From Bacilli bacterium (lineage in GTDB: Bacteria; Bacillota_I; Bacilli_A; RF39; UBA660): a DNA stretch of 64,000 bases. Location: assembly GCA_017428485.1 (NCBI GenBank), contig JAFRQT010000011.1:7301-71300 (forward strand), given 5' to 3'. The position numbers and the translations under genes were made by a program. This document shows, in pieces, positions 1 to 64,000 of this stretch; positions within the stretch are counted from its first letter, which is position 1, and each line of letters opens with the position of its first letter. A model generated the notes under the pieces. The model searched no databases. It was not told the DNA's origin and was given only the letters and a program-made list of their open reading frames with translations.

Positions 1-1
1 T

Positions 2-1897
2 GAATATGAAGTTGACTTATCTGCATCTAAGTATTCAACTCTTGGTACTACTGAGTTGTCACTAAGAGACTTTACTGAACCAAATACAAGTTTTCAAATT
101 CTTGGATTTGATTATAGTGAATTAGCTAGTGGAATTCAATTAGTTGAAAAAACAAGTATTAACAAAATTGCTAATACAACTAATGATGCAGATACCATTA
201 TGGGTCTTTCAATGGAAACAAGTAACTCTGGTTGGTTAACTAACGGTTATACATCATTCTTATCAAGAGCAAATAATAATATAATTGGTACTCGTGAGTA
301 TGTTGGTGGTAATAGTACATCGACACCAACCGTATTGTTCTACTTACACCACTCTAAGAATATTGGTACTTCTGGAGATATGGGTAGAGTTAGAATTCAA
401 TTGATGTCAGTAAGACAAATCGATGCCTTAACTAAAGAAACAAAGAGATTAATTGTTACTGTTAACTTAACACGTACATTATTCGATACGGTAAATTATG
501 AAGGAGCTTTAACACCAGGTAGAAAATATGATTTATTTACATCAACAACTGCTAACATTACTTCATCATCTGCTATAAGCACATATTATTCACTATTTAA
601 TTCTGGATCTACAATATATAGAACAGGATATTATAGAACATTGGTATCAAATTATGTTTTACCATTAAATACTAAAATTACTATGATAGACTTAAGTAAA
701 AATACACCTGAGTATTATTATCATATAATAACGCAATCAGATGTAAATGCCGCAACAACTGAATTGAGCACTAATAATGAGGTTACATATAACTTCTCAA
801 TGTTTGAAGTTATGGGAGCTATTAATAGTGGTGTTTACTATAGTGATGCTTCTAAAAATAGTGAATATTGTACTACAAATAATTATTGCAATGAAGACTT
901 CATATTTATAATTGATTTTGGTGATACGAATATAACATCTGATGCCCTTAATAATGAATTATTAATAGAAATAAGAAATGCTACAAATGACACAATTTAT
1001 AGTGTTTTAGCACCACAACATTTGGATTTGGTGTATAATATTTATGCTAACAAGGATGCAGTAATAGATATAGATGGTGAACTAGATAAGGATAAAATAT
1101 ATGCTGGTGAATCATTTACAGCAGATTTAAACATTGAATATACACAATCTACTGTTGGTTCTGCAACAATATATGATACACATTACTTTGATTCTAAATT
1201 AGGTATTAAGATATCATTAATTAATGAAGATGGTAATGTTGTTCCTGGAATTACTCTACTTGGTCTATACTACACTATTGGTGAAGATAGATATTATCCA
1301 AATATAGATGGAACTACAAGAGTTAAGATTGCAGATAAAGTTGATAGTGCTGAAAAATGGATAATTGTTAATACAGGAACATCTAGTCTTGCAAGTGGAG
1401 ATTACAAACTAAGAGTTGAGACATTTGGTTCTCCTGATGGCATTTATTACGGATTAAATTCTTCTGATTATATTGATTTTGATATTGAGATTGTAAATGA
1501 AATCTATGGTTTAAATATTGAAACATCAGCTGAGGAAATGATGATAGATGCAGAAACAGGATTAAATACAAATGGCGTAAATACTATAGTATATAATGTA
1601 AGATATAATTCCGGTCTTACAAATCCAAAAATTAATTTCAAAATGTATAGAAGAAATTATGATGAGGTATATGACACAACATATACATTAGTAGATGCAC
1701 TAGATTATTTTGATACTGTGTTGTTCCAAGGATATGATACAAATGAATATGTATTCTTAAGTGATCCAACGGATAACGCACAAGTAACATTTACATTAAA
1801 AGATAACTTATTAACAGGAACTTATAAAATAGAATTTATTCTTTATGGAGATACCTCAGTAATAGGTACTTTAGAAAGATATATTATTATAAAATAG
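2..1897 (+). CDS. C-terminal part of a large beta-rich, Thr/Asn/Tyr-rich extracellular-type protein (5' end outside window)
   Basis: Frame is open from base 2 (EYEVDLSASKYSTLGTTE) into the 613-aa ORF; composition is typical of surface Ig-like proteins; lies in the SipW cluster. Confidence 0.7.
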   Translation, partial: EYEVDLSASKYSTLGTTELSLRDFTEPNTSFQILGFDYSELASGIQLVEKTSINKIANTTNDADTIMGLSMETSNSGWLTNGYTSFLSRANNNIIGTREYVGGNSTSTPTVLFYLHHSKNIGTSGDMGRVRIQLMSVRQIDALTKETKRLIVTVNLTRTLFDTVNYEGALTPGRKYDLFTSTTANITSSSAISTYYSLFNSGSTIYRTGYYRTLVSNYVLPLNTKITMIDLSKNTPEYYYHIITQSDVNAATTELSTNNEVTYNFSMFEVMGAINSGVYYSDASKNSEYCTTNNYCNEDFIFIIDFGDTNITSDALNNELLIEIRNATNDTIYSVLAPQHLDLVYNIYANKDAVIDIDGELDKDKIYAGESFTADLNIEYTQSTVGSATIYDTHYFDSKLGIKISLINEDGNVVPGITLLGLYYTIGEDRYYPNIDGTTRVKIADKVDSAEKWIIVNTGTSSLASGDYKLRVETFGSPDGIYYGLNSSDYIDFDIEIVNEIYGLNIETSAEEMMIDAETGLNTNGVNTIVYNVRYNSGLTNPKINFKMYRRNYDEVYDTTYTLVDALDYFDTVLFQGYDTNEYVFLSDPTDNAQVTFTLKDNLLTGTYKIEFILYGDTSVIGTLERYIIIK

Positions 1898-1907
1898 GGA
1901 GGAATTT

Positions 1908-2009
1908 ATGAGCGAATTAAATAACAAAGATTTATTGGAACTTTATAAAATATTAAAGAATTTTGTAGAGAATTTAAGTCAAAAATTGGAGGACATTAAA
2001 AATGATTGA
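1908..2009 (+). CDS. 33-aa small protein MSELNNKDLLELYKILKNFVENLSQKLEDIKND
   Basis: GGAGGA RBS before ATG 1908; 3' end overlaps the ATG (2002) of the next gene; not in the ORF track. Confidence 0.6.
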   Translation: MSELNNKDLLELYKILKNFVENLSQKLEDIKND

Positions 2010-3513
2010 GAAGGTAAATGAAGAAATTGAAAAAATTAAATCTAACATAGATATCCTTCCTACAAATAATAAGAAGAATATTGAAAAATATACTGAATAT
2101 GTTACGAAATGTTTTGAAGAATGCCAAGCAAAATTAAAAGAATGTGAAAATGAAATTATTAGAAGAAAAGATAACATATCTAGCATGTATGAAAGCACTT
2201 TATTAAAATTAGACGAAATAAATCTTGATTATGATACATTAAAATTGTCAGATGTAAGATGTTCTTCAAATGAAAAAATGAATTTAAATTATTTATTATA
2301 CAAATTAAATAATTCAAGTGCTGAAGGATTAAGTACTATAAATGAAGTGATACAAGAAATATTTGATAGCTTTAAAACAGTAGGCATAATTCTAACTGAA
2401 AAAGATTTTAATCATACTGAAAGTGTTAATTTATATATAAGTACTTTATTGAATTCTAAAGAAGAAATTCAAAATATATTTAATGAAATATATTTTAAAG
2501 AACCAAATATTATTAAGCAGATATCTTTAAATGTATGGTATTTATATTATAAAAATAAATCTAAAATTGATGCATACTATAAAGAAAAATATGCTAAATT
2601 TGATTTCCATAATTATATAGCACTATATAGAGCAAAGCTAGATGATATTGAAAATATTAAGCATACAAACAAAAAATACATATATGATTTATTTATCAAT
2701 AGTGTTTTAGATATAGATGAGTATGCTGATGAAAACAAAATGAATATTTTGGTAAATAGTTTAGTAGCAAATATTGAAAATGTAAGGAATTATGGTAATT
2801 TAGTTAATTATAAAAAATCATTAATTGAATATAAAGGATATTCAAAATATCAATTTATAATTACTGATTTTAAAGAATTATTTAGCCATAAAGAAGAATA
2901 TAAAGACCTATTTAATAATAAGTTAAAAGAAATATCTAAAGAAGAGAAAAACCTGTTTTCAATTAATAAAAAGATTAATAAAAAAGGTCTATTTAAACTT
3001 AATAGAGAAAAACTTGCTAATGCTAAACTTGATAGAGAAAAAATAATAGCTAACCTTTTAAATTTGTATAAGGAATTAGATGAACTTGCAATTAAAGATG
3101 TAATTAAAAATTATTTCACTAATGAAACTAATTATTATGATGTTTTAAAATTAACTACATATAATTTTAATTATTTTATTAGCTTATTAGAAAAACAAGA
3201 AGTAGAGATAAATATTAAATCAATAGATGATAATATACATGAATTACAAAAATATATTTATGACAGAAACGTTGATGTAATTGACAACATTGGTTTATTA
3301 GAGGAAAAAGATGTTTTAGAAATGATTACTCAAAAATATAAATTGAATGGTATTATTGTCGATGAAGAAAAAATAAGTGGTGATCAAGTAGATAAGGTTA
3401 TTGAAAGTATAGATAAATTATTAATATATTATGACATAATTAATCTTGGGATTAATTTAAAAGATATAAAATTTGTTATTGATTCTAGCAAAGAATTGAC
3501 TAAAAATGGGTAA
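2002..3513 (+). CDS. hypothetical helical/coiled-coil protein (503 aa)
   Basis: Long ORF with GGAGG RBS; K/E-rich; no recognised motif. Confidence 0.75.
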   Translation: MIEKVNEEIEKIKSNIDILPTNNKKNIEKYTEYVTKCFEECQAKLKECENEIIRRKDNISSMYESTLLKLDEINLDYDTLKLSDVRCSSNEKMNLNYLLYKLNNSSAEGLSTINEVIQEIFDSFKTVGIILTEKDFNHTESVNLYISTLLNSKEEIQNIFNEIYFKEPNIIKQISLNVWYLYYKNKSKIDAYYKEKYAKFDFHNYIALYRAKLDDIENIKHTNKKYIYDLFINSVLDIDEYADENKMNILVNSLVANIENVRNYGNLVNYKKSLIEYKGYSKYQFIITDFKELFSHKEEYKDLFNNKLKEISKEEKNLFSINKKINKKGLFKLNREKLANAKLDREKIIANLLNLYKELDELAIKDVIKNYFTNETNYYDVLKLTTYNFNYFISLLEKQEVEINIKSIDDNIHELQKYIYDRNVDVIDNIGLLEEKDVLEMITQKYKLNGIIVDEEKISGDQVDKVIESIDKLLIYYDIINLGINLKDIKFVIDSSKELTKNG

Positions 3514-3524
3514 AATATTATAAT
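3496..3524 (+). promoter_or_regulatory. sigmaA promoter
   Basis: TTGACT-17 nt-TATAAT upstream of 3548. Confidence 0.7.
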
Positions 3525-3547
3525 TAAATATAGTAGGGAGATGTAAA

Positions 3548-4081
3548 ATGAAGATAATTGGTAATGTGATAAAATGGGTGTTGATTAGTATTTGGGTTGT
3601 AGTTGCAATAATAACAACGATACTATTGCTTTCCTATAACAGATATAGTGTTAGCGAAATTGGTGATTATTCAATATTTATAGTTGATAACGAAAGATTG
3701 GAACCTGATTATTTAAAAAATGATATTGTTGTAGCAAAAAAAGTAGCTGAGAGCAAATATAGTGTAGGAGAATTCGCATTTTTCTATATTGATAATCCAG
3801 AAGATGCAGTATTTATTAATTATGGAAAAATAAATAAAATTGATTCAGTTGATCATGCTGAAGATGCATATTATTTTGGAGATGATTCAGTATCATATAA
3901 TAAATTAATTGGCCCTGCAAAAGACGCTAAAATATATCATAAATGGGGATTAGTTTTATCGATATTAGAATCAAAATGGGGATTTATGTTTTTCATCATA
4001 TTCCCAACAATATTTGCAGTTGTTTATGAGGTTTATTCAATTATAGAAGAAGTTAAATCTAGTAAAGATGAAGAAGAGTAG
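3548..4081 (+). CDS. degenerate SipW-like (S26) membrane protein lacking catalytic Ser/His
   Basis: Same TM-domain-TM layout as the SipW paralogues; IVDNERLEPDYLKNDIVV replaces VxxGSMEPxxxxxDLIIV, and INYGKI replaces ITHRI. Confidence 0.6.
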   Translation: MKIIGNVIKWVLISIWVVVAIITTILLLSYNRYSVSEIGDYSIFIVDNERLEPDYLKNDIVVAKKVAESKYSVGEFAFFYIDNPEDAVFINYGKINKIDSVDHAEDAYYFGDDSVSYNKLIGPAKDAKIYHKWGLVLSILESKWGFMFFIIFPTIFAVVYEVYSIIEEVKSSKDEEE

Positions 4082-4709
4082 AATTAAAATATTATTATGG
4101 ATAGGTGTATTAGCTTTATTTGCAATGACTGCTATAATATTTAAAAACACATATGCTTTATTTGAGACAGATGCATATGGTATTGCAAATAATGATATAG
4201 GAAGATGGATAATAAAATTAAGCAATCAGCTAATAACATCTGGTTTAGATGAAGATATAACTATAAGCAACTTTGTATATGAAAGTTCTGCTACAGTTGC
4301 TGATGGATATATTGCGCCTGGAACAAGTGCGTATTTTGATTTAATATTTGATGCTACCGACTGCGATGTTGCAGTAAAATATGATATTGAATTTTTAGTA
4401 GATGAAATCGATTATGAAGACAATATCAATGTTAGCGTTGAAGCTTTAAATTCAGGAAGCACAATAAGAACAGATGTTAACACATATTCTGGAATAGTTA
4501 GTTTAGCTTCAATACAAAATGATGAAGTTATAACCATAAGAGTAACATTAAATTGGGATGATGATGGAAATCATGATGAATCAGATACTGAATTAGGAAT
4601 GGTTGAAAATAACCAATTGGCTATTCCTATTAATGTGCATGCTGTTCAATATTTGGGAGAAACTTTAGTTGAATACCAAGATCCAAATGAAGGTAATGAA
4701 GGAAATTAA
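4068..4709 (+). CDS. SipW-class signal peptide protein (TasA/camelysin-like)
   Basis: Basic N-terminus, TM helix, KNTYA|LFET cleavage-type motif, IAPGT motif. Confidence 0.7.
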   Translation: MKKSRIKILLWIGVLALFAMTAIIFKNTYALFETDAYGIANNDIGRWIIKLSNQLITSGLDEDITISNFVYESSATVADGYIAPGTSAYFDLIFDATDCDVAVKYDIEFLVDEIDYEDNINVSVEALNSGSTIRTDVNTYSGIVSLASIQNDEVITIRVTLNWDDDGNHDESDTELGMVENNQLAIPINVHAVQYLGETLVEYQDPNEGNEGN

Positions 4710-4769
4710 AAATGGGGTGTAGTTAAAATAATAAAGAAAGTTGTTAAAACTATTGTTGATATTTTAACT

Positions 4770-5468
4770 TTGCTAGTGTTTTTAGTACTAGTATTAATAA
4801 TAATTGGTAAAGTTAGAATGATGCTAAAAGGAGAGGATTATTTCGAATTATTTGGATACTCTGTTTTTAGCGTGGCAACCGGAAGTATGGAACCAACTAT
4901 TAGTCAAAATGATTTAATAATTGTAAAAGATAGTAATAATTATAATGTTGGAGATATTGTTACATTTAAAAATGAAAAATCATATATCACGCATAGAATT
5001 GTAACTGTAAATACTAATAGTTATGTTACTAAAGGAGATGCTAACAATGCTAAAGATGTGGCGATAACTAAGGATAAAATAATTGGAAAAGTTATTAAAA
5101 TATCTTCAAAAGCGGGTATTTGGCATAAAGTATTAACTACTCCAACAATATTAATAATGATTTTTACAACATTAATATTATTTGACTTTGCATTTTCTTA
5201 TAAGGGATATAAAGAAAAGAAAAATATTAAGATAATAAATAAAATACAGAATATTCCTTTAGAAGAAATTAATAAAGAAAAAGATAGTCCAAAAATGACT
5301 AATGATGAAATAAATGAATTGTATAAGAAAACTGACAAAGTAATCAATGGTGAAAAAGTCACTTTTGACAAAAAGGAACAGGAGTTCTTAAATTATACTG
5401 TAAGATTAGATTTAGATGAGTTAATGAAAAGAATTGATAATAATATGAATGGAGATAATAATGTTTAG
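4770..5468 (+). CDS. sipW: signal peptidase I, SipW type
   Basis: VATGSMEP, ITHRIV, VTKGDANNAKD motifs; true start is probably slightly upstream. Confidence 0.85.
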   Translation: MLVFLVLVLIIIGKVRMMLKGEDYFELFGYSVFSVATGSMEPTISQNDLIIVKDSNNYNVGDIVTFKNEKSYITHRIVTVNTNSYVTKGDANNAKDVAITKDKIIGKVIKISSKAGIWHKVLTTPTILIMIFTTLILFDFAFSYKGYKEKKNIKIINKIQNIPLEEINKEKDSPKMTNDEINELYKKTDKVINGEKVTFDKKEQEFLNYTVRLDLDELMKRIDNNMNGDNNV

Positions 5469-6060
5469 TGATTTCTTTAAAGCATTTGATAAAAAGAAAT
5501 TTCTATTAGTAACTAAACTAATATTTGTTTTTGTATCGCTAGTTTTAATAGTTAATATAGCTGGAAGAACATATACAAGATATGAATCGGATGTTGATGT
5601 AAGTGCCAATGCAAATGTTGCATTCTTCGTTATAGATCAAGGATTATATGAAAATCAAATATATATTGATGGATTGGAACCTAGTAGTGCACCTAAGTAT
5701 TATAGATTTTATGTTACTAATAAGAAAAATAATAAAAGGGCAGATGTTGATTTAGAATATACTATTAAGTTTGAAACGACTACTAATCTCCCATTACAGT
5801 ATGAAATAATAAGAAATCAGTCCTTTGAAGGAGCACACACAAATATAATTTCAAATACACTTTTGAGGCAAGATGATAATGATGTATATTACAAAGTTTA
5901 TAATTGCGATGATGTTAGAACTTTTAGTCATTTGAGAGATGAAACAGATGAATATACATTGAAAGTTGTTTTCCCTTTAGAAAACAAAAATAAGCCAGAT
6001 TCTTACCAAGGGGTTATTGAGATGTTTTCCATTATTATAAACGCATCCCAAGTTGCATAA
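5461..6060 (+). CDS. SipW-class signal peptide protein
   Basis: TM followed by GRTYT|RYES; LEP motif; GGAG RBS before ATG 5461. Confidence 0.65.
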   Translation: MFSDFFKAFDKKKFLLVTKLIFVFVSLVLIVNIAGRTYTRYESDVDVSANANVAFFVIDQGLYENQIYIDGLEPSSAPKYYRFYVTNKKNNKRADVDLEYTIKFETTTNLPLQYEIIRNQSFEGAHTNIISNTLLRQDDNDVYYKVYNCDDVRTFSHLRDETDEYTLKVVFPLENKNKPDSYQGVIEMFSIIINASQVA

Positions 6061-6081
6061 CCTCTTTTTATATGGTATAAT
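6053..6081 (+). promoter_or_regulatory. sigmaA promoter (extended -10)
   Basis: TTGCAT-17 nt-TATAAT with TG upstream of the -10. Confidence 0.6.
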
Positions 6082-6101
6082 TTTTAATATGGAGAATAGC
6101 G

Positions 6102-7004
6102 ATGAAGAGACGTAAAATATTGATAATATTAATAATGATTATACTATTACTTCCATTAGGAATTACATTTAGTAGATATGTAACTGAAAATATAAAAAAT
6201 TATTTAATGGAAGCAAATAATTTCTTTTTTAATAGCGATAAATTAGTCTCTGGCGGTATTACCTATGGAATTAATAACTGGGGTGGTGCGAGTAACATTG
6301 AAATACAGTTTGAACTTAATAACCATAAGAATAATATATTAACAAGTGATGCTGATATTTCATATACACTTACTACTACTTGTGATAACACTTTAATTCT
6401 TTGTAACTTAAATTCTAATAGTGGAGTTATTCAAGTGGCAGAAAAAACAGATAACTTTACTTTAACAATCATTCCTGTTCGTGCTTTTGCTGATAATGAG
6501 TCTATCACGGCAACAGTGACTGCCTCATCTAGTAGTCCTTATGAGAAAACATTAAGTGCAACTTTTGTTGTTACAGTAGGTCGAAGAGGAGTTGATTACC
6601 AAATAACTGATAGTGTTGGTTCTCCATATTTAATTTTTACTGTTACAAATGCATTAGACACATATAAAGTAATAACTCCATTTGGAGATTATACTGCCGG
6701 ACATTTATTAACGATTGATGAATATTTAGCATTGTCAAGCGCTGATAAAGCTAAATGTGCGTCAGTTGTAATAACATTATCATTTGATCCTAGTGTGATT
6801 ATCATTGATACAACAAGTGATATAGTTGCTTCGTCCACAACACAGACGACCGCATATCAGGGAGTAAACTATATAAGCAGTATAACATTCCCAATGGATA
6901 TGATGATGAGCCAAGAAGTAAGATTTTATAAAAGAAATAGTAGTATAGATTATACATACCCGATTGTTAATAACACACCTGTAATATCATTTACTGCTAG
7001 TTAG
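6102..7004 (+). CDS. SipW-class signal peptide protein (300 aa)
   Basis: MKRRK, TM, GITFS|RYVT motif; Thr/Ser-rich beta mature region. Confidence 0.65.
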   Translation: MKRRKILIILIMIILLLPLGITFSRYVTENIKNYLMEANNFFFNSDKLVSGGITYGINNWGGASNIEIQFELNNHKNNILTSDADISYTLTTTCDNTLILCNLNSNSGVIQVAEKTDNFTLTIIPVRAFADNESITATVTASSSSPYEKTLSATFVVTVGRRGVDYQITDSVGSPYLIFTVTNALDTYKVITPFGDYTAGHLLTIDEYLALSSADKAKCASVVITLSFDPSVIIIDTTSDIVASSTTQTTAYQGVNYISSITFPMDMMMSQEVRFYKRNSSIDYTYPIVNNTPVISFTAS

Positions 7005-7012
7005 GAGGAAAA

Positions 7013-7990
7013 ATGAATTGTATTTTTGATGATTATATGAAATTTATTGATAATTTTCTTTCTAGCTATTTTAGAATTTTACTAGCCAATAAATATGAAA
7101 GAAGTTTAGTAAGGCCTTTTATAGATAAATACATTAGTATTAGGTATTATAATGAATTTGTAATAAAAGAAAATAAATTTACTGAAAGATTAAACAAAGA
7201 ATTAAATAGCATTGCTAAAGAGATGATTAAAGAAAATGAGGATAAGGCAGAGAAAATTAAAAATATTTTTGCATTATTTAGTTATGTTTTGTTCATAGAA
7301 AAATGTGAAACGCCAAATGAACTAAATTCTTTAATTAAAACATTATTTAGTGATACTACAATTACGTTAGTATATAACATAACTGCTAAAGAAGAATTAA
7401 CAGCTTTATTGAGAAATTTTTTAAGCAAGAAACAAGAATTATCTAAGATATTTACTTCAAATGAATTTAGTTTAAATGAAAAAAAATATCAAGGATATAT
7501 AAGTATGGTAACATTAGATCAAAATTGTAATTTATCTAAATTATATAGTGAATATGCTATAGAAAAGGCTTATAATTCTGAAATGGTGAATGAGAATAAA
7601 TTATATTTATCATTACTTTTGATATCTTATAGGGTAATAGATGATATAACTAAATTAAATTTTAAAAATGAATATGTTGTAGATTTCCCAACATCATTGT
7701 TCGGAAAGCAAAAGAAAATACTTAAATATTTAAGAGTACTTGACAATGAGTTTTTAAAATCCAAGGTTAATTTGAAACTGAAATATAAAGAATATAAAGA
7801 AAACAAGAAGACTGTTAATAAATTAATTAATGAAGGATTTAGCATTTGTGTTGAACTAGATGAGAGTTACGATATGGATTTTGATAATTTATTATTATTT
7901 AGTTATATTTTTGTTAACAAAAATGCTAAATATTATGATATTATTATAAATAGTAGAGAGGATATAGGAACAGAAATAGTTGTATTGTGA
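7013..7990 (+). CDS. hypothetical protein, possible degenerate EAL-like C-terminal domain
   Basis: AGGAGG RBS; KLINEGFSICVELDES...LLLFSYIFVNK resembles the EAL LxxxGxxIAIDDFG...DYIKID segment without the catalytic residues. Confidence 0.5.
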   Translation: MNCIFDDYMKFIDNFLSSYFRILLANKYERSLVRPFIDKYISIRYYNEFVIKENKFTERLNKELNSIAKEMIKENEDKAEKIKNIFALFSYVLFIEKCETPNELNSLIKTLFSDTTITLVYNITAKEELTALLRNFLSKKQELSKIFTSNEFSLNEKKYQGYISMVTLDQNCNLSKLYSEYAIEKAYNSEMVNENKLYLSLLLISYRVIDDITKLNFKNEYVVDFPTSLFGKQKKILKYLRVLDNEFLKSKVNLKLKYKEYKENKKTVNKLINEGFSICVELDESYDMDFDNLLLFSYIFVNKNAKYYDIIINSREDIGTEIVVL

Positions 7991-7998
7991 GGTGAAAG

Positions 7999-9537
7999 AT
8001 GAAAACTTTTATAAAATATTTTTATGAAATACTATCACAATTCTTTTCGGGATTTATATCAATATTTAAAGGGATAATAAACGGAATAAAGAAGATTTTT
8101 GATATAGGGGCATATATTAAGATAGCATCAAATTATAAAAATGATTTTAATATTGGTGAGTGGGTATTATTTGGTATATCAGTATTAATATTATTAATAT
8201 TTGTTGGTTTAGTAGTGCTACTAGTAGTATTTATTATAAGAAAGTATATAAGATTTAGAAAAACAATTGTTGAACAAGAGTCAATGTTAGATGAAATATC
8301 TGATTTGAATGGTAGAGTAGCGACACTTCTTAAAGAAAAAGAAGATATTTTAGCTATGAAAGTTTCTCAAATTGGTCTAAAACCTAATGAAAGTGCTACC
8401 TTAGAAAAAATCGAGGGTGAGGAGAACAAGCCAGAGGAAGAATTGGATACAAATACATCTATCAGATTTGCTAAATTGCATGATGTTGACTTAAAATATG
8501 CTGATTATAAGATTCCTAATTATGGTAATAACTTTAATTTACAAGAATTGGTTGAATTGTTTAGAAACTTCGCAGCTGGCAAGTTAAAATTGTACTATAA
8601 AACAGAAATGATAAGATTATTTATATCAGCTTTAGCAAGTACAAAGCTTGTAATTTTACAAGGTATATCTGGTACCGGTAAAACATCACTTGCTTATGCT
8701 TGGGGAAAATTTTTAAAACATGACTCATGTGTTGCTTCCGTACAACCATCTTGGCGTGATAGATCAGAACTTTTTGGATATTTTAATGAATTTACAAAGA
8801 AATTTAATGAAACAGATATATTAAAAGAATTATATGAAGCAGGATATACAGATGATATACATACAGTAATCCTAGATGAAATGAATATATCTCGTGTCGA
8901 ATATTATTTCGCCGAGATGCTATCTATTCTAGAAATGCCTAATCAAGATGAATGGATAGTTGAAGTAGTTTCATCTGGATGGGCAAGTGACCCTATTCAT
9001 TTAAAAAATGGTAAATTAAAAATACCACCTAACTGTTGGTATATTGGTACAATCAATAACGATGACTCTACATTTATGGTTACTGATAAAGTGTACGACC
9101 GTGCTATGCCTATAGATATTAATGATAAAGGTCAAGTTTTTGAACCTGAGGATGTACCTGCTCAAGATATTAATTACTCATATGTAAATCAATTGTTTAA
9201 AGATGCAATTGCTAGCAATGAAATGAGTGAAACAGTATTAAACAAAATTGAAGAAATGGATGATTATGTTATCAAACATTTTAGAATTGCTTTCGGTAAC
9301 AGAATTGTTGCCCATATGAAAAAATTTGTTCCAGTTTATATTGCCTGTGGTGGGGATGAAGTAGACGGAGTAGACTATTTCATAGCAAGAAAAATACTTC
9401 GTAAATTTGAACAATTAAATATCTCATTGATTCGTGATGAAATCGATGGATTTGTTGAATTCTTGAATAAAACATTTGGTGAAAATAAAATGAAAGAATG
9501 TATAGAATATGTGTTAAGGCTTAAGAAGATGTCTTAA
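7999..9537 (+). CDS. membrane-anchored McrB-like AAA+ NTPase
   Basis: N-terminal TM (WVLFGISVLILLIFVGLVVLLVVFII) plus coiled coil; Walker A GISGTGKT, VQPSW..LFGYFN, Walker B ILDEMN, GTINNDD (NxxD), KVYDRA. Confidence 0.8.
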   Translation: MKTFIKYFYEILSQFFSGFISIFKGIINGIKKIFDIGAYIKIASNYKNDFNIGEWVLFGISVLILLIFVGLVVLLVVFIIRKYIRFRKTIVEQESMLDEISDLNGRVATLLKEKEDILAMKVSQIGLKPNESATLEKIEGEENKPEEELDTNTSIRFAKLHDVDLKYADYKIPNYGNNFNLQELVELFRNFAAGKLKLYYKTEMIRLFISALASTKLVILQGISGTGKTSLAYAWGKFLKHDSCVASVQPSWRDRSELFGYFNEFTKKFNETDILKELYEAGYTDDIHTVILDEMNISRVEYYFAEMLSILEMPNQDEWIVEVVSSGWASDPIHLKNGKLKIPPNCWYIGTINNDDSTFMVTDKVYDRAMPIDINDKGQVFEPEDVPAQDINYSYVNQLFKDAIASNEMSETVLNKIEEMDDYVIKHFRIAFGNRIVAHMKKFVPVYIACGGDEVDGVDYFIARKILRKFEQLNISLIRDEIDGFVEFLNKTFGENKMKECIEYVLRLKKMS

Positions 9538-9556
9538 TAAATAGAAAGGGTTAATA

Positions 9557-10684
9557 ATGCACAGTGATTTAAGAGTTGTTGACTTATATAACAACACAAG
9601 ATCAAAAAAAATTACAAAATTTAAAGCATCATTGCAGTCAGAATACTCTTTAGCTTCTAACTATGAAAAGATAGAAGCTGATTTCACGTGGCTTGAAATA
9701 ATGGAAGATACAATAATGTATCTTGACAATATACTTAGAAACCCTAATAGATTTATTGTAAATGAAGAAGAAATTGTTAAAGTTGAGCAAGCAAGAAGGA
9801 TAACAGTTGAAAGTATTAAGCACTTATCTAAGCATACTAACTATATTCAAGAAATAGAAGATAATGGGGATGTTAGACCTTCTAAAATATTAAATATTAA
9901 CAAAGATGAAAGTTATAATACCTATGAGAATAGATTGATATATACTTTAATCAACAATATGAGGATGTATATTGATATGAAAGAACGAAGCATGGTTGCT
10001 AGTTCTAGATTGAGAGATAATAAAGTATGCGAATATATGGGATCATCTAAAATAGGTGCAGAAAGAATAAATATTAATATGCATATTAGTTCAAAAACTA
10101 GTTATGATAAAGAAGATGGCGAAAGAAATGGAATGACAGCATTTGAGAGATTAGATAAATTGAAATTAAGAATATCTGATTTGACTAATACTCAAGTATA
10201 TGTTTCGCTTGCAAAAGAACACGTTGCGAGAGTTATACCACCTATTAAAAAGACTAACCTAATACTAAAAAATACTAACTTTCAATATGCAATGAAATTA
10301 TGGGACTTCTTGCAAGCAAATACAAATTATGGTAATGGTGTAACAAAAGATAAAAAGTTAATAGACAATGATTTAGGCGTTAAACAAATGCTTGATGATA
10401 CTTTTTTACTAAATTATTTGACAATGTCTAGTATCGATAAAGAAGATGGTATTCTTGATGACAATGCTAAGTCTGAATTAGTAGAAGAAATAACAAATAA
10501 AATGATAGACAAAATTGTTGAATTAAATGCGGATATGCCTGTTGAAAAGTTACAACAAACACTTGGCGATAAGATTGCTGTTATTAAAAATAAACATGAA
10601 GCCACTCTTGCTGAACTTGAGCATAAATTCAATGAAAGAATTGATGCTTATGTTGGTAAGATTTTAGAATTTAGTTTTAGGTGA
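9557..10684 (+). CDS. DUF2357 (McrC-like N-terminal) domain protein
   Basis: ILRNP...EE, SYNTYENR and TNLILKNTNF motifs; adjacent to the McrB-like gene; no PD-(D/E)xK motif seen. Confidence 0.7.
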   Translation: MHSDLRVVDLYNNTRSKKITKFKASLQSEYSLASNYEKIEADFTWLEIMEDTIMYLDNILRNPNRFIVNEEEIVKVEQARRITVESIKHLSKHTNYIQEIEDNGDVRPSKILNINKDESYNTYENRLIYTLINNMRMYIDMKERSMVASSRLRDNKVCEYMGSSKIGAERININMHISSKTSYDKEDGERNGMTAFERLDKLKLRISDLTNTQVYVSLAKEHVARVIPPIKKTNLILKNTNFQYAMKLWDFLQANTNYGNGVTKDKKLIDNDLGVKQMLDDTFLLNYLTMSSIDKEDGILDDNAKSELVEEITNKMIDKIVELNADMPVEKLQQTLGDKIAVIKNKHEATLAELEHKFNERIDAYVGKILEFSFR

Positions 10685-10689
10685 TTTAT

Positions 10690-11259
10690 ATGAAAAAGAT
10701 TAGACAATTTAAAGAAAAATTGAAGAATAACATAGTTTTGAGGATATTAAGAGTTATAGTGTATGTAATTGTTGCTTTGTTATTGCTCGTGATTATTGTT
10801 CAAAAATTTAGTAATAATAGCATATCTGTTGGAGGTTTTAGAATATTTACTGTAGTTTCTGGATCAATGGTTCCTGAATATAATATCGGAGATATTCTTT
10901 TGTCCAAAAAAACTGAGGCTGAGAATATAGAAATTGGGGATAATGTTACATACTTAGGTAAAACAGCTAGTTTAAAAGACATTATCATTACTCATAAAGT
11001 AATTAAAAAAGATAACCGAAATGGCGATTATTATTTTGTTACCAAAGGAGTTGCTAACGCAATAGCGGATCCCGAAATATCATATGATCAAATATATGGT
11101 AAAGTAGTATATAAAACGGCAATATTAAGTATTTTTGGAAAATTAATGAATAATAGATTTGTGTATTTTTTCACATTCATGATAATAGCATTGATAGTTT
11201 CCATAGAAATTATCTCATCTGTGTTTAGTGCAGGGGATGAAGATGATGGAAGAAAATAA
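10690..11259 (+). CDS. sipW: signal peptidase I, SipW type
   Basis: VVSGSMVP, ITHKV, VTKGVANAIAD motifs. Confidence 0.85.
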   Translation: MKKIRQFKEKLKNNIVLRILRVIVYVIVALLLLVIIVQKFSNNSISVGGFRIFTVVSGSMVPEYNIGDILLSKKTEAENIEIGDNVTYLGKTASLKDIIITHKVIKKDNRNGDYYFVTKGVANAIADPEISYDQIYGKVVYKTAILSIFGKLMNNRFVYFFTFMIIALIVSIEIISSVFSAGDEDDGRK

Positions 11260-11896
11260 AAAGAAAAAAAATACTTTTCTAAAGATACTAAAGAAAATAA
11301 GACTAAGACATTTTATAGCATTAGGATTATTCTTAACAGCAAATACATATGCATGGTTAATATATGTAAATACAGTAAACAATAGTGTAGACGTTCATGT
11401 TAGAACGTGGAAAATAGATTTTACTGATGGTGATACACCAATCATAGACTATATAAATATAGCAGCTGATAATGTTTATCCTGGTATGAGTAATTTTACT
11501 AATACAATAACTGCATTTAATTATAGTGAAGTGCGAGCAACAGCGATGTTTACTATTTTAGAAGCTAATATAATGGGTGATACATTTAAAACAGTCGAAG
11601 GAAGACAGGAAGATAATGAAAATGTTGTTACTGGAGATCTTACAAGTGATCAATTTAAAACTAAGTTATTAAATGATTATCCTTTTAAAATATCATTTAC
11701 GATGTCAACATCATCTATAGCTGCTGAGACGGGCTTGGCAACATTTACAACATCTATTGTATGGCCATATGAATCAGGAAATGATACATTAGATACTTAT
11801 TGGGGAAGTAGGTCATATGATTATATGTCATCACATCCAAATGATCCATGTATACAGATAAAAGTCAAAATATATATTACACAAGCAAATAGCTAA
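11243..11896 (+). CDS. SipW-class signal peptide protein (TasA/camelysin-like)
   Basis: Basic N-terminus, ANTYA|WLIY, NVYPG motif, DTYWG similar to DTELG in the 4068 protein. Confidence 0.7.
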   Translation: MMEENKKKKNTFLKILKKIRLRHFIALGLFLTANTYAWLIYVNTVNNSVDVHVRTWKIDFTDGDTPIIDYINIAADNVYPGMSNFTNTITAFNYSEVRATAMFTILEANIMGDTFKTVEGRQEDNENVVTGDLTSDQFKTKLLNDYPFKISFTMSTSSIAAETGLATFTTSIVWPYESGNDTLDTYWGSRSYDYMSSHPNDPCIQIKVKIYITQANS

Positions 11897-11915
11897 TACA
11901 TTGTATTAGCTATTT
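11887..11915. terminator. bidirectional intrinsic terminator
   Basis: aaatagctaataca-t-tgtattagctattt inverted repeat between convergent genes. Confidence 0.75.
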
Positions 11916-12490
11916 TATTGTAATTGAATTACATTAACGTTAACTTTTACAGAAGCAACTCCATCAACAGTAGCTTCTGTGTCATCTGCATTATCCATAG
12001 TTTGAGTAGCAGCATCATCATTCCATTTTACAAAGAATGTTATTGTAACACTTCTATTAACGTCGTTTAAAAGTATATTGTTTGTTATACCATTTGTATA
12101 TTGGTATTCTACATTATCTATTACATATTTAGTAATTACTAAATCATCTACTGTATTATCTTGAGCATCTTCCAAAGTAACAGTATAAGTGAATGATACA
12201 TCAGTATCAGTTCCATCTATTGTTATATCAAATGACCCTTCGGCAGTAGGAGCAATAACTCCACTTTTTATATTTGTAGTACCAGCAAAAGTTGGCACAA
12301 TTGTATCTGTGAAATTTGAGTTATCTACAATATCTTGATTATTTACAAGTACATTCCATCTTGCAACTATTAAATATGCATTAGCGCCAGCACTTGAAAC
12401 GTACTTAGCATAAGTCTCTTGCATTAAAGAGACACAATAAAATAAGGACATTAAAGATATAAAAAATATAATTTTTCTTTTAATTTTCAT
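11915..12490 (-). CDS. SipW-class signal peptide protein (TasA/camelysin-like)
   Basis: QETYA|KYVS; ARWNV, IAPT, DVSFTY and WNDD...DT motifs shared with the 4068 protein; own promoter TTGTAA-17-TATAAT at 12548-12520. Confidence 0.7.
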   Translation of the reverse strand: MKIKRKIIFFISLMSLFYCVSLMQETYAKYVSSAGANAYLIVARWNVLVNNQDIVDNSNFTDTIVPTFAGTTNIKSGVIAPTAEGSFDITIDGTDTDVSFTYTVTLEDAQDNTVDDLVITKYVIDNVEYQYTNGITNNILLNDVNRSVTITFFVKWNDDAATQTMDNADDTEATVDGVASVKVNVNVIQLQ

Positions 12491-12638
12491 ATTCTCTCCT
12501 CCTATTTTATTACATATTTATTATAAAATTATTAAGAAAACTTTACAATATATTTATATTAATTTAGTGTCAAGTTGACGTATAATATTTACATTTAAGC
12601 GTGTAAAATTTGTAAGTTAGCTAAAATAAAAAAACATA

Positions 12639-12667
12639 TTGAATATTAACTATTCATATGATATAAT
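12639..12667 (+). promoter_or_regulatory. sigmaA promoter of the rpsF operon
   Basis: TTGAAT-17 nt-TATAAT with extended TG. Confidence 0.7.
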
Positions 12668-12671
12668 ACTT

Positions 12672-12728
12672 TCGAACGAAAGTTCCTTGCTTCATTTTGA
12701 AGCCGTTAGACCAGAAGGAGGTGTAATA
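12672..12728 (+). ncRNA. S6:S18 ribosomal protein leader
   Basis: ttccttgc-ttcattttgaa-gccgttagacc-agaaggagg: stem sequestering the SD, as in the Firmicute rpsF leader. Confidence 0.6.
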
Positions 12729-13016
12729 ATGAATAAATATGAAATAATGTTTATCGTTAGAGCTGATATTGATGAAAAGACTCAAAAAGATACAGTAAAG
12801 ACATTTGAAAAAGTATTAACTGATATGAAGTCAAAAATTACTAATTCAAAGGATATGGGTCAAAAGAAACTTGCTTATCCGATAAATAATCAAGTTAGAG
12901 GCAACTATTATGTTCTTAATGTAGAAGCTACTGCTGCTGCTGTAAAAGAATTTGATAGAAAAGCTAAAATTGATGAAAACATCTTAAGACATATTGTCAT
13001 AAGAGAAGAGGAGTAG
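12729..13016 (+). CDS. rpsF: 30S ribosomal protein S6
   Basis: MNKYEIMFIVR...G.KKLAYPI...GNYY; AAGGAGG RBS. Confidence 0.97.
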   Translation: MNKYEIMFIVRADIDEKTQKDTVKTFEKVLTDMKSKITNSKDMGQKKLAYPINNQVRGNYYVLNVEATAAAVKEFDRKAKIDENILRHIVIREEE

Positions 13017-13020
13017 TAAT

Positions 13021-13491
13021 ATGAATAAAATTTTATTAGTCGGAAGACTTACTCGTGATCCTGAAGTTAGAAGTACCAGTACAGGTGCTGCAACTGCAAA
13101 CTTTACTGTAGCTGTTAGTAGAAATTTTAAGAATAAAGAAGGCAATTATGATGCTGATTTCTTACCTTGTGTAGCGTTTAGAGCTCAAGCAGACTTCGTT
13201 TCTAAATACTTTAAAAAAGGTAGTTTAATAGGTGTAGAAGGAAGAGTTCAAACAAGAAATTATGATGCACAAGACGGAACTAAGAGATACGTAACAGAAG
13301 TTGTAGTTGAAAATATAGAATTTGTTGGTGGAAAGAATGATAGTTCATCTCAACCATCTGATAATAGTTATGTTGATGCACCTAGTGAAGAGACAGTTGA
13401 TGCTCTTCCTGAGTATGATATTCCTGCTTCAGATCCATATGAAAATTATGATAAGGAAGTATCACTAAGTGATAATGACTTACCATTCTAA
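13021..13491 (+). CDS. ssb: single-stranded DNA-binding protein
   Basis: MNKILLVGRLTRDPE; acidic tail ending DLPF. Confidence 0.97.
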   Translation: MNKILLVGRLTRDPEVRSTSTGAATANFTVAVSRNFKNKEGNYDADFLPCVAFRAQADFVSKYFKKGSLIGVEGRVQTRNYDAQDGTKRYVTEVVVENIEFVGGKNDSSSQPSDNSYVDAPSEETVDALPEYDIPASDPYENYDKEVSLSDNDLPF

Positions 13492-13503
13492 AGGAGGAAA
13501 ATA

Positions 13504-13722
13504 ATGGCAGAGTTTTATAACAATAGAAGAAAAAAAATATGTCAAATGTGTGCAGGAAGACCAATTAAATATAGTGATGCAGTAGTTATGTCAAAATATG
13601 TTAATGAAAAAGGTAAAATATTACCAAGACGTATGACTGGAGCATGTGCAAAACATCAAAGACATATTGCAAATCAAGTTAAAATTGCAAGATATATGGC
13701 TATATTACCATATACAAAGTAG
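13504..13722 (+). CDS. rpsR: 30S ribosomal protein S18 (Zn-binding form)
   Basis: CQMC, GKILPRRMTGACAKHQR. Confidence 0.97.
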   Translation: MAEFYNNRRKKICQMCAGRPIKYSDAVVMSKYVNEKGKILPRRMTGACAKHQRHIANQVKIARYMAILPYTK

Positions 13723-13740
13723 TAGAAATACTACTTTTTT
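13716..13740 (+). terminator. intrinsic terminator
   Basis: aaagtagta-gaaa-tactacttt followed by T run. Confidence 0.7.
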
Positions 13741-13757
13741 ATTGCAATAAAAAAAGA

Positions 13758-14429
13758 CTAACGTCTTCTTCTAGTTATTAATACTAACCTTAGTATTTGT
13801 AAAGCACTTGCTAAGAATCCAGCAACATACGTAAATGCTGCTGCATTAAGTACTTTCTTAACACCAGTTCTTTCTTTATCATTTATTACACCTAATTCAA
13901 TTAGTTCATTTTTTGCTCTTCTTGATGCATCAAATTCAACAGGAAGAGTAACCAATTGAAATAGTAAACCTGCTGATAATAGCAAAACACCAATATTTAA
14001 AAAGTCGATTAATTCTGTAAAGAAACCAATAAGTATAAAAATACTAGATATAGTAGATGTAATGTTAACAACGGGTACCATAGAACTTCTAAATCTCATA
14101 AATGAATATCCAATTTTATCTTGTATAGCATGACCACATTCATGAGCAGCCACTGCAATAGATGAAATGCTTTCTTCATTATGAATGCTATTTGATAAAG
14201 CAACTGTTTTATTTTTAGGATCATAGTGATCGCTTAATTCACCACTAACACATGAAATATTAACATTATCAAGACCATTTTTGCTTAATATTTTTTTTGC
14301 TATATCTTTGCCTGTAAACCCTCTTGAATTGGCCACCTTTGCATATTTTCTATAATTGGATTTTACCATAAATTGAGCTAACGTTGGTAAAGCAACTATT
14401 ACTAAAATAAGTATAATATTTATATCCAT
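13758..14429 (-). CDS. YugP-like neutral zinc metallopeptidase
   Basis: LSDHYDP, VAAHECGHAIQ, TLPVEFDAS, AAAFTYVA. Confidence 0.9.
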   Translation of the reverse strand: MDINIILILVIVALPTLAQFMVKSNYRKYAKVANSRGFTGKDIAKKILSKNGLDNVNISCVSGELSDHYDPKNKTVALSNSIHNEESISSIAVAAHECGHAIQDKIGYSFMRFRSSMVPVVNITSTISSIFILIGFFTELIDFLNIGVLLLSAGLLFQLVTLPVEFDASRRAKNELIELGVINDKERTGVKKVLNAAAFTYVAGFLASALQILRLVLITRRRR

Positions 14430-14494
14430 ATCAATCACCATATTAATTATATCATAAGTAAAAAAAAACATCACTTTTTAGTGATGCTTTTTAA

Positions 14495-15895
14495 TTATTT
14501 AATTAGCATTGCTGCGAATATAATTGCTACTACTACAGCTAATACAATTAATATGTATTTCCAAGTTTTTTTAATCCATTCTTTATAAGGAATTTCTAAA
14601 TAACTAAGTCCTAGTGCTAGTAATACACTTGTAGGTGCAATAAACATTGTAACACCATACATTCCTTGACATAATAGCATTAAAACTGTTGAATTAGCAT
14701 CTTGAGCAGCAATTTGAGGTATTGCATATGCTACTAGATATGCCATATCAACATGAACTACAGAACCTAATATCATAGAAACTGATGAGAAGAATAAGTT
14801 AAATTTACTTGTAGCTCCTAAAATATATTTAGCTAGTGTTGAATAGAAGAATGTGTTACCAGCAAAGCATAATACAGAATAACACATAATAATTAATGCT
14901 GCTGATGGTAATAATTTGCCAGCACCTTTAAACATATTCTCAATTATTTCTCTTAATTTTAATCTATATAGTTTTCCAACTATTAGTGATAAAAGTAATA
15001 GAATAACGCACATTTCAGCATAATACCAGCTTCCAAATTCCCCAATTGATCCAAGAATATCTTTTAGGAATGAAACGCCCATAACTTTATCATGGAATGT
15101 TTCAAAAACTGTTACACCAAATGATTCAACCCAGTTTGTACATCCTAATACCAAAAGAATTAGTAATAGTACAAATGTAATAATTATTGGTACCACTGAA
15201 TATTTATTAGCAATCTTTTCACCAATAAATAATTCTCCACATGATTCCTCTTCTGATTTAGTACTTGCTTTTTTAGTACCCGGATGTTTTGCTTTAATTA
15301 TATAAAATACTAAAAATCCAAGTGGAATAAATAATAAAAGCAACTTATATACAAGACCACTTATTAAAGTAGTGCCAATAGTATCATTAAGTAAACCATT
15401 AATATTATATCCAACTGTTGAACCTAATTGTCCAATTAGCACTGCACCAAATGTAGTTAGGAAAGCAGTTAATTTATCATATCCCATTGATAATATAATA
15501 CCAATAAGTAAAGGAATAAAGATAAATAATAATAGTCCATAACTAAATACTGATGACAATGCTGCAAGAACAACAGCAACACAAATTAAGAAAACATATT
15601 CAATTCCCTTAAATGAATTAGCAATTTTTTCTATCCATGCTCTATATTTACCTGTTTTAGCAAGAACACCATAAAATGCTCCAACACATAGGATAAAGAA
15701 AGCAATTTGAAGAAAATATTTAAACTGGAATGAACCAAAAATCAACTGGAAGAAATCGAAGAAACCAAGTTTATATACACTACCATACTCAACTAATTCA
15801 CCAGCATCAAAATAACTAGCTGGAACAAACCAAGTTATTACTACAATTGCCATTAAAATAAATATTAGTATTTTAAACAATCCTGTCTTTTTCAT
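14495..15895 (-). CDS. YfcC/DcuC-like multi-pass transporter
   Basis: ITWFVPA, GAFYGVL, MFIAPTS...IPYKEW; about 12 TM segments. Confidence 0.7.
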   Translation of the reverse strand: MKKTGLFKILIFILMAIVVITWFVPASYFDAGELVEYGSVYKLGFFDFFQLIFGSFQFKYFLQIAFFILCVGAFYGVLAKTGKYRAWIEKIANSFKGIEYVFLICVAVVLAALSSVFSYGLLLFIFIPLLIGIILSMGYDKLTAFLTTFGAVLIGQLGSTVGYNINGLLNDTIGTTLISGLVYKLLLLFIPLGFLVFYIIKAKHPGTKKASTKSEEESCGELFIGEKIANKYSVVPIIITFVLLLILLVLGCTNWVESFGVTVFETFHDKVMGVSFLKDILGSIGEFGSWYYAEMCVILLLLSLIVGKLYRLKLREIIENMFKGAGKLLPSAALIIMCYSVLCFAGNTFFYSTLAKYILGATSKFNLFFSSVSMILGSVVHVDMAYLVAYAIPQIAAQDANSTVLMLLCQGMYGVTMFIAPTSVLLALGLSYLEIPYKEWIKKTWKYILIVLAVVVAIIFAAMLIK

Positions 15896-15986
15896 TATAT
15901 AACCTCCTCTAAAATAATTATATAATAAAAAAGATTGTTAATACAATATTTTAACATCTTTTTTTGCAATTTTCACATTTAATTTT

Positions 15987-16964
15987 TTAGATTCGTGTGT
16001 ATATTTCATTAATTATTTTAAAAAAATCATTTTCATTTTTTGTATTAATTAAAGACACTTTTAAGTCTTTAATATTGGGTATATTTTTCAAGTATGCCAT
16101 AGCATGAATTTTTATCTCTAAAACGGCTCTTTTTTCATTACTATTACTTTTTAATAAATTATAGTGTTTAACTAACATATCAATTCTTTCTTTATTACTT
16201 GGATGTTTGACTATATTGCCATTTTTTAGATATTCTATACACTCTTTAATAAGCCAAGGATTTCCAACAGTTGCTCTTCCTATCATAACAGCATCGCATT
16301 TTGTTTCATCTAACATTTTTTTTGCATCATATATAGTTTTGACATCACCATTTCCAATTACTGGAATTGATACTGCTTCTTTTACTTTTTTGATTAGACT
16401 CCAATCTGATAATCCTTCGTAACCTTGCTCCCTAGTCCTTGGATGTATAGTAATTGCTTTTGCACCTGCTTTTTCTATTATTTTGGCCACTTCAACGCAA
16501 TTAATATTGCTATTATCCCATCCAGATCTTATTTTAACTGTAACAGGAACATTAACATTATCGACTACCTTTTTAACTAATTCATAAATTTTATTTGGAT
16601 TTTTAAGTAAACTTGAACCCGCTTGAGATCTTATTGCTATTTTAGGAACAGGACATCCCATATTAATATCTATTATTTTAATATTAAACTTTTCGACTAA
16701 TATTTTTGCTGATTCAGCCATTGCTTCAGGAGAAGAACCAAATATTTGAACTGCAACAGGTATATTAAGTTCTTCTATTCCATTTAACATATCAAAAGTT
16801 TTCTTATTATTTCTAATAATTGCCTCTGAACTAATTAATTCAGTAATTGCATATTCTAATCCTAATTCTTCACATATTTTAATATATGATGGATTAGAAA
16901 CTCCTGCCATGGGGGCGAGTACAACTTTATTATTAAATTTAATATTTCCTATTGACCAATCCAT
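15987..16964 (-). CDS. dusB: tRNA-dihydrouridine synthase B
   Basis: [38 protein letters not shown]. Confidence 0.95.
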
Positions 16965-17031
16965 AGTAATCTCCTCATTGCTTAAAATTATACATTATTA
17001 TTATAAATTTGTAAAAATAAAAAGAGAAGAA

Positions 17032-18099
17032 TTATTCTCCTTCTTCTCCTCCTTCATATGTCTCAGTTACTTTACAAGTAATATCTTTTGCAATTGATAA
17101 GAATGTATATCTACGTTGAAATGAATCAATTTCTTCATCTTTTGGTATTGCATCTCCACAATTAAGCTTGTATGAATATTGTTGTTCTCTTTTTAATAAG
17201 AATGATACATCTGCTCCAGCAGCAATTTCTTGAGATAACATAGTATCACTAGTTACATGATCTGGTAATTCTAAAGAGAATTTATATTTAGCAACTGGTA
17301 CAGCAGTAAATGTTATTTTACATTCTGTACTGTTTGTTAGTCTTTCAATAGTAACTTTATTATCTTCAAACACAGCTGTTTGTTTATTTGTACATTCAAT
17401 TTTTGGTTTTTCATAACCATCTTTTGCTTCTACAATTGCATTAACACTTTCACCATATTCAGCAGTTTCTGTTGCATTTCCAGTTCCATTTACTACAGTG
17501 AATTTAGCAGATAATGTTTTAACTGAAAAATTAACTTTGCATATTAGGTCTTCTGTGACAGCATTAATTGTTAATGTATTTGTTTTAGCATTCCATGTTG
17601 ATTCTTTTCCATTTGAGCAAACTGCTTCTTTAAATTCATATCCCTCACTAGGAGTTATTACAAATTCTCCAGCTTCTTCTCTATTTACTGTTTTAGGATT
17701 GTTCTCACTAACTACACCATTTACTACTGTGAAGTCTACTGAGTAACTTGAATTAACAAAATAAAGGCTACAAGTACTGTCTTTTTCTTCTGCAGGGGTA
17801 AATTTCCATTCTTCTTCGTTAAATTCTCCAGTTAAATCATTAGTGCAAGAGAATTTTAGAAAACTATATTTTTTTTCTGTAGTTACATTTCCTTCTTCAT
17901 CTGTAGTAGTTTCATTTACAGGCATTGTTTCTTGTTGTTTATCCTCTAAATAGTATAAATAAGCTATTTTAACTTTTTCGGGCACAGGAGGCTTAACAGT
18001 TTCTCCTCTTTTCCCATTATAATAATATCCTAATCCTGCTCCTCCTGCTGATATTAAAAACAGTAAGAGTAAGAATACAAATAACCCTTTATTTTTCAT
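17032..18099 (-). CDS. membrane-anchored surface protein with repeated small beta domains (InlB B-repeat-like, Cys pairs)
   Basis: N-terminal TM; repeats of FTVVNG...P.EGY....C.N......CK. Confidence 0.55.
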   Translation of the reverse strand: MKNKGLFVFLLLLFLISAGGAGLGYYYNGKRGETVKPPVPEKVKIAYLYYLEDKQQETMPVNETTTDEEGNVTTEKKYSFLKFSCTNDLTGEFNEEEWKFTPAEEKDSTCSLYFVNSSYSVDFTVVNGVVSENNPKTVNREEAGEFVITPSEGYEFKEAVCSNGKESTWNAKTNTLTINAVTEDLICKVNFSVKTLSAKFTVVNGTGNATETAEYGESVNAIVEAKDGYEKPKIECTNKQTAVFEDNKVTIERLTNSTECKITFTAVPVAKYKFSLELPDHVTSDTMLSQEIAAGADVSFLLKREQQYSYKLNCGDAIPKDEEIDSFQRRYTFLSIAKDITCKVTETYEGGEEGE

Positions 18100-18197
18100 T
18101 TTCCCTCCATATTGTATACATATTAATTTTATAATAATTGCATCTTTATTGTCAAGGATAATAGATTACAAAAAATAAGTAAAATGTAAAAAAATGT

Positions 18198-18226
18198 TTG
18201 ACTTTCTCATATACTTTTTATATAAT
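18198..18226 (+). promoter_or_regulatory. sigmaA promoter of rplM-rpsI
   Basis: TTGACT-17 nt-TATAAT. Confidence 0.8.
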
Positions 18227-18231
18227 ATTCC

Positions 18232-18324
18232 CGGTACATTTAATGGACGTGGACTCTTCCGTGGGAAAGAAGAGGTTATAGTTGCAAATATAACAGCCAT
18301 GAAAATTAAAGAAGGGAAATAATT
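18232..18324 (+). ncRNA. L13 ribosomal protein leader (candidate)
   Basis: Relatively GC-rich 5'UTR with hairpins ctcttc..gaagag and gttata..tataac before rplM. Confidence 0.5.
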
Positions 18325-18756
18325 ATGAAAACATTTATGTTAAAAAAAGAAGAAGTAGAGCATAAGTGGTATGTTATTGATGCTGAGGGTAAAAACTTAG
18401 GTAAAGTTGCTGCTTTAGCTGCATCAGTATTAAGAGGAAAACATAAACCAACTTATACTCCATACATTGCCTGTGGAGATAATGTAATCATTATCAATGC
18501 AGAAAAAGTAAATCTAACAGGTGACAAACTTGATAAGAAAATTTATTATAATCATAGTGGATATCCAGGAGGACTTAGAGAAAGAACTGCTAGAACTATG
18601 GTAGAAAAATATCCAGTAGAAATGGTAGAAAGAGCTATCAAAGGAATGCTTCCAAAGAATAGATTAGGAAGACAAATCTTTAGACAATTATTTGTTTATG
18701 CAGGTAGTGAACATAAACATGAAGCTCAAAAACCAGAAAGATTGGAGGTAAAGTAA
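18325..18756 (+). CDS. rplM: 50S ribosomal protein L13
   Basis: [27 protein letters not shown]. Confidence 0.98.
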
Positions 18757-18757
18757 T

Positions 18758-19150
18758 ATGGCAGAATCAAGATATACTGCTTTAGGTAGAAGAAAAAGAA
18801 GTGTTGCTAAAGTTACTTTAGTTAAAGGAAAAGGAAATATTACAGTTAATGGTAAAGATATAAAAGATTATATGCCTTATGAAACATTAGTAATGGATTT
18901 AGTTCAACCTTTAGAATTAACTGAAACAAAAGACAAATATGATGTAATTATCACTGTTAAAGGTGGAGGATTTTCTGGTCAAACAGGAGCAATCAGATTA
19001 GGACTTGCAAGAGCATTAATGCTTGCAAATGCTGATAGTAGACCAACATTAAAAACAAATGGTATGATTACTCGTGATGCTAGAATCAAAGAAAGAAAGA
19101 AATACGGATTAAAGAAAGCTCGTAGAGCTCCACAATTCAGTAAGAGATAA
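18758..19150 (+). CDS. rpsI: 30S ribosomal protein S9
   Basis: [34 protein letters not shown]. Confidence 0.98.
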
Positions 19151-19151
19151 T

Positions 19152-19181
19152 ATAAAAAACCCAATTATTTGGGTTTTTTAT
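19152..19181 (+). terminator. intrinsic terminator
   Basis: aaaaaaccca-attatt-tgggtttttt. Confidence 0.75.
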
Positions 19182-19231
19182 TTGCATAAATATATTTTTA
19201 TGGTATTATATTTTACATTGGAGGGTTTTGT

Positions 19232-19999
19232 ATGTTGAGATATTTAAAATATGATAATCTAAATATAGATGAAGAACTTATTAAAATTAATAATTGCAAA
19301 GAAGTAGAATTAGTTTTAGAACCAAATAATAAAAAATGTTTATTTATTTTAGGAATGTTATTCGCAAATGGAACTAAAATTAAAATATTAAATGAAAAAG
19401 ATTTAAATCTTGAAACTACTAATAAATCATTCTCAATGATGGCATATGTGTGGAGTAGAATGGGAAATGATGATTTCCCATCATATGATTACTCAAATGT
19501 AAAGACAGAAATGGATAAAAGAATTGCCGGCTTTAAGCAAATGGGATTCGGATTACATAAAATAACTAATAATCCAGTTGATAATAGAATCTTTCTAATT
19601 TGTCCTGTTAGAAATGCTACACCGGAGCAAAGAAAATGGATTGAAGATTTTGTTGTAGAAAAAGATGAACAAGGCTATTCTATATATGCACCACATATTC
19701 ACACTAATCAAAAAGATGCTTTGGGTGGATATAACATATGTACAGATAACTCAGAGGCTATTGCTTTATCTGAAAAAATAAATATTTATTATGATCAAAC
19801 AAGTGCAGGCAGCGCTTTTGATTTAGGAGTTGCATATGCGCTTCATAAGCCACTTGAAATATTAAATAGAGAAGATATAGTTTTTAATGAAGGTAACTTT
19901 ATTGACAATGTAGTAAAAGATTGGCCATATAGTGCTAAAAATAAAAGAATGATTTATCTTGATAAAAATAGTAATAAGTATTATAATGCATGCGAATAA
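19232..19999 (+). CDS. nucleoside 2-deoxyribosyltransferase-like protein with a degenerate N-terminal copy
   Basis: IFLICP...YAPH...D..AI..S...SAGSAFDLGVAYALHKP. Confidence 0.55.
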   Translation: MLRYLKYDNLNIDEELIKINNCKEVELVLEPNNKKCLFILGMLFANGTKIKILNEKDLNLETTNKSFSMMAYVWSRMGNDDFPSYDYSNVKTEMDKRIAGFKQMGFGLHKITNNPVDNRIFLICPVRNATPEQRKWIEDFVVEKDEQGYSIYAPHIHTNQKDALGGYNICTDNSEAIALSEKINIYYDQTSAGSAFDLGVAYALHKPLEILNREDIVFNEGNFIDNVVKDWPYSAKNKRMIYLDKNSNKYYNACE

Positions 20000-20195
20000 G
20001 CAATACATCATATAATTATCTTAAATGATAAAAAGGAAGATAGAATATATTTTCCTTTTTTATTATTAATCAGATTATAATAAATAAGTTTTTTGCAAAT
20101 AATTTTACACTTAAAATGGTGTAAAATGATAAAAAACAATTAAAAAAAGAAATAAATAATGATATAATACTTTTAGAATAGGAAGGGAATAGATT

Positions 20196-21125
20196 GTGGC
20201 TGCAAAAGTATTTAAAACAATAGATGAACAAATTGATATTCTTAAGAGTAAAGGACTAGTTATAAATGACTATGACAAAGCAGGTGAAGTATTATTAAGA
20301 GAAAATTATTTTTTCTTAAATGGATATAGGTCTCCATTTCTAGTTACTGGTTCTAAGCGTTTTGTTGAAGGTTGTACATTTGAAGAAGTGTATGCTTTGT
20401 TTACTTTTGATAGATTTTTTAGAAATATAATATTTAAAAATATATTAATTGTTGAAAATAACTACAAATCTATTTTTAGTTATGTATTAAGTAAAAAGTA
20501 TGGCTATAAAGAAAAAGATTATTTAAATATAAATAACTTCGATAGAAGTAAAGAGAATATTAAAAGAATTAATGATTTGTTAAGAAAACTAAAGAGGCAA
20601 ATTAGAATAAATGGTTATCAACATCAAGCTACAAGCCATTATATTAACAATTATGGATATATTCCAATGTGGGTTGGTGTTAAAGTATTAAGTTTTGGTT
20701 TGATGAGTGAATTATTTTCTATTATAAAGGATGAAGACCAGGCAGAAATAGCAAGTTATTATAAAGTAGACGCTGATGAATTAGAAGATTATTTATCAAT
20801 TCTTTCAAATTACAGGAACTTATGTGCACATGAAGATATACTATATAATCATGAAACTCAAAAAGGTATTGATGATAATAAATACCATGAATTGTTAAAC
20901 ATACCTAAAGTTGATGATGAATATATTTATGGAAAACATGATATTTTTGCTTTAATAATAATATTAAAAGAATTATTAACTGCTGATGATTTTAAAATGA
21001 TGATGAATGAGATAATATATGAAATAGATTGGTTAGAATCTAAGTTAAAATCAATTAAAATAGAAAAAGTACTATATAGAATGGGATTCCCAGATAATTA
21101 TAAGCAAATATCTTATATAGAATAG
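20196..21125 (+). CDS. Abi family (Abi_2, AbiD/AbiF-like) HEPN protein
   Basis: FKTIDEQIDIL, NYF...GY, LFTFDR, IPMWV, SFG, HEPN motif RNLCAH, MGFP. Confidence 0.9.
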   Translation: MAAKVFKTIDEQIDILKSKGLVINDYDKAGEVLLRENYFFLNGYRSPFLVTGSKRFVEGCTFEEVYALFTFDRFFRNIIFKNILIVENNYKSIFSYVLSKKYGYKEKDYLNINNFDRSKENIKRINDLLRKLKRQIRINGYQHQATSHYINNYGYIPMWVGVKVLSFGLMSELFSIIKDEDQAEIASYYKVDADELEDYLSILSNYRNLCAHEDILYNHETQKGIDDNKYHELLNIPKVDDEYIYGKHDIFALIIILKELLTADDFKMMMNEIIYEIDWLESKLKSIKIEKVLYRMGFPDNYKQISYIE

Positions 21126-21133
21126 GAGAAATT

Positions 21134-22210
21134 ATGAAAAAAACAGTAGTTTATATAATAACTATTATTTTATCAATGACTGTTGGATTTGCAATATTTT
21201 ATATGTTAGTTCATTATTATCCAAATATTGTTATTAAAACTGTTAATAAGGTTGAAAAAACTGTTACAGTAACTGATAATGGATTATCAGCAGGTATAGA
21301 AAATGTATATGATTCAGTTGTAGTTGTAGAAAATTATCAAAAAAGCAAATTAGCGGGTACTGGCTCTGGTTTTATATATAATAAAAATGGATATATTATG
21401 ACTAATCATCATGTTGTTGAGAAAGCATCAGAGATTAAAGTTATTTTAATGGATGGAGAAACATTAAATGCAACTGTTATTGGAAGTGATCCATATGCAG
21501 ATATTGCAGTTATTCAAATAGATTCAAAATATGTAAAACATGTCGCTAAAATAGGAAGCAGCGAGGAATCTAAAGTTGGAGATACTGTTTTTACTATTGG
21601 ATCTCCAATTAGTGCTGATTATTTTGGTACAGTAACAAGGGGAATACTAAGTGGAAAAGATAGAATGGTAGAAGTATCAGTTAATTCAAGTTCAAGTGAT
21701 TGGATTATGAATGTTATGCAAACTGATGCTGCAATAAATCCAGGAAATAGTGGTGGACCATTATGCAATGTAAATGGAGATGTAATTGGAATTAATTCAA
21801 TGAAATTAGTTCAATCTCAAATAGAAGGGATAGGATTTGCAATTCCAATTGAAGATGCTGTTAAATATGCTAATACAATAGTGAAAGGTGAAAAAATTAA
21901 AAGGGCTTATCTAGGCATAAGCATGGGTGATATTTCATCAACATATTCATTATTGAGGAGGGGAATATATTTAGATTCTAGTATCACATCTGGAGTTGTA
22001 GTATTTGAAGTAGAAAATACTGGGCCATCTTATGAAGCTGGGTTAGAAATGGGTGATGTTATTGTGAAAGTTGGGCAATATGATGTAAGCAATGTAGCCC
22101 AATTGAGATATTACTTATTTAAATACAATCCAGGGGATACTATTAAGGTAAAAGTAATAAGAGGAAGAGAAAGCAAAATCTTTGATATTACATTAGGAAC
22201 AAGTGATTAA
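21134..22210 (+). CDS. htrA: HtrA-like serine protease with PDZ domain
   Basis: GSGF, TNHHV, DIAV, QTDAAINPGNSGGPL, GIGFAIP. Confidence 0.93.
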   Translation: MKKTVVYIITIILSMTVGFAIFYMLVHYYPNIVIKTVNKVEKTVTVTDNGLSAGIENVYDSVVVVENYQKSKLAGTGSGFIYNKNGYIMTNHHVVEKASEIKVILMDGETLNATVIGSDPYADIAVIQIDSKYVKHVAKIGSSEESKVGDTVFTIGSPISADYFGTVTRGILSGKDRMVEVSVNSSSSDWIMNVMQTDAAINPGNSGGPLCNVNGDVIGINSMKLVQSQIEGIGFAIPIEDAVKYANTIVKGEKIKRAYLGISMGDISSTYSLLRRGIYLDSSITSGVVVFEVENTGPSYEAGLEMGDVIVKVGQYDVSNVAQLRYYLFKYNPGDTIKVKVIRGRESKIFDITLGTSD

Positions 22211-22280
22211 CTTGTTCTTTTTTCTTGAAAATGGTCACTATTTAACATATAATTATATATATAATATAGGGGTTGATAAC

Positions 22281-24920
22281 ATGAAGGATTATGCTTATTT
22301 TGATAGTAAAACTGCGTTAAGGGAATTAAAAACTTCACTTAATGGTCTGACATCAAAAGAATCTTCACGTAGACTTAGCAAATATGGTTTAAATGAACTT
22401 CCTAAAGAAAAGAAAAAGAATCTTTTTCAGATTTTTTTGAGTGCATTTAAAGATCCAATAATTTATGTTTTATTATTTGCCGCTATAGTATCGCTTATAG
22501 CTGAAGAATACTTAGATGCCTTTGCAATATTATCTATTATTGTTATCGATGCAATAGTATCTACGATTCAAGAATATAAAGCAGAAAAAAATTCCGAATC
22601 TTTAAAAAAACTAATAAAAATGAATGTTAAAGTAATTAGAGATAATAAGGTCGCAGAGGTAGATTCATCTAAAATAGTAATTGGAGATATTATTGTACTT
22701 GAGTCTGGTAGCAAAGTTTCCGCTGATGCAAGAATTATTAATTGCACTAATTTAACAGTTGATGAAAGCATACTTACTGGTGAAAGTATTGCTGTTTTAA
22801 AGAATAATGAAAAATTAAATATTAGTGATAGTGAAAAGAAATGTATGTTATTTGCCGGAACTTCAGTACTTACTGGTAGAGCAATCGCAGTTGTTTGCGC
22901 AACTGCGATTGATACTGAAGTAGGTAAAATAGCACAAAAGGTAACAGAAACTATTGAGAGTAAATCACCTTTAACTAAAAGAATGGAAAAATTCTCTAAA
23001 CAAATAAGTTTAATTATAATAGTTATTTCACTAATAATTGCAATTATTTTATATTTTAAACATTATTCACTATTAGAAATATTTTTATCTGTAGTTGCAC
23101 TTTCCGTTTCAGCTATGCCAGAAGGACTACCTTTAGCTCTTACAATGGCACTTACTATCGCATCAGATAAAATGTCTAAAAGAAATGTTATTGTTAAAAA
23201 ATTAAATTCAGTTGAAAGTTTAGGAAGCTGTACCGTAATTGCAAGTGATAAAACTGGTACATTAACAGTTAATGAACAAACTGCCAAAATAATATTACTA
23301 GCTAGTGGAGAGACTTTTGAAGTAGAAGGTAATGGATATAATGATAATGGAAAAATAATTGAATATGATTATGCAGACATTGATAATGCAAAATATATTG
23401 CTACATTAGGTAATATTAATAATGAAGCAATGTTAGAAAAAGATAAAAGTGGATGGAAAAAATTTGGAGACTCTATAGATATTGCATTTTTAGCTCTTGC
23501 AAGAAAGTTAAAAGTAAATGATATAAAATATAAAAAATTAGAAGAAATACCATACGAATCAGAAAAACAATATAGCGCATATTTCTATAGAAAGGATAAT
23601 AAAAATTATTGTACTGCTAAAGGGTCAACAGAAGTAATTATAGATTTCTGTAAATACATGTATACTGGAAAAGGTAAAACAAAGATAGATACTAAAAAAA
23701 TACTTAAGCAAAATGAAAAACTAGCATCAAGTGGATATAGGGTAATTGCATTATGCGATGGTGAAATACCTCTTAGAGAAGATTATGATGAGAGAGATAT
23801 TAAAGATTTAACGTTTATAGGTCTTGTTGGGTTTATTGATCCTGTCAGAAAAGAGGTAAAAGCTTCTATCAAAGAATGTGAAACGGCAGGTATAAAGGTA
23901 TTAATGATTACTGGAGATCATGCATTAACTGCATATGCTATTGCAAAAGAATTAAATATTGTTTCAACTCAAGATGAAGTAATAACCGGAAGTGACTTAG
24001 ATTTTTACATAGATGATCAAGATAAATTTGATAGATTTATTTCTGATAAAAGAGTATTTGCAAGAGTAACTCCACTTCAGAAGTTAAGAATAATTGAATC
24101 ACTTCAAAGACAAGGTGAATTTGTAGCAGTAACTGGAGATGGAGTAAACGATGCTCCAGCTATTAAAGCAGCTGATATAGGTGTTGCGATGGGAAGTGGA
24201 ACCGATGTTGCTAAAGAAAGCGCAAAAATGATTATCACTGATGATAATTTTACTTCCATAGTTGCAGGGATTGAAGAAGGAAGAAATGCTTATTCTAATA
24301 TTAGGAAAATTAGTATATTATTGCTCTCTTGTGGATTTGCAGAAGTTTTATTCTTTGTATTATCAATTATCTTTGATTTACCAATTCCATTAGTAGCAAT
24401 ACAATTATTATGGTTAAATCTAGTAACAGATGGTCTTCAAGATATGGCTCTTTCATTTGAAAGAGAAACAGATTCTATTATGAAAGAGAAACCTAGGAAT
24501 CCAAATGAGAGTTTATTTGAAAAGAATTTAATATCTCAAATATTAATATCTGGTTTATCTATTGGGGTAATCGTGTTTGTAATATGGAATATATTAATAT
24601 CTGAAGCAAAAATGGACATTGGTCATGCAAGAGCATATGTACTTGCACTTATGGTATTCATTCAAAATATTCATGTATTAAATTGTAGAAGTGAAAAGAA
24701 AAGTATATTTAAAATTAATTTCAAGCAAAATAAATTTATTTTATTCACAATAGTTATTAGTATAATATTACAAATAATAGTAATGGAAGTACCTCAATTT
24801 TCTCAATTTTTACAAACTTATAGTGTCCCAGTACTACATATGTTTATATTACTTTGTGTATCAATTCCAATATTATTTGTAATGGAATCATATAAACAAT
24901 TTAAAAATAGTAGAGAATAG
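22281..24920 (+). CDS. P-type (P2A-like) cation-transporting ATPase
   Basis: LTGES, PEGLP, DKTGTLT, TGDH, GDGVNDAPA, QLLWLNLVTD. Confidence 0.95.
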   Translation: MKDYAYFDSKTALRELKTSLNGLTSKESSRRLSKYGLNELPKEKKKNLFQIFLSAFKDPIIYVLLFAAIVSLIAEEYLDAFAILSIIVIDAIVSTIQEYKAEKNSESLKKLIKMNVKVIRDNKVAEVDSSKIVIGDIIVLESGSKVSADARIINCTNLTVDESILTGESIAVLKNNEKLNISDSEKKCMLFAGTSVLTGRAIAVVCATAIDTEVGKIAQKVTETIESKSPLTKRMEKFSKQISLIIIVISLIIAIILYFKHYSLLEIFLSVVALSVSAMPEGLPLALTMALTIASDKMSKRNVIVKKLNSVESLGSCTVIASDKTGTLTVNEQTAKIILLASGETFEVEGNGYNDNGKIIEYDYADIDNAKYIATLGNINNEAMLEKDKSGWKKFGDSIDIAFLALARKLKVNDIKYKKLEEIPYESEKQYSAYFYRKDNKNYCTAKGSTEVIIDFCKYMYTGKGKTKIDTKKILKQNEKLASSGYRVIALCDGEIPLREDYDERDIKDLTFIGLVGFIDPVRKEVKASIKECETAGIKVLMITGDHALTAYAIAKELNIVSTQDEVITGSDLDFYIDDQDKFDRFISDKRVFARVTPLQKLRIIESLQRQGEFVAVTGDGVNDAPAIKAADIGVAMGSGTDVAKESAKMIITDDNFTSIVAGIEEGRNAYSNIRKISILLLSCGFAEVLFFVLSIIFDLPIPLVAIQLLWLNLVTDGLQDMALSFERETDSIMKEKPRNPNESLFEKNLISQILISGLSIGVIVFVIWNILISEAKMDIGHARAYVLALMVFIQNIHVLNCRSEKKSIFKINFKQNKFILFTIVISIILQIIVMEVPQFSQFLQTYSVPVLHMFILLCVSIPILFVMESYKQFKNSRE

Positions 24921-24956
24921 AGTATAATATATAATAGGAGTAGGAGGAATAGTTAT

Positions 24957-26378
24957 ATGAAAAAGAATATTTTAATGTTTATAAATGGCTTTGGAGTAGA
25001 ACAAAGAGATTCATATAATGTATATTCTGAAAGTTTAATGCCTAATATGGATAAACTTACTAAAACTTGTTTGTTTGGCTCACTTAATAGTGGTGATTTA
25101 GATTATAAGACAGGTTATAGAAGATTTAGTATAGGTATTGGTGAAGAACTAACATATAGTATTGTTAATAATTCAATTAATGATGAAACTTATAAAAATA
25201 ATGAATTATTTAATTATATTATTGGGCAATTAAACACAAATAGTTCAAAATTACATGTGATTTGTTATTGGGATAATGAAAATACATTTTTTCAACTAGT
25301 AGTTTTCTTAAAAGAAGTTGTAACAAGAACTAAAATTCCTGTAAATGTTCACTTAGTATTAAATCAAAAATCATTAAATGATTATAGATATATTGAAAAA
25401 AGCTTGAATACATTAAACTATGAACTTGGTAATAATCTTAAAGTTGGTATAGTGTCTGGATCAAATAATCAATTATTTTATAAAGATTTTATGAAACTAT
25501 TTGTTGCTGACTCTGGTGAAAAATGGAAAGATGTTTCAAAGAAAGTAGAAGTTTTATATGAGACTAAAACAAAACCAGAAGATGTAAGAACATTTGCATT
25601 AAATAGTGGAACAACTTTAAATGATAATGATAGTGTTTTATTCTTTAATTATTCTAATATTGATGTCACTCCATTTACTAAAGAATTAATAGAACAGAAA
25701 TATAGAAAATTAAATTTAGGAACTATAAGATTCTATTCATTATTCCCAATTAAATGTGATAATGTTAATATTCCATCAATGTATAATTATGCTGTTTCAT
25801 CTACATATATGTTAAATTCAATAAAAACAATAAATGCTAGATGCATGATTATGGCAAAACAAGAATATTGTCCTGAAATCAATAATTATTTAACTGGTCT
25901 TAGAAACACATATGAAGAGAGCATTAAATATATGCCTACTGATAATGGATTTATATATGATGGAAATATTTTATTAAATACAATAGTTTCATTAAAAGAA
26001 GAACTAGTAATAGTTAATTATGAAATAGATGATTGTAAAACAGTAGAAGAGATTAAAGATAGACTTTCTAAAATAGATAGTGTTATTGGAATTCTATATG
26101 GTTATACAAGTCAAAATAATATGGGATTATTTATTTCTTCTCTTTACGGATTAGAAAAAGAATTATATAATAATAAACATGAACTTTGTAAGATTAACTT
26201 TTCTGTTAGAGCACCTGTTATAGTGGCAGATCCTAGTATTACAAAGAATAATTATACATTAGAAGAAGGAACTGTATTTAATCTTGCAAACTCTGTTTAT
26301 AAAAACATTAATGGCAATTATAGACATGAGGGTATAGTAAAAAGAAAAAAGGGAATTTTATCAATATTTAAGAAGTAG
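24957..26378 (+). CDS. degenerate cofactor-independent phosphoglycerate mutase-like protein
   Basis: ILMFINGFG, DSVLFFNY, LVIVNY, ID..IG.L, ISSLYG and AP motifs follow iPGM order, but catalytic Ser and metal ligands are absent. Confidence 0.55.
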   Translation: MKKNILMFINGFGVEQRDSYNVYSESLMPNMDKLTKTCLFGSLNSGDLDYKTGYRRFSIGIGEELTYSIVNNSINDETYKNNELFNYIIGQLNTNSSKLHVICYWDNENTFFQLVVFLKEVVTRTKIPVNVHLVLNQKSLNDYRYIEKSLNTLNYELGNNLKVGIVSGSNNQLFYKDFMKLFVADSGEKWKDVSKKVEVLYETKTKPEDVRTFALNSGTTLNDNDSVLFFNYSNIDVTPFTKELIEQKYRKLNLGTIRFYSLFPIKCDNVNIPSMYNYAVSSTYMLNSIKTINARCMIMAKQEYCPEINNYLTGLRNTYEESIKYMPTDNGFIYDGNILLNTIVSLKEELVIVNYEIDDCKTVEEIKDRLSKIDSVIGILYGYTSQNNMGLFISSLYGLEKELYNNKHELCKINFSVRAPVIVADPSITKNNYTLEEGTVFNLANSVYKNINGNYRHEGIVKRKKGILSIFKK

Positions 26379-26387
26379 GAGTGAAAT

Positions 26388-26969
26388 ATGAAAAAAGTTA
26401 CAGGAAAAAGATTTTGCGCATATATAGTTGATTACGTAATAGTTGCATTAATTGCTTCATTATTTGCTAGAGTGCCAATTTTAAATCCAAATTATGATAG
26501 GTATATGGAAGAATATAATAAGTATATTGAATCAGTTAAAACTAGTTTGAATGATAGTGCATCAGATGAAATAATTGATAATTCATATGAAATGACAAAA
26601 TTAGGTGTTAATATTACTATAATTAATTTAGTAGTAGGTGCTATATACTTTGTAGGTTTTCAATATCTAAATAAAGGTCAAACACTTGGTAAAAAAATGT
26701 TAAAAATTAGAATGGTTGATGACAATAATGAAAGACCAAAATTATATCAAGTATTAATTCATTCAATAATAATTAACAGTTTACTCACAACAACAATATC
26801 TGTAATAACACTATTATGTTTATCTAAAGCCACATATCTAAATATCAGTGAAGTTGTACAAATAATTGACATGGGATTATTATTTGGATCATTCGGTTGT
26901 ATGATAGTTAGAAAAGATGGAAAAGGTATTCATAATATTTTAGCTCATACAAATGTAATAGGAGAATAA
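26388..26969 (+). CDS. RDD family membrane protein
   Basis: KRFCAYIVD, GQTLGKK, GIHN. Confidence 0.85.
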   Translation: MKKVTGKRFCAYIVDYVIVALIASLFARVPILNPNYDRYMEEYNKYIESVKTSLNDSASDEIIDNSYEMTKLGVNITIINLVVGAIYFVGFQYLNKGQTLGKKMLKIRMVDDNNERPKLYQVLIHSIIINSLLTTTISVITLLCLSKATYLNISEVVQIIDMGLLFGSFGCMIVRKDGKGIHNILAHTNVIGE

Positions 26970-26971
26970 GT

Positions 26972-27403
26972 ATGATAATAGGAATTGCAAATGACCATAG
27001 AGGTGTAAAATTAAAAGAAAAAATACAAAAATATTTACATAATAATGGATATACGTGTATAAATTATGGGACCGATACTGAAGATAGTGTAGATTATGTA
27101 GATTATGCCGAAAAGTTATGCAAAGCAATTAATAATCATGAAGCAGACTATGGAATTTTAATTTGTGGTACAGGAATAGGTATGTCAATCGCGGCTAATA
27201 AAATAAAAGGAATTAGGTGTGGAAGAGTAGTAAACCCAAGAGAAGCTGCATTAACAAAAGAACATAATATGGCAAATGTAATTGCACTTTCCGAGGATAC
27301 TGAAAATGCTGAGGAAATAGTAAATGCATTTTTAACTACTAAGTATTCCGATAATGAAAGACATATAAGAAGAGTTAATAAAATTAGCAAATTGGAGGAA
27401 TAA
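26972..27403 (+). CDS. rpiB: ribose-5-phosphate isomerase B
   Basis: NDHRG, DYVDY, ICGTGIGMSIAANK, HN.ANV, RHIRRV. Confidence 0.93.
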   Translation: MIIGIANDHRGVKLKEKIQKYLHNNGYTCINYGTDTEDSVDYVDYAEKLCKAINNHEADYGILICGTGIGMSIAANKIKGIRCGRVVNPREAALTKEHNMANVIALSEDTENAEEIVNAFLTTKYSDNERHIRRVNKISKLEE

Positions 27404-27796
27404 ATGAATAGAACATTGTTAAAAGTTGCTGGTATTATTTCAATTATTATAGGAGTTATTTGCTCTTTAACTATAATTGGATTAATAGTAGGTATACCTC
27501 TTATAATCGGAGGAGTTAAATTTAATGACTACTCTAATATGAGTGATGAAGAAATAGAAAAAAATAAAGATAGTATTCTAATTTGGACAATTGTATTCTT
27601 GTTTATTAATCAAATAAGTGGCGTTATTGCATTAATTGCATATTTATTATATGAAGCAAATAATACAAGTTATGTTAAATCATATAAACAAAATAATAAA
27701 TATACGGAACTTGAACGAATTAAAAAATTATATGATGATAAAGTATTAACAAAAGAAGAATACGAAAAAGAAAAAGAAAGAATATTAAATTCTTAA
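27404..27796 (+). CDS. membrane protein with C-terminal SHOCT domain
   Basis: TM segments plus ELERIKKLYDDKVLTKEEYEKEKERIL. Confidence 0.75.
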   Translation: MNRTLLKVAGIISIIIGVICSLTIIGLIVGIPLIIGGVKFNDYSNMSDEEIEKNKDSILIWTIVFLFINQISGVIALIAYLLYEANNTSYVKSYKQNNKYTELERIKKLYDDKVLTKEEYEKEKERILNS

Positions 27797-27813
27797 TATG
27801 AATAAAATATACT

Positions 27814-28701
27814 ATGAGGATAAAAATCATAGTATTTTTTGTTGCATTAATTCTGCTATTAACAAGTTATAAACAAGAAAACAATTATATTATAGAAAAA
27901 CCTAATACTTTAGCTGTAAATGTATTAAAAAATGATGAAATAATTAATATAGATTTGGAAAACTATGTGATTGGAGTAGTCGCATGTGAGATGCCAGCGT
28001 CCTTTAAAGACGAAGCATTAAAAGCAATGGCAGTTGCCGCTAGAACATATGCACTATATAAAATGAAGAAGAATAATAAATATGATCTTACTGCTACTAC
28101 AAAGGATCAATGCTACATTACAATCGATGAAATGAAAAATAAATGGAAGAATAATTATGATAAATATTATAATAAAATTAAAAAAGATGTATATTCTACT
28201 GAAGGAGAATATCTAACGTATAATGGAGATGTAATAATAGCTTTTTACTTTTCAATATCAAATGGATATACAGAAAATGTGGAAAATGTATTTTCACAAA
28301 AACTAGATTATTTAGTAAGCGTAGATTCTTCATTTGATAGTAAATATTCATATAAAGAAAGTGAAAAGGAGACAAAACTAAAAGATTTTTTAAATAAATT
28401 AGGTATCAAAGATACTAAAATAGAAAAAATTTCAATAGAAAGATATAATACAGGTAGAGTTAAAACTATAAAAGTAAATAATAAGTCATTTAAAGGGACT
28501 AATTTTAGAACTAAGTTGGGACTTAGATCAACTGACTTTGAAATAAAATATGATTCGAATAAAGTATATATTACAACAAAAGGATATGGTCATGGAGTTG
28601 GTATGAGTCAATATGGCGCTAATGCAATGGCAGATTTAGGATATAGATATGAAGATATTTTAAAATATTATTATACAGGTGTAAAAATAATGCATAATTA
28701 A
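27814..28701 (+). CDS. spoIID: stage II sporulation protein D
   Basis: LENYVIGVVACEMPASF..EALKAMAVAARTY, LRST, GYGHGVGMSQYGA. Confidence 0.92.
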   Translation: MRIKIIVFFVALILLLTSYKQENNYIIEKPNTLAVNVLKNDEIINIDLENYVIGVVACEMPASFKDEALKAMAVAARTYALYKMKKNNKYDLTATTKDQCYITIDEMKNKWKNNYDKYYNKIKKDVYSTEGEYLTYNGDVIIAFYFSISNGYTENVENVFSQKLDYLVSVDSSFDSKYSYKESEKETKLKDFLNKLGIKDTKIEKISIERYNTGRVKTIKVNNKSFKGTNFRTKLGLRSTDFEIKYDSNKVYITTKGYGHGVGMSQYGANAMADLGYRYEDILKYYYTGVKIMHN

Positions 28702-28738
28702 TTAAAAAATGTTCACTCTATATTTAGGAGAGTGAACA

Positions 28739-29377
28739 ATGGGAAAAATTTCTAAAGTGTTATTACCTACAATGTATTTAGGTATAATATCAGTAATGAT
28801 TATAAGTGTTGTATTAGTATTATCAGGAATACAGTCATTCTTAAATGAATCACCAATTCATCAATATACTCTTGATAATGTATTTGAAGGAGATGTAATG
28901 CCTGTTGTAAAACAGGAACCAACATATGAATCCATTATTAAACCTTATTTAACAGATAATGTAACTGTGGGTAGATATTTCTATGATTTTGAATCAGATG
29001 AGAAGAAACAAGAGGATTCTTTAATATTATATGGTGATACGTACATGCAAAATAATGGAGTAGATTATGTGTGTAAGGATAAGTTTGATGTAGTTGCTGT
29101 TTTAGCAGGTGAAGTTGTATCAATTGAAGATAGTGAAATATATGGAAAAATACTAACTATTAAACATAATGACAATTTAAAAACAGTATATAGCAATATT
29201 ACAGATGTATTAGTTACGGTTGGATACTATGCTTCCCAAGGTGAGATAATAGCATCTAGTAAAAAATCTACAATTGATAACAATAATAATTCTATGTTGC
29301 ATTTTGAAGTGTATTATAAAGACAATGCAATTGATCCTGAAAATATATATACTTTATCAGTAAGCGAATTTCAATAA
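28739..29377 (+). CDS. spoIIQ: SpoIIQ-like degenerate M23 protein
   Basis: N-terminal TM, YFYD, NGVD (no first His), G.V, LHFEV; directly follows spoIID. Confidence 0.7.
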   Translation: MGKISKVLLPTMYLGIISVMIISVVLVLSGIQSFLNESPIHQYTLDNVFEGDVMPVVKQEPTYESIIKPYLTDNVTVGRYFYDFESDEKKQEDSLILYGDTYMQNNGVDYVCKDKFDVVAVLAGEVVSIEDSEIYGKILTIKHNDNLKTVYSNITDVLVTVGYYASQGEIIASSKKSTIDNNNNSMLHFEVYYKDNAIDPENIYTLSVSEFQ

Positions 29378-29462
29378 AACCTATAAAGGTTTTATTTTTT
29401 TATAATAATATATTTTATTGAAAAAGAAATACTCTTATATTATAATTATTTAGGTGAAAAAA

Positions 29463-30179
29463 ATGATAAATTTTGTAGTAGTAGATGACAATAAGCAACA
29501 TAGAAAGAAAATATGTGATGTAATCATGAGTAATATGATGTCTAATCAAATTAACTTTAAAATAAATGAATACTCAGATTTCGATAAAAAATTAGTACAA
29601 TATATTGATAATAAAGACCATTTATCTATTTATATTTTAGATTTAGAACTTCCTAATGGTGATGGAATAGATATTGCTAGATTAATCAGAAATAAGGCTA
29701 ATGATTGGAATAGTCCAATCATTATTATTACAGCACATGAATCACTATATTATGAAGTATATAAACAAAGATTACAAATATTAGATTTTATACCAAAAAT
29801 GATTTCAATTGAAAAACCATTATCAGAAGACATAGATATATGTTTAAGAATGTTAAATAAAGATAAAGTATATAGATATACTTATAAAAATATAGCATAT
29901 AATATTAATTTAAATAGTATAAATTATATACAAAGAGATAGTAGAAGAACAAAAATAGTTACTTCAAGTAAAACATATTATCAGAACATTACAATAAATG
30001 AAATTAAAAATTTATTACCTGAATATTTCATTATTTCCGCTAAAGGAACTATATTAAATATGAAAAATGTAAAAGAGACAGATTGGAATAATATGCTTGT
30101 CTATTTCAATGATGGAAGTAAAGATTATTTAATAACAAAAAGTCATAAGAAGGAGATAGAAAAGTATGAAAATAATTGA
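29463..30179 (+). CDS. agrA: AgrA-like LytTR response regulator
   Basis: VVDD, LDLELP.GDGIDIA, ITAH, DFIPK; C-terminal LytTR; agr context. Confidence 0.8.
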   Translation: MINFVVVDDNKQHRKKICDVIMSNMMSNQINFKINEYSDFDKKLVQYIDNKDHLSIYILDLELPNGDGIDIARLIRNKANDWNSPIIIITAHESLYYEVYKQRLQILDFIPKMISIEKPLSEDIDICLRMLNKDKVYRYTYKNIAYNINLNSINYIQRDSRRTKIVTSSKTYYQNITINEIKNLLPEYFIISAKGTILNMKNVKETDWNNMLVYFNDGSKDYLITKSHKKEIEKYENN

Positions 30180-31470
30180 TTGGACTATAATTTCTCTTTT
30201 ATCTATTGTAGCGGTTATAATTCAATTATTTACGTTTAAAGAACTATCTGAAAAAAGTAAAATTAGAATTGGAATATCTAGTATTATATGCATAATTGTC
30301 GATGGAATTATAATAACATATAATTCTTATACGAATGATAGTATCTTACGTGCATTTGTTAGTTTTGCAATTATAATAGTATCGGAGCAATTAATATTTA
30401 AATATAATATAATTAAAACACTAACTTATGGTATAATGTGCTACATATTAGTTGTTGTTAGTGAAATAGTTTTAGATATTATATTACTCACAACAAAATT
30501 AATAAACTTGCAAGCAATAGACCATAATATCTTAGCTAAAGTGTTGTTGTCAATAATAATGGTATTACCAGCATATTTTATTGCAAGAAATAGGCATATT
30601 AAAAATATAACAAGAAAAATAATGCTATTTATTGAAAATTCCATTGTTGCACAGATAATGGCAGCTATATTTTTAGTGGTATCTGTTATACTTGCATTTA
30701 AAAACATTATGTCATTATCTTTTTCAACATACCTTGGTAATTTTGTTTTACTAATTGTATTTATAATATTAATTGTTATAATATTATTTAAAGAGTATAG
30801 GGTAAAAAGAGAACTTACCAATACTAAAATATTGCTAGAGTTTATGTCTAAATATGAACGAAAAATAGATGAAGATAGAATTAATAGACATGAAATGCTA
30901 AACAATTTATTGGTATTGAAGAGTTATAAAAATAAAAATAGCAAAGAATACAATGATACATTAGATGACATAATCGCTAATTATAGCAAGAAAGATGACG
31001 GTATTAAAAATATATACAAATTGCCATCAGGGTTAAAAGGCATAATCTATTATAAGATTAATGAAATCAAGAACAAAAATATAAATATAAATATTAACAT
31101 ATCAAAAATATTATCGAGTTATTTTAAAAAATTAGATAATAAGACATATACTGCTGTATGTAAAATCGTTGGAATAACATTTGATAATGCTATAGAGGCA
31201 TGCATTAACAGCAATGAAAAAATAATAAGATTAGAAGTTTATGAAGAAAATAATACAGTAATAATAGACATCGAAAACACTTTTAACAATATAATAAATA
31301 TTAAAAAGATAAATAATAAAAATTACTCTACTAAGAGTAAAAATAGAGGGCTAGGGCTATATATTGCAAACAACATAATAAATAACAATAGATTGATTGA
31401 TATGAAACAGTATATAGATAATAATTATTTTGTTACAAAGATATTTATCTCAAAACAAAAATCTAGATAA
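30166..31470 (+). CDS. agrC: AgrC-like membrane histidine kinase (GHKL)
   Basis: Six TM segments, RHEMLN H-box, DNAIEA, STK..NRGLGLY. Confidence 0.85.
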   Translation: MKIIDWTIISLLSIVAVIIQLFTFKELSEKSKIRIGISSIICIIVDGIIITYNSYTNDSILRAFVSFAIIIVSEQLIFKYNIIKTLTYGIMCYILVVVSEIVLDIILLTTKLINLQAIDHNILAKVLLSIIMVLPAYFIARNRHIKNITRKIMLFIENSIVAQIMAAIFLVVSVILAFKNIMSLSFSTYLGNFVLLIVFIILIVIILFKEYRVKRELTNTKILLEFMSKYERKIDEDRINRHEMLNNLLVLKSYKNKNSKEYNDTLDDIIANYSKKDDGIKNIYKLPSGLKGIIYYKINEIKNKNINININISKILSSYFKKLDNKTYTAVCKIVGITFDNAIEACINSNEKIIRLEVYEENNTVIIDIENTFNNIINIKKINNKNYSTKSKNRGLGLYIANNIINNNRLIDMKQYIDNNYFVTKIFISKQKSR

Positions 31471-31489
31471 GAAGTCATCTAGATTTTTT
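31457..31489. terminator. bidirectional terminator between agrC and agrD
   Basis: aaaaatctagat-N8-atctagattttt. Confidence 0.7.
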
Positions 31490-31495
31490 AATTAA

Positions 31496-31612
31496 TTATA
31501 ATAATGATTCTGGCATTTCAGGTTCATCAACAAACACAATTATGCATCCTGCACTAGCAGTAGCGGCAACTAATGCTCCTAGAAAAGCAGCAACACTTGC
31601 AAATAATTTCAT
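31496..31612 (-). CDS. agrD: cyclic lactone autoinducer precursor AgrD, MKLFASVAAFLGALVAATASAGCIIVFVDEPEMPESLL
   Basis: ATG overlaps the agrB stop (ATGA); AAGGAGG RBS; amphipathic leader, Cys, DEPEMP tail. Confidence 0.9.
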   Translation of the reverse strand: MKLFASVAAFLGALVAATASAGCIIVFVDEPEMPESLL

Positions 31613-32214
31613 TTTGTACCTCCTTTCTTATAACTCTTATAGTTATCGTATTTAAGCCCTAATAGTTTATAACTAATAGGTAGTATCATTATACTTTGCA
31701 TAATTATTGCAAAGACTATTGAATTACAAATAATATAATTTGTATAAAAGGTAAGTATAAAATATATGATAGTTATTATTAAAGTAATAACTTTAAATGC
31801 TATTCTTTTATTTTTATGAACCAGTGGTCTTTTTTCTGTATCGGCGGGAGCATATAATATAAATAGAATGCCACATGCTATAAAAATAATATTAATAATT
31901 ATTCTTTTAATTATTAATATCTTAATTAGAAATGGTATAAGAGTAAAGAGTGTTAGTGATAATACCCAACAATGCCATGCTTTTTTAGCATGCAATCCGA
32001 ATCCTGCTAACCTAATAATCGAATAGAATAATATAAAATACAGTAGTTCTTTAATAGTGCCAATTATTAATGAAATGATAATTAAAATGATAAATTTAGT
32101 AATTGTTAAATAAATTGTTTCTAGACCATATTGTATTTCTTTTAGTTTAATTTCATCATAATTATAGTTTTGAGAAATATTTCTCATTATTTTATTAACA
32201 ATCATTTTTTTCAT
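31609..32214 (-). CDS. agrB: accessory gene regulator B
   Basis: IQYG, R..GFGLHA...C, YAPAD..RP. Confidence 0.9.
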   Translation of the reverse strand: MKKMIVNKIMRNISQNYNYDEIKLKEIQYGLETIYLTITKFIILIIISLIIGTIKELLYFILFYSIIRLAGFGLHAKKAWHCWVLSLTLFTLIPFLIKILIIKRIIINIIFIACGILFILYAPADTEKRPLVHKNKRIAFKVITLIITIIYFILTFYTNYIICNSIVFAIIMQSIMILPISYKLLGLKYDNYKSYKKGGTK

Positions 32215-32457
32215 TTGAACTACCTCTCTATAATAGAATAAAATAATTAATAAATATTTTTTTATTATTTGTTTGAATATTGTTTTTTGTTGTCTAAAAC
32301 TAATTTTTAAGTTTTAAATAAATCATATTATCTACTTAGTGACAAAAAACATTAATTTAATGACAAACATAAGAATAATGTCGAATTTTTGGGTATGCTT
32401 TTAATTGTGCACAAAAAATAGAAGTATTATTATTAAACTAAGAAGGGACGGTGTTAT

Positions 32458-32679
32458 ATGAGTAGAGGTCGTGTGAAATGGTTTAATAATGAAAAAGGAT
32501 ACGGATTTATCGAATATGAAGGACTAGTAGATGAAGACATCTTTGTTCATTATTCTTCAATTGAACAAGAAGGCTATAAGACTTTAAAAGAAGGCGAGAT
32601 TGTAGAATTTACTTTAATTGAAACTGCCAAAGGCAATCAAGCAATCAATGTAAAAGAAGTCGCAATGACAGCAATTTAA
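32458..32679 (+). CDS. cspA: cold-shock protein
   Basis: [27 protein letters not shown]. Confidence 0.93.
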
Positions 32680-32772
32680 TAAAATACACTTAGGTGTATT
32701 TTTTTGTAAAATTTTTGTGAAATTGTGGAATAAAATATATAATTATGATACTCTTATATTAGGAGGAATGAT

Positions 32773-33303
32773 ATGAAATACAATATCCGTGGTAACAAGT
32801 TAGAAGTTACTGATGCTATTAACGAATACATCAAAAATAAATTATCTAAAGTAAATAAATACTTGGATGATAATGATGAAGTTGAGGCAAAAGCATTAAT
32901 ATCTGCGAAAGGAAAAGAACAAAAAGTTGAAGTAACTATTTGGAGCGGAAAATACAATATAAGAGCTGAAGAAGTTAATGAAGATTTATATGCCGCTATA
33001 GATTTAGTTATTGATAAACTTGAAAAACAATTTAGAAGATATAAAGATAAAATAACTACAAAAAAGAATAAAACTGGTGCATCTGTTCCAGATTTAGAAA
33101 TAGAAGAATATTTTGAAGAGGATGAACAATCAATTGTAAGGAGAAAAGAAGTTTTCTTAAAACCAATTGATGAGGAAGAAGCTATAACTCAAATGGAACT
33201 TTTAGGGCATACATTCTTTGTATTTAAAAATGTAGATACAGGTAAGATAAATGTTGTTTATAAAAGGAATGACGGAGATTATGGAATTATAGAAGCAAAC
33301 TAG
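32773..33303 (+). CDS. hpf: ribosome hibernation promoting factor (long HPF)
   Basis: EVTDAI, DLYAAID, EEAITQMELLGHTFF, YKR.DG.YG. Confidence 0.93.
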   Translation: MKYNIRGNKLEVTDAINEYIKNKLSKVNKYLDDNDEVEAKALISAKGKEQKVEVTIWSGKYNIRAEEVNEDLYAAIDLVIDKLEKQFRRYKDKITTKKNKTGASVPDLEIEEYFEEDEQSIVRRKEVFLKPIDEEEAITQMELLGHTFFVFKNVDTGKINVVYKRNDGDYGIIEAN

Positions 33304-33364
33304 AAAAGTGATTATTCACTTTTCTTTTTTTCTTTGTTATAATATTTGTTATGGAGATGATGAT

Positions 33365-35854
33365 ATGGGCTTATTTAAAAACTTATTTGATTATGAAACA
33401 AAAGAATTAAAAAGAATAAATAAATTAGTAGATCAAATTGAAGCTTTAGATGAAGAAATGCAAAAAATTAAAGATACTGAATTTAAAGCTAAAACTGAAG
33501 AATTTAAAAAAAGACTTCAAAATGGTGAAACATTAGATGATATATTAATTGAAGCTTTCGCTTTAGCAAGAGAAGCATGTTATAGAGCTTTAGGAGAAAA
33601 ACCTTTTAGAGTTCAATTGATAGGTGGAGTAGCAATTCATAGAGGTAATATTGCTGAAATGAAAACTGGTGAAGGAAAAACATTAACAACAGTACTTCCC
33701 GCTTATTTAAATGCTCTTGAAGGTAAAGGTGTTCATGTTATAACAACTAATGAATATTTATCAACTCGTAATGCTGAATGGATGGGTCCTATCTATGACT
33801 TACTTGGTGTAACAGTCGGAATAAATATTAGAGAAAAATCTCCACGTGAAAAGCAAGAAGCATATAATGCAGATATTACATATACAACTAATAATGAACT
33901 TGGATTTGATTATCTAAGAGATAATATGGTTGTTCACAGAGAAAATAGAACACAAAGAGGTCTTAATTTTGCTATTATAGATGAAGTTGATTCAATTTTA
34001 ATAGATGAAGCTAGAACTCCGTTAATTATATCTGGTGGTGTCGCTAAAACAGCTAATGTATACAAAGAAGCAGATAGAGTAGCAAAAGCATTAAAAATAG
34101 ATGATTATGTTTTAGATGAAAAAACTAAAAAAGTTACTCTTACTGAAGAGGGAGTTCATAATGCAGAAAAACTTCTTCACCTAGACAACTTATTTGATAT
34201 TAAAAATAGTGTAATGGTACATAATTTAGATAAAGCACTTGCTGCTAATTACGCATTTAAAAAAGATGTAGATTATGTAGTCGAAAATGATAAAGTTATT
34301 ATAGTAGACACATTTACTGGAAGACTTATGCATGGACGTCAATTTAGTGAAGGACTTCATCAAGCATTAGAAGCAAAAGAAAATGTTACTATTAATGAAG
34401 AAACTAAAACTTTAGCAACTATTACATTCCAAAATTTATTTAGAATGTATAATAAACTTTCTGGTATGACCGGTACTGCTAAAACAGAAGAAGAAGAATT
34501 TCAAAATATATATAATACATATGTTGTGTGTATACCAACAAATAAACCAGTTATTCGTGATGATCAAGTTGACTTAATATATTCCTCATTAAATGGTAAG
34601 TTTAGAGCGGTAGTTAATGTAGTAAAAGAAATACACTCAACTGGTAGGCCGGTATTAGTAGGTGTTGCATCTGTAGAAACAAGTGAGCTTGTAAGTCAAT
34701 TGTTAAATAAAGCTGGTATTAAGCATGAATTATTAAATGCTAAAAACCATGAGCGTGAAGCTCATATTATTGAAGGCGCTGGTAAAAAAGGTGCAGTTAC
34801 AATTGCAACAAATATGGCTGGTCGTGGAACTGATATTAAACTGGGAGAAGGGGTCCGTGAGTTAGGTGGATTATTTGTAATAGGTACTGAAAGACATGAT
34901 TCAAGACGTATAGATAATCAACTTCGTGGTAGAGCTGGTCGTCAAGGTGATCCAGGAACGACAAGATTCTTTGTATCTATGGAAGATGACTTGATGATGA
35001 AGTTTGGTTCTGAAAGAATGAAAGCAGTAATGACTAACTTAGGAATCAAAGAAGACCAAGCAATATCAAATAAATTCATTTCTAATAGTATTGAATCTGC
35101 TCAAAAGAAAGTTGAAGGTTTTAACTTCGATAGAAGAAAAGCATTACTTGATTATGATAATGTTATTTCTAAACAAAGAGAAATAATATATGAAAGACGT
35201 AATGAAATATTAGATCAAGAAAGTATTAGAGATAGAGTACTTGAAACATTCAGAGAATTTGTTAATAATCAAATAACATCACATTTAACTGAAAACACAT
35301 TAACAGATAATGATATTAACAATATAATGGAACAATTTAATTCACACCTATTGAAAAGAAAGAAATTAAAGAAAGATGATTTTAAAAACAAATCAAATGA
35401 AGAAATATGTGATTATATTTATAATATTGTTATAGATGATTATAAAAAGAAATTAGAAGATATACCGCAAGAAATACAAAATGATTTTGAAAAATCAATT
35501 TCACTTCGTATAATCGATAAATATTGGATGGATCAATTGGATGCTATGGAAGAATTAAAAGAAGGTGTAGGACTAAGGGGTTATGCACAAAGTAATCCAC
35601 TTCAAGTTTATGCTTTAGAAGGATTCCAAATGTTTGATAATATGTTAGCTTCAATATCTGCAGAAATATCTTCATTCTTACTAAATGCTGAAGTAAGACA
35701 AAATACTGAAAGAGAAGAAGTTAAAAATATCAGAACTAATGATGGAAAAGAAGGCGTAAAGGCAAAACCTAAAAAGTCTGAAAAGAAAATAGGCAGAAAT
35801 GATCCTTGCCCATGTGGGTCAGGTAAGAAATACAAACAATGCCACGGAAAATAA
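33365..35854 (+). CDS. secA: preprotein translocase subunit SecA
   Basis: MKTGEGKT, DEVDSILIDEARTPLIISG, GMTGTA, NQLRGRAGRQGD, SEC-C GRNDPCPCGSGKKYKQCHG. Confidence 0.99.
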   Translation: MGLFKNLFDYETKELKRINKLVDQIEALDEEMQKIKDTEFKAKTEEFKKRLQNGETLDDILIEAFALAREACYRALGEKPFRVQLIGGVAIHRGNIAEMKTGEGKTLTTVLPAYLNALEGKGVHVITTNEYLSTRNAEWMGPIYDLLGVTVGINIREKSPREKQEAYNADITYTTNNELGFDYLRDNMVVHRENRTQRGLNFAIIDEVDSILIDEARTPLIISGGVAKTANVYKEADRVAKALKIDDYVLDEKTKKVTLTEEGVHNAEKLLHLDNLFDIKNSVMVHNLDKALAANYAFKKDVDYVVENDKVIIVDTFTGRLMHGRQFSEGLHQALEAKENVTINEETKTLATITFQNLFRMYNKLSGMTGTAKTEEEEFQNIYNTYVVCIPTNKPVIRDDQVDLIYSSLNGKFRAVVNVVKEIHSTGRPVLVGVASVETSELVSQLLNKAGIKHELLNAKNHEREAHIIEGAGKKGAVTIATNMAGRGTDIKLGEGVRELGGLFVIGTERHDSRRIDNQLRGRAGRQGDPGTTRFFVSMEDDLMMKFGSERMKAVMTNLGIKEDQAISNKFISNSIESAQKKVEGFNFDRRKALLDYDNVISKQREIIYERRNEILDQESIRDRVLETFREFVNNQITSHLTENTLTDNDINNIMEQFNSHLLKRKKLKKDDFKNKSNEEICDYIYNIVIDDYKKKLEDIPQEIQNDFEKSISLRIIDKYWMDQLDAMEELKEGVGLRGYAQSNPLQVYALEGFQMFDNMLASISAEISSFLLNAEVRQNTEREEVKNIRTNDGKEGVKAKPKKSEKKIGRNDPCPCGSGKKYKQCHGK

Positions 35855-35891
35855 GAAAAATCAAGTAATTCTAAATTAGAAAATTAATAAA

Positions 35892-35932
35892 TTGTCATCC
35901 ATTTGTCATCCTAAACAAAAAACGGATGACAA
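35892..35932. repeat. arm-type repeat cluster TTGTCATCC x2 plus inverted copy
   Basis: ttgtcatcc at 35892 and 35903; ggatgacaa at 35924. Confidence 0.75.
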
Positions 35933-35956
35933 AATGTATACTGGAGGAGTAATAAT

Positions 35957-36583
35957 ATGATAAATGAAAAATTAAAGAGATACATTGAAGATAACATTTT
36001 GCCTCTTTATGATAATAACTTTATTGGTGATGGAAGAGATAGGGTATATTATGTTATAAATCGCAGCTATCAAATAATAGAAGAAAATAATTTAGATATA
36101 GATTGGAATATTTTATATACTGCAATAAGTTATCATGATATAAGAACAAATAATGAAGAAAAAGATCATGAATTAATTAGTGCTGAGATAATGTACAATG
36201 ATGATTTTTTAAAAGTTTTTTTTAGCGAAGAAGATAGATTAATAATAAAAGAAGCTATTGAAGATCAAAGAGCAAAATTAGGGAATGAGCCAAGAAATAT
36301 TTATGGTAAAATTCTATCTTCTGCGTCTAGAAATTCTTCAGTGGAGCAATGTTTAGAAAGATCTTATAATTATGGAAAAAAGAAAAATCCTAATGCAACG
36401 GATGAAGAAATATTCGAAGGTGCTTATAATGCTCTATTAGGCAAATTCGGGAAGGATGGAAAAGCCAATTTCTTTTTCAGAGATACCACTTATGAACAGT
36501 TTTTACATGATATAAGAGAATTATTATCTGATAAAGATAAATTTATAGAAAAACAAAGAAAATATATTTTAAAAATGAAATAA
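35957..36583 (+). CDS. degenerate HD-domain protein (paralogue of the next gene)
   Basis: Aligns with the N-half of 36597; keeps YHDI but has GDGRDR, EDQRA and SASRN in place of GHNLDH, HDHRA and SADRN. Confidence 0.7.
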   Translation: MINEKLKRYIEDNILPLYDNNFIGDGRDRVYYVINRSYQIIEENNLDIDWNILYTAISYHDIRTNNEEKDHELISAEIMYNDDFLKVFFSEEDRLIIKEAIEDQRAKLGNEPRNIYGKILSSASRNSSVEQCLERSYNYGKKKNPNATDEEIFEGAYNALLGKFGKDGKANFFFRDTTYEQFLHDIRELLSDKDKFIEKQRKYILKMK

Positions 36584-36596
36584 GAGGTAGAATAAT

Positions 36597-37718
36597 ATGC
36601 AAATAAATAAAAAACTACAGGAATATATTGAAAATAATATATTTCCTAGCTATGAGAAGAATGATTTGGGTCATAATTTAGATCATATCAAATATGTAAT
36701 TGAAAGAAGTTTTAAATTCATAAAAGAAAATAATTTAGATGTAGATTACAACATGGTTTATGTGATAGCTGCTTATCATGATATAGGTCATTATATTGAT
36801 GCCAAAAATCACGAAAAAGTTTCAGCAATTATGTTATTAGCAGATGATAATTTAAAGCAGTTTTTCAATGAGGAACAAATAAGGATTATGGCTGAAGCAG
36901 TTCATGATCATAGAGCAAGTCTGGCAAAAAAAGGAAAAAGGCCAAGAAGTATTTATGGTGAAATTGTATCTTCTGCAGATAGAAATACATTAATTGAAGT
37001 TCCTCTTAAAAGAACATATGCTTACAGAATGGAACACAGCCCAGGTGCTACTCTTGATGAAATAATAGAAGAATCAAGACAGCATATAATTGACAAATTT
37101 GGTAAAGTAGGATATGCAACAGATGCAATGTATTTTGAAGACTTAGATTATAAAAAGTTTTTAGAGGATATTCCAGCACTTGTAGAAAATAAAGAAGAAT
37201 TTAGAAGAAGATTCATTGAAGTAAATAATATCTCTCTTGATAAAAAACCAGAAAGAGAAAAGTTTTTATCATCAATTTATTTAATAATTAAAAATGAAAA
37301 TGGAGAAGTTTTACTTCAAAGAAGACAAGGAACAAAATTATGGCCTGGTTATCTTGCTTTGCCAGCTGGACATATAGATCAAGGTGAAAATGCATATGAG
37401 GCAGCTATAAGAGAAGCAAGAGAAGAATTAGGAATAGAAATAGCTACTAATGATATTGTGAATACTTTTGTTGCTAATAGAAAAAATAAATCATTACCTC
37501 CATATTATGATGTATATTTTGAAATATCAAAGTATGTAGGAAAAATTAAAATAGCTGAACCAGAAAAGTGTTCTGAATTAGTATGGTGTAGTCCAATTAA
37601 TCTACCTGATGATATGATAGACTTTGAAAAAGAAGCAATGGAAAATAATGCTAATGGTATAAAATTTAGTGTTACTTATGCTGACAATGAAAAGAAGTTA
37701 GTAAAAACTAAAAAATAG
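36597..37718 (+). CDS. HD-domain + Nudix hydrolase fusion
   Basis: GHNLDH, YHDIG, HDHRAS, SADR; Nudix box GHIDQGENAYEAAIREAREELG. Confidence 0.85.
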   Translation: MQINKKLQEYIENNIFPSYEKNDLGHNLDHIKYVIERSFKFIKENNLDVDYNMVYVIAAYHDIGHYIDAKNHEKVSAIMLLADDNLKQFFNEEQIRIMAEAVHDHRASLAKKGKRPRSIYGEIVSSADRNTLIEVPLKRTYAYRMEHSPGATLDEIIEESRQHIIDKFGKVGYATDAMYFEDLDYKKFLEDIPALVENKEEFRRRFIEVNNISLDKKPEREKFLSSIYLIIKNENGEVLLQRRQGTKLWPGYLALPAGHIDQGENAYEAAIREAREELGIEIATNDIVNTFVANRKNKSLPPYYDVYFEISKYVGKIKIAEPEKCSELVWCSPINLPDDMIDFEKEAMENNANGIKFSVTYADNEKKLVKTKK

Positions 37719-37751
37719 ATTATTTAGAAAAATATACAAGTAGGTGATATT

Positions 37752-38071
37752 TTGAATAAGCAAATAGGTGATGAACACAATATAATTTTTTATACAGATG
37801 AAGATAATAATATTAAAGTTGAAGTATTGCTTGAAAATGAAGATGTATGGTTAACCCAAAATGCTTTAGCAAAATTATTTGATACAACGCGAAATAATAT
37901 TACACTTCATATTGGAAATATATATAAAGAAGAAGAACTTGAAGAAAAATTAACTAGTAAGGATTCCTTACTAGTTCAAATTGAAGGTAATAGAAGTGTT
38001 AAAAGAAATGTAAAAATATACAATCTTGATATGATAATTTCTATGAAATAGATAAATTAGAAAAAGAATAA
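37752..38071 (+). pseudogene. RhuM-family gene with an internal deletion
   Basis: VWLTQ..LA.LF...NIT.HI.NIY...YNLDMIIS then breaks; out-of-frame EIDKLEKE-stop follows. Confidence 0.7.
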
Positions 38072-38074
38072 AAA

Positions 38075-38106
38075 TAAAATAATCGTCATATTAAGATATT
38101 ACGATG
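38075..38106 (+). repeat. post-stop-codon motif, copy 1
   Basis: taaaataatcgtcatattaagatattacgatg. Confidence 0.65.
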
Positions 38107-38248
38107 TGCGGAATGTTTCATCTTTCAAGAACATTCAAAAGGTAGAAAAATTAATTTTCTATCTTTTTTTATTTGTCAGTAAAAAAATGTAAAAAAGTGT
38201 GTTATAATAAAATTGTTAATAAACTATATTAATGTGAGGAGAAATTTT

Positions 38249-38653
38249 ATGAAAAGGATAATATTGTGTTTAGTAATAATTATAGGAGTATTAGCTATAA
38301 CTGGTTGTGGTAATAAAGCAACAGAAAATGAATCAAATAAAAGTATAATTATCTCAGATGTAGATAAAGGTACAAGATGGGAAGCTATAACAAACTATGA
38401 TATAACATTAGAATTTAAAGATGGCAAATGTGTTTCAGAAAACTTTAGATTAAAATTTTTGAAGGAAAGTAATGCGATTGTTTATGGTATGGAAATGGAA
38501 GGTCAATCTTATATAGAGGATTATAAACAAGAAGGAAATATTGTTACTTATAAGCGTACTGGAATAAATAATGAATTTTATGATAGAACAATTGATGAAG
38601 CATATGATATTGCAAAAAAATTGTATTCAAGTGCAACGATAACAAAAAAATAA
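38249..38653 (+). CDS. lipoprotein of unknown function
   Basis: MKRIIL...lipobox ITGC. Confidence 0.8.
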   Translation: MKRIILCLVIIIGVLAITGCGNKATENESNKSIIISDVDKGTRWEAITNYDITLEFKDGKCVSENFRLKFLKESNAIVYGMEMEGQSYIEDYKQEGNIVTYKRTGINNEFYDRTIDEAYDIAKKLYSSATITKK

Positions 38654-38683
38654 AAGTAATCGCACTATTAAGATATTCTGATT
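38651..38683 (+). repeat. post-stop-codon motif, copy 2
   Basis: taaaagtaatcgcactattaagatattctgatt. Confidence 0.6.
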
Positions 38684-38971
38684 AATGAGAGGATAGAAAT
38701 ATTCTCTTTTTCTTTACTTTTCTTGTTTTATAGTATAATTTACTTAGTTATGAAAGAAAGAACACCTTTTATAACCTAGAAAAATCGTTGTTTAAAAATT
38801 AAAACGAATGCAAACAATGTTTGTAATTAGTTTGTAAACTGTAAAATATTGATAGTAACATAAATACTATAAATAACATATATACTAAATGTTACTTGAC
38901 CCACAAACACTTGAAATAACAATAATAACACAAATACTATATGTACCATATATACTAAAAGTGTATGAGCA

Positions 38972-39013
38972 TGTGGCAGTGGACGCAAGTATAAAATGTG
39001 CCACGGTAAATAA
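38972..39013 (+). repeat. secA 3'-end copy 2 (CGSGRKYKMCHGK-stop), putative att junction
   Basis: tgtggcagtggacgcaagtataaaatgtgccacggtaaataa, followed by a GC-rich hairpin. Confidence 0.85.
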
Positions 39014-39095
39014 GCCTGCAAGCCCGCATAAAATAAAGGGCTGCGGGCTTTTTACTACTTACATTTTTTAGGTAATTTCACCTTAAAAAAGGCGT

Positions 39096-39115
39096 TTAGA
39101 TAAGTTTTAGATAAG
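39096..39115 (+). repeat. arm-type direct repeat TTAGATAAG x2
   Basis: Copies at 39096 and 39107; the same pair recurs at 40060/40072. Confidence 0.8.
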
Positions 39116-39234
39116 TTTTTTTTGTGATTTGGAGTATTTTTAAAACTCTAAAAACAAATTATATTCCAAACTGTTGCTGGCATTAGAATAATAAGAGCTG
39201 TGGTATAATTAATATGAAGTGGGAGGTACTATAT

Positions 39235-40011
39235 ATGAAATATAATGATTTATTAAATTCACATTTAAAGTATGGAACAACATCGGACGATATCATTAAA
39301 AGAAAAGGTTATGAAAAAATATTAGAAAATGTTGTTATTGCACCATGGTGGAGTCATGATATATTTGACGGATTAAATTTTGAAGTAGATCAAGTAAATG
39401 ATAAAGTGTTTAACTTTTACAGCGATGATTTATCCTTTTCATATATAGAATTAAAAAGAATAGGAGCGCCTGGAATAATGGATTTTATACTATCCTTAGG
39501 AGTTACAAAATGTAAAAATGTAATTTTTTTAGGATCAGCAGGTTCATTAGATGAAAGTATTAAAATAGGTGAAATAGTTATTCCAAAATACTCTATATGT
39601 GGTGATGGGGCATCCAGATATTTAAATATAAATCTTGAAGATGAATTTTTAAAAAAAGAATATCCCTCAAAAATATTTACAAATGATTTAATTGATATCT
39701 TAAAAGAAAGCAATATAAAATATCACTATGTTCCTAATTATAGCATTGATACTGTATTTGCACAGTTTTATCACATTGATAAGATTTTAGATTTAGGGGC
39801 TAAAACTATCGAAATGGAAACTGCCTGTTTATTTAAATGTTGTAATTTAATGAATATAAATGCAACAGCATTATTCTGTATATCTGATAATAATATATTA
39901 AATAAATCTCTATATAGCGGAAGAACCGATGAAGAAAATGATTATAGACATAAAATTAGATATGAATTAATCCCAAAAATAGTTATTGATTTATTTAAGA
40001 AAAGTAACTAA
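39235..40011 (+). CDS. purine/uridine nucleoside phosphorylase family protein
   Basis: IGAP, IFLGSAGSL, GDGASRY, IEMETA, CISDN. Confidence 0.85.
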   Translation: MKYNDLLNSHLKYGTTSDDIIKRKGYEKILENVVIAPWWSHDIFDGLNFEVDQVNDKVFNFYSDDLSFSYIELKRIGAPGIMDFILSLGVTKCKNVIFLGSAGSLDESIKIGEIVIPKYSICGDGASRYLNINLEDEFLKKEYPSKIFTNDLIDILKESNIKYHYVPNYSIDTVFAQFYHIDKILDLGAKTIEMETACLFKCCNLMNINATALFCISDNNILNKSLYSGRTDEENDYRHKIRYELIPKIVIDLFKKSN

Positions 40012-40059
40012 AATGTCTTGTAATATTTTTTTGTTTATCAATATAATTAATTAACTCTT

Positions 40060-40080
40060 TTAGATAAGTTATTAGATAAG
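40060..40080 (+). repeat. arm-type direct repeat TTAGATAAG x2
   Basis: Copies at 40060 and 40072. Confidence 0.8.
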
Positions 40081-40185
40081 TTGTATGAAAAAAACTTACA
40101 ATTATCAGACAAAAAATTATAAGTTTTAAATAAAAAACACCAATTTAAAAGGAAAAAATTACCTGGTTGTTTTAAATTATTACTA

Positions 40186-40227
40186 TGTGGCAGTGGTAAA
40201 AAATATGAGCAATGTTGTGGCAAATAA
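40186..40227 (+). repeat. secA 3'-end copy 3 (CGSGKKYEQCCGK-stop), putative att junction
   Basis: tgtggcagtggtaaaaaatatgagcaatgttgtggcaaataa, followed by gcaaaccctgataaaataagggg. Confidence 0.85.
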
Positions 40228-40397
40228 CTCGCAAACCCTGATAAAATAAGGGGAAAAACGAGTTTTTCTTTTTAGCAAAAAAACCAAAATTGGCTTTAGA
40301 ACCATTTTATACATAAAATTGAATCATAAAATAGTAATATTGCGATGTAATTAAAATATAGAAAAGTTTGATATAATTGATTATAGGAAGTGATAAA

Positions 40398-40691
40398 ATG
40401 GCTACTACAAAAGATTATAGAGATTTTATTTTAGAGCAACTAAATTTATTAGATAATATAACTTGTAAATCTATGATGGGAGAATATTTACTTTATTATA
40501 ATGGAGTATTATTTGGAGGCATTTATGATGATAGATTACTTGTTAAAATAGTTGATAGCAATAAGAAATACAATATGCAAGAATCTATTCCATATGAAAG
40601 TGCAAAACCTATGTATCTTGTAGGCGATGTAGATAATCCAGTAACATTAAAAGAAATAGTATTAGATACTTACAGAGATTTAAAGAAATAA
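40398..40691 (+). CDS. TfoX N-terminal domain protein
   Basis: KSMMGEYLLY..G..FGGIYDDRLLVK, PY..AKPM. Confidence 0.85.
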   Translation: MATTKDYRDFILEQLNLLDNITCKSMMGEYLLYYNGVLFGGIYDDRLLVKIVDSNKKYNMQESIPYESAKPMYLVGDVDNPVTLKEIVLDTYRDLKK

Positions 40692-40720
40692 AATAATCAT
40701 CATATTAAGAAAATAGGTGA
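40689..40720 (+). repeat. post-stop-codon motif, copy 3
   Basis: taaaataatcatcatattaaga, 21/22 identical to copy 1. Confidence 0.65.
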
Positions 40721-40831
40721 ATAAAAAATTTTCTTTTAATATGATAAAATATATAGAATATAACTCAACTATTGGTATGTGTATATTATGAGTATTTTAT
40801 TATATATTTGAATTGTGAAAGGAGAAAGTTC

Positions 40832-41461
40832 ATGGATTTAATTAAGATTGGGAAATTTATTGCTGATTGTAGGAAAAGGAAAAATATAACTCAAGAGGAG
40901 TTAGCAGAAAAATTATATATTACTGATCGAGCAGTATCAAAATGGGAAAGAGGATTATCATTACCTGATGCTGATAAGATGTTAGAGTTATGTAGTATAC
41001 TTGATATTAATGTTAATGAACTTTTAAATGGTGAAAAAATAAATATGAAAGATTATGAAAAGAAAACAAATGAATTATTGGTTGAGTTAGCTAAACAGGA
41101 AGAATTAAAGAATAAAAAGATGATAACAGACATGTATGTTTTAAGTGTTACAGCAGTAGTATTTTATATTGGAATAACATTACTTGCAGCATACACATTG
41201 GGAGAAGGAACTACATTTGGTATTATTGTTACTATTGCTACTATTATTTTAGTTGCTGTTGCTTTATATGTTTTTAAACTTGAAATTTATACTGGATATT
41301 ATGAATGTAAAAAATGCCATCATAGATATGTTCCAAATTCTTACTGGAAAGTAATGTTTTCTCCTCATATAGATACAACAAGATATTTAAAATGTCCTAA
41401 ATGTGGTAAAAGAAGTTGGTCTAAAAAAGTAATGAGTAAGACAGATAAAGTATTAAAATAG
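40832..41461 (+). CDS. XRE-family HTH regulator with TM segments and Zn ribbon
   Basis: IGKFI...TQEELAEKL..TDRAVSKWERG..PD; 2 TM; CKKC...CPKC. Confidence 0.85.
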   Translation: MDLIKIGKFIADCRKRKNITQEELAEKLYITDRAVSKWERGLSLPDADKMLELCSILDINVNELLNGEKINMKDYEKKTNELLVELAKQEELKNKKMITDMYVLSVTAVVFYIGITLLAAYTLGEGTTFGIIVTIATIILVAVALYVFKLEIYTGYYECKKCHHRYVPNSYWKVMFSPHIDTTRYLKCPKCGKRSWSKKVMSKTDKVLK

Positions 41462-41572
41462 TTTATATAATATTATATTTAATATATGTAAAGGATAATG
41501 GTTTTTCATTTTCTTATAATAATTATTATAAATGTTATGCTATAATTATTTTGTAATAGGAGGATATTAAGT

Positions 41573-41845
41573 ATGATATTATTTATGTCATTTTTTATAT
41601 TGGTGACATTTGCTGTAGATTACTTAATATATAAAAGAGTCAGCGACACAAATACCATATGGAATTATCTATTTTGTATTGGAATATATCCATATTTATT
41701 TGTTTTCTTATATTGTATAGCTGTTGGGATATTTAATGGTAGTTCTACGGAAATTGCTTTTGGGATTTGGCTTGCAGTTGTTGTATATTGGTATATAAGT
41801 ATTCCATTCCTTATTTTGACAATTATTTCCTATATTGGTATTTAG
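41573..41845 (+). CDS. small hypothetical membrane protein
   Basis: AGGAGG RBS; three hydrophobic segments. Confidence 0.6.
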   Translation: MILFMSFFILVTFAVDYLIYKRVSDTNTIWNYLFCIGIYPYLFVFLYCIAVGIFNGSSTEIAFGIWLAVVVYWYISIPFLILTIISYIGI

Positions 41846-41898
41846 AAAAGTAGAAAAAAGAATAACTATTTTTAGTACATATAAAGGAGATGATTAAT

Positions 41899-42393
41899 AT
41901 GAAAAATAAAAAAAGTTTAATAATTTATTTTAGCAGAGCAGATGAAAATTATGCAGTTGGTTATGTAGATAAAGGTAATACAGAAATAGTTGCTGAATAT
42001 GTAAGAGATTTAATTGGTGCAGATATGTTTAAAGTTGAACCATTAGTGCCATATGCAAAGGATTATGCAACTTGCATAAAAGAAGCAAAAGAGCGCATCG
42101 GCAATGCTCCAATTAAAGAAATAATACAAGATATTTCTGCATATGAGGTAATATATATAATGAGTCCAATATATTGGGGTACATATGCGCCAGAACTTGA
42201 AACTGCTATTAAAGATTTAGACTTTAATGGAAAAACCATTAGAGTAATAACAACACATGAGGGTTCAGGCCTTGCAAATGTAGTTAATGATATTAAAAGA
42301 ATTTGTGTGGGCGCTAACGTTTTAGATGATGCCATTGCAATTAGAGGATCAAAAGCAAAGGAATCTAAATCTAAACTTGAGTCTTGGATATAA
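41899..42393 (+). CDS. flavodoxin
   Basis: YFSRADENY..G....GNT, PIYWG, THEGSG. Confidence 0.88.
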   Translation: MKNKKSLIIYFSRADENYAVGYVDKGNTEIVAEYVRDLIGADMFKVEPLVPYAKDYATCIKEAKERIGNAPIKEIIQDISAYEVIYIMSPIYWGTYAPELETAIKDLDFNGKTIRVITTHEGSGLANVVNDIKRICVGANVLDDAIAIRGSKAKESKSKLESWI

Positions 42394-42414
42394 ATTATGA
42401 AAGGAAAAAATAAA

Positions 42415-42954
42415 ATGACGATTTATGATTTAAAAGTTAAAAATAGAAATGGTGAAGATGTATTATTAGGTAATTATAGAGGGAAAGTATTGATAATTGT
42501 TAATACTGCTACCGGGTGTGGATTTACACCACAGTATGAAGGATTAGAAAAACTTTACAGAGAATATCATGATAAAGGATTAGAAATATTAGATTTTCCA
42601 TGTAATCAGTTTGGGAACCAAGCACCAGGAAGTGACGATGAGATTCATGAATTTTGTGCTTTAAAATATAATACTTCATTTGATCAATTTGCAAAAATAG
42701 AAGTTAATGGTGAAAATGAATCTTCACTATATACATATTTAAAAGAGCAAATTAAGGATGATGAGATTAAAGGTTTAAAAAATAAAATGGCTATGAAAGC
42801 CATAGAAAAAATAAGTAAAACGGCTACTAAGGATGGAGACATCAAATGGAACTTCACTAAATTTTTAGTAAATAAAGAAGGTACAGTAGTTAAAAGATAC
42901 TCACCTACATATAAACCCGAAGACATGGAAGAAGAAATTAAAAAATTAATATAA
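42415..42954 (+). CDS. glutathione peroxidase
   Basis: VNTATGCGFTPQY, FPCNQF..Q, KWNFTKFL. Confidence 0.93.
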   Translation: MTIYDLKVKNRNGEDVLLGNYRGKVLIIVNTATGCGFTPQYEGLEKLYREYHDKGLEILDFPCNQFGNQAPGSDDEIHEFCALKYNTSFDQFAKIEVNGENESSLYTYLKEQIKDDEIKGLKNKMAMKAIEKISKTATKDGDIKWNFTKFLVNKEGTVVKRYSPTYKPEDMEEEIKKLI

Positions 42955-42964
42955 TAAAAATGAC

Positions 42965-43483
42965 TTAATTTAAGTCATTTTTAAATAGGTTTTTAATATT
43001 TTCTATTATTAGGTTTTCCATTATGCTATAGTTCATATTGTTGTGCTTGTGATATTTTATTTCATGGCATAAATTATCAATCAAACCCAACATAATATGG
43101 ACTTTTTCAGATAGATTATTGTCACTAAAATTATTATTTATTAATATTTCTTTTATAGAATTTGTAATTTCTAATTCCCTTTTATAATAATACTCATCAA
43201 TTCTTTTATCCGAATGAACCATAGACATTATTTCTTCATGTGCAACATTAGATATTTTATGATTGTCAATATAGTATTCTATCATGTCTTTTATAACGCT
43301 ATCAAAGTTTCTTTTTTCAAATGTTAAATTTGAATTTTTTAGCATAGGGAAGAATACTGTTTCACCATATTTTTCTAATCCTTCAATTAAAATATCATAT
43401 TTATCTTTAAAATATTGATAAACTATTCCCGTAGATACTCCAGCTTGGAAAGCTATTTTGGCTGTGTTGATGTTATATTTCAA
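42965..43483 (-). pseudogene. 5'-truncated TetR-family regulator
   Basis: TAKIA..AGVSTGIVYQYF.DK HTH present but helix 1 is missing; in-frame stop 6 codons upstream. Confidence 0.7.
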
Positions 43484-43666
43484 ACTACTTATGCGTGGTT
43501 AATCGCAACATTATTCTATCAAATAGCTTCTCGTATAAAATATGTAAACATTGCTAATTTAGTTATAATTTTGCTGCTATTATTTATTATAATATTAGTG
43601 ATAGTTAGAACAAGGAAACATAAAGGGTGTGAAAATTGCCCTTATTGTGATAAATGCAGTCACTAA
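43478..43666 (+). pseudogene. C-terminal remnant of FeoB with Cys-rich tail
   Basis: FQTTYAWLIATLFYQI and GCENCPYC; no upstream FeoB body. Confidence 0.6.
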
Positions 43667-43687
43667 TTATTATTGGAAGTGATTATT

Positions 43688-44566
43688 ATGAAAACTGAAA
43701 AAAATATATTAATTGCATTTTTATTAAATATATCTTTTTCAATATTTGAATTTATTGGTGGATTATTTACTAATTCAGTAGCAATACTTTCTGATTCGGT
43801 TCATGATTTGGGTGATGCTATATCTATAGGTATATCTTATTTTATGGAAAGAAAAAGTAAAAAACATGCTGACAATAAATATACTTATGGATATGTTAGA
43901 TATTCAGTTTTGGGTGGCGTTATTACAACAACTATATTATTAGTTGGCTCAGTCTTAGTAATAATTGGAGCAATCAAAAGACTTTTTAATCCAGTAGAAG
44001 TAAATTATAGTGGAATGATTATATTTGCAGTAGTTGGAGTAGTACTTAATTTTATCGCAGCATATGTAACAAGAGAAGGAGATTCAATTAATCAAAAATC
44101 AGTTAATCTTCATATGCTTGAAGATGTACTAGGATGGATAGTTGTATTGATTGGAGCCATTATAATGAGATTTACTGATATTAGTATAATTGATCCAGTT
44201 ATGAGTATAGGAGTGGCTATATTTATATTATTTAATTCACTTAAGAATTTAAAAAGAGTGTTAGATTTATTTTTAGAGAAAACACCAGATGATATTGATA
44301 TAAATGAATTAAAGAAACATTTATTGAAAATAAAAGGTGTTGATGATATACATCATGTACATATATGGAGTATTGATGGATTTAATAATTATGCAACTAT
44401 GCATATTGTATCTAAATCAAAAGATATTGCTAAAATAAAAAAAGAAATAAGAGATGAATTAAAAGAGCATAATATATGTCATGCAATATTAGAAACTGAA
44501 GAAGAAACTTGTGATGAAATAGAGTGCCATGTTGAATTTAAAGAACATAAGGGACATCACCATTAA
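43688..44566 (+). CDS. cation diffusion facilitator (Zn/Co/Cd exporter)
   Basis: SDSVHDLGD, YTYGY.R, LHMLEDVLGW, HHVHIW, His-rich tail. Confidence 0.92.
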   Translation: MKTEKNILIAFLLNISFSIFEFIGGLFTNSVAILSDSVHDLGDAISIGISYFMERKSKKHADNKYTYGYVRYSVLGGVITTTILLVGSVLVIIGAIKRLFNPVEVNYSGMIIFAVVGVVLNFIAAYVTREGDSINQKSVNLHMLEDVLGWIVVLIGAIIMRFTDISIIDPVMSIGVAIFILFNSLKNLKRVLDLFLEKTPDDIDINELKKHLLKIKGVDDIHHVHIWSIDGFNNYATMHIVSKSKDIAKIKKEIRDELKEHNICHAILETEEETCDEIECHVEFKEHKGHHH

Positions 44567-44596
44567 AAATGTGATATAATTATATAGGAGGAAAAA

Positions 44597-44791
44597 ATGG
44601 AAAAAAAGAAAAATACAAAATGCACTTGTGGATGTGAAGGAGAATGCAAATGCGATGAAAATTGCACTTGTGGATGCCAAGAAGGTAAAGAATGCACATG
44701 TGGATGTGGAGATGAATGTAAGTGCGATGAAAATTGTACATGTGGATGTCATGAAGGCAAAAAATGTACATGCAATGAAAAAAAGAAATAA
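44597..44791 (+). CDS. metallothionein-like Cys-rich protein (18 Cys, 1 His in 64 aa)
   Basis: AGGAGG RBS; CTCGC/CKC clusters; 24-aa tandem duplication; no aromatic residues. Confidence 0.8.
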   Translation: MEKKKNTKCTCGCEGECKCDENCTCGCQEGKECTCGCGDECKCDENCTCGCHEGKKCTCNEKKK

Positions 44792-44931
44792 TATATTGAA
44801 AAAAAACAATTAAAATGGTATCCTATAAATAGGTAGTGAGAATATGAGTATAAAAATATTTTGTGGTTTGATAAACTAGTATATTAAGAGTATTTTTTGT
44901 ACTCTTTTTTTGTTTTTTCTGGGGAGGTTAT

Positions 44932-46119
44932 ATGAAAGAGCAATTAGAGAAAGAAAGATTAAGACTAATAGTATTTAAAAGTGCATTAGAATTAGGGCAA
45001 AAAGTTGATGAACATTTACTTGATATGTACAGGTTTGATAAAGACAAATACACATTTATAGTGCCCATCAATGAAAATTATTTTGATGATGGGCATTTAA
45101 AAGTAGAAATTAATTCTACCGTTAGAGGAAAAGATGTATTTTTCTTAACTGATATAGGTAATTATAGTATAACGTATACAATGAGAGGGTTTACTAATCA
45201 TACTAGCCCAAATGATTTGATGCAACAATTAAAAGATGGCATTGGAGCTACTAATAGACATGCAGATAAAATTAATATAATAATGCCTTTGTTGTATGCT
45301 GGACGCCAACATAGAAGAAATACTAGAGAAAATCTTGCCTGTGGTGAAAGTTTAAGAGAACTAGATCGAATACATGGTATTAAAAGTTTTATTACTTTCG
45401 ATGCTCATGACCAAGGCGTTGAACATGCTACTGAAAATATGGAATTTGAGAATTTCTTTGCAACGAATACTATACTAGATGAATTCATTAATAACACTCC
45501 TAAAGAAGATCTTAGAAATATTGTCTTTGTGGCACCTGATAGTGGCGCTGTTGGAAGAAGAAATGTTTATTTAAACTCATTTGATTCTGAATTTATTGAC
45601 AGGGATGCTGGTGAATTTTATAAACAAAGAGATTATAAACATTTAGTTAATGGAAAATATAAAGTTATTGCCCACAAATACATTGGAAATAATGATTTAA
45701 ACGGCAAAACTGCAATAGTAATTGATGATATGATTTCTAGTGGTGGCAGCATGTTAAATGTAATAAATGAACTTCATGATTGTGGGGCAACAAAAATATA
45801 TGTAATGATTACTTTTGCATTATTTACAAGAGGAATAGAAGATTTTAAAAAGATGTATGCAGAAGGCAAACTAGCTGGAATATATACAACAAATCTAACT
45901 TACATACCAGAAGAATATAAAAAAGAATCCTGGCTACACATATGTGATTGTTCTAAAGAAATAGCACAAATTATTTATAACATGCATAATGATTTATCAA
46001 TAACTGGAATATTAAAAGATAAATCAGAACCAATTATGCTACTTGAGAAGAAATTCGGAAAGCAAAAAGATAATAAAAAAGGATATGATTTTGATGAATC
46101 AATTATACAATTCCATTAA
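44932..46119 (+). CDS. prs: ribose-phosphate pyrophosphokinase (long form)
   Basis: FDDG, VRGKDV, P.LYAGRQHRR, FDAH, VAPDSG, IVIDDMISSGGS. Confidence 0.88.
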   Translation: MKEQLEKERLRLIVFKSALELGQKVDEHLLDMYRFDKDKYTFIVPINENYFDDGHLKVEINSTVRGKDVFFLTDIGNYSITYTMRGFTNHTSPNDLMQQLKDGIGATNRHADKINIIMPLLYAGRQHRRNTRENLACGESLRELDRIHGIKSFITFDAHDQGVEHATENMEFENFFATNTILDEFINNTPKEDLRNIVFVAPDSGAVGRRNVYLNSFDSEFIDRDAGEFYKQRDYKHLVNGKYKVIAHKYIGNNDLNGKTAIVIDDMISSGGSMLNVINELHDCGATKIYVMITFALFTRGIEDFKKMYAEGKLAGIYTTNLTYIPEEYKKESWLHICDCSKEIAQIIYNMHNDLSITGILKDKSEPIMLLEKKFGKQKDNKKGYDFDESIIQFH

Positions 46120-46597
46120 TATAATTGAATATGAAGATAAGTATTTGGAAGATGTACGTGATTTATTAACTGAACTTGAAGAATATATAGTAACAATTGA
46201 TGAAGACCATTTAGACCATGTACATCCTGAATATCATGAAAAGATGGCTCTTTATGATTTGAAAGAAATAAAAGAAAATAATGGTAAATGTTATTTAGCA
46301 ATTTGTGATGGCAAAGCAATTGGATTAATAATGGGATGCATATTTCCATATGATGAACATGATTATTTAGATTATAAATGTCCAAAAAGAGGAGAAATAA
46401 CAGAATTAATAATAACATCAAAAGTAAGAAGTTCCGGAATTGGCAGTAAACTAATTAATAAAATGGAGGAATATTTTATTTCTGAGGGATGTGAATATTC
46501 TTTTGTAGATATATTTGCATATAATAAAAATGCTGATGATTTTTATAAACATAAAGGGTATCATCATAGAATGTATAGTGGAATTAAGAAATTATAA
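46094..46597 (+). CDS. GNAT acetyltransferase
   Basis: RSSGIGSKLI, N..A..FY...GY. Confidence 0.85.
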   Translation: MNQLYNSINIIEYEDKYLEDVRDLLTELEEYIVTIDEDHLDHVHPEYHEKMALYDLKEIKENNGKCYLAICDGKAIGLIMGCIFPYDEHDYLDYKCPKRGEITELIITSKVRSSGIGSKLINKMEEYFISEGCEYSFVDIFAYNKNADDFYKHKGYHHRMYSGIKKL

Positions 46598-46662
46598 TGT
46601 TAACCTATAAAGAATATTTATAGGTTTTTTAATTTCATGATATAATTATAATGAGGTGCTAT

Positions 46663-47697
46663 ATGTATACTATCTATGATTATCTAAAATATTATAAAGA
46701 TTATGATATAAATGAAGTACCATGGAATGATATGGATAACTTATTACTATCAACTATAGTTTATATACCGATAAAGGGATTTATGGGAACTATAAGTTTT
46801 AATGAAATGTGCAATAAAATAATGAAATTTAAAGTTCCAGATAAAACAGAATATTTAGCGCCTAAAATAAAAAGTCTTATTGAAATAATAAACAATTCAA
46901 AAAGATATAATAAGTTAAAATTTAGAAATTTTGAAAATACAATTGATAATAATACTCAATTTGGAGCAATGACTTGCATTATAGATAAAATAAAAATAAT
47001 TGTATTTAAAGGTACTGATAGATCAATAGTAGGATGGCTTGAAAATTTTAGACTTATGTATGAATATCCTACATATACGCAATCTTTAGCAATAAAATAT
47101 TTAAAAAATAACATAGGGTTGTTTGATAAAAACGTTTATGTTACTGGTCATTCAAAAGGTGGAAATATGGCAATGGCTAGTGTAATGGAACTTGGTGATT
47201 TTAAATTTAATAAAGTTAAAAGAGTAATTAATTTTGATGGACCTGGTTTTAGAAAAGAAGAATATGATTCACCAAAATATAAGAAAATGAGCATGAAATT
47301 AACAAATATTATTCCATCTAACTCTTATATTGGTTCATTAATGTTTAATAATGAATATAAAGTGATTAAAACTATTGCCCATGGTATTAACATACATTAT
47401 CCAATATATTGGGCAACGTATGGTACTGAATTTATTCAAGATGAATTATCTAAATTAAGTCAAGAATTACATATAAGAACATCTATCAATATTGAGAATA
47501 TTGATTCAAATTCATTTAGAGAATATTTTGAAAATGCATTTAAAATATTAAATTATAAAATAACTTCTAATATTAGCATAAGTATAAGTGATATGATTAA
47601 TATCTTTAAAACTATAAAAGGTATGGATAAAAAAACAACTGAATATGTTAATTCAGTATTAAAATCAATGTTAAAAATCACAAATAAAAATAAGTGA
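46663..47697 (+). CDS. DUF2974/Mbeg1-like alpha/beta hydrolase
   Basis: QFGA, FKGTD.SIVGW.E, GHSKGG, FDGPG. Confidence 0.85.
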   Translation: MYTIYDYLKYYKDYDINEVPWNDMDNLLLSTIVYIPIKGFMGTISFNEMCNKIMKFKVPDKTEYLAPKIKSLIEIINNSKRYNKLKFRNFENTIDNNTQFGAMTCIIDKIKIIVFKGTDRSIVGWLENFRLMYEYPTYTQSLAIKYLKNNIGLFDKNVYVTGHSKGGNMAMASVMELGDFKFNKVKRVINFDGPGFRKEEYDSPKYKKMSMKLTNIIPSNSYIGSLMFNNEYKVIKTIAHGINIHYPIYWATYGTEFIQDELSKLSQELHIRTSINIENIDSNSFREYFENAFKILNYKITSNISISISDMINIFKTIKGMDKKTTEYVNSVLKSMLKITNKNK

Positions 47698-47707
47698 GGG
47701 AGAAAAT

Positions 47708-48544
47708 ATGACAGATATTATTAAAATTAAAAAATGGATTGATGAGGCTGACGCTATTATCATTGGAGCTGGCTCTGGGTTGAGTGAAGAAGCAGGAATT
47801 AAATATAGTGGAGAAAAATTTGATAGAGATTTTATAGATTACATAAGGAAATATGGCTTTAAAGATTTACATTCGGCATTATTTTTCCCATATGCGAGTG
47901 AAGAGGAAAGATGGGCATGTTTAGCAAAATATATATATTTTACTTATTATGAAAATAAACATACTGAATTATATGAAAAATTATTTAAAATCTTCAAAGA
48001 TAAAAATTATTTTATAATTACTACTAATGCAGATGGGCAATTTATTAATAATGGTTTCAATCCAAAAAAAGTATTTGAGGTACAAGGTAATTATTCAAAA
48101 CTACAATGTTCTACTCCATGTAATAATAAATTATATTATAATGAAGATATTGTTAAAGATATGTTAAATAATATTGGCAATGATTTAGAAATACCAAAAG
48201 ATTTAATACCAAAATGTCCAGTTTGTGGTAAAAGAATGTCTATTAATATTAGAATTGATAATAAATTTGTAGAAGATGATAATTGGAACAAAATGAATGA
48301 AGATTATGCTAAATTTATTAAGAAGAATCAAAAGAAAAATGTCTTATTAATTGAATTTGGAGTGGGATTTAATACTCCAGCTATAATAAGAAACCCTTTT
48401 GAATGGATGACTTATGATAATGAGAATTTTAAATTAATTAGATTTAATGAATTGTATCCAGAAATATCTGATGAGTTAAAAGATAGATCAATTTCAGTTA
48501 GTGATGATATTAGCGAAGTAATTGATTTGATAAGTAGGTTGTAA
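47708..48544 (+). CDS. class M sirtuin (SirTM-like)
   Basis: GAGSGLS, TTNAD, QG.Y..LQC, CPVCG, GVGFNTP.IIR.PF. Confidence 0.85.
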   Translation: MTDIIKIKKWIDEADAIIIGAGSGLSEEAGIKYSGEKFDRDFIDYIRKYGFKDLHSALFFPYASEEERWACLAKYIYFTYYENKHTELYEKLFKIFKDKNYFIITTNADGQFINNGFNPKKVFEVQGNYSKLQCSTPCNNKLYYNEDIVKDMLNNIGNDLEIPKDLIPKCPVCGKRMSINIRIDNKFVEDDNWNKMNEDYAKFIKKNQKKNVLLIEFGVGFNTPAIIRNPFEWMTYDNENFKLIRFNELYPEISDELKDRSISVSDDISEVIDLISRL

Positions 48545-48545
48545 T

Positions 48546-48968
48546 ATGAAAGATAAAAAAGAATTAATAAGAACAATTAAATTTACTCTTTTTTCAATAT
48601 CTGCTGGATTAATTGAAATAGGGCTTTTTACTATATTAGATGAATTTACAAATTTAGATTATTGGATTTGTTATTTGGCTGCACTTATAGCGTCTGTAGT
48701 GTGGAATTTCACATTAAATCGTGAATTTACATTTAAATCTACTGCTAATGTTCCACTAGCAATGACAAAAGTATTTATTTTTTACTTAATTTTTACACCT
48801 GTTTCAACGATATTGGGTAATTATTTAGTCAAAAATTTAGGATGGAATGATTATTTAGTAACAGGTATAAATATGTTATGTAATTTTATACTAGAATATT
48901 TATATGATAAGTATGTTGTTTTTAGAGGAACAATTGATACTAAAGAAAAGAGGATGAAAAGTGAATAA
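48546..48968 (+). CDS. GtrA family membrane protein
   Basis: Four TM segments, WNFTLNR.FTFKS. Confidence 0.85.
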   Translation: MKDKKELIRTIKFTLFSISAGLIEIGLFTILDEFTNLDYWICYLAALIASVVWNFTLNREFTFKSTANVPLAMTKVFIFYLIFTPVSTILGNYLVKNLGWNDYLVTGINMLCNFILEYLYDKYVVFRGTIDTKEKRMKSE

Positions 48969-49446
48969 TATTAAAGAATTATTGAATGATGAAAAGAGTA
49001 TCTTGGTTTTTGATGTTGATGGTGTTTTAGCAGTGTTAGAATTTGGAGAGCACAACCATTATTCATTCAGTGATGAGGATTGGGACAATTATGTGGATAG
49101 TGGAAATAATCCTTACATAGAGGATAAAGTAAGTAAAAAAATGCAGAAATTTATAAATAAAAAAGATAAAAATAAAATTTATGTAATTACCGCTATTGGA
49201 GTAAACAAAGAAGGAGAATATAAGAAGGAATATGTAGAAAAGTACTATGGTATTCTTCCTGAAAATGTTTATTTTGTTGATAGGAATAATGATAAAACAA
49301 GTAAATTAGTTGAGATAAGAAAAAATCACCCGGAAGTTGATGATAGGCATATTATTATGATAGATGATACACCTGATATATTAACAGATATTCAATTAAA
49401 AACTGATTTTTCTACTGCTCATATTAGTTCTTTTTTAGATATTTAG
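48961..49446 (+). CDS. HAD-like hydrolase
   Basis: FDVDGVL, ITA, K, MIDD. Confidence 0.75.
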   Translation: MNNIKELLNDEKSILVFDVDGVLAVLEFGEHNHYSFSDEDWDNYVDSGNNPYIEDKVSKKMQKFINKKDKNKIYVITAIGVNKEGEYKKEYVEKYYGILPENVYFVDRNNDKTSKLVEIRKNHPEVDDRHIIMIDDTPDILTDIQLKTDFSTAHISSFLDI

Positions 49447-49457
49447 GGGATGATATT

Positions 49458-50039
49458 ATGAATACTTTAGTAGTTGCATCTAACAATAAACATAAAATTA
49501 AAGAATTTAAAGAAATAATTAAAAATTATGAAATATTAAGTTTAAGCGATATTGGATTTGATTCTGATATTGAAGAGAATGGCAATACTTTTGCAGAAAA
49601 TGCAATTATAAAAGCAAAAACTATATATGAATATCTAAAGGAAAAAGGACTCAAATACCTTGTTGCTGCTGATGATAGTGGACTATGTGTTCCATCTTTA
49701 AATAATGAACCTGGAATATATAGTGCTAGATATTCTGGAGTACATGGTGACACTCAAGCAAATAGAGACAAATTATTAAATAAAATAAATGGTAAAGATA
49801 GAAGTGCATATTTTATTTGTACTATATGTTTATATTATCCAAATGGAGAATACAAAGTATTCAAAGGTAAAACATTTGGAAAAATAACAACTGAAGAAAT
49901 CGGTAAGAAGGATTTCGGATATGATTGCGTATTTTATTCAAATGATCTTAACAAAACATTTGGTGAAGCAACTGAAGAAGAAAAGAATAGTGTTTCTCAT
50001 AGAGGAAGGGCCATTAGCGAAATGTTAAAAGAAATATAG
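49458..50039 (+). CDS. rdgB: non-canonical purine NTP pyrophosphatase
   Basis: SNNKHKIKE, ENA..KA, DDSGL, PGIYSAR, FGYD, SHRG. Confidence 0.95.
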   Translation: MNTLVVASNNKHKIKEFKEIIKNYEILSLSDIGFDSDIEENGNTFAENAIIKAKTIYEYLKEKGLKYLVAADDSGLCVPSLNNEPGIYSARYSGVHGDTQANRDKLLNKINGKDRSAYFICTICLYYPNGEYKVFKGKTFGKITTEEIGKKDFGYDCVFYSNDLNKTFGEATEEEKNSVSHRGRAISEMLKEI

Positions 50040-50144
50040 TAATTATATTTCTTTTTTAACATACTTGATTATTTACTAATAATATATTATAATATGTGCC
50101 TTATTTGTGTGAATAAATAACATAAAGAATAGTTGGTGATTGAT

Positions 50145-50810
50145 ATGAGTTTTTTATCTTTATTTTTATCAGGAAAAAGTAATACTACCGGTATGTATAA
50201 CTATGATATACGAGAATTAATTGAGAATTTTAGTTTTTATGATTTTATTAGTAAAGCTCCAAGACGTGATATATTTGATTATGGTGCTTTTGCTGTATTT
50301 ACCGATCAACAATATGTAATTGGATATAATTCCGGATTTGGAATTGGTACGCATTATAGCTCTTTTGCTAGATTTATGAAAGATATTCACGGTGGTGGAT
50401 ATATTATTAATACAAATGATGCTAATAAATTATCTGATAAATGTATGTTTGATTTCATTACTGCCAAAATATATTATGAGGAAGCACTAAATGAAGGGTG
50501 TGTAACTAATAAATACTGGGGTGGCGCAAGATTTATTATGCCAGTTAGAAAAATATCTTTAAATCAATTGAAGTTATTTAGAAAATTTTATGATGAATAC
50601 AATGAGGATTTAAAATATGCAATTAAAAAAAGTAATGGTACTTTTGATGTTTCTTATCAGTGTAATAAAGGTAAGGTTGTTGGTAAACTCGATAGCTTAG
50701 ATGAAGTATTAAAATATATAGAAGAACATGTTGATTTAGATTATATTCCTGAAGAAAAAGATGAGATAATTTTAGGTACTGGATTAGGAAAAACAAGAAA
50801 ATTAAAATAA
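50145..50810 (+). CDS. hypothetical protein
   Basis: Long ORF with GGTGA RBS; no motif recognised. Confidence 0.65.
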   Translation: MSFLSLFLSGKSNTTGMYNYDIRELIENFSFYDFISKAPRRDIFDYGAFAVFTDQQYVIGYNSGFGIGTHYSSFARFMKDIHGGGYIINTNDANKLSDKCMFDFITAKIYYEEALNEGCVTNKYWGGARFIMPVRKISLNQLKLFRKFYDEYNEDLKYAIKKSNGTFDVSYQCNKGKVVGKLDSLDEVLKYIEEHVDLDYIPEEKDEIILGTGLGKTRKLK

Positions 50811-50824
50811 TTTTTAAAAAAGTG

Positions 50825-50853
50825 TTGACATATTATTTTGTTTTTAATATAAT
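50825..50853 (+). promoter_or_regulatory. consensus sigmaA promoter of the NAD salvage operon
   Basis: TTGACA-17 nt-TATAAT. Confidence 0.85.
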
Positions 50854-50934
50854 GTTAATAACAAGAGCAGAAAGATCTGCTTTTAATAAAAACTCTGTTA
50901 TTAACAAAATGTTAAAAAGAAAGGAGCTGTTAAT

Positions 50935-51513
50935 ATGAAGAGAAAAGAAGAACTAAAAAAATTACTTGTTGTTGTAGACATGGTGAATGGATTTATCAAA
51001 AAGGGAGCAATGGCTGATCCATATATTAATCACATTACTCCAGAATTAATTAAACTTGTAGAGGGAACACTAAGTGAGGATGAAGGAGTTGCGTTTGTTA
51101 AAGATACACATGATACTACTTCAACTGAATTTAAGAAATTTCCAGCACACTGTGTAATAGGAAGTGGTGAAGAAGAATTAATTGATGAATTAAAACCATA
51201 TGAAAGTGAATCACTTACTTATGAAAAAAATTCAACAAGTACAATATTTGCTAAGAACTTTTTAAATGATATTGAGTCAATGAAAAAATTAAGAGAAGTA
51301 ATTGTAACAGGATGCTGTACAGATATATGTGTATTAAATCTAGTAATACCACTAATTAACTATTTTGACGAGCATAATAAAGATGTAGATGTTATTGTTA
51401 GAAAAGATTTAGTTGAAACATATGATGCTCCTACACATGGTAGAAGTGAATATAATGAAATGGCACTTAAATTAATGAAACAAGCAGGTGCTAAGATAAT
51501 GGAGGGAAAGTAA
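50935..51513 (+). CDS. pncA: nicotinamidase
   Basis: VVDMVNGF, DTH, FPAHC, K, GCCTDICV; NAD operon context. Confidence 0.85.
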   Translation: MKRKEELKKLLVVVDMVNGFIKKGAMADPYINHITPELIKLVEGTLSEDEGVAFVKDTHDTTSTEFKKFPAHCVIGSGEEELIDELKPYESESLTYEKNSTSTIFAKNFLNDIESMKKLREVIVTGCCTDICVLNLVIPLINYFDEHNKDVDVIVRKDLVETYDAPTHGRSEYNEMALKLMKQAGAKIMEGK

Positions 51514-51514
51514 A

Positions 51515-51952
51515 ATGAAATATAATGAAGAATTATATAGTATGAGTAAAACAGCTCAACGTGCACAATTAATACAAAAAAAGAATAAAAAAGAGATTTC
51601 TACAATGCAAAAAAGACTGCTTAAATATATTTTAAAAGAATTAAGAAGAAAAATATATGATCCACAATCAATTAATAATGGTTATATAGAAATAATATTT
51701 TTTGATAGATTTTTTAGCAAACCTGATCCAGGATACGAAGAAATAAAAGAATTAATTAATAGTAATAACTTTTATAGTTTTGCAAGTGAGTATTGTATTT
51801 ATCTTAGTGAAGTTGAAAATCGTTGTGATGACTTTCATTCATCATATTATAAATTAGTTTGGGATTATCAAACATATTTTAATTCAATAAAAAAAGAAGC
51901 TGCTCAAAGAAAATTAAAACAAAAAAATAATGCTTATAAAGGAGAAAATTAA
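51515..51952 (+). CDS. hypothetical protein in the NAD operon
   Basis: GGAGG RBS; tightly packed between pncA and pncB. Confidence 0.65.
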   Translation: MKYNEELYSMSKTAQRAQLIQKKNKKEISTMQKRLLKYILKELRRKIYDPQSINNGYIEIIFFDRFFSKPDPGYEEIKELINSNNFYSFASEYCIYLSEVENRCDDFHSSYYKLVWDYQTYFNSIKKEAAQRKLKQKNNAYKGEN

Positions 51953-51953
51953 A

Positions 51954-53396
51954 ATGGAAAGATTACCAAGAAATTATACAATGTTAACAGATGCGTATGA
52001 ATTGTTTATGTCAGATTCATATACTAAAACAAAAGAAGGAACTGAAGGAGTATTTGATTTATTTTATAGAGTTGTACCAAATGGTGGTGGATATACTATT
52101 ATGGCAGGGCTTGATAAAGTAATCGAATATATTCAAAATTTAAAATTTACAGATGAAGATATAGAATATTTTAAAAAATCTGGTTATAACTTTAGTGAAG
52201 AATTTTTAGATTATCTAAGAAACTTTAAATTCACTGGAGATATATATGCTATTCCAGATGGAACTCCAGTGTTCCCAAATGAACCATTAGTTACAGTAAA
52301 AGCTCCTTTAATTGAAGCACAAATAATTGAAACTGCAATGTTATCAATAATAAATGGAGCTAAAGAACATGCAACTGGTGCCAGAAGATTAGTAGAAGCA
52401 ACACCTAAAAATGTAAAAATCATGGAATTTGGAGCCCGTAGAGCAGATGGACTTGAAGCTGCGATTGATTCTTCTATTTATGGAATCATGGCTGGATGTG
52501 CAGGTACTAGTAACGTACAAGCAGCTCAAATGTTGGGCATCAAAGCACTAGGTACTATGGCACACAGTTTTGTTGAATCATTTGATAATGAATTAGATGC
52601 ATTTATTGCATTTGCAAAAACTCATCCAGATAATGCAACATTACTTGTTGATACATTTGATACTTTAAAATGTGGCGTACCTAATGCTATTAAAACATTT
52701 GACTGGATGAAAGAAAATGGATACCCAACAGATCATATTGGAATTCGTATTGATTCAGGAGATCTTGCATATTTATCTAAAGAAGCAAGAAAAATGCTAG
52801 ATGATGCAGGATATACAAATGCTAAAATATGTTTAAGCAATGGCCTTACAGCTGAAACAATTGAATCATTAACTAGTCAAGGTGCTTTCTTTGATTCACT
52901 AGGAGTAGGTGATAATATTTCTAAACCAGCTGGTAGAATGGGAGCTGTATATAAAGAGGTTGCAATAATTGAGGATGGAAAAAGAACTCCAAAAATTAAA
53001 GTAAGTAATGACATAATTAAAATTGTTAATCCAGATTTCAAAGATTTATATAGAGCATATGATAAAAACACTGGTTATGCCATAGCAGATATTATGTGTA
53101 GTAAAGACAAAAAAATGCCTGAAAGAAATATGAAAATAATAAGCATTAATGATTTAATTACTAATACTACTATAGATGATTATAGATTAGTTAAACTTCA
53201 AAAACCAATATTCATAAATGGAAAATTAGTTTATAATGATCCAACCATATTTGAAAAGCAGGCATATTGTGAAGAACAAATGCAAACATTATATCCAGAA
53301 GTTAAAAGAACATTAAATCCACATAGATATTATGTAGATGGAACTGAAGAATATGTTAATTTAAAAAATCAAATGATTCTAAGTCATAGGAGATAA
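51954..53396 (+). CDS. pncB: nicotinate phosphoribosyltransferase
   Basis: LTDAYEL.M, FPNEP, EFGARRA, GTMAHS, LVDTFD, IRIDSGD. Confidence 0.95.
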   Translation: MERLPRNYTMLTDAYELFMSDSYTKTKEGTEGVFDLFYRVVPNGGGYTIMAGLDKVIEYIQNLKFTDEDIEYFKKSGYNFSEEFLDYLRNFKFTGDIYAIPDGTPVFPNEPLVTVKAPLIEAQIIETAMLSIINGAKEHATGARRLVEATPKNVKIMEFGARRADGLEAAIDSSIYGIMAGCAGTSNVQAAQMLGIKALGTMAHSFVESFDNELDAFIAFAKTHPDNATLLVDTFDTLKCGVPNAIKTFDWMKENGYPTDHIGIRIDSGDLAYLSKEARKMLDDAGYTNAKICLSNGLTAETIESLTSQGAFFDSLGVGDNISKPAGRMGAVYKEVAIIEDGKRTPKIKVSNDIIKIVNPDFKDLYRAYDKNTGYAIADIMCSKDKKMPERNMKIISINDLITNTTIDDYRLVKLQKPIFINGKLVYNDPTIFEKQAYCEEQMQTLYPEVKRTLNPHRYYVDGTEEYVNLKNQMILSHRR

Positions 53397-53398
53397 CT

Positions 53399-53983
53399 AT
53401 GAGAAAAGATAAATTAAATGAATTAAAAAGATATTCTGGTGAACTAAAGTGGATATCAAATGAACTTGTTCATGATAATAAAAATAGATTTGTTAGTGTT
53501 ATTCCTAGAAAGTTTATTTTAAATAATGGAATGGTTATTCCAAGAGAACAAATATTAAAGAATAATATTGATGGTTCAGCAGTTATTGTTGTTCCAAGAG
53601 TAAAAAATGAATTACTTGTTACAGTTGAACCTCGTGTATTTACTGAAAAGAAAATAGCAGTAGGTTTTCCAGCCGGGTATATTGAAGAAGGCGAAACGCC
53701 AATAAATGCTGCGATACGTGAACTAAGGGAAGAAACAGGATATGTACCACAAGCTATGACAGAACTTGATGCATTTTATCAAGATGAAGGAATTAGTGCT
53801 GCATACAATCATATATTTTTTGCAGATAACTGTGAGAAAAGATATAATCAAAAATTAGATCCAAATGAAGTGGTTAGATATATGACATTTACTTATGATG
53901 AAATATTAGAATTAGAAGATATGGGATATGTAAGTGGATCTAATTCTAAACTTGCATTATGCAGAGTAAAGAAATATTTATAA
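53399..53983 (+). CDS. Nudix hydrolase (ADP-ribose pyrophosphatase-like)
   Basis: PAGYIEEGETPINAAIRELREETGY. Confidence 0.85.
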   Translation: MRKDKLNELKRYSGELKWISNELVHDNKNRFVSVIPRKFILNNGMVIPREQILKNNIDGSAVIVVPRVKNELLVTVEPRVFTEKKIAVGFPAGYIEEGETPINAAIRELREETGYVPQAMTELDAFYQDEGISAAYNHIFFADNCEKRYNQKLDPNEVVRYMTFTYDEILELEDMGYVSGSNSKLALCRVKKYL

Positions 53984-53997
53984 AGAGAGGTTAAAAT

Positions 53998-54750
53998 ATG
54001 TTTGATGTAAAAAGAGAGACAAATAATATTGTTAAATTTATTAAAGACTATTTTAAAAAGAATAATTTAAAGGGAGTTGTTTTGGGAATTAGTGGAGGTA
54101 AAGATTCAGCAGTTGTAGCTGCATTATTTGCAAAAGCACTAGGAAGTGAAAATGTTCTCGGAGTAACTCTTCCTTGTCATTCACATATAAGTGATAAAAA
54201 TGATGCACAATTAGTAGCAGATAAATTTAGTTTTGAATTAATTAATCTTGATTTAACAAAAACCTATGATAGTTTTATAAATGAAATTGATAAACTTGGA
54301 AATTTTACTGAAAGTCAGATTAAAAATAGTAATATTAATATAAAACCAAGGCTTAGAATGGCAAGTGTATATTATTTAGCTGCTCTTTACTCAGAACTTA
54401 AAGGCGGAACCTATATAGTTGCTGGAACATCAAATCTTTGTGAACTATATGTTGGTTATTTTACTAAAGGTGGAGATTCAACATATGATATTGGAGTTTT
54501 AAATAATTATACTGTTGATGAAGTTATTAAAATTGGGGAATATTTAAAAGTACCTGATACAGTTATTCATAAAGCTCCTAGTGATGGACTTAGTGGAATG
54601 ACTGATGAAGATAAATTAGGTGTTAAGTATAAAGATATAGCTTCTTATATAAATAAAGAAAAATTAGATGAAGAAGTTACTAAGAGAATAGAAAAATTAC
54701 ATAATAATGCTAATCATAAATTTAATATACCTGTATATCAAAGAAAATAA
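53998..54750 (+). CDS. nadE: NH3-dependent NAD+ synthetase
   Basis: GISGGKDS, N.KPRLRM, GT.N..E..GYFTK.GD, K.PSDGL. Confidence 0.95.
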   Translation: MFDVKRETNNIVKFIKDYFKKNNLKGVVLGISGGKDSAVVAALFAKALGSENVLGVTLPCHSHISDKNDAQLVADKFSFELINLDLTKTYDSFINEIDKLGNFTESQIKNSNINIKPRLRMASVYYLAALYSELKGGTYIVAGTSNLCELYVGYFTKGGDSTYDIGVLNNYTVDEVIKIGEYLKVPDTVIHKAPSDGLSGMTDEDKLGVKYKDIASYINKEKLDEEVTKRIEKLHNNANHKFNIPVYQRK

Positions 54751-54762
54751 TGGAGGTACTAT

Positions 54763-55140
54763 ATGAAAATGTATATTAAAGCAACAGAATTTTTAGGAAT
54801 ACTAAGTGCTTATTATAGTGAACTATTTGGACATGAAGTAAAAGTAGAATCAGAGTGTTACCATGATATTGAAGGATATGGATTAAATGCAATGCCTATA
54901 TCAAAAGTAAGATTTTCATATGAAACCGAAATAAAAATATACAATCATACAGTTACTCAAACAAATGAATTGAGTACAGAAGACATCAAAGATGCATTTT
55001 CCAAAATACTAGAACAATACGATGTTGAAAATATTAGAAATGAAGTATGTGAATCAGATCGTTATAATAGTAGTTTAGATTTTATCGGTGTTGAGTTAAC
55101 ATTAAGAGAAAAACAAAAATGTATGGGATTGAGGCAATAA
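54763..55140 (+). CDS. hypothetical protein in the NAD operon
   Basis: GGAGG RBS; resembles the partial ORF at 63882. Confidence 0.65.
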   Translation: MKMYIKATEFLGILSAYYSELFGHEVKVESECYHDIEGYGLNAMPISKVRFSYETEIKIYNHTVTQTNELSTEDIKDAFSKILEQYDVENIRNEVCESDRYNSSLDFIGVELTLREKQKCMGLRQ

Positions 55141-55141
55141 T

Positions 55142-55699
55142 ATGAAAGTAGGAGTATTTGTAGGTAGTTTTAATCCATTACATCTAGGACATGAAAAAGT
55201 TATAGAACTTATATTGAATAAAAAAATAGTTGATAGAGTTATAGTTATACCTACATTATCATATTGGGATAAAAGTATAGATGTTAGTCTTGAAGATAGA
55301 ATTAATATGTTAAAAACTATCGAAAATGATAAAGTAGTTATTAATACAGCATTAAATAATAAGAAATATACATATGAAATTTTAAATGAATTAAGTAAAG
55401 AATATAGTGATTTATATTTAATAATTGGTGCTGATAATATTGTTAGTTTTAATAAATGGAAAAATCTAGTTAATATATTAAAACATCATGTAATAGTTGT
55501 AGAAAGAAATAATATAAACATTAATTATTATTTAAAAAATTTTAATAAAAGTAGATTTATTATAGTAGAAGATAATAATATTGAAATATCTTCTACTGAC
55601 ATTAGAAATTATATTAAAAATAATGACTTTAATTCATTAAAAGGAATAGTTAATAATAAAGTAATAGAATATATAAAAAGCAAAAAACTATATTTATAG
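55142..55699 (+). CDS. nadD: nicotinate-nucleotide adenylyltransferase
   Basis: GSFNPLHLGH, IIGADN, W, ISSTDIR. Confidence 0.93.
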   Translation: MKVGVFVGSFNPLHLGHEKVIELILNKKIVDRVIVIPTLSYWDKSIDVSLEDRINMLKTIENDKVVINTALNNKKYTYEILNELSKEYSDLYLIIGADNIVSFNKWKNLVNILKHHVIVVERNNININYYLKNFNKSRFIIVEDNNIEISSTDIRNYIKNNDFNSLKGIVNNKVIEYIKSKKLYL

Positions 55700-55707
55700 G
55701 AGATTAT

Positions 55708-56187
55708 ATGGAAAAAATTGTTAACAAATTAATTGAATTAAATAAAACCATCAGTACTATGGAATCATGTACAGGTGGTTTTCTAGTTAGTGAAATAACT
55801 AATATAAGTGGATCATCTGAAGTACTTAAGTTTAGTGCAGTGACTTATTCAAATGAGTATAAAATAAAAATGGGAGTTAATCCAAAAACAATAGATAAAT
55901 ATTCTGTATATAGTATTGAAGTTGCGCGTGAAATGGGTAAATGCATAAGCGACTTTACTAGTTCTAATTATGGGATAGGTATAACAGGTAAAATTAATAA
56001 TCCTGATAAAAATAACATGTTTGGTAAAGATAATGCAGTATTTTTTAGTATATATGATAGAGAAAATAATAAATATTTTGATAATAAAATAACAGTTAAA
56101 AATCAAAGTAGAAGTTTGTGCAAAAAAGATATTGTTAATAAAATAATTAATGAAATGTATAAAATATTAGAAATAAATAATAAATAA
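55708..56187 (+). CDS. pncC: CinA C-terminal domain / NMN deamidase
   Basis: ESCTGG, GSS, TYSNE.K, GITG. Confidence 0.8.
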   Translation: MEKIVNKLIELNKTISTMESCTGGFLVSEITNISGSSEVLKFSAVTYSNEYKIKMGVNPKTIDKYSVYSIEVAREMGKCISDFTSSNYGIGITGKINNPDKNNMFGKDNAVFFSIYDRENNKYFDNKITVKNQSRSLCKKDIVNKIINEMYKILEINNK

Positions 56188-56230
56188 GTTAAATATATGA
56201 TAAAATATATATGTCATATGAGGTGAAAAT

Positions 56231-57058
56231 ATGGAAAAAGAATATAATTCTGAAGAAGAATTTCTAAATGATTATGATTCTTCACAATTTGAAAAATTAT
56301 CTATGACTGTTGATATACTTGTTTTAAGTGTTTCAAATGAAGAAACAAGTAATTATAGAAAAACTGATAAAAAGAAAATGAGCATTCTTTTAGTTAAAAG
56401 AAATCAGTATCCTTTTAAAGACAAATGGTGTTTACCAGGTGGATTTATTGGAATAGATGAAAACCTAGATGATGCTCCAATGAGAGTACTTAAAAGAGAA
56501 ACTAATGTAGATAATATTTATTTAGAACAATTATATACATTTGGTGATACTAAAAGAGATCCTCGTATGAGAATAGTATCTAGTGCTTATATGGCATTAA
56601 TAGATAAAAATAAGTTAGATACTAGTTTAAATACAAATGCATCTTGGTTTGATGTTGTTAGTATTGAAGAAAAAAATAATTTGGTAAATATAATTCTTAA
56701 TAATGGAAAAGAAACAATATCATTTACAATAAGAAAAGAACTAAAAGAAAAAACAACAGATAGATATAAATTTGTTGAAGTAGAAAATGATAAAATTGCT
56801 TTTGACCATACAATAGTCATATTATCTGGACTTGAAAGATTGAGAAATAAAGTAGAATATACTGATGTTGTATTTAATATGATGCCTGATTTATTTACAT
56901 TAGGAGAACTACAACAAGTATATGAAGTAATACTAAACAAAAAATTACTTGATCCAGCATTTAGAAGAATAATTGCTGATAAAGTAGTTAAAACAAATAA
57001 ATTAAAAACAGGTGGGGGACATAGGCCATCATATCTATTTGAATATAAACACAAATAA
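56231..57058 (+). CDS. nrtR: Nudix-related transcriptional regulator
   Basis: TVD, WCLPGGF, LEQLYTF, RDPR, AFDH, FTL.ELQ.VYE, FRR, HRP. Confidence 0.9.
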   Translation: MEKEYNSEEEFLNDYDSSQFEKLSMTVDILVLSVSNEETSNYRKTDKKKMSILLVKRNQYPFKDKWCLPGGFIGIDENLDDAPMRVLKRETNVDNIYLEQLYTFGDTKRDPRMRIVSSAYMALIDKNKLDTSLNTNASWFDVVSIEEKNNLVNIILNNGKETISFTIRKELKEKTTDRYKFVEVENDKIAFDHTIVILSGLERLRNKVEYTDVVFNMMPDLFTLGELQQVYEVILNKKLLDPAFRRIIADKVVKTNKLKTGGGHRPSYLFEYKHK

Positions 57059-57073
57059 CAAGGAGGATAAATT

Positions 57074-57982
57074 ATGTATGATACAATAATTGTTGGTGCT
57101 GGTACAGCAGGACTTACTGCTGCAATATATCTAAGAAGAGCTTCAAAGAAAGTATTGGTATTTGAGGCAAAAAGTTATGGAGGACAGATAATAAATGCAT
57201 CGATTATTGATAATTATCCAGCTGAACCTCATATATCTGGATTTGATTTTGCTACTAAATTATACAATCAAGCTAAAGAATTAGGTTCCGAAATAAGATT
57301 TGAAAAAGTAGTTAATATTGAAGATGGAGACATCAAAAAAGTAATAACTGAGAAGGACACTTATGAATGTAAAACTATCATTTTAGCAACTGGTTCTGAT
57401 AATAGAAAACTTGGTTTAGAAGATGAAGATAAATTAATTGGTAAAGGTATATCTTATTGTGCTACATGTGATGGAAACTTTTATAAAAATAAAGTAGTTG
57501 CAGTGGCAGGTGGAGGAAACAGTGCAATAGAAGATGCATTATATTTATCTAATTTAGCCTCAAAAGTATATGTTATCCATAGACGTGATGAATTCAGAGC
57601 AGAAGATAAATTACTAAATGAATTAAAGGAAAAGAATAATGTGGAGTTTATTCTAAATAGTAATGTAACTAAACTCAATTCAAATGATTTACTGGAAAGT
57701 ATTGAGCTTACAGATAAAGATGGAAATAAAAAAGTAATTAACTTAGATGGACTTTTTATAGCAGTAGGAAGAATACCCGAAAATGAGAATTTTGCATCCA
57801 TAGTTAATTTAAATGAAAATGGATATGTTATTGCAACTGAAGATTGTAATACTAATGTCCCTGGCATTTTTGTAGCAGGAGATAATAGAACTAAAACTGT
57901 AAGACAATTGGTTACTGCTGCTAGTGATGGAGCTGTTGCGGCAAGTGAAGCAATAAAATATATAAATAAAAATAAACTGTAA
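57074..57982 (+). CDS. trxB: thioredoxin reductase
   Basis: GAGTAGLTAA, SYCATCDG, GGGNSA, HRR, AGD. Confidence 0.93.
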   Translation: MYDTIIVGAGTAGLTAAIYLRRASKKVLVFEAKSYGGQIINASIIDNYPAEPHISGFDFATKLYNQAKELGSEIRFEKVVNIEDGDIKKVITEKDTYECKTIILATGSDNRKLGLEDEDKLIGKGISYCATCDGNFYKNKVVAVAGGGNSAIEDALYLSNLASKVYVIHRRDEFRAEDKLLNELKEKNNVEFILNSNVTKLNSNDLLESIELTDKDGNKKVINLDGLFIAVGRIPENENFASIVNLNENGYVIATEDCNTNVPGIFVAGDNRTKTVRQLVTAASDGAVAASEAIKYINKNKL

Positions 57983-57990
57983 TTTACAGT

Positions 57991-59268
57991 TTATTTTTTT
58001 TCTAGTAATTCACTTGAATATTTAATAATATTATCTTTTAATTCCTGATTATTATATTTTGTTAGCAATTCTATGTCATTTAAAATTCTATATATAATCA
58101 TTCTTTCTTCTAAAAATTTTACATTATTTAGCTCAGTATAATATTTTTTTATATATTTAAAGATATTCTTATAATCATCTTTCTTTTGATATGGATCCAT
58201 TTCTATATTAGCCCATTTATGAGGTGTGTCTTTGCACATGTATAATATTCTTAAGTCATAATCAAAAGGAGCAATCATTGAATCATTAAAATCTATTAAG
58301 TAATAGTTACCATTATAATACAATATATTATCAAAATGAAAATCATTATGTATAAATGAAAATCTATTATCTGTTAAATATTTATCATATAAATTAATTG
58401 AATCTAATATTATTTTTTGATTATTTAAATCAAAATACTTTCTTGTTTTATTAAAACACTCTTTTACTTTACTTTTAATATAATGGGTCCAATTTATATC
58501 TGAATTGATAATTTTGTGTATACTTTTTAACATTTTTACTAATTCTTTTATACATTCTTCTCTTTGACTTTCTGTCATTTTATACCAATAATAGTAAAGA
58601 GATTTTCCATTTATCTTTTCAATTATTTCATATACATAATTTACAACTTTTTTTGAATTATCATACTTATATAGTTTTGGTAAATATTTAGAATCTCTAT
58701 TAACAGAATAATATTTATATTCTTCTTCAAAAGTATCTTCCAATTTATCATTTGTACAAATCTTTATAATAAATTTTTCATCTACGCTAAATATGTCATT
58801 ATTAAATCCTGCATTTATTTCATATATATTGTGTTCATTATTACCAAATAAATCTATATTATTATCTACTATTGTTTTGGCAATGTCTAATCTTTTTTTA
58901 GTTAAGTCTTCTACTACTTCAAATATTTCAAATACTACTAAAGAATTATCATTAAAATTTTTATCTATTTTTTTAAAAAAATCAGTGTGTATTTTTCTAT
59001 AATATTCTAGTGACTTATCTCCTTCACCTTCTAGACATGCTAAATCTGAAGTGATATTTTTAAACTCTGTTACTATTATTTGTGTATCTTTTGTTATACA
59101 TGCTTTCTTTTCATTATCAAAAACAAGTATTCCCATATCTCCTGTTTTAGGCAAAGGCTCTTTTTCATCAATATATTCTTTATATAATGAAGTTGTTGCA
59201 GTTTTATCACCAGATAGTACTAATTTAATTAAATTATCATTATTACTTCCAAAATGCCAAGTTTCCAT
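57991..59268 (-). CDS. ASCH domain + aminoglycoside/choline phosphotransferase fusion
   Basis: LVLSGDKTATTS, EGEGDKSL (ASCH); GFNN, HNDFHFDN, LIDF (APH). Confidence 0.8.
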   Translation of the reverse strand: METWHFGSNNDNLIKLVLSGDKTATTSLYKEYIDEKEPLPKTGDMGILVFDNEKKACITKDTQIIVTEFKNITSDLACLEGEGDKSLEYYRKIHTDFFKKIDKNFNDNSLVVFEIFEVVEDLTKKRLDIAKTIVDNNIDLFGNNEHNIYEINAGFNNDIFSVDEKFIIKICTNDKLEDTFEEEYKYYSVNRDSKYLPKLYKYDNSKKVVNYVYEIIEKINGKSLYYYWYKMTESQREECIKELVKMLKSIHKIINSDINWTHYIKSKVKECFNKTRKYFDLNNQKIILDSINLYDKYLTDNRFSFIHNDFHFDNILYYNGNYYLIDFNDSMIAPFDYDLRILYMCKDTPHKWANIEMDPYQKKDDYKNIFKYIKKYYTELNNVKFLEERMIIYRILNDIELLTKYNNQELKDNIIKYSSELLEKK

Positions 59269-59335
59269 AGTTATCACCACATAATTATTATACATTATTA
59301 AAATAATATATGCTATAATTGATAAGGTGATTAAA

Positions 59336-60214
59336 GTGCCCGATTATAAAACGCATTCAATTCATAGCGAACTAGTATTTAATAATATTAGAAGAAGAAC
59401 AGATGTAAATTTAGAAAAAATAAAAGTTTTTTCATTTGGACCTGATACATTAATTAGTACCAATTATAAGTTATTTGATTATCAACATTCTCATAGAACT
59501 AAAGATTATTTTGAATCTTTACTAAAATATATAAAAGAAAATAAATTACAAGATAATAGCGAAGTTATGTCGTTTTTATATGGACAATTAGACCATTTTA
59601 TATTAGATGTTATTATTCATCCTTTAATTTATTATATGACAGAAAAGATGCCGGTTAAGTATAGATTAAAGCCACACACTTTACTTGAATTATGGATATC
59701 TGATTATGTTATGACTAGATATCAAAGAGAAAGAAAGGATTATTATAGTGGTGTAAAAATAAGTAAACAATTAAAAGATATTATTGATAGTTCATATAAA
59801 ACTGTGTATAAAAAAGATAATGTAGCTTCTCAATATGAAACTGGAATCGGGCACATAATTAAGTTTGACAGAATACGTTTTAGTGATAATAGACTGTTAA
59901 AAAGGATATGTAATAAATTAAAAATAGGAGATTTCTTTTATAAAAGAAATGGACATAGAGCACGCAGATTTTTAAATTTTAAACATGAAGTAATTACTAA
60001 TCCAGTTACTGGAGATGAATTTAAATCTTCTTTTGATGACTTGTGGTCAGAGTCAATTAATGTAGCAAGTGAATTAATTGATGATGTTAATAGATATTTA
60101 TATTTAGATAGACCTTTATGTAATTATTTCATAAATGGAAATATATCATATAATACAGGACTTCCATGCTGTGAAGAGGAAAGGTTTAGATTTGTAAGAA
60201 AATATAAACAATAA
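59336..60214 (+). CDS. zinc-dependent phospholipase C family protein
   Basis: MPD..TH, GPD, H, G..DH..LD...HP, H..LE. Confidence 0.75.
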   Translation: MPDYKTHSIHSELVFNNIRRRTDVNLEKIKVFSFGPDTLISTNYKLFDYQHSHRTKDYFESLLKYIKENKLQDNSEVMSFLYGQLDHFILDVIIHPLIYYMTEKMPVKYRLKPHTLLELWISDYVMTRYQRERKDYYSGVKISKQLKDIIDSSYKTVYKKDNVASQYETGIGHIIKFDRIRFSDNRLLKRICNKLKIGDFFYKRNGHRARRFLNFKHEVITNPVTGDEFKSSFDDLWSESINVASELIDDVNRYLYLDRPLCNYFINGNISYNTGLPCCEEERFRFVRKYKQ

Positions 60215-60231
60215 AAAATAGTTAGTAATAA

Positions 60232-60765
60232 CTATTTTTTTCTTAATATTCTAATACATTCATTCATGTCATTAATGCTCATTGTATTATAAGTAATAAC
60301 ACTATTATTTGGATAATATTCTTTCATTGCTTTCATATCATCAAGAACTACAAAATTATTTATTCGATGTTTATTTAAGGCAAATTGTATTTCTTTGGCT
60401 CTTATTAGTGCTAAATCATCACGTTCTTTTCCTTTTCCAAGCAAAGGTAAATCTTCAAGCCAATAACTATTTAAACCATGTATTTTTAATAGATCTGGCA
60501 TTTTGTATGGTTGATCAGGATTTCTCCAATCACTAGATACAATTATTTTAGAATCAGTCTCTTTTAAAGCATATTTAAGTCTTGCCACTGCTTGTTCATC
60601 CCAATCATAATATACTGAGGCAAGAGTAGAAAGATCATATTTTGAATAATCAGTATTATATCTTTTTGATAATAATCTTACTAAACTATTATCTACACTA
60701 ATAAACTGACTATCAGTATCATATGGTTGTAATACACCATCAATATCTAAAAAAACTATATTCAT
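60232..60765 (-). CDS. HAD-domain protein (HAD_SAK_2-like)
   Basis: FLDIDGVL, VSSDWR, R..EI, FVVLDD. Confidence 0.8.
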   Translation of the reverse strand: MNIVFLDIDGVLQPYDTDSQFISVDNSLVRLLSKRYNTDYSKYDLSTLASVYYDWDEQAVARLKYALKETDSKIIVSSDWRNPDQPYKMPDLLKIHGLNSYWLEDLPLLGKGKERDDLALIRAKEIQFALNKHRINNFVVLDDMKAMKEYYPNNSVITYNTMSINDMNECIRILRKK

Positions 60766-60810
60766 AATTTCTCCTTAATGGGTAATATTATAACACAAAA
60801 ATAAAGTAAA

Positions 60811-60838
60811 TCACACAAAAACTCTTTTTTCATACAAT
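60811..60838 (+). promoter_or_regulatory. putative mother-cell sporulation (sigmaE/sigmaK-type) promoter
   Basis: AC-16 nt-CATACAAT before the amidase gene. Confidence 0.45.
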
Positions 60839-60853
60839 ACATTAGGTGATATT

Positions 60854-61732
60854 ATGGCACTAAAAGGTATTGTTATAGATCCTGGACATGGTGGTTCTGA
60901 TCCGGGGGCAGTTGCAAATAATATAAAAGAAAAAGATTATGCTTTATTAATAAGCAAATATATGTATGATAGATTTAAAGAATTAGGAGTACCTGTAAGA
61001 TTAACTAGAGATACTGATATATCATTATCTCCAAAACAAAGAGCATCTAAAATTAAAGGTTTTTTTGGTACTGGCAAGGATGTAATAGTTATATCAAATC
61101 ATTTAAATGCAGGTAAAGGTGATGGGGCAGAGGTAATATATGCTCTTAGAAATACTGGGACTCTTTCTAAAAAAATATTAGATGAAATAGAAAAAGAGGG
61201 ACAAAATGCTAGAAAGTATTATCAGTTGAGACTTCCTAATAACCCAATAAAAGATTATTATTTTATACATAGAGATACGCCTAATAATGAAGCGGTTATT
61301 ATAGAATATGGTTTTGTTGATAGTCCTAAAGATGATGTTGAACAAATAAAAAATGATTATAAAAAATATGCAGAAGCAGTTGTAAGAGCGGTTTGCAATT
61401 ATAAAGGCATTAAGTATACTGCACCAATTGGTTCGAATTACTACACGGTTAAAAAAGGAGATAGTCTGTGGAGTATTGCGAATAAATATGGAACTACTAT
61501 TAAAAAGTTAAAAGAAATAAATAAATTATCTTCTGATTTATTGCAAATAGGCCAGGTTTTAAAAATAGGTGATAATACTGATAATTATTTAATGTATAAA
61601 GTGGTAAAAGGAGATAGTTTATGGAGTATTGCAAATAAATATAAAACTACTGTCAAAAAAATAAAAGAAATTAATAAATTGTCTTCCGATTTACTACAAA
61701 TAGGTCAGAATTTACTAATTCCTACTAATTAA
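60854..61732 (+). CDS. N-acetylmuramoyl-L-alanine amidase with two LysM domains
   Basis: IDPGHGGSDPGA, EK, TR..D, SNHLNA, IEYGF; 2x Y.V.KGDSLW. Confidence 0.92.
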   Translation: MALKGIVIDPGHGGSDPGAVANNIKEKDYALLISKYMYDRFKELGVPVRLTRDTDISLSPKQRASKIKGFFGTGKDVIVISNHLNAGKGDGAEVIYALRNTGTLSKKILDEIEKEGQNARKYYQLRLPNNPIKDYYFIHRDTPNNEAVIIEYGFVDSPKDDVEQIKNDYKKYAEAVVRAVCNYKGIKYTAPIGSNYYTVKKGDSLWSIANKYGTTIKKLKEINKLSSDLLQIGQVLKIGDNTDNYLMYKVVKGDSLWSIANKYKTTVKKIKEINKLSSDLLQIGQNLLIPTN

Positions 61733-61758
61733 AAAACTTATTTCAGCGAAATAAGTTT

Positions 61759-63306
61759 TTATGATGAAGCTATTATATTTATTAATTCTTCTTTTTTTAT
61801 TTTATTTTTTTGATTTAATTCAAATATCTTTTCAACTTCATCTAATGTGTAATTTAATTCTTCTTTATATGATTCAATTGTTTCATTATATAATGTATCT
61901 ATTTCTTTTCTTGCGGTATTACTTTCAACAATAAAATAAGTAAGCATTAATAATCCAATTACAAACATTGTAATACCAATACTAGAATTAAATAATGCAA
62001 CAATAATTCCTATAATAGAAAATGCTAATGAATAAATAGTTTTAGTACTAAATAATTTGTATTTTTCAGCACCTTTCTTAAATGGTTCTGAAATATAGTT
62101 TATCATTTTTTCAGTTATTTCTTCCCTTGAATGTTTCTTATTTACTTCAAGAGCCAAGTTATTGATTTCCAGCAATATAGTTTCTTTTTCTTCTTTTTTA
62201 GGATCTATATTTTTAAGCAAATAATCTTTTAAATAGTGTAATGAAAAATGTTTTAAATTATATTCATTATTTTTATTAAATAATATATTAATCATGATGC
62301 TATAAATATCAGTCTTTTTAGAATGATTATCTACTTCAGAGTATTCCTTATTAAGTAAGAATGCTTCATTTTTTGCAATGTTTTGTTCTAATTGTAATTC
62401 TTTTTCTTCTTTAATGTTTATTACTTGTTCTAACAAGTCTATATTTTTATTTTCTCCATAGTCATTAACTATATCATATAATTCACCATATTTTGATAAA
62501 GAGTTATATTCATCAATTAATTTATCATAATCTAAACAATACTCTTTTAAATATTTTGTTTCATCTGAATTTAATTTAATGTTTAAAATATTTATTTCTT
62601 CTTTGACTTTATTATTAATCATATCTACGATATCTTTATCTTTATTTAATTCATTTGTCCACTTATTAAAAAATTCATTAATTTTATTATAGAATGCTTT
62701 ATAATGTGATAAATTTTCTAGTATTAATACTGTTTTTTTACTTATTTCTTTTGGATTAATAGTTAATAAAAATTCTTCTAAATATTTTAAGGCTTCTTTT
62801 ATTTTATTAAATTTAATATATACTAGTGTCAATATTAAAGATGTATTATTTTTATTTAATTTACTTGCTTGATTAACTGCATTATTTAATGCTTTTTGAT
62901 CTCCTTTTATTTCAGCATTTATTGCAAATAAAATGTAAGTTAAGTAAAAATTAGGTAAATTAAAACTGTTTTGCTCTTCTTTTGTCAAAACTTCTTTATT
63001 ATTAACTAGTTCTAATATGCGTTCTCTGATTTGGTTTAATTTTGAATATTTTTTAAATAATTCATTAGTATCATTTTTTATTTCTTCTTTAGCTTTCTCA
63101 ATTAGTGGAGCAGCTTTCATCTCATCTATAAATGTTTTTAATTCATTTTCAAGTGATCTAACATTATTTTTAATATCATTTATTTCTTCATTATAATTTT
63201 CAACTTGTGAATTAATCCCATCTACATTATTAGTGATATTTTCAATGCTTTTAGATAAACTATTGATATTAGTTTTAAATGATTCAATATCTTTTTTATT
63301 AGCCAT
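61759..63306 (-). CDS. hypothetical coiled-coil/helical protein with C-terminal TM pair
   Basis: N-terminal heptads; TPR-like segment; two hydrophobic helices. Confidence 0.7.
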   Translation of the reverse strand: MANKKDIESFKTNINSLSKSIENITNNVDGINSQVENYNEEINDIKNNVRSLENELKTFIDEMKAAPLIEKAKEEIKNDTNELFKKYSKLNQIRERILELVNNKEVLTKEEQNSFNLPNFYLTYILFAINAEIKGDQKALNNAVNQASKLNKNNTSLILTLVYIKFNKIKEALKYLEEFLLTINPKEISKKTVLILENLSHYKAFYNKINEFFNKWTNELNKDKDIVDMINNKVKEEINILNIKLNSDETKYLKEYCLDYDKLIDEYNSLSKYGELYDIVNDYGENKNIDLLEQVINIKEEKELQLEQNIAKNEAFLLNKEYSEVDNHSKKTDIYSIMINILFNKNNEYNLKHFSLHYLKDYLLKNIDPKKEEKETILLEINNLALEVNKKHSREEITEKMINYISEPFKKGAEKYKLFSTKTIYSLAFSIIGIIVALFNSSIGITMFVIGLLMLTYFIVESNTARKEIDTLYNETIESYKEELNYTLDEVEKIFELNQKNKIKKEELINIIASS

Positions 63307-63367
63307 CAATACCACCTCACTTTATTCTCATATTAATTATAGCATAGTTTTTTTTAAAATAATAGTG

Positions 63368-63796
63368 TTAGTGAAGTTCTGAGCAAACCCCTGGATCAGG
63401 TTCATAAAAGCAATGTCCTTTATATCTGCCAGCATTTTTTTGATTAAACCATTTAGACTTGCAATCTTGGCTTTTACTTGGAGAATAAAACCATAATGCA
63501 TTTGTAGCAGGATGATAGTATTCACCTTTCAATACACGCTTTGCTAAATCCTTTTCTTTTGTTGTTGCACTACCGCTATTAAATAATGAACTACTTGTAC
63601 CTACAAAACCTCCTGGATTTTGATATATAACATCAGTAATTGTTCTTATATTTTTAAAATCTAAACATTTTGCAATAGCTCTATTAACAATAACATTACC
63701 TACCATTAGCATTCCAAGATCTCCCTCTGCTAAAGCTTCTGCCCTCATAAGCCTTGCACATAAATCTAATTCCTTGTTACTATATTTTAATAACAT
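63368..63796 (-). CDS. cwlJ: spore cortex-lytic enzyme CwlJ
   Basis: ARLMRAEA..EG..GML.VGNV..NR..C.DFK, LWF, W.NQ...R.K.HCFY. Confidence 0.85.
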   Translation of the reverse strand: MLLKYSNKELDLCARLMRAEALAEGDLGMLMVGNVIVNRAIAKCLDFKNIRTITDVIYQNPGGFVGTSSSLFNSGSATTKEKDLAKRVLKGEYYHPATNALWFYSPSKSQDCKSKWFNQKNAGRYKGHCFYEPDPGVCSELH

Positions 63797-63881
63797 ATTA
63801 TCACCTACAATATTTTATTCAGTTTTACTAGTATTTGGTAATTATTAGTGTATAATAGTTATATAAGTTAAGGAGGTTACT

Positions 63882-64000
63882 ATGACAAAAGAATTATGCA
63901 AAGAAGCTTTTCTGCTTGTAGTAAGCAACTATTATAATGAACTATGTGGAGATAATGTTCAGTTAAAGGATGAATTAGATGTAACTTATTGTCTTACTGG
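63882..64000 (+). CDS. partial hypothetical protein (runs off the window)
   Basis: AGGAGG RBS; MTKELCKEAFLLVVSNYYNELCG... Confidence 0.6.
   Translation, partial: MTKELCKEAFLLVVSNYYNELCGDNVQLKDELDVTYCLT

Follow-up and report, generated by a model that had tools for sequence, protein, structure and literature searches.

A membrane-anchored, CoCoPALM-type McrB-like NTPase and its nuclease-free McrC-like partner in a SipW-type signal peptidase operon of a Bacilli bacterium

Introduction

A gene pair resembling the restriction system McrBC, placed among genes for signal peptidases and small secreted proteins, raises the question of what such a pair does there. The case described here lies in a window of 64,000 nucleotides, the whole stretch of DNA that was analysed (contig JAFRQT010000011.1 of Bacilli bacterium GCA_017428485.1). 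A membrane-anchored McrB-like AAA+ NTPase of the NxD clade (7999..9537, plus strand, 512 aa, ORF confirmed) is followed by a nuclease-free McrC-like partner with a DUF2357 domain (9557..10684, plus strand, 375 aa, ORF confirmed). The idea of a repurposed McrBC-type pair is already known: the system type was named CoCoPALM by Bell et al. 2024, in a paragraph and rows of the supplement that promise a separate publication, and in the relevant literature the name was found only in that paper and its preprint. The pair is a member of CoCoPALM, with nothing essential to set it apart from the published type. What is new is one more member, and anatomical detail, for an already named class. The pair is probably a module, free of nuclease and DNA reader, that is integral to a SipW-dependent surface-fibre (pilus-like) operon.

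Gene organization of the locus

The locus opens with a gene for a giant surface protein (more than 3064 aa), whose C-terminal end is encoded at 2..1897; homologues of its C-terminal region occur in the loci of two other genomes. This gene and all others described below are on the plus strand, except the last. Three SipW-like genes are present, two of which pass the TIGR02228 model (cut-off 51.85 bits). The first of these two encodes a SipW/Sec11-type signal peptidase with a cytoplasmic tail of ~90 residues (4770..5468; E 6.5e-22, 78.1 bits), and its Ser-His-Asp motifs are intact, GSMEP, THR and GDAN aligning to SEC11. The second encodes a SipW-type signal peptidase directly after the partner (10681..11259, likely start ATG 10690; E 7.2e-23, 81.2 bits), in which the Ser and His are kept and GVAN replaces GDAN in the alignment. 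The third SipW-like protein (3548..4081) is probably inactive: it fails both on score (only 21.5 bits) and on the catalytic Ser/His motifs, where the sequence reads NERLEP for GSMEP and INK for THR/THK.

Between and beyond these genes are five small secreted pilin-like proteins, recognized by scanning for a hydrophobic stretch near the N-terminus that is followed by the signal motif [ST][YFW][AST]x[FYWLI]. They lie at 4068..4709 (N-terminal TM, then TYALF; no Pfam match), 5449..6060 (TYTRY), 6102..7004 (TFSRY, 300 aa), 11228..11896 (TYAWL; homologues follow the peptidase in loci L010, L016 and L019) and, convergently on the minus strand, 11915..12490 (TYAKY). Across the genome the motif is found in only 19 of 401 ORFs with an N-terminal hydrophobic segment, and four of the 19 are in this locus of ~9 kb. 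None of the five proteins matches Peptidase_M73 (PF12389, the TasA/camelysin family), to which the genome has only weak matches, all on other contigs, and NCBIfam models at E <= 10 give only noise. For the 11915 protein, the closest Atlas cluster with Pfam annotation has Peptidase_M73 on 22% of its members (language-model score 0.93, a lead only). The likeness of the five to TasA is thus a putative one, drawn from the N-terminal motif and this one weak language-model lead.

A 325-aa cytoplasmic protein (7013..7990) is encoded directly upstream of the NTPase, and its stop codon lies within the ribosome-binding site (RBS) of the NTPase gene. A similar junction is seen at the other end of the pair, where, as the first-pass annotation had remarked, the partner's stop abuts the RBS of sipW: the TGA is inside AGGTGA, five bases before ATG 10690. 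Both junctions suggest translational coupling. In the sequencing runs listed for it, the stretch is represented by small shares, 0.07–0.23 of sampled words.

The NTPase: a conserved AAA+ core on a membrane anchor

The AAA+ domain with its lid (8470..9534, supported by column counts and fold matches) contains the Walker A motif GISGTGKT (residues 222–229, nt 8662–8685), the Walker B motif LDEMN (292–296, nt 8872–8886) and NNDD (353–356, nt 9055–9066). In an alignment of the best 150 family members (cluster representatives), G222 and K228 of Walker A, D293 and E294 of Walker B, N296 and R299 are each kept in 144–147 rows. N353 is kept in 143 of the 150 and D355 in 144, while position 354 is variable and position 356 is D in 107 rows and E in 33. 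Read from these columns, the family signature is N353-x-D355-(D/E)356, that of Bell et al.'s NxD clade, and not the classic NxxD. A literal NxxD (N353-N-D-D356) does occur, and an ungapped HMMER alignment sets D356 opposite the D of the E. coli McrB signature. The earlier claim of intact McrB signatures (GISGTGKT, LDEMN, NxxD) therefore holds for the presence and conservation of the motifs, but not for NxxD as the conserved form of the third. With all NTPase motifs conserved, the idea of an inactive relic is rejected.

The 7999 protein has no match to Pfam AAA_5 (PF07728) or McrB even at E <= 10, and single-sequence searches of solved structures gave no useful match for either member of the pair. 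The profile check against McrB that had been recommended at the outset was more productive: the NTPase family profile matches only E. coli McrB among solved chains at E <= 0.001 (6hz4_A 3.4e-4, 6ut6_A 8e-4, 7vsr_A 8.5e-4; 14 sequences at E <= 1). The assignment to McrB is based on this profile search, on fold comparison and on the DUF2357 neighbour.

A modified-DNA-binding domain is absent. In its place, residues 1–157 comprise amphipathic helices, a TM helix, a long helix and a disordered linker, in agreement with the first-pass description of a TM helix and coiled coil instead of a DNA reader. The N-terminal ~50 residues (7999..8157) form three short amphipathic helices (2–24, 26–33 and 36–45; AF2 pLDDT about 90–94; mean hydrophobicity 0.6–0.8, hydrophobic moments 1.2–2.6). 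They are followed by a single TM helix (about residues 54–80, 8158..8238), the only strongly hydrophobic segment of the N-terminus, whose best 19-mer (62–80) has a Kyte-Doolittle value of 3.75. Continuous with it is a membrane-proximal long helix or coiled coil (residues 81–124, 8239..8370), and then an acidic flexible linker (125–157, 8371..8469) with a net charge of -5 and a pLDDT of about 43–45 at 130–147. In the AlphaFold2 model as a whole (mean pLDDT 92.9), a helix spans 52–124, residues 130–147 are disordered (pLDDT < 50), and the AAA+ fold starts at about 158. Five K/R occur in the 15 residues after the TM helix, against a net +1 before it, and by the positive-inside rule the N-terminal ~50 residues would be outside the cell.

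The anchored members cluster within the family. On a tree of 131 family members, 73 of them TM-bearing, the TM state requires only four changes, compared with a mean of 43 when shuffled (0 of 500 shuffles are as low). The NTPase falls in a clade of 33 rows with 98% SH-like support, and 32 of these rows have the TM helix.

The partner: an McrC-like domain with a helical tail

The DUF2357 region that had been noticed in the partner is recognized by Pfam well above the cut-off (residues 30–153, E 4.1e-10, 39.7 bits vs 23.3). A long beta-hairpin is predicted at residues 149–186 (10001..10114; AF2 strands 149–166 and 169–186, pLDDT about 79–92) and is a candidate counterpart of the 'finger' by which McrC reaches into the McrB ring. 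Where the nuclease of canonical McrC would be, this partner bears a helical tail. For the about 117 residues after the McrC-like N-domain, AF2 predicts one strand and four helices (273–293, 302–323, 329–347 and 351–370; 10373..10666) with moderate model confidence (pLDDT 48–89). The first-pass annotation had reported just such a tail with no visible PD-(D/E)xK motif, and had named a nuclease fold in this C-terminus as the thing to look for. None was found, whether by Pfam (no nuclease match, also among weak matches at E <= 10), in the modelled tail, or in a 42-row partner alignment, where no PD-(D/E)xK-like motif (invariant acidic-x-Lys) is conserved. The basic residues R61, R126, K232 and K238 are invariant in that alignment. 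The partner profile gave nothing meaningful against solved structures, and Foldseek with the partner model no match at E <= 0.001. Clostridial partners are longer (677–874 aa); no nuclease was found in the four long ones scanned, one of which gave coiled-coil families only and three no match.

Conservation of the pair and its neighbourhood

In 78 of 80 related loci, all taken from genomes of named species, the partner gene comes right after the NTPase gene; the other two end at contig ends with < 200 bp left. One or more SipW-like ORFs occur in 77 of the loci, and one or more ORFs with the TasA-like signal motif in 71. The three loci lacking the former (L098, L100, L101) have no SipW-like ORF within the locus DNA examined, even at E <= 10, so the pair can occur away from peptidases. 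In 71 of the 80 loci, the gene directly upstream of the NTPase has the 325-aa domain and/or a SipW domain: the 325-aa domain alone in 35, a fusion of the two in 12 and the peptidase alone in 24. The fusions are also seen by BLASTP, in which the 325-aa protein matches the C-terminal parts of proteins of 670–834 aa with SipW-like N-termini (E 1.6e-13 to 2.6e-17). Closer to home, all 11 copies in loci from nine related genomes have the partner after the NTPase and SipW-like ORFs nearby. The synteny of the pair with SipW-type peptidases and secreted fibre-like proteins holds across Bacilli and Clostridia; on this ground and that of the fusions, an independent mobile insertion into the operon is rejected.

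The NTPase is also well conserved in sequence. Its best 120 homologues are 73–91% identical over the full length, and against genome G030 the identity is 59% for the NTPase, 35% for the partner and 22–32% for the pilin-like proteins. Of the 24 genomes examined in the genus, 21 have it, as do, at E <= 1e-100, 121 of 399 genomes of the class, where some families have it almost universally (21/27, 23/31 and 20/22). Relatives are encoded by at least 605 stretches in species-representative genomes. Such conservation is unlike that of a typical defence gene. The pair is a fixed part of a signal-peptidase and surface-fibre cluster in gut bacteria, not a stray defence cassette.

Proposed role and alternative explanations

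Since there is neither a DNA reader nor a nuclease, and since the synteny with the fibre operon is fixed and conservation high, a membrane-linked role other than restriction is supported. The repurposing of McrBC machinery that the first-pass annotation had put forward fits this context; the membrane-sensing defence variant it had offered as the other choice is less likely. From the gene context, the pair most likely acts, as an NTP-driven module, on the biogenesis of SipW-dependent fibres. The McrB-like AAA+ protein would assemble into a ring on the cytoplasmic side of the membrane, tethered by the TM helix, the long helix and the flexible acidic linker. The DUF2357 partner would enter the ring by its McrC-like N-domain and beta-hairpin and, once docked, would stimulate NTP hydrolysis in the way that McrC stimulates McrB. 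The cycle of hydrolysis, rather than switching on a nuclease, may move the helical tail of the partner. This motion could act on the neighbouring SipW-type peptidases from the cytoplasmic side, through the 325-aa domain and through the tail that the 4770 peptidase has there. The pair would in this way gate or drive the steps by which the TasA-like secreted subunits and the giant adhesin are processed, released and polymerised.

A more far-reaching version is tentative. CoCoPALM might be a hitherto unrecognised, NTP-powered biogenesis machine for TasA-like SipW-dependent fibres. Monoderm and wall-reduced bacteria of the gut would then assemble pili by a new pathway, driven from the cytoplasm by a recruited restriction-enzyme motor; this motor would be coupled through the signal-peptidase cytoplasmic domain, with the free domain (7013–7990) as signal input.

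That the pair is a regulatory switch and not an assembly motor is unlikely. The NTPase, its partner and the 325-aa domain (possibly a decayed second-messenger-type domain) would then only gate SipW activity or fibre gene output on a cytoplasmic signal, doing no mechanical work on subunits. Threading of substrates is not known for McrB-type rings that have McrC in the pore, which would suit a switch, as would the fusion of the 325-aa domain to the cytoplasmic side of the peptidase. Two weak leads also point from the 325-aa protein to EAL domains: an Atlas match (score 0.89) to a cluster in which 13% of the members are EAL, and an hhalign comparison of the 325-aa family with 22 EAL domains (probability 2.6%, E 0.018, 78 co-linear columns). 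EAL has no profile support, however: Pfam EAL (PF00563) is found in 0 of 29 family members, and no EAL chain occurs among the 11 sequences at E <= 10 in a profile search of solved structures. The Clostridial loci, moreover, are entirely without the 325-aa domain; in 24 of the 80 loci only a peptidase stands upstream.

Improbable, in our estimate, is a membrane-associated anti-phage or abortive-infection module, in which the McrBC-like pair would sense infection at the envelope and shut down the cell or the fibre apparatus, for example in response to a phage with the fibres as receptor; peptidases and fibres would then be the sensed or guarded structure and not the product. The family descends from McrBC, and its TM-less coiled-coil relatives, the CoCoNuTs, are predicted defence systems in the sections of Bell et al. 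2024 that concern them. The NTPase is patchy within the source genome's own family (20 of 50 genomes), some genomes have two or three copies, and the GTPase domain gives a strong match (E 4.8e-35) to the PADLOC candidate PDC-M26A, the one link to a defence library. That match is partial, though (residues 183–320 vs profile positions 301–438 of 724), and no effector was found: there is no nuclease, and no PADLOC match (E <= 0.01) for the partner or the 325-aa protein. Against defence also stand the very high sequence conservation and the fixed synteny, in two classes, within a housekeeping-like surface operon. The locus adjoins rpsF-ssb-rpsR, its GC content is like that of the flanks, and no mobile-element genes lie between it and rpsF-ssb-rpsR. 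The setting is a conserved operon and not a variable island. Very improbable is a cell-division or envelope factor unrelated to fibres and in the operon by chance: Bell et al. 2024, in their paragraph on the system, do call the N-terminal domain FtsB-like, but their HHpred E for FtsB is 1.2, DivIC/FtsB is not among the 12 weak Pfam matches of the NTPase at E <= 10, and the peptidase association with its gene fusions is beyond chance.

If the role in fibre biogenesis is true, TasA-type fibres would have a dedicated cytoplasmic NTPase in many gut and rumen bacteria, and a restriction-system motor would have been clearly exapted for cell-surface biogenesis. Against the proposed role stands that the TasA-type fibres examined to date are built extracellularly, by donor-strand exchange, and that the passages of PMC11580942 on this subject name no dedicated cytoplasmic NTPase for them. 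The system is abundant in uncultured small-genome Bacilli and sits beside a giant adhesin-like protein; it may therefore bear on the attachment of these Bacilli in the gut.

Comparison with known systems

Canonical McrBC (E. coli McrB/McrC; 6hz4, 6ut6, 7vsr) shares with the present pair the AAA+ core fold, Walker A, Walker B and the sensor Asn, a partner that has the N-terminal domain of McrC, and the gene order B then C. It differs in having an N-terminal DNA-binding domain where there is a TM anchor here, a PD-(D/E)xK nuclease that this partner lacks, and the signature NxxD, of which a literal copy occurs here too but where the family conserves NxD(D/E); the present pair, moreover, is embedded in a secretion and fibre operon. 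CoCoNuTs (CnuB/CnuC), as outlined in Bell et al. 2024, belong to the same NxD GTPase branch, and the best 150 cluster representatives of the family include long TM-less proteins (roughly 470–870 aa) with the GTPase at the C-terminus. By the same outline they have long soluble coiled coils, associated nucleases (HEPN and others) and predicted RNA targeting, whereas the NTPase here has a TM anchor, and neither the pair nor the locus ORFs scanned against Pfam include a nuclease. The PADLOC system PDC-M26, a name not found in the literature searched, has the GTPase domain of its component A in common with the pair, but the best stretch covers only 138 of 724 profile positions and its second component has no match.

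The operons of SipW with TasA/TapA (B. subtilis), CalY (B. cereus) and BsaA (C. perfringens) resemble this locus in a dedicated SipW-type peptidase beside small secreted paralogues, several per operon, with a similar post-TM motif. The present subunits, by contrast, fall short of the Peptidase_M73 model, and the passages of PMC11580942 on those operons name no McrBC-like NTPase.

The closest system is CoCoPALM. Of the features that Bell et al. 2024 give for it in their paragraph and supplement, the following are found here: an NxD-clade McrB-like GTPase domain (N-x-D, usually then D or E) fused to an N-terminal TM and helical or coiled-coil domain (one TM and a continuous helix in the 7999 protein); an adjoining DUF2357/McrC homologue with a helical tail, usually a coiled coil, and without a nuclease; and associated genes of the signal peptidase family, which Bell et al. 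liken to SipA (4N31, HHpred 8.1e-8). To that paragraph the present locus adds that the peptidases are SipW/Sec11-type, with active and inactive copies, that the putative substrates bear a TasA-like signal motif, that a 325-aa cytoplasmic domain occurs either free or fused to the peptidase, and that a giant adhesin-like protein stands at the start of the locus.

Organization of the locus

The genes for the NTPase and the partner are real, closely packed ORFs that lie in one co-directional cluster, with a GC content (0.28–0.30) no different from that of the flanks. Genes are on the + strand unless stated otherwise. The cluster opens with the C-terminal end (2–1897) of a giant surface protein that exceeds 3064 aa. 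This protein, the first ORF of the window and traced upstream in L103 (G000:C6:1-9300), carries many VYGGGN-type repeats and extends past the contig start; in two other genomes the equivalent loci (L010, L019) are headed by homologues of its C-terminal region. Next is a 503-aa cytoplasmic protein (2002–3513) with neither a TM segment nor a Pfam family, found at 24–28% identity in L010, L013 and L014, that may be a further cytoplasmic component of the system. The SipW-like protein at 3548–4081 has both TM segments, but alignment shows that the catalytic Ser and His are gone (NERLEP replaces GSMEP, and the His is missing). SipA, a pilin-assembly protein, is itself non-catalytic, and by analogy the 3548–4081 product is probably a non-catalytic paralogue. 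Its gene overlaps the start of the adjoining small secreted-protein gene (4068–4709) by 14 nt. An intact SipW/Sec11-type peptidase (4770–5468; GSMEP, THR, GDAN) with a cytoplasmic tail of ~90 residues follows, then two secreted proteins (5449–6060 and 6102–7004) and the 325-aa protein (7013–7990), whose stop codon lies inside the GGTGA ribosome-binding site, 8 nt before the NTPase ATG at 7999. Directly after the partner comes a third SipW-type peptidase (10681/10690–11259), in which GVAN replaces GDAN. The partner TGA lies within AGGTGA, five bases before ATG 10690, and thus abuts the sipW ribosome-binding site, as the first-pass annotation had read it. A secreted protein (11228–11896) and a convergent one (11915–12490, − strand) are the last before rpsF-ssb-rpsR.

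The five small secreted proteins all begin with basic residues and a hydrophobic segment, after which comes T[YF][AST]x[FYL], a motif which we take to be typical of TasA/CalY-type SipW substrates. None of the five reaches the Peptidase_M73 model; a language-model search gave a lead only, to a Peptidase_M73 cluster (score 0.93) in which 22% of members bear the family. Across the genome, 401 ORFs have a hydrophobic segment at the N-terminus; 19 of them bear the motif, and 4 of these 19 are in the locus, where the fifth motif-bearing gene falls under the hydrophobicity cut-off. Further ORFs of the same genome (G000) with this signal after the TM segment include C21:781-1917, C25:22470-23894 and C15:30450-34607; one motif ORF reads STYAWFTAN, and one overlaps the genome's sole weak Peptidase_M73 match. 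Together with four more SipW-like ORFs outside the locus (contigs C47, C25, C42 and C5), they point to other SipW-dependent loci without a McrB-like gene.

The NTPase

The 512-aa NTPase (7999–9537) is a membrane-anchored, McrB-type AAA+ protein with intact NTPase motifs. Pfam gave only a sub-threshold nSTAND3 match, without AAA_5 even at E ≤ 10, and a PDB search with the single sequence gave no match. It is placed with McrB by three other comparisons. The PADLOC candidate model PDC-M26A matches its P-loop domain (E 4.8e-35); a profile built from 150 members of the NTPase family, run against solved chains, matches only E. coli McrB at E ≤ 0.001 (6hz4_A, 3.4e-4; 6ut6_A, 8e-4; 7vsr_A, 8.5e-4), in an alignment that spans Walker A to the signature motif; and Foldseek relates the AlphaFold2 model (pLDDT 92.9, pTM 0.73) to AAA+ proteins of the MCM/McrB/MoxR/dynein group. 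Walker A (G222..K228), Walker B (D293, E294), N296 and R299 are each conserved in 144–147 of 150 aligned relatives, and the NTPase therefore looks catalytically competent. The earlier claim of intact McrB signatures stands for Walker A and B, while the conserved signature is N353 (143/150) and D355 (144/150), that is NxD; position 354 varies, and at 356 there is D in 107 of the rows and E in another 33. The protein also contains a literal NxxD, and HMMER pairs D356 with the aspartate of McrB. Judged by these columns, the signature is an exact match to the NxD branch of McrB GTPases, defined by Bell et al. 2024 through “NxD, usually followed by E or a second D”.

Residues 2–45 form three short amphipathic helices (AlphaFold2 and sequence). 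Residues 52–124 are one helix, the first part of which is the sole strongly hydrophobic segment (KD 3.75 at 62–80), and residues 125–157 are a disordered acidic linker (net charge −5). The N-terminus is therefore a TM helix continued by a long helix, with no DNA reader, in agreement with the first-pass annotation. Five K/R occur within 15 residues after the TM segment versus a net +1 before it, and from this bias the positive-inside rule predicts a cytoplasmic AAA+ domain, the first ~50 residues being outside.

The partner

The partner (9557–10684, 375 aa), the sole DUF2357 gene in the genome, has an McrC-type N-domain, with DUF2357 above the Pfam cut-off at residues 30–153. Its AlphaFold2 model is moderate (pLDDT 76.7, pTM 0.48), with a long beta-hairpin at 149–186 and a four-helix C-terminal tail at 273–370. 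The nuclease-less helical tail previously described is borne out, and a nuclease fold looked for in the C-terminus found no support: no nuclease family matched, the ~117 residues left after the N-domain are predicted helical, and across 42 aligned partners no acidic-x-lysine motif is invariant, the blocks that are conserved being Y123-E-N-R126 and P229..W249. The pair has thus lost the DNA reader as well as the nuclease of McrBC. Partners in Clostridia (L067–L102, relatives of Ruminococcus and Acutalibacteraceae) are 677–874 aa long, apparently via a very long coiled coil; four long ones scanned with Pfam gave coiled-coil families only in one and no family in three.

Distribution and linkage to SipW-type genes

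The best 120 of at least 8000 significant NTPase homologues are full length at 73–91% identity; 2888 homologues were found for the partner, which diverges faster, and 88 for the 325-aa protein. In a representative set at 50% identity, 8270 NTPase relatives pass E ≤ 1e-3, of which 759 pass E ≤ 1e-30. A FastTree phylogeny was built from 131 of the 150 aligned rows, after 19 were dropped as fragments or for having no recognisable Walker A or fewer than 100 residues before it. TM-segment presence can be explained by as few as 4 changes on this tree, versus a shuffled mean of 43, and the window NTPase falls in a clade of 33 rows of which 32 bear the segment, the exception being a 374-aa fragment. 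Within the genus the gene was found in 21 of 24 genomes, the remaining three being 45%, 67% and 90% complete; among other genomes sampled from the class, 1 of 16 had it. A wider draw found it in 121 of 399 class genomes at E ≤ 1e-100, with family counts from high (21/27, 23/31, 20/22, 6/7, 8/11) to zero (0/39, 0/23, 0/22); for the family to which the window belongs the count is 20/50.

The association of the pair with SipW-type genes is conserved. Each of the 11 copies taken from 9 related genomes has the partner behind the NTPase and SipW-like ORFs close by. A scan of species-representative genomes gave at least 613 pattern matches, at least 605 of them encoding an NTPase relative; the 80 best of these loci come from MAGs labelled Tenericutes/Mollicutes/Bacilli, Erysipelotrichaceae, Clostridia, Ruminococcus, Acutalibacteraceae and Oscillospiraceae. 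Of the 80 loci, 78 have the partner as the next gene downstream, and in the remaining two the contig ends within 200 bp; 77 contain one or more SipW-like ORFs (E ≤ 1e-5), 71 contain one or more motif-bearing secreted ORFs, and in 49 the partner is directly followed by a peptidase. The gene adjoining the NTPase upstream is the 325-aa domain (35), a fusion of this domain with SipW (12), SipW alone (24), or unknown/other (9). Linkage to the peptidases is thus fixed, including by fusion, and extends to their likely substrates. Three loci (L098, L100, L101), with no peptidase in the locus DNA even at E ≤ 10, count against strict linkage. They are of a divergent paralogue type (501-aa NTPase, partner of 356–365 aa), present as a second copy in some genomes (G008, G021). 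L100 is flanked by 357-aa and 556-aa proteins, and its upstream ORF presumably resembles a group II intron reverse transcriptase. The Clostridia loci lack the 325-aa domain and have a ~240-aa SipW-like gene directly upstream of the NTPase instead.

The 325-aa protein is cytoplasmic and belongs to no known family. Proteins of 670–834 aa with N-terminal SipW domains match it in their C-terminal part (E 1.6e-13 to 2.6e-17), a fusion that ties the cytoplasmic side of the peptidase to the gene adjoining the NTPase. In the window two secreted-protein genes separate it from the peptidase at 4770, as if the fusion had split or never formed. EAL was matched by none of 29 family members in Pfam, nor in a PDB profile search; hhalign against 22 EAL domains from class genomes was co-linear and insignificant (2.6% probability).

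Possible function

The reading we favour, as reasonably probable, is that the ring, partner and peptidases act together in fibre processing or assembly. Six TM-helix tethers would hold the AAA+ ring beneath the membrane; the partner would dock in the manner of McrC and stimulate NTP hydrolysis; and its helical tail, in Clostridia the very long coiled coil, might relay the hydrolysis cycle to the peptidases' cytoplasmic domains, controlling or driving subunit processing and fibre assembly. A pure regulatory switch is unlikely. The first-pass annotation had proposed McrBC machinery repurposed for membrane or protein remodelling, or a membrane-sensing defence variant. Repurposing is reasonable given the missing reader and nuclease and the SipW linkage; defence, with the PADLOC match on its side, is improbable. 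An envelope role unrelated to fibres can be given very little weight.

Relation to CoCoPALM

Repurposing is also not new, being already in print, with function inferred. The name “PDC-M26” is absent from the full-text literature searched, where relevant use of “cocopalm” is confined to Bell et al. 2024 and its preprint, the other occurrences referring to palms and a cigarette brand. The passages searched on SipW/TasA fibres and McrB-type NTPases yielded no other description; a C. perfringens BsaA preprint also mentions McrB. Bell et al. 2024 give the name CoCoPALM to systems in which a GTPase carries a fused transmembrane and coiled-coil domain resembling FtsB, and defer them to a later publication; their supplement names the SipA pilin-assembly protein and gives HHpred E-values of 1.2 for FtsB and 8.1e-8 for SipA (4N31). 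The window locus shows every testable feature of this description and is a member of CoCoPALM.

Follow-up and report, generated by a model that had tools for sequence, protein, structure and literature searches.

The locus downstream of secA raises the question of why the end of an essential gene should recur twice behind the gene itself. The window (the whole stretch of 64,000 nucleotides that was analysed) belongs to a Bacilli bacterium whose assembly is a 63-contig draft, 93% complete. A degenerate 43-nt pattern consisting of ATGTGG, the SEC-C tail and the stop codon (ATGTGG…AAATAA) matched three times on the + strand, with no matches in a control of 100 shuffles and none expected by chance. 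The first copy, CGSGKKYKQCHGK-stop, closes an open frame of 840 codons, which is secA, and copies 2 (CGSGRKYKMCHGK-stop) and 3 (CGSGKKYEQCCGK-stop) are preceded by 1 and 21 open codons, respectively, with no start codon, so that no ORF lies behind either. The original prediction had described these features from the letters alone, and they were borne out: the gene end recurs twice in non-coding context, the similarity begins abruptly at ATGTGG in every copy, serine is encoded by TCA in copy 1 but by AGT in the two others, with the motif kept at the protein level, and hairpins follow copy 2 (-22.6 kcal/mol, z -3.9; 0/200 shuffles fold as well) and copy 3 (-11.1 kcal/mol, z -2.1). The three copies differ from one another at many positions. 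In a six-frame scan of the 1.36-Mb assembly, the only tails were these three and one orphan on contig C59. Orthologues of secA were found in 31/31 genomes and are 80-89% identical within the genus; the secA tail of the window is a Cys-His variant, and all other secA tails of the genus read CC.

Based on these features and on the comparisons below, we consider it very probable that elements have integrated one after another, by site-specific recombination, into the 3' end of secA, and that each of the three copies is the core of an attachment site left behind by this process. Strand exchange at or next to TGTGG, in the Cys-Gly codons with which the SEC-C zinc motif begins, would be carried out by tyrosine integrases that possess an arm-binding domain. 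SecA would stay whole because each element, on entering, provides the final 13 codons together with a stop and a terminator; the tail that it displaces would come to lie, untranslated and orphaned, at the distal end of the element.

Features of the secA locus, with positions in the window and the basis of each assignment
Feature	Position	Strand	Basis or remark
secA	33365..35854	+	from ATG of MGLFKN; ORF list begins at GTG 33308
Tail 1, current secA end CGSGKKYKQCHGK-stop, putative attL core	35812..35854	+	pattern match; Cys-His variant
Arm-type repeats TTGTCATCC	35892..35932	+	two direct copies (35892, 35903), one inverted (35924)
Segment 1 cargo	35957..38653	+	four genes/fragments
HD-like paralogue, segment 1 cargo	35957-36583	+	
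HD+NUDIX protein, segment 1 cargo	36597-37718	+	
RhuM-like protein, 99-aa N-terminal fragment, segment 1 cargo	37752-38051	+	
Putative lipoprotein, segment 1 cargo	38243-38653	+	
Putative attR-type P arm before tail 2	38802..38970	+	similarity to integrase-adjacent stretches
Tail 2 CGSGRKYKMCHGK-stop, orphan, left end of TTAGATAAG cassette	38971..39013	+	pattern match
Terminator-like hairpin travelling with tail 2	39014..39055	+	-22.6 kcal/mol
Tandem TAGATAAG arm repeats, cassette left arm	39097..39115	+	83 nt after tail 2
PNP_UDP_1 (phosphorylase superfamily) cargo gene	39235..40011	+	Pfam E 6.5e-21
Tandem TAGATAAG arm repeats, cassette right arm	40061..40080	+	125 nt before tail 3
Tail 3 CGSGKKYEQCCGK-stop, putative displaced ancestral secA end	40185..40227	+	pattern match; native-end similarity
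Putative ancestral secA terminator region	40228..40275	+	folding and sequence comparison

The use of secA as an attachment site was supported by the integrases of relatives, where tyrosine-integrase elements carrying SEC-C tails, which the original prediction had suggested looking for, are present. These proteins contain the Pfam domains Phage_integrase, Phage_int_SAM_3 and Arm-DNA-bind_4. Of the 29 loci whose integrase is less than 52% identical to that of C59, 26 show a tail at a distance of 150-400 nt upstream of the integrase start, and 20 of these 26 tails close a long ORF. Among integrases at least 52% identical to it, an orphan tail lies 150-400 nt downstream of the stop in 12/51 loci; 35 of these 51 closest integrases have no tail within 400 nt, and the C59-type family is therefore not dedicated to secA. 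Two prophages of 35-40 kb at secA carry a third integrase type and TTAGATAC arms at both ends. Tandem arm repeats, of at least 12 sequence types, stand ~57-62 or 79-91 nt after the tails and ~121-157 nt before them, i.e., at conserved distances on both sides of the core, and they match at both ends of complete elements of 23.5 kb (G002) and 10.6 kb (G032). At least three integrase lineages, those of complete prophages included, share the five-base TGTGG site at the start of the SecA zinc motif.

The breakpoint was located by comparison between hosts. When attL regions of the same arm type were compared across three hosts, 42/42 columns of the tail and 63/68 columns downstream were common, against 35/70 columns of secA upstream; for three hosts sharing one attR type, 69/70 columns were common upstream, 28/42 in the tail and 10/68 downstream. 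This pattern places the predicted exchange at or beside TGTGG. All sequence 3' of the breakpoint at the left end is borne by the element, and the older, displaced tail stays at the right end, in agreement with the predicted replacement tail that is swapped on integration. Since tails travel with the element in this comparison, tail 1 was probably brought in by the last element to integrate.

An arm-binding integrase next to the site is present in relatives and on C59, and tblastn revealed none in the window. The expected absence of a recombinase was confirmed twice: the Pfam scan detected none between or near the copies among the 10 window ORFs, and when six integrases served as tblastn queries, the best match in 35800-41000 had an E of 0.68 and no match anywhere in the window reached E ≤ 1e-3. 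Two related integrases are encoded on other contigs of the same assembly. On C59, the gene for an intact integrase of 425 aa precedes TGTCATCC arms, of the type also seen behind secA in the window, and the orphan tail; C59 and C40 have no placement in the assembly. No excision or recombination product of this genome was seen among public contigs spanning the tails. The joints at tails in public contigs occur on short contigs, 87-95% identical, i.e., from relatives, and therefore represent different module orders and not circles.

Accessory genes had been predicted between the copies, and these were mapped to two segments of different character. The segment from secA to tail 2 (3.2 kb) begins with the TTGTCATCC repeats, a motif pair that locus L003 also has behind secA and that stands 154 nt ahead of the orphan tail of C59. 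It ends in a P arm with tandem TGTTTGTAA/AGTTTGTAA at 38818, 154 nt before tail 2, and AT-rich ATACTATA repeats at 38844-38962; in loci L026, L030, L032, L033, L034, L037 and L047, the sequence immediately 3' of the integrase gene is 68-76% identical to this upstream flank of tail 2. Because the left (TTGTCATCC) and right (TGTTTGTAA) arm repeats do not match, the segment is best read as a deletion hybrid and not as one cassette.

The segment from tail 2 to tail 3 (1.2 kb), with its matched arms, is an intact member of a widespread integrase-less family with TTAGATAAG arms. Its GGACGCAAG (Arg) tail variant recurs at the left ends of TTAGATAAG cassettes, its left-arm geometry (+81 to +91) recurs in G012, G035, G045, G050, G041 and two prophages, and its right-arm geometry (-121 to -149) in other cassettes and prophages. 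The PNP_UDP_1 gene likely starts at ATG 39235 (MKYNDLL), the ORF list having 39214. All main points of the original prediction were supported, the tandem array of integrase-less cassettes with the refinement that the 3.2-kb unit is a hybrid. Both segments fit the definition of cis-mobilizable elements, with att sites kept and the recombinase absent. What we infer on present-day mobility is that an integrase acting in trans could mobilize the 1.2-kb cassette and probably not the 3.2-kb hybrid.

Given the arm types, on which the order of insertion is based, the following history is suggested. Tail 3 and its terminator would represent the original secA end; at 89% identity, tail 3 and the sequence downstream resemble both the native end of secA in L009 and the distal tails found in L064 and L034. 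The first arrival would have been the 1.2-kb cassette, which lacks an integrase and has TAGATAAG arms on either side, and it would have brought tail 2; one or more integrase-bearing elements would then have entered at tail 2, bringing tail 1. A deletion would finally have removed the integrases and an intervening tail, leaving the 3.2-kb hybrid with TTGTCATCC on the left and TGTTTGTAA on the right.

Variation at the tails across relatives, proposed as a check of the original prediction, was found. At least two strict tails occur in 18/50 genomes of the genus, with 0 for a reversed control pattern. In the closest relative (G004), the tail is occupied by another element, one that bears an integrase, and G040 resembles G031 less one cassette, the orphaned tail of G031 having a missense change and a stop.

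Two explanations that dispense with integration were weighed. Proteins other than SecA can also end in a SEC-C motif, and both orphan copies keep the motif at the protein level, as would be expected if copies 2 and 3 were decayed 3' ends of independent SEC-C protein genes. We excluded this reading, to which we give practically no credence: the six-frame scan of the assembly found no other SEC-C coding sequence, the upstream flanks are arm regions common to integrase-bearing elements (for tail 2, homologous to an integrase-adjacent arm in seven loci) and not decayed coding sequence, and the similarity starts exactly at ATGTGG in an arrangement that recurs beside secA in many genomes. That the secA end was duplicated locally or copied by gene conversion, or that the array is an artefact of assembling a mixed population, is very improbable as well. 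The assembly is indeed a metagenome draft with strain mixture, in which contigs C34 and C19 share 2.5 kb at 94%, and the contigs of many relatives break at the tail; however, 43-nt copies are too short and too unlike one another for assembler collapse or chaining, contigs from other public runs cover 39085-40400 without difference, and also 35811-37768, and duplication would account neither for arm repeats that are specific to each element nor for the integrase genes that relatives have at this site.

Serial integration is compatible with a further possibility, which refines it without contradiction: the TTAGATAAG-ended units, including 38971-40227, may be dedicated non-autonomous cassettes moved in trans rather than decayed remnants, with the secA end acting as an integron-like platform. 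We regard this only as a tentative proposal, somewhat less probable than its negation. In metagenomes, TTAGATAAG cassettes were found in 82 instances at 80 loci, none with an intact cognate integrase. Forty of them were bounded (712-3219 nt), with 26 different cargoes between conserved ends and matched arms in 32/40, a proportion that is biased upward by a detection requiring intact ends. The longest ORF is co-oriented with secA in 28/29 size-distinct cassettes, and enzymes of nucleotide house-cleaning and duplicate aminoacyl-tRNA synthetases are among the genes that short cassettes carry. With different cargo, the ends of the window cassette are found again in at least eight genomes of the genus, homologues of its PNP_UDP_1 gene (72-78% identical) lie at other chromosomal places, free of tails and arms, in six relatives, and neither integrase fragments nor phage gene remnants lie inside the window cassette. 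In G035, eight orphan tails follow one another, none of the 16 ORFs there is a recombinase, and the PF00589 matches of this genome are confined to other contigs without tails. Against the proposal, no integrase with TTAGATAAG arms was found in the 82 metagenome instances, in viral contigs (0) or in five genomes with such cassettes, so that the partner integrase of the intact cassette is hypothetical; moreover, 6/82 instances contain integrase fragments or an IS91-like insertion, and internal deletions of TTAGATAC-armed prophages would leave similar end-to-end remnants with a gene from near attR. The arm type TTAGATAAG is also used by complete prophages.

Serial integration at secA matches the known picture of cis-mobilizable accretion at the 3' end of a gene, and the cassette family recalls integrons. 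According to the passage of PMC5704250 on CIMEs, these elements keep attL and attR, lack integration genes and form tandem arrangements with further elements where a conserved gene ends (3'); the att sites of CIMEs, ICEs and IMEs contain the duplicated gene end, and new elements enter an existing att site. Work on streptococcal ICESt1/ICESt3, with tandem accretion at the 3' end of the target gene, is cited there. The window units resemble this description: three tails in direct orientation carry the duplicated gene end at a conserved gene, with arms matching only in the 1.2-kb unit; the Pfam scan and tblastn (best E 0.68) detected no integration or transfer genes inside; and autonomous integrase-bearing relatives (G002, G032 and the prophages) occupy the same att site. 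In contrast to the few decayed islands of that passage, conserved ends here enclose at least 26 cargoes in arrays of up to eight, and the target is secA, with at least three integrase lineages on one site. As an integration target, secA was not found in the literature searched.

Like the integrases of lambda and Tn916-Tn1549, those at secA combine a catalytic with an N-terminal arm-binding domain, are accompanied by repeated putative arm sites at fixed distances on both sides of the core and belong to elements that rebuild the 3' part of their target; by sequence, Tn1549 Int (6EMZ/6EN0) is the nearest protein of solved structure. They differ in being only 33% identical to the nearest phage integrases of the phage collection and in putative arm sequences that are highly variable between similar elements. 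As in integrons, a fixed chromosomal platform adjoins an array of short units, which mostly hold one gene, share one orientation, have no recombinase of their own and are each delimited by a recombination site. However, the array has no adjacent IntI gene, attI or attC-type imperfect palindromes, and what is repeated is the end of a coding gene, flanked by arm repeats, with a terminator-like hairpin in each unit. Integron membership was rejected, since neither the window nor the G035 array contains a tyrosine recombinase and the boundaries are direct repeats. An Rfam search returned nothing relevant.

For elements integrating at the 3' ends of tRNA and tmRNA genes, a copy of the gene end carried by the element keeps the gene functional, displaced ends accumulate, and unrelated elements share the site. 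All three traits recur at secA. Here, unlike there, the restored part is protein-coding and constitutes the zinc-binding motif of an essential ATPase; therefore, each event can alter the protein, as in Cys-Cys versus Cys-His.

The results define a conserved integration hot spot in poorly known uncultured gut bacteria with genomes of ~1.3 Mb, in which the tail and the tandem arm repeats at fixed distances provide simple marks to delimit mobile DNA. Many draft assemblies break exactly at the tail. The C-terminal metal-binding tail of an essential protein would be routinely replaced by mobile-element copies, including a change from Cys-Cys to Cys-His. It is possible, though we hold it to be somewhat on the doubtful side, that the secA end serves as an integron-like platform at which TTAGATAAG-ended, mostly single-gene cassettes, each with its own tail and terminator, are inserted, stacked (up to eight) and re-picked by the integrases of phages and mobilizable elements. 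The short cassettes offer a tractable test between decay products and a cassette system of its own; if the latter is true, phages would gain accessory genes from the array, and the zinc-binding tail of SecA would be exchanged in each event.

A degenerate pattern of ATGTGG, the tail codons and a stop was matched three times in the window, always on the forward strand, and not once in 100 shuffles. The open codons upstream number one for copy 2 and 21 for copy 3, neither frame has a start codon, and hairpins lie 3' of both orphan tails. The original prediction had described these three copies of the secA end correctly in every detail that the pattern scan, the open-frame counts and the hairpins could check. 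Its interpretation, that the 3' end of secA is an integration site, is supported by our analysis and the finding is real. A six-frame scan of the whole source assembly (G000; 1.36 Mb, 63 contigs, 26% G+C; the window is C6:7301-71300) revealed one extra tail, an orphan on contig C59, 96 bases from one end of the contig. Tail 3 and the next 125 nt match the native secA end of G008, as well as distal tails in other arrays, at 89% identity, so that tail 3 represents the ancestral secA end. Tails 1 and 2 have in common the unusual Cys-His TGCCACGG, in contrast to the Cys-Cys of all genus secA tails in the initial comparison, and on this ground were taken as putatively element-borne. The start of contig C41 of G004 also reads TGCCACGG, apparently as the end of the G004 secA.

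Features of the secA array and of related loci (contigs belong to G000; L, fetched loci; signed positions are distances from the tail)
Feature	Sequence	Position	Details
Tail 1, secA end	Window, +	35812; secA ends at 35854	CPCGSGKKYKQCHGK, then stop
Tail 2, orphan	Window, +	38971	CGSGRKYKMCHGK, then stop
Tail 3, orphan	Window, +	40185	CGSGKKYEQCCGK, then stop
TTGTCATCC repeats after tail 1	Window	35892, 35903	Inverted copy at 35924
TGTTTGTAA/AGTTTGTAA	Window	-154 from tail 2	Followed by AT-rich repeats
TAGATAAG tandem repeats	Window	+83 from tail 2; -125 from tail 3	First pair after the hairpin
HD-like gene	Window	35957-36583	
Adjacent HD-like paralogue	Window	36597-37718	Fused NUDIX domain
TAATCGTCATATTAAGATATT-like repeat, ~27 nt	Window	38064-38105; 38641-38682; 40678-40719	Also on C8, C54 and C58
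In-frame stops before tail 2	Window	38890-38970	
In-frame stops before C59 tail	L017	97-180	
Back-joints in public contigs	Window	38969>35811; 40177>38970	
Skip in public contigs	Window	38995>40213	
Second SecA paralogue	C45	77452-79854	38% identity; match ends at query residue 788
prfB	C5	46425-47501	Not adjacent to secA
Second, divergent aminoacyl-tRNA synthetase	L014 (G001)	342-2762	
Second, divergent aminoacyl-tRNA synthetase	L006 (G018)	3549-4787	
Second, divergent aminoacyl-tRNA synthetase	L105 (G035)	833-2422	
TTAGATAAG-ended cassette with IS91-like transposase	L157	4292-7416	
Stretch of 2.5 kb in common	C34; C19	1-2550; 3510-6071	94% identity

The assembly also encodes a second SecA paralogue that seems, from the extent of its match, to have no SEC-C tail. 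An alternative genetic code with TGA read through was dropped: TGA terminates 84 of 851 long ORFs, the Trp codons of secA are TGG, and code 4 translation opens only a 46-codon frame without a start. All five in-frame stops right before tail 2 and the C59 tail are TGA, and the would-be peptides between them are rich in Asn, Thr and Ile and similar across several genomes. Since TGA is an ordinary stop in G000, these stretches probably represent conserved arm DNA rather than coding sequence.

For breakpoint mapping, elements of one arm type were compared between different hosts. At the left junction in three hosts, invariant columns amounted to 35/70 upstream (secA), 42/42 in the tail and 63/68 downstream, while the corresponding values at the right junction were 69/70, 28/42 and 10/68. 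The first five tail bases, TGTGG, were invariant in both junction sets, which places the exchange at or next to TGTGG. By these alignments, the current secA tail is supplied by the element, and the tail that stood there before has become the orphan. Nearly every tail is accompanied by a tandem word of 9–11 bases with a spacing of 10–12 bases, located ~57–62 or 79–91 nt after the tail and ~121–157 nt before it. The words vary by element, with at least 12 types (for example TGTTTGTAA, TTGTCATCC, TTTGTCCAC, TTGTGTGCAA, TTGTTTGCA, TTTGACATC, TGTGCACAT, TTAGATAAG, TTAGATACC and TACATACG), and complete elements have the identical word at both ends. Based on this geometry and the domain content, we read the tandem repeats as putative arm-type sites for the arm-binding domain of the integrase.

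Orthologues of secA were present in all 31 relatives, with 80–89% identity inside the genus, and the DNA 3' of the gene was compared from 16 of them. A tyrosine integrase gene starts ~200 nt past the secA stop in G011, G003, G002 and G013 and is split in G018; the secA-adjacent integrases contain the Phage_integrase, Phage_int_SAM_3 and Arm-DNA-bind_4 domains. Orphan tails follow secA in G018, G012, G001, G002 and G019, the last from another family. The integrase-bearing element of G002 is 23.5 kb long with an orphan tail at its end, and a 10.6-kb integrase-bearing element in G032 is closed likewise. The contig ends within ~435 nt of the secA stop in G006, G008, G010, G014 and G017 and breaks inside secA in G004, and many tails lie within ~170 bases of contig ends, which is the expected effect of a repeated, variable site on assembly. 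In G013 (L010), a duplicated part of the secA 3' end is broken by a run of N ~60 nt before the secA tail, probably a gap that scaffolding left at this repeated site. The prfB gene is located 1.6–10 kb downstream of secA in G024, G019 and G009, and ~26 kb downstream in G002, 2.2 kb past the far end of the 23.5-kb element. Three secA-tail elements encode second, divergent aminoacyl-tRNA synthetases: a LeuRS and a TyrRS, sharing 47–50% identity with their housekeeping counterparts, and a class II enzyme. G000 gave a single LeuRS match (contig C2), with 78% identity to the element-type copy; no housekeeping-type LeuRS copy was seen in that assembly.

An alignment of five secA-site integrases led to 80 loci from named genome records, whose titles indicate uncultured Bacilli, Clostridia, Tenericutes, Mollicutes and Erysipelotrichaceae from guts. 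When the loci were split by identity to the C59 integrase, 29 fell below 52% and 51 at or above it. In the first group, a tail was located 150–400 nt upstream of the integrase start in 26 of 29 loci, and 20 of these 26 tails close a long ORF. In the second, an orphan tail was found 150–400 nt downstream of the integrase stop in 12 of 51 loci and upstream in four; the remaining 35 had no tail in range, so this lineage is not confined to secA. Two prophages of 35 and 40 kb from a viral collection have a third, unrelated integrase type (22–23% identity), read towards secA; each prophage is bounded by a secA tail on one side and by an orphan tail on the other. The integrase of the TTAGATAC prophage in L118 has 376 aa.

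In G000, contig C59 contains an intact integrase of 425 aa, then TGTCATCC arms, then the orphan tail; a second integrase on C40, 62% identical, is cut by the contig end. C59 overlaps C34 by 141 bases at one end and has no continuation at the other. The arm word of C59 also stands after secA in the window, so the window array may include the C59 element or a strain variant that has it. The stretch common to C34 and C19 points to mixed strains or to a duplication within the assembly.

The 3.2-kb segment between secA and tail 2 has non-matching ends, since TTGTCATCC arms follow tail 1 and TGTTTGTAA/AGTTTGTAA precede tail 2. The 170-nt arm stretch before tail 2 shares 68–76% identity with sequences that directly follow integrase genes at seven other loci; in the window it is preceded by a lipoprotein ORF, and tblastn with integrase queries detected no integrase or integrase remnant. 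Internal deletion has probably reduced two or more elements to this segment, a reading with which a truncated RhuM-like ORF agrees. That ORF was also the sole output of PADLOC, as a candidate-system match. The two HD-like paralogues are similar at the DNA level, in register at an offset of 643 nt. Rfam gave no structured RNA for the AT-rich repeats; one sub-threshold chance match (ylbH; 22 bits, cut-off 50) lay within a coding region. The promoter consensus scan (44 promoter-like sites, 36.5 expected) was uninformative, as was the terminator scan, whose range is exceeded by the loops of the hairpins. Three unrelated ORFs in the window have a copy of the TAATCGTCATATTAAGATATT-like repeat directly 3' of their stop codons, and a terminator-like hairpin comes after every copy. 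The repeat has nine loose matches across the assembly and may be a 3' UTR motif or a further recombination site.

The small cassette between tails 2 and 3 is bounded by the sole TAGATAAG pairs in the assembly and carries one gene, of the phosphorylase superfamily. Its ends recur at 80–87% identity, with other cargo, in at least eight other genus genomes, and homologues of its cargo gene are found elsewhere, without tails, in six genomes. In G035, secA is followed by eight orphan tails across 18.5 kb; matching arms occur in five of the eight units, and none of the 16 ORFs of this array is a recombinase. A close relative of the secA-site integrases is absent from G035, G012, G031 and G040; the other tyrosine recombinases of these genomes have no tails or arms nearby and were rejected as candidate partners for the TTAGATA cassettes. 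More than 120 metagenome contigs matched a pattern built on the TTAGATAAG left end, and we examined 80 loci with 82 instances. In 21 of them the tail closes a long ORF, putatively secA by position, which therefore works with an end supplied by the cassette. Forty instances were bounded by the next tail, 712–3219 nt away, with matching arms in 32 and 26 cargo clusters in total. The longest ORF was co-directional with secA in 28 of 29 size-distinct cassettes. The IS91-like transposase in L157 and its companion tyrosine recombinase are both on the opposite strand.

The site turns over among close relatives. In G004, the closest (97% secA identity over the assembled part), the tail is occupied by another element, one with an integrase. 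G040 resembles G031 with its first cassette taken away; in G031, the tail that became an orphan has undergone a Cys-to-Ser change and acquired a stop. In one population, nine metagenome contigs have a 1056-nt cassette and its upstream flank in common at 98–100%, and one of the nine continues into unrelated DNA past the right-hand tail. Read evidence on the window was restricted to short public contigs, with uncovered stretches and depth differences left out. The aligned contigs have joints exactly at the tails; since their source sequences are only 87–95% identical to the window, we read the joints as module orders of relatives and not as excised circles.

The short cassettes may have arisen by prophage decay, or they may form a cassette system that is mobilized in trans. 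The arms of two complete prophages are of the related TTAGATAC type, and integrase fragments, of 73–105 aa only, occur in five metagenome cassettes. None of the metagenome TTAGATAAG cassettes contains an intact cognate integrase, and the pattern scan of viral contigs gave no match to the TTAGATAAG left end. The recombinase match of the L157 cassette proved to be part of an IS91-like pair carried as cargo. An integron was rejected for the secA array because intI, attI and attC are absent.

Our literature search found no paper that names secA as an integration target, although supplementary tables of streptococcal ICE/IME surveys, outside this search, could list further targets; two candidate papers had other subject matter. 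According to PMC5704250 on cis-mobilizable elements (CIMEs) and accretion, an element that has integrated at a gene 3' end decays while its attL and attR are retained, and further elements enter the att site. The picture at the secA end agrees with this account. It differs in the secA target itself, which we found in no paper, in the use of a single five-base junction by three integrase lineages, and in the numerous short integrase-less units that combine conserved ends with varied cargo.
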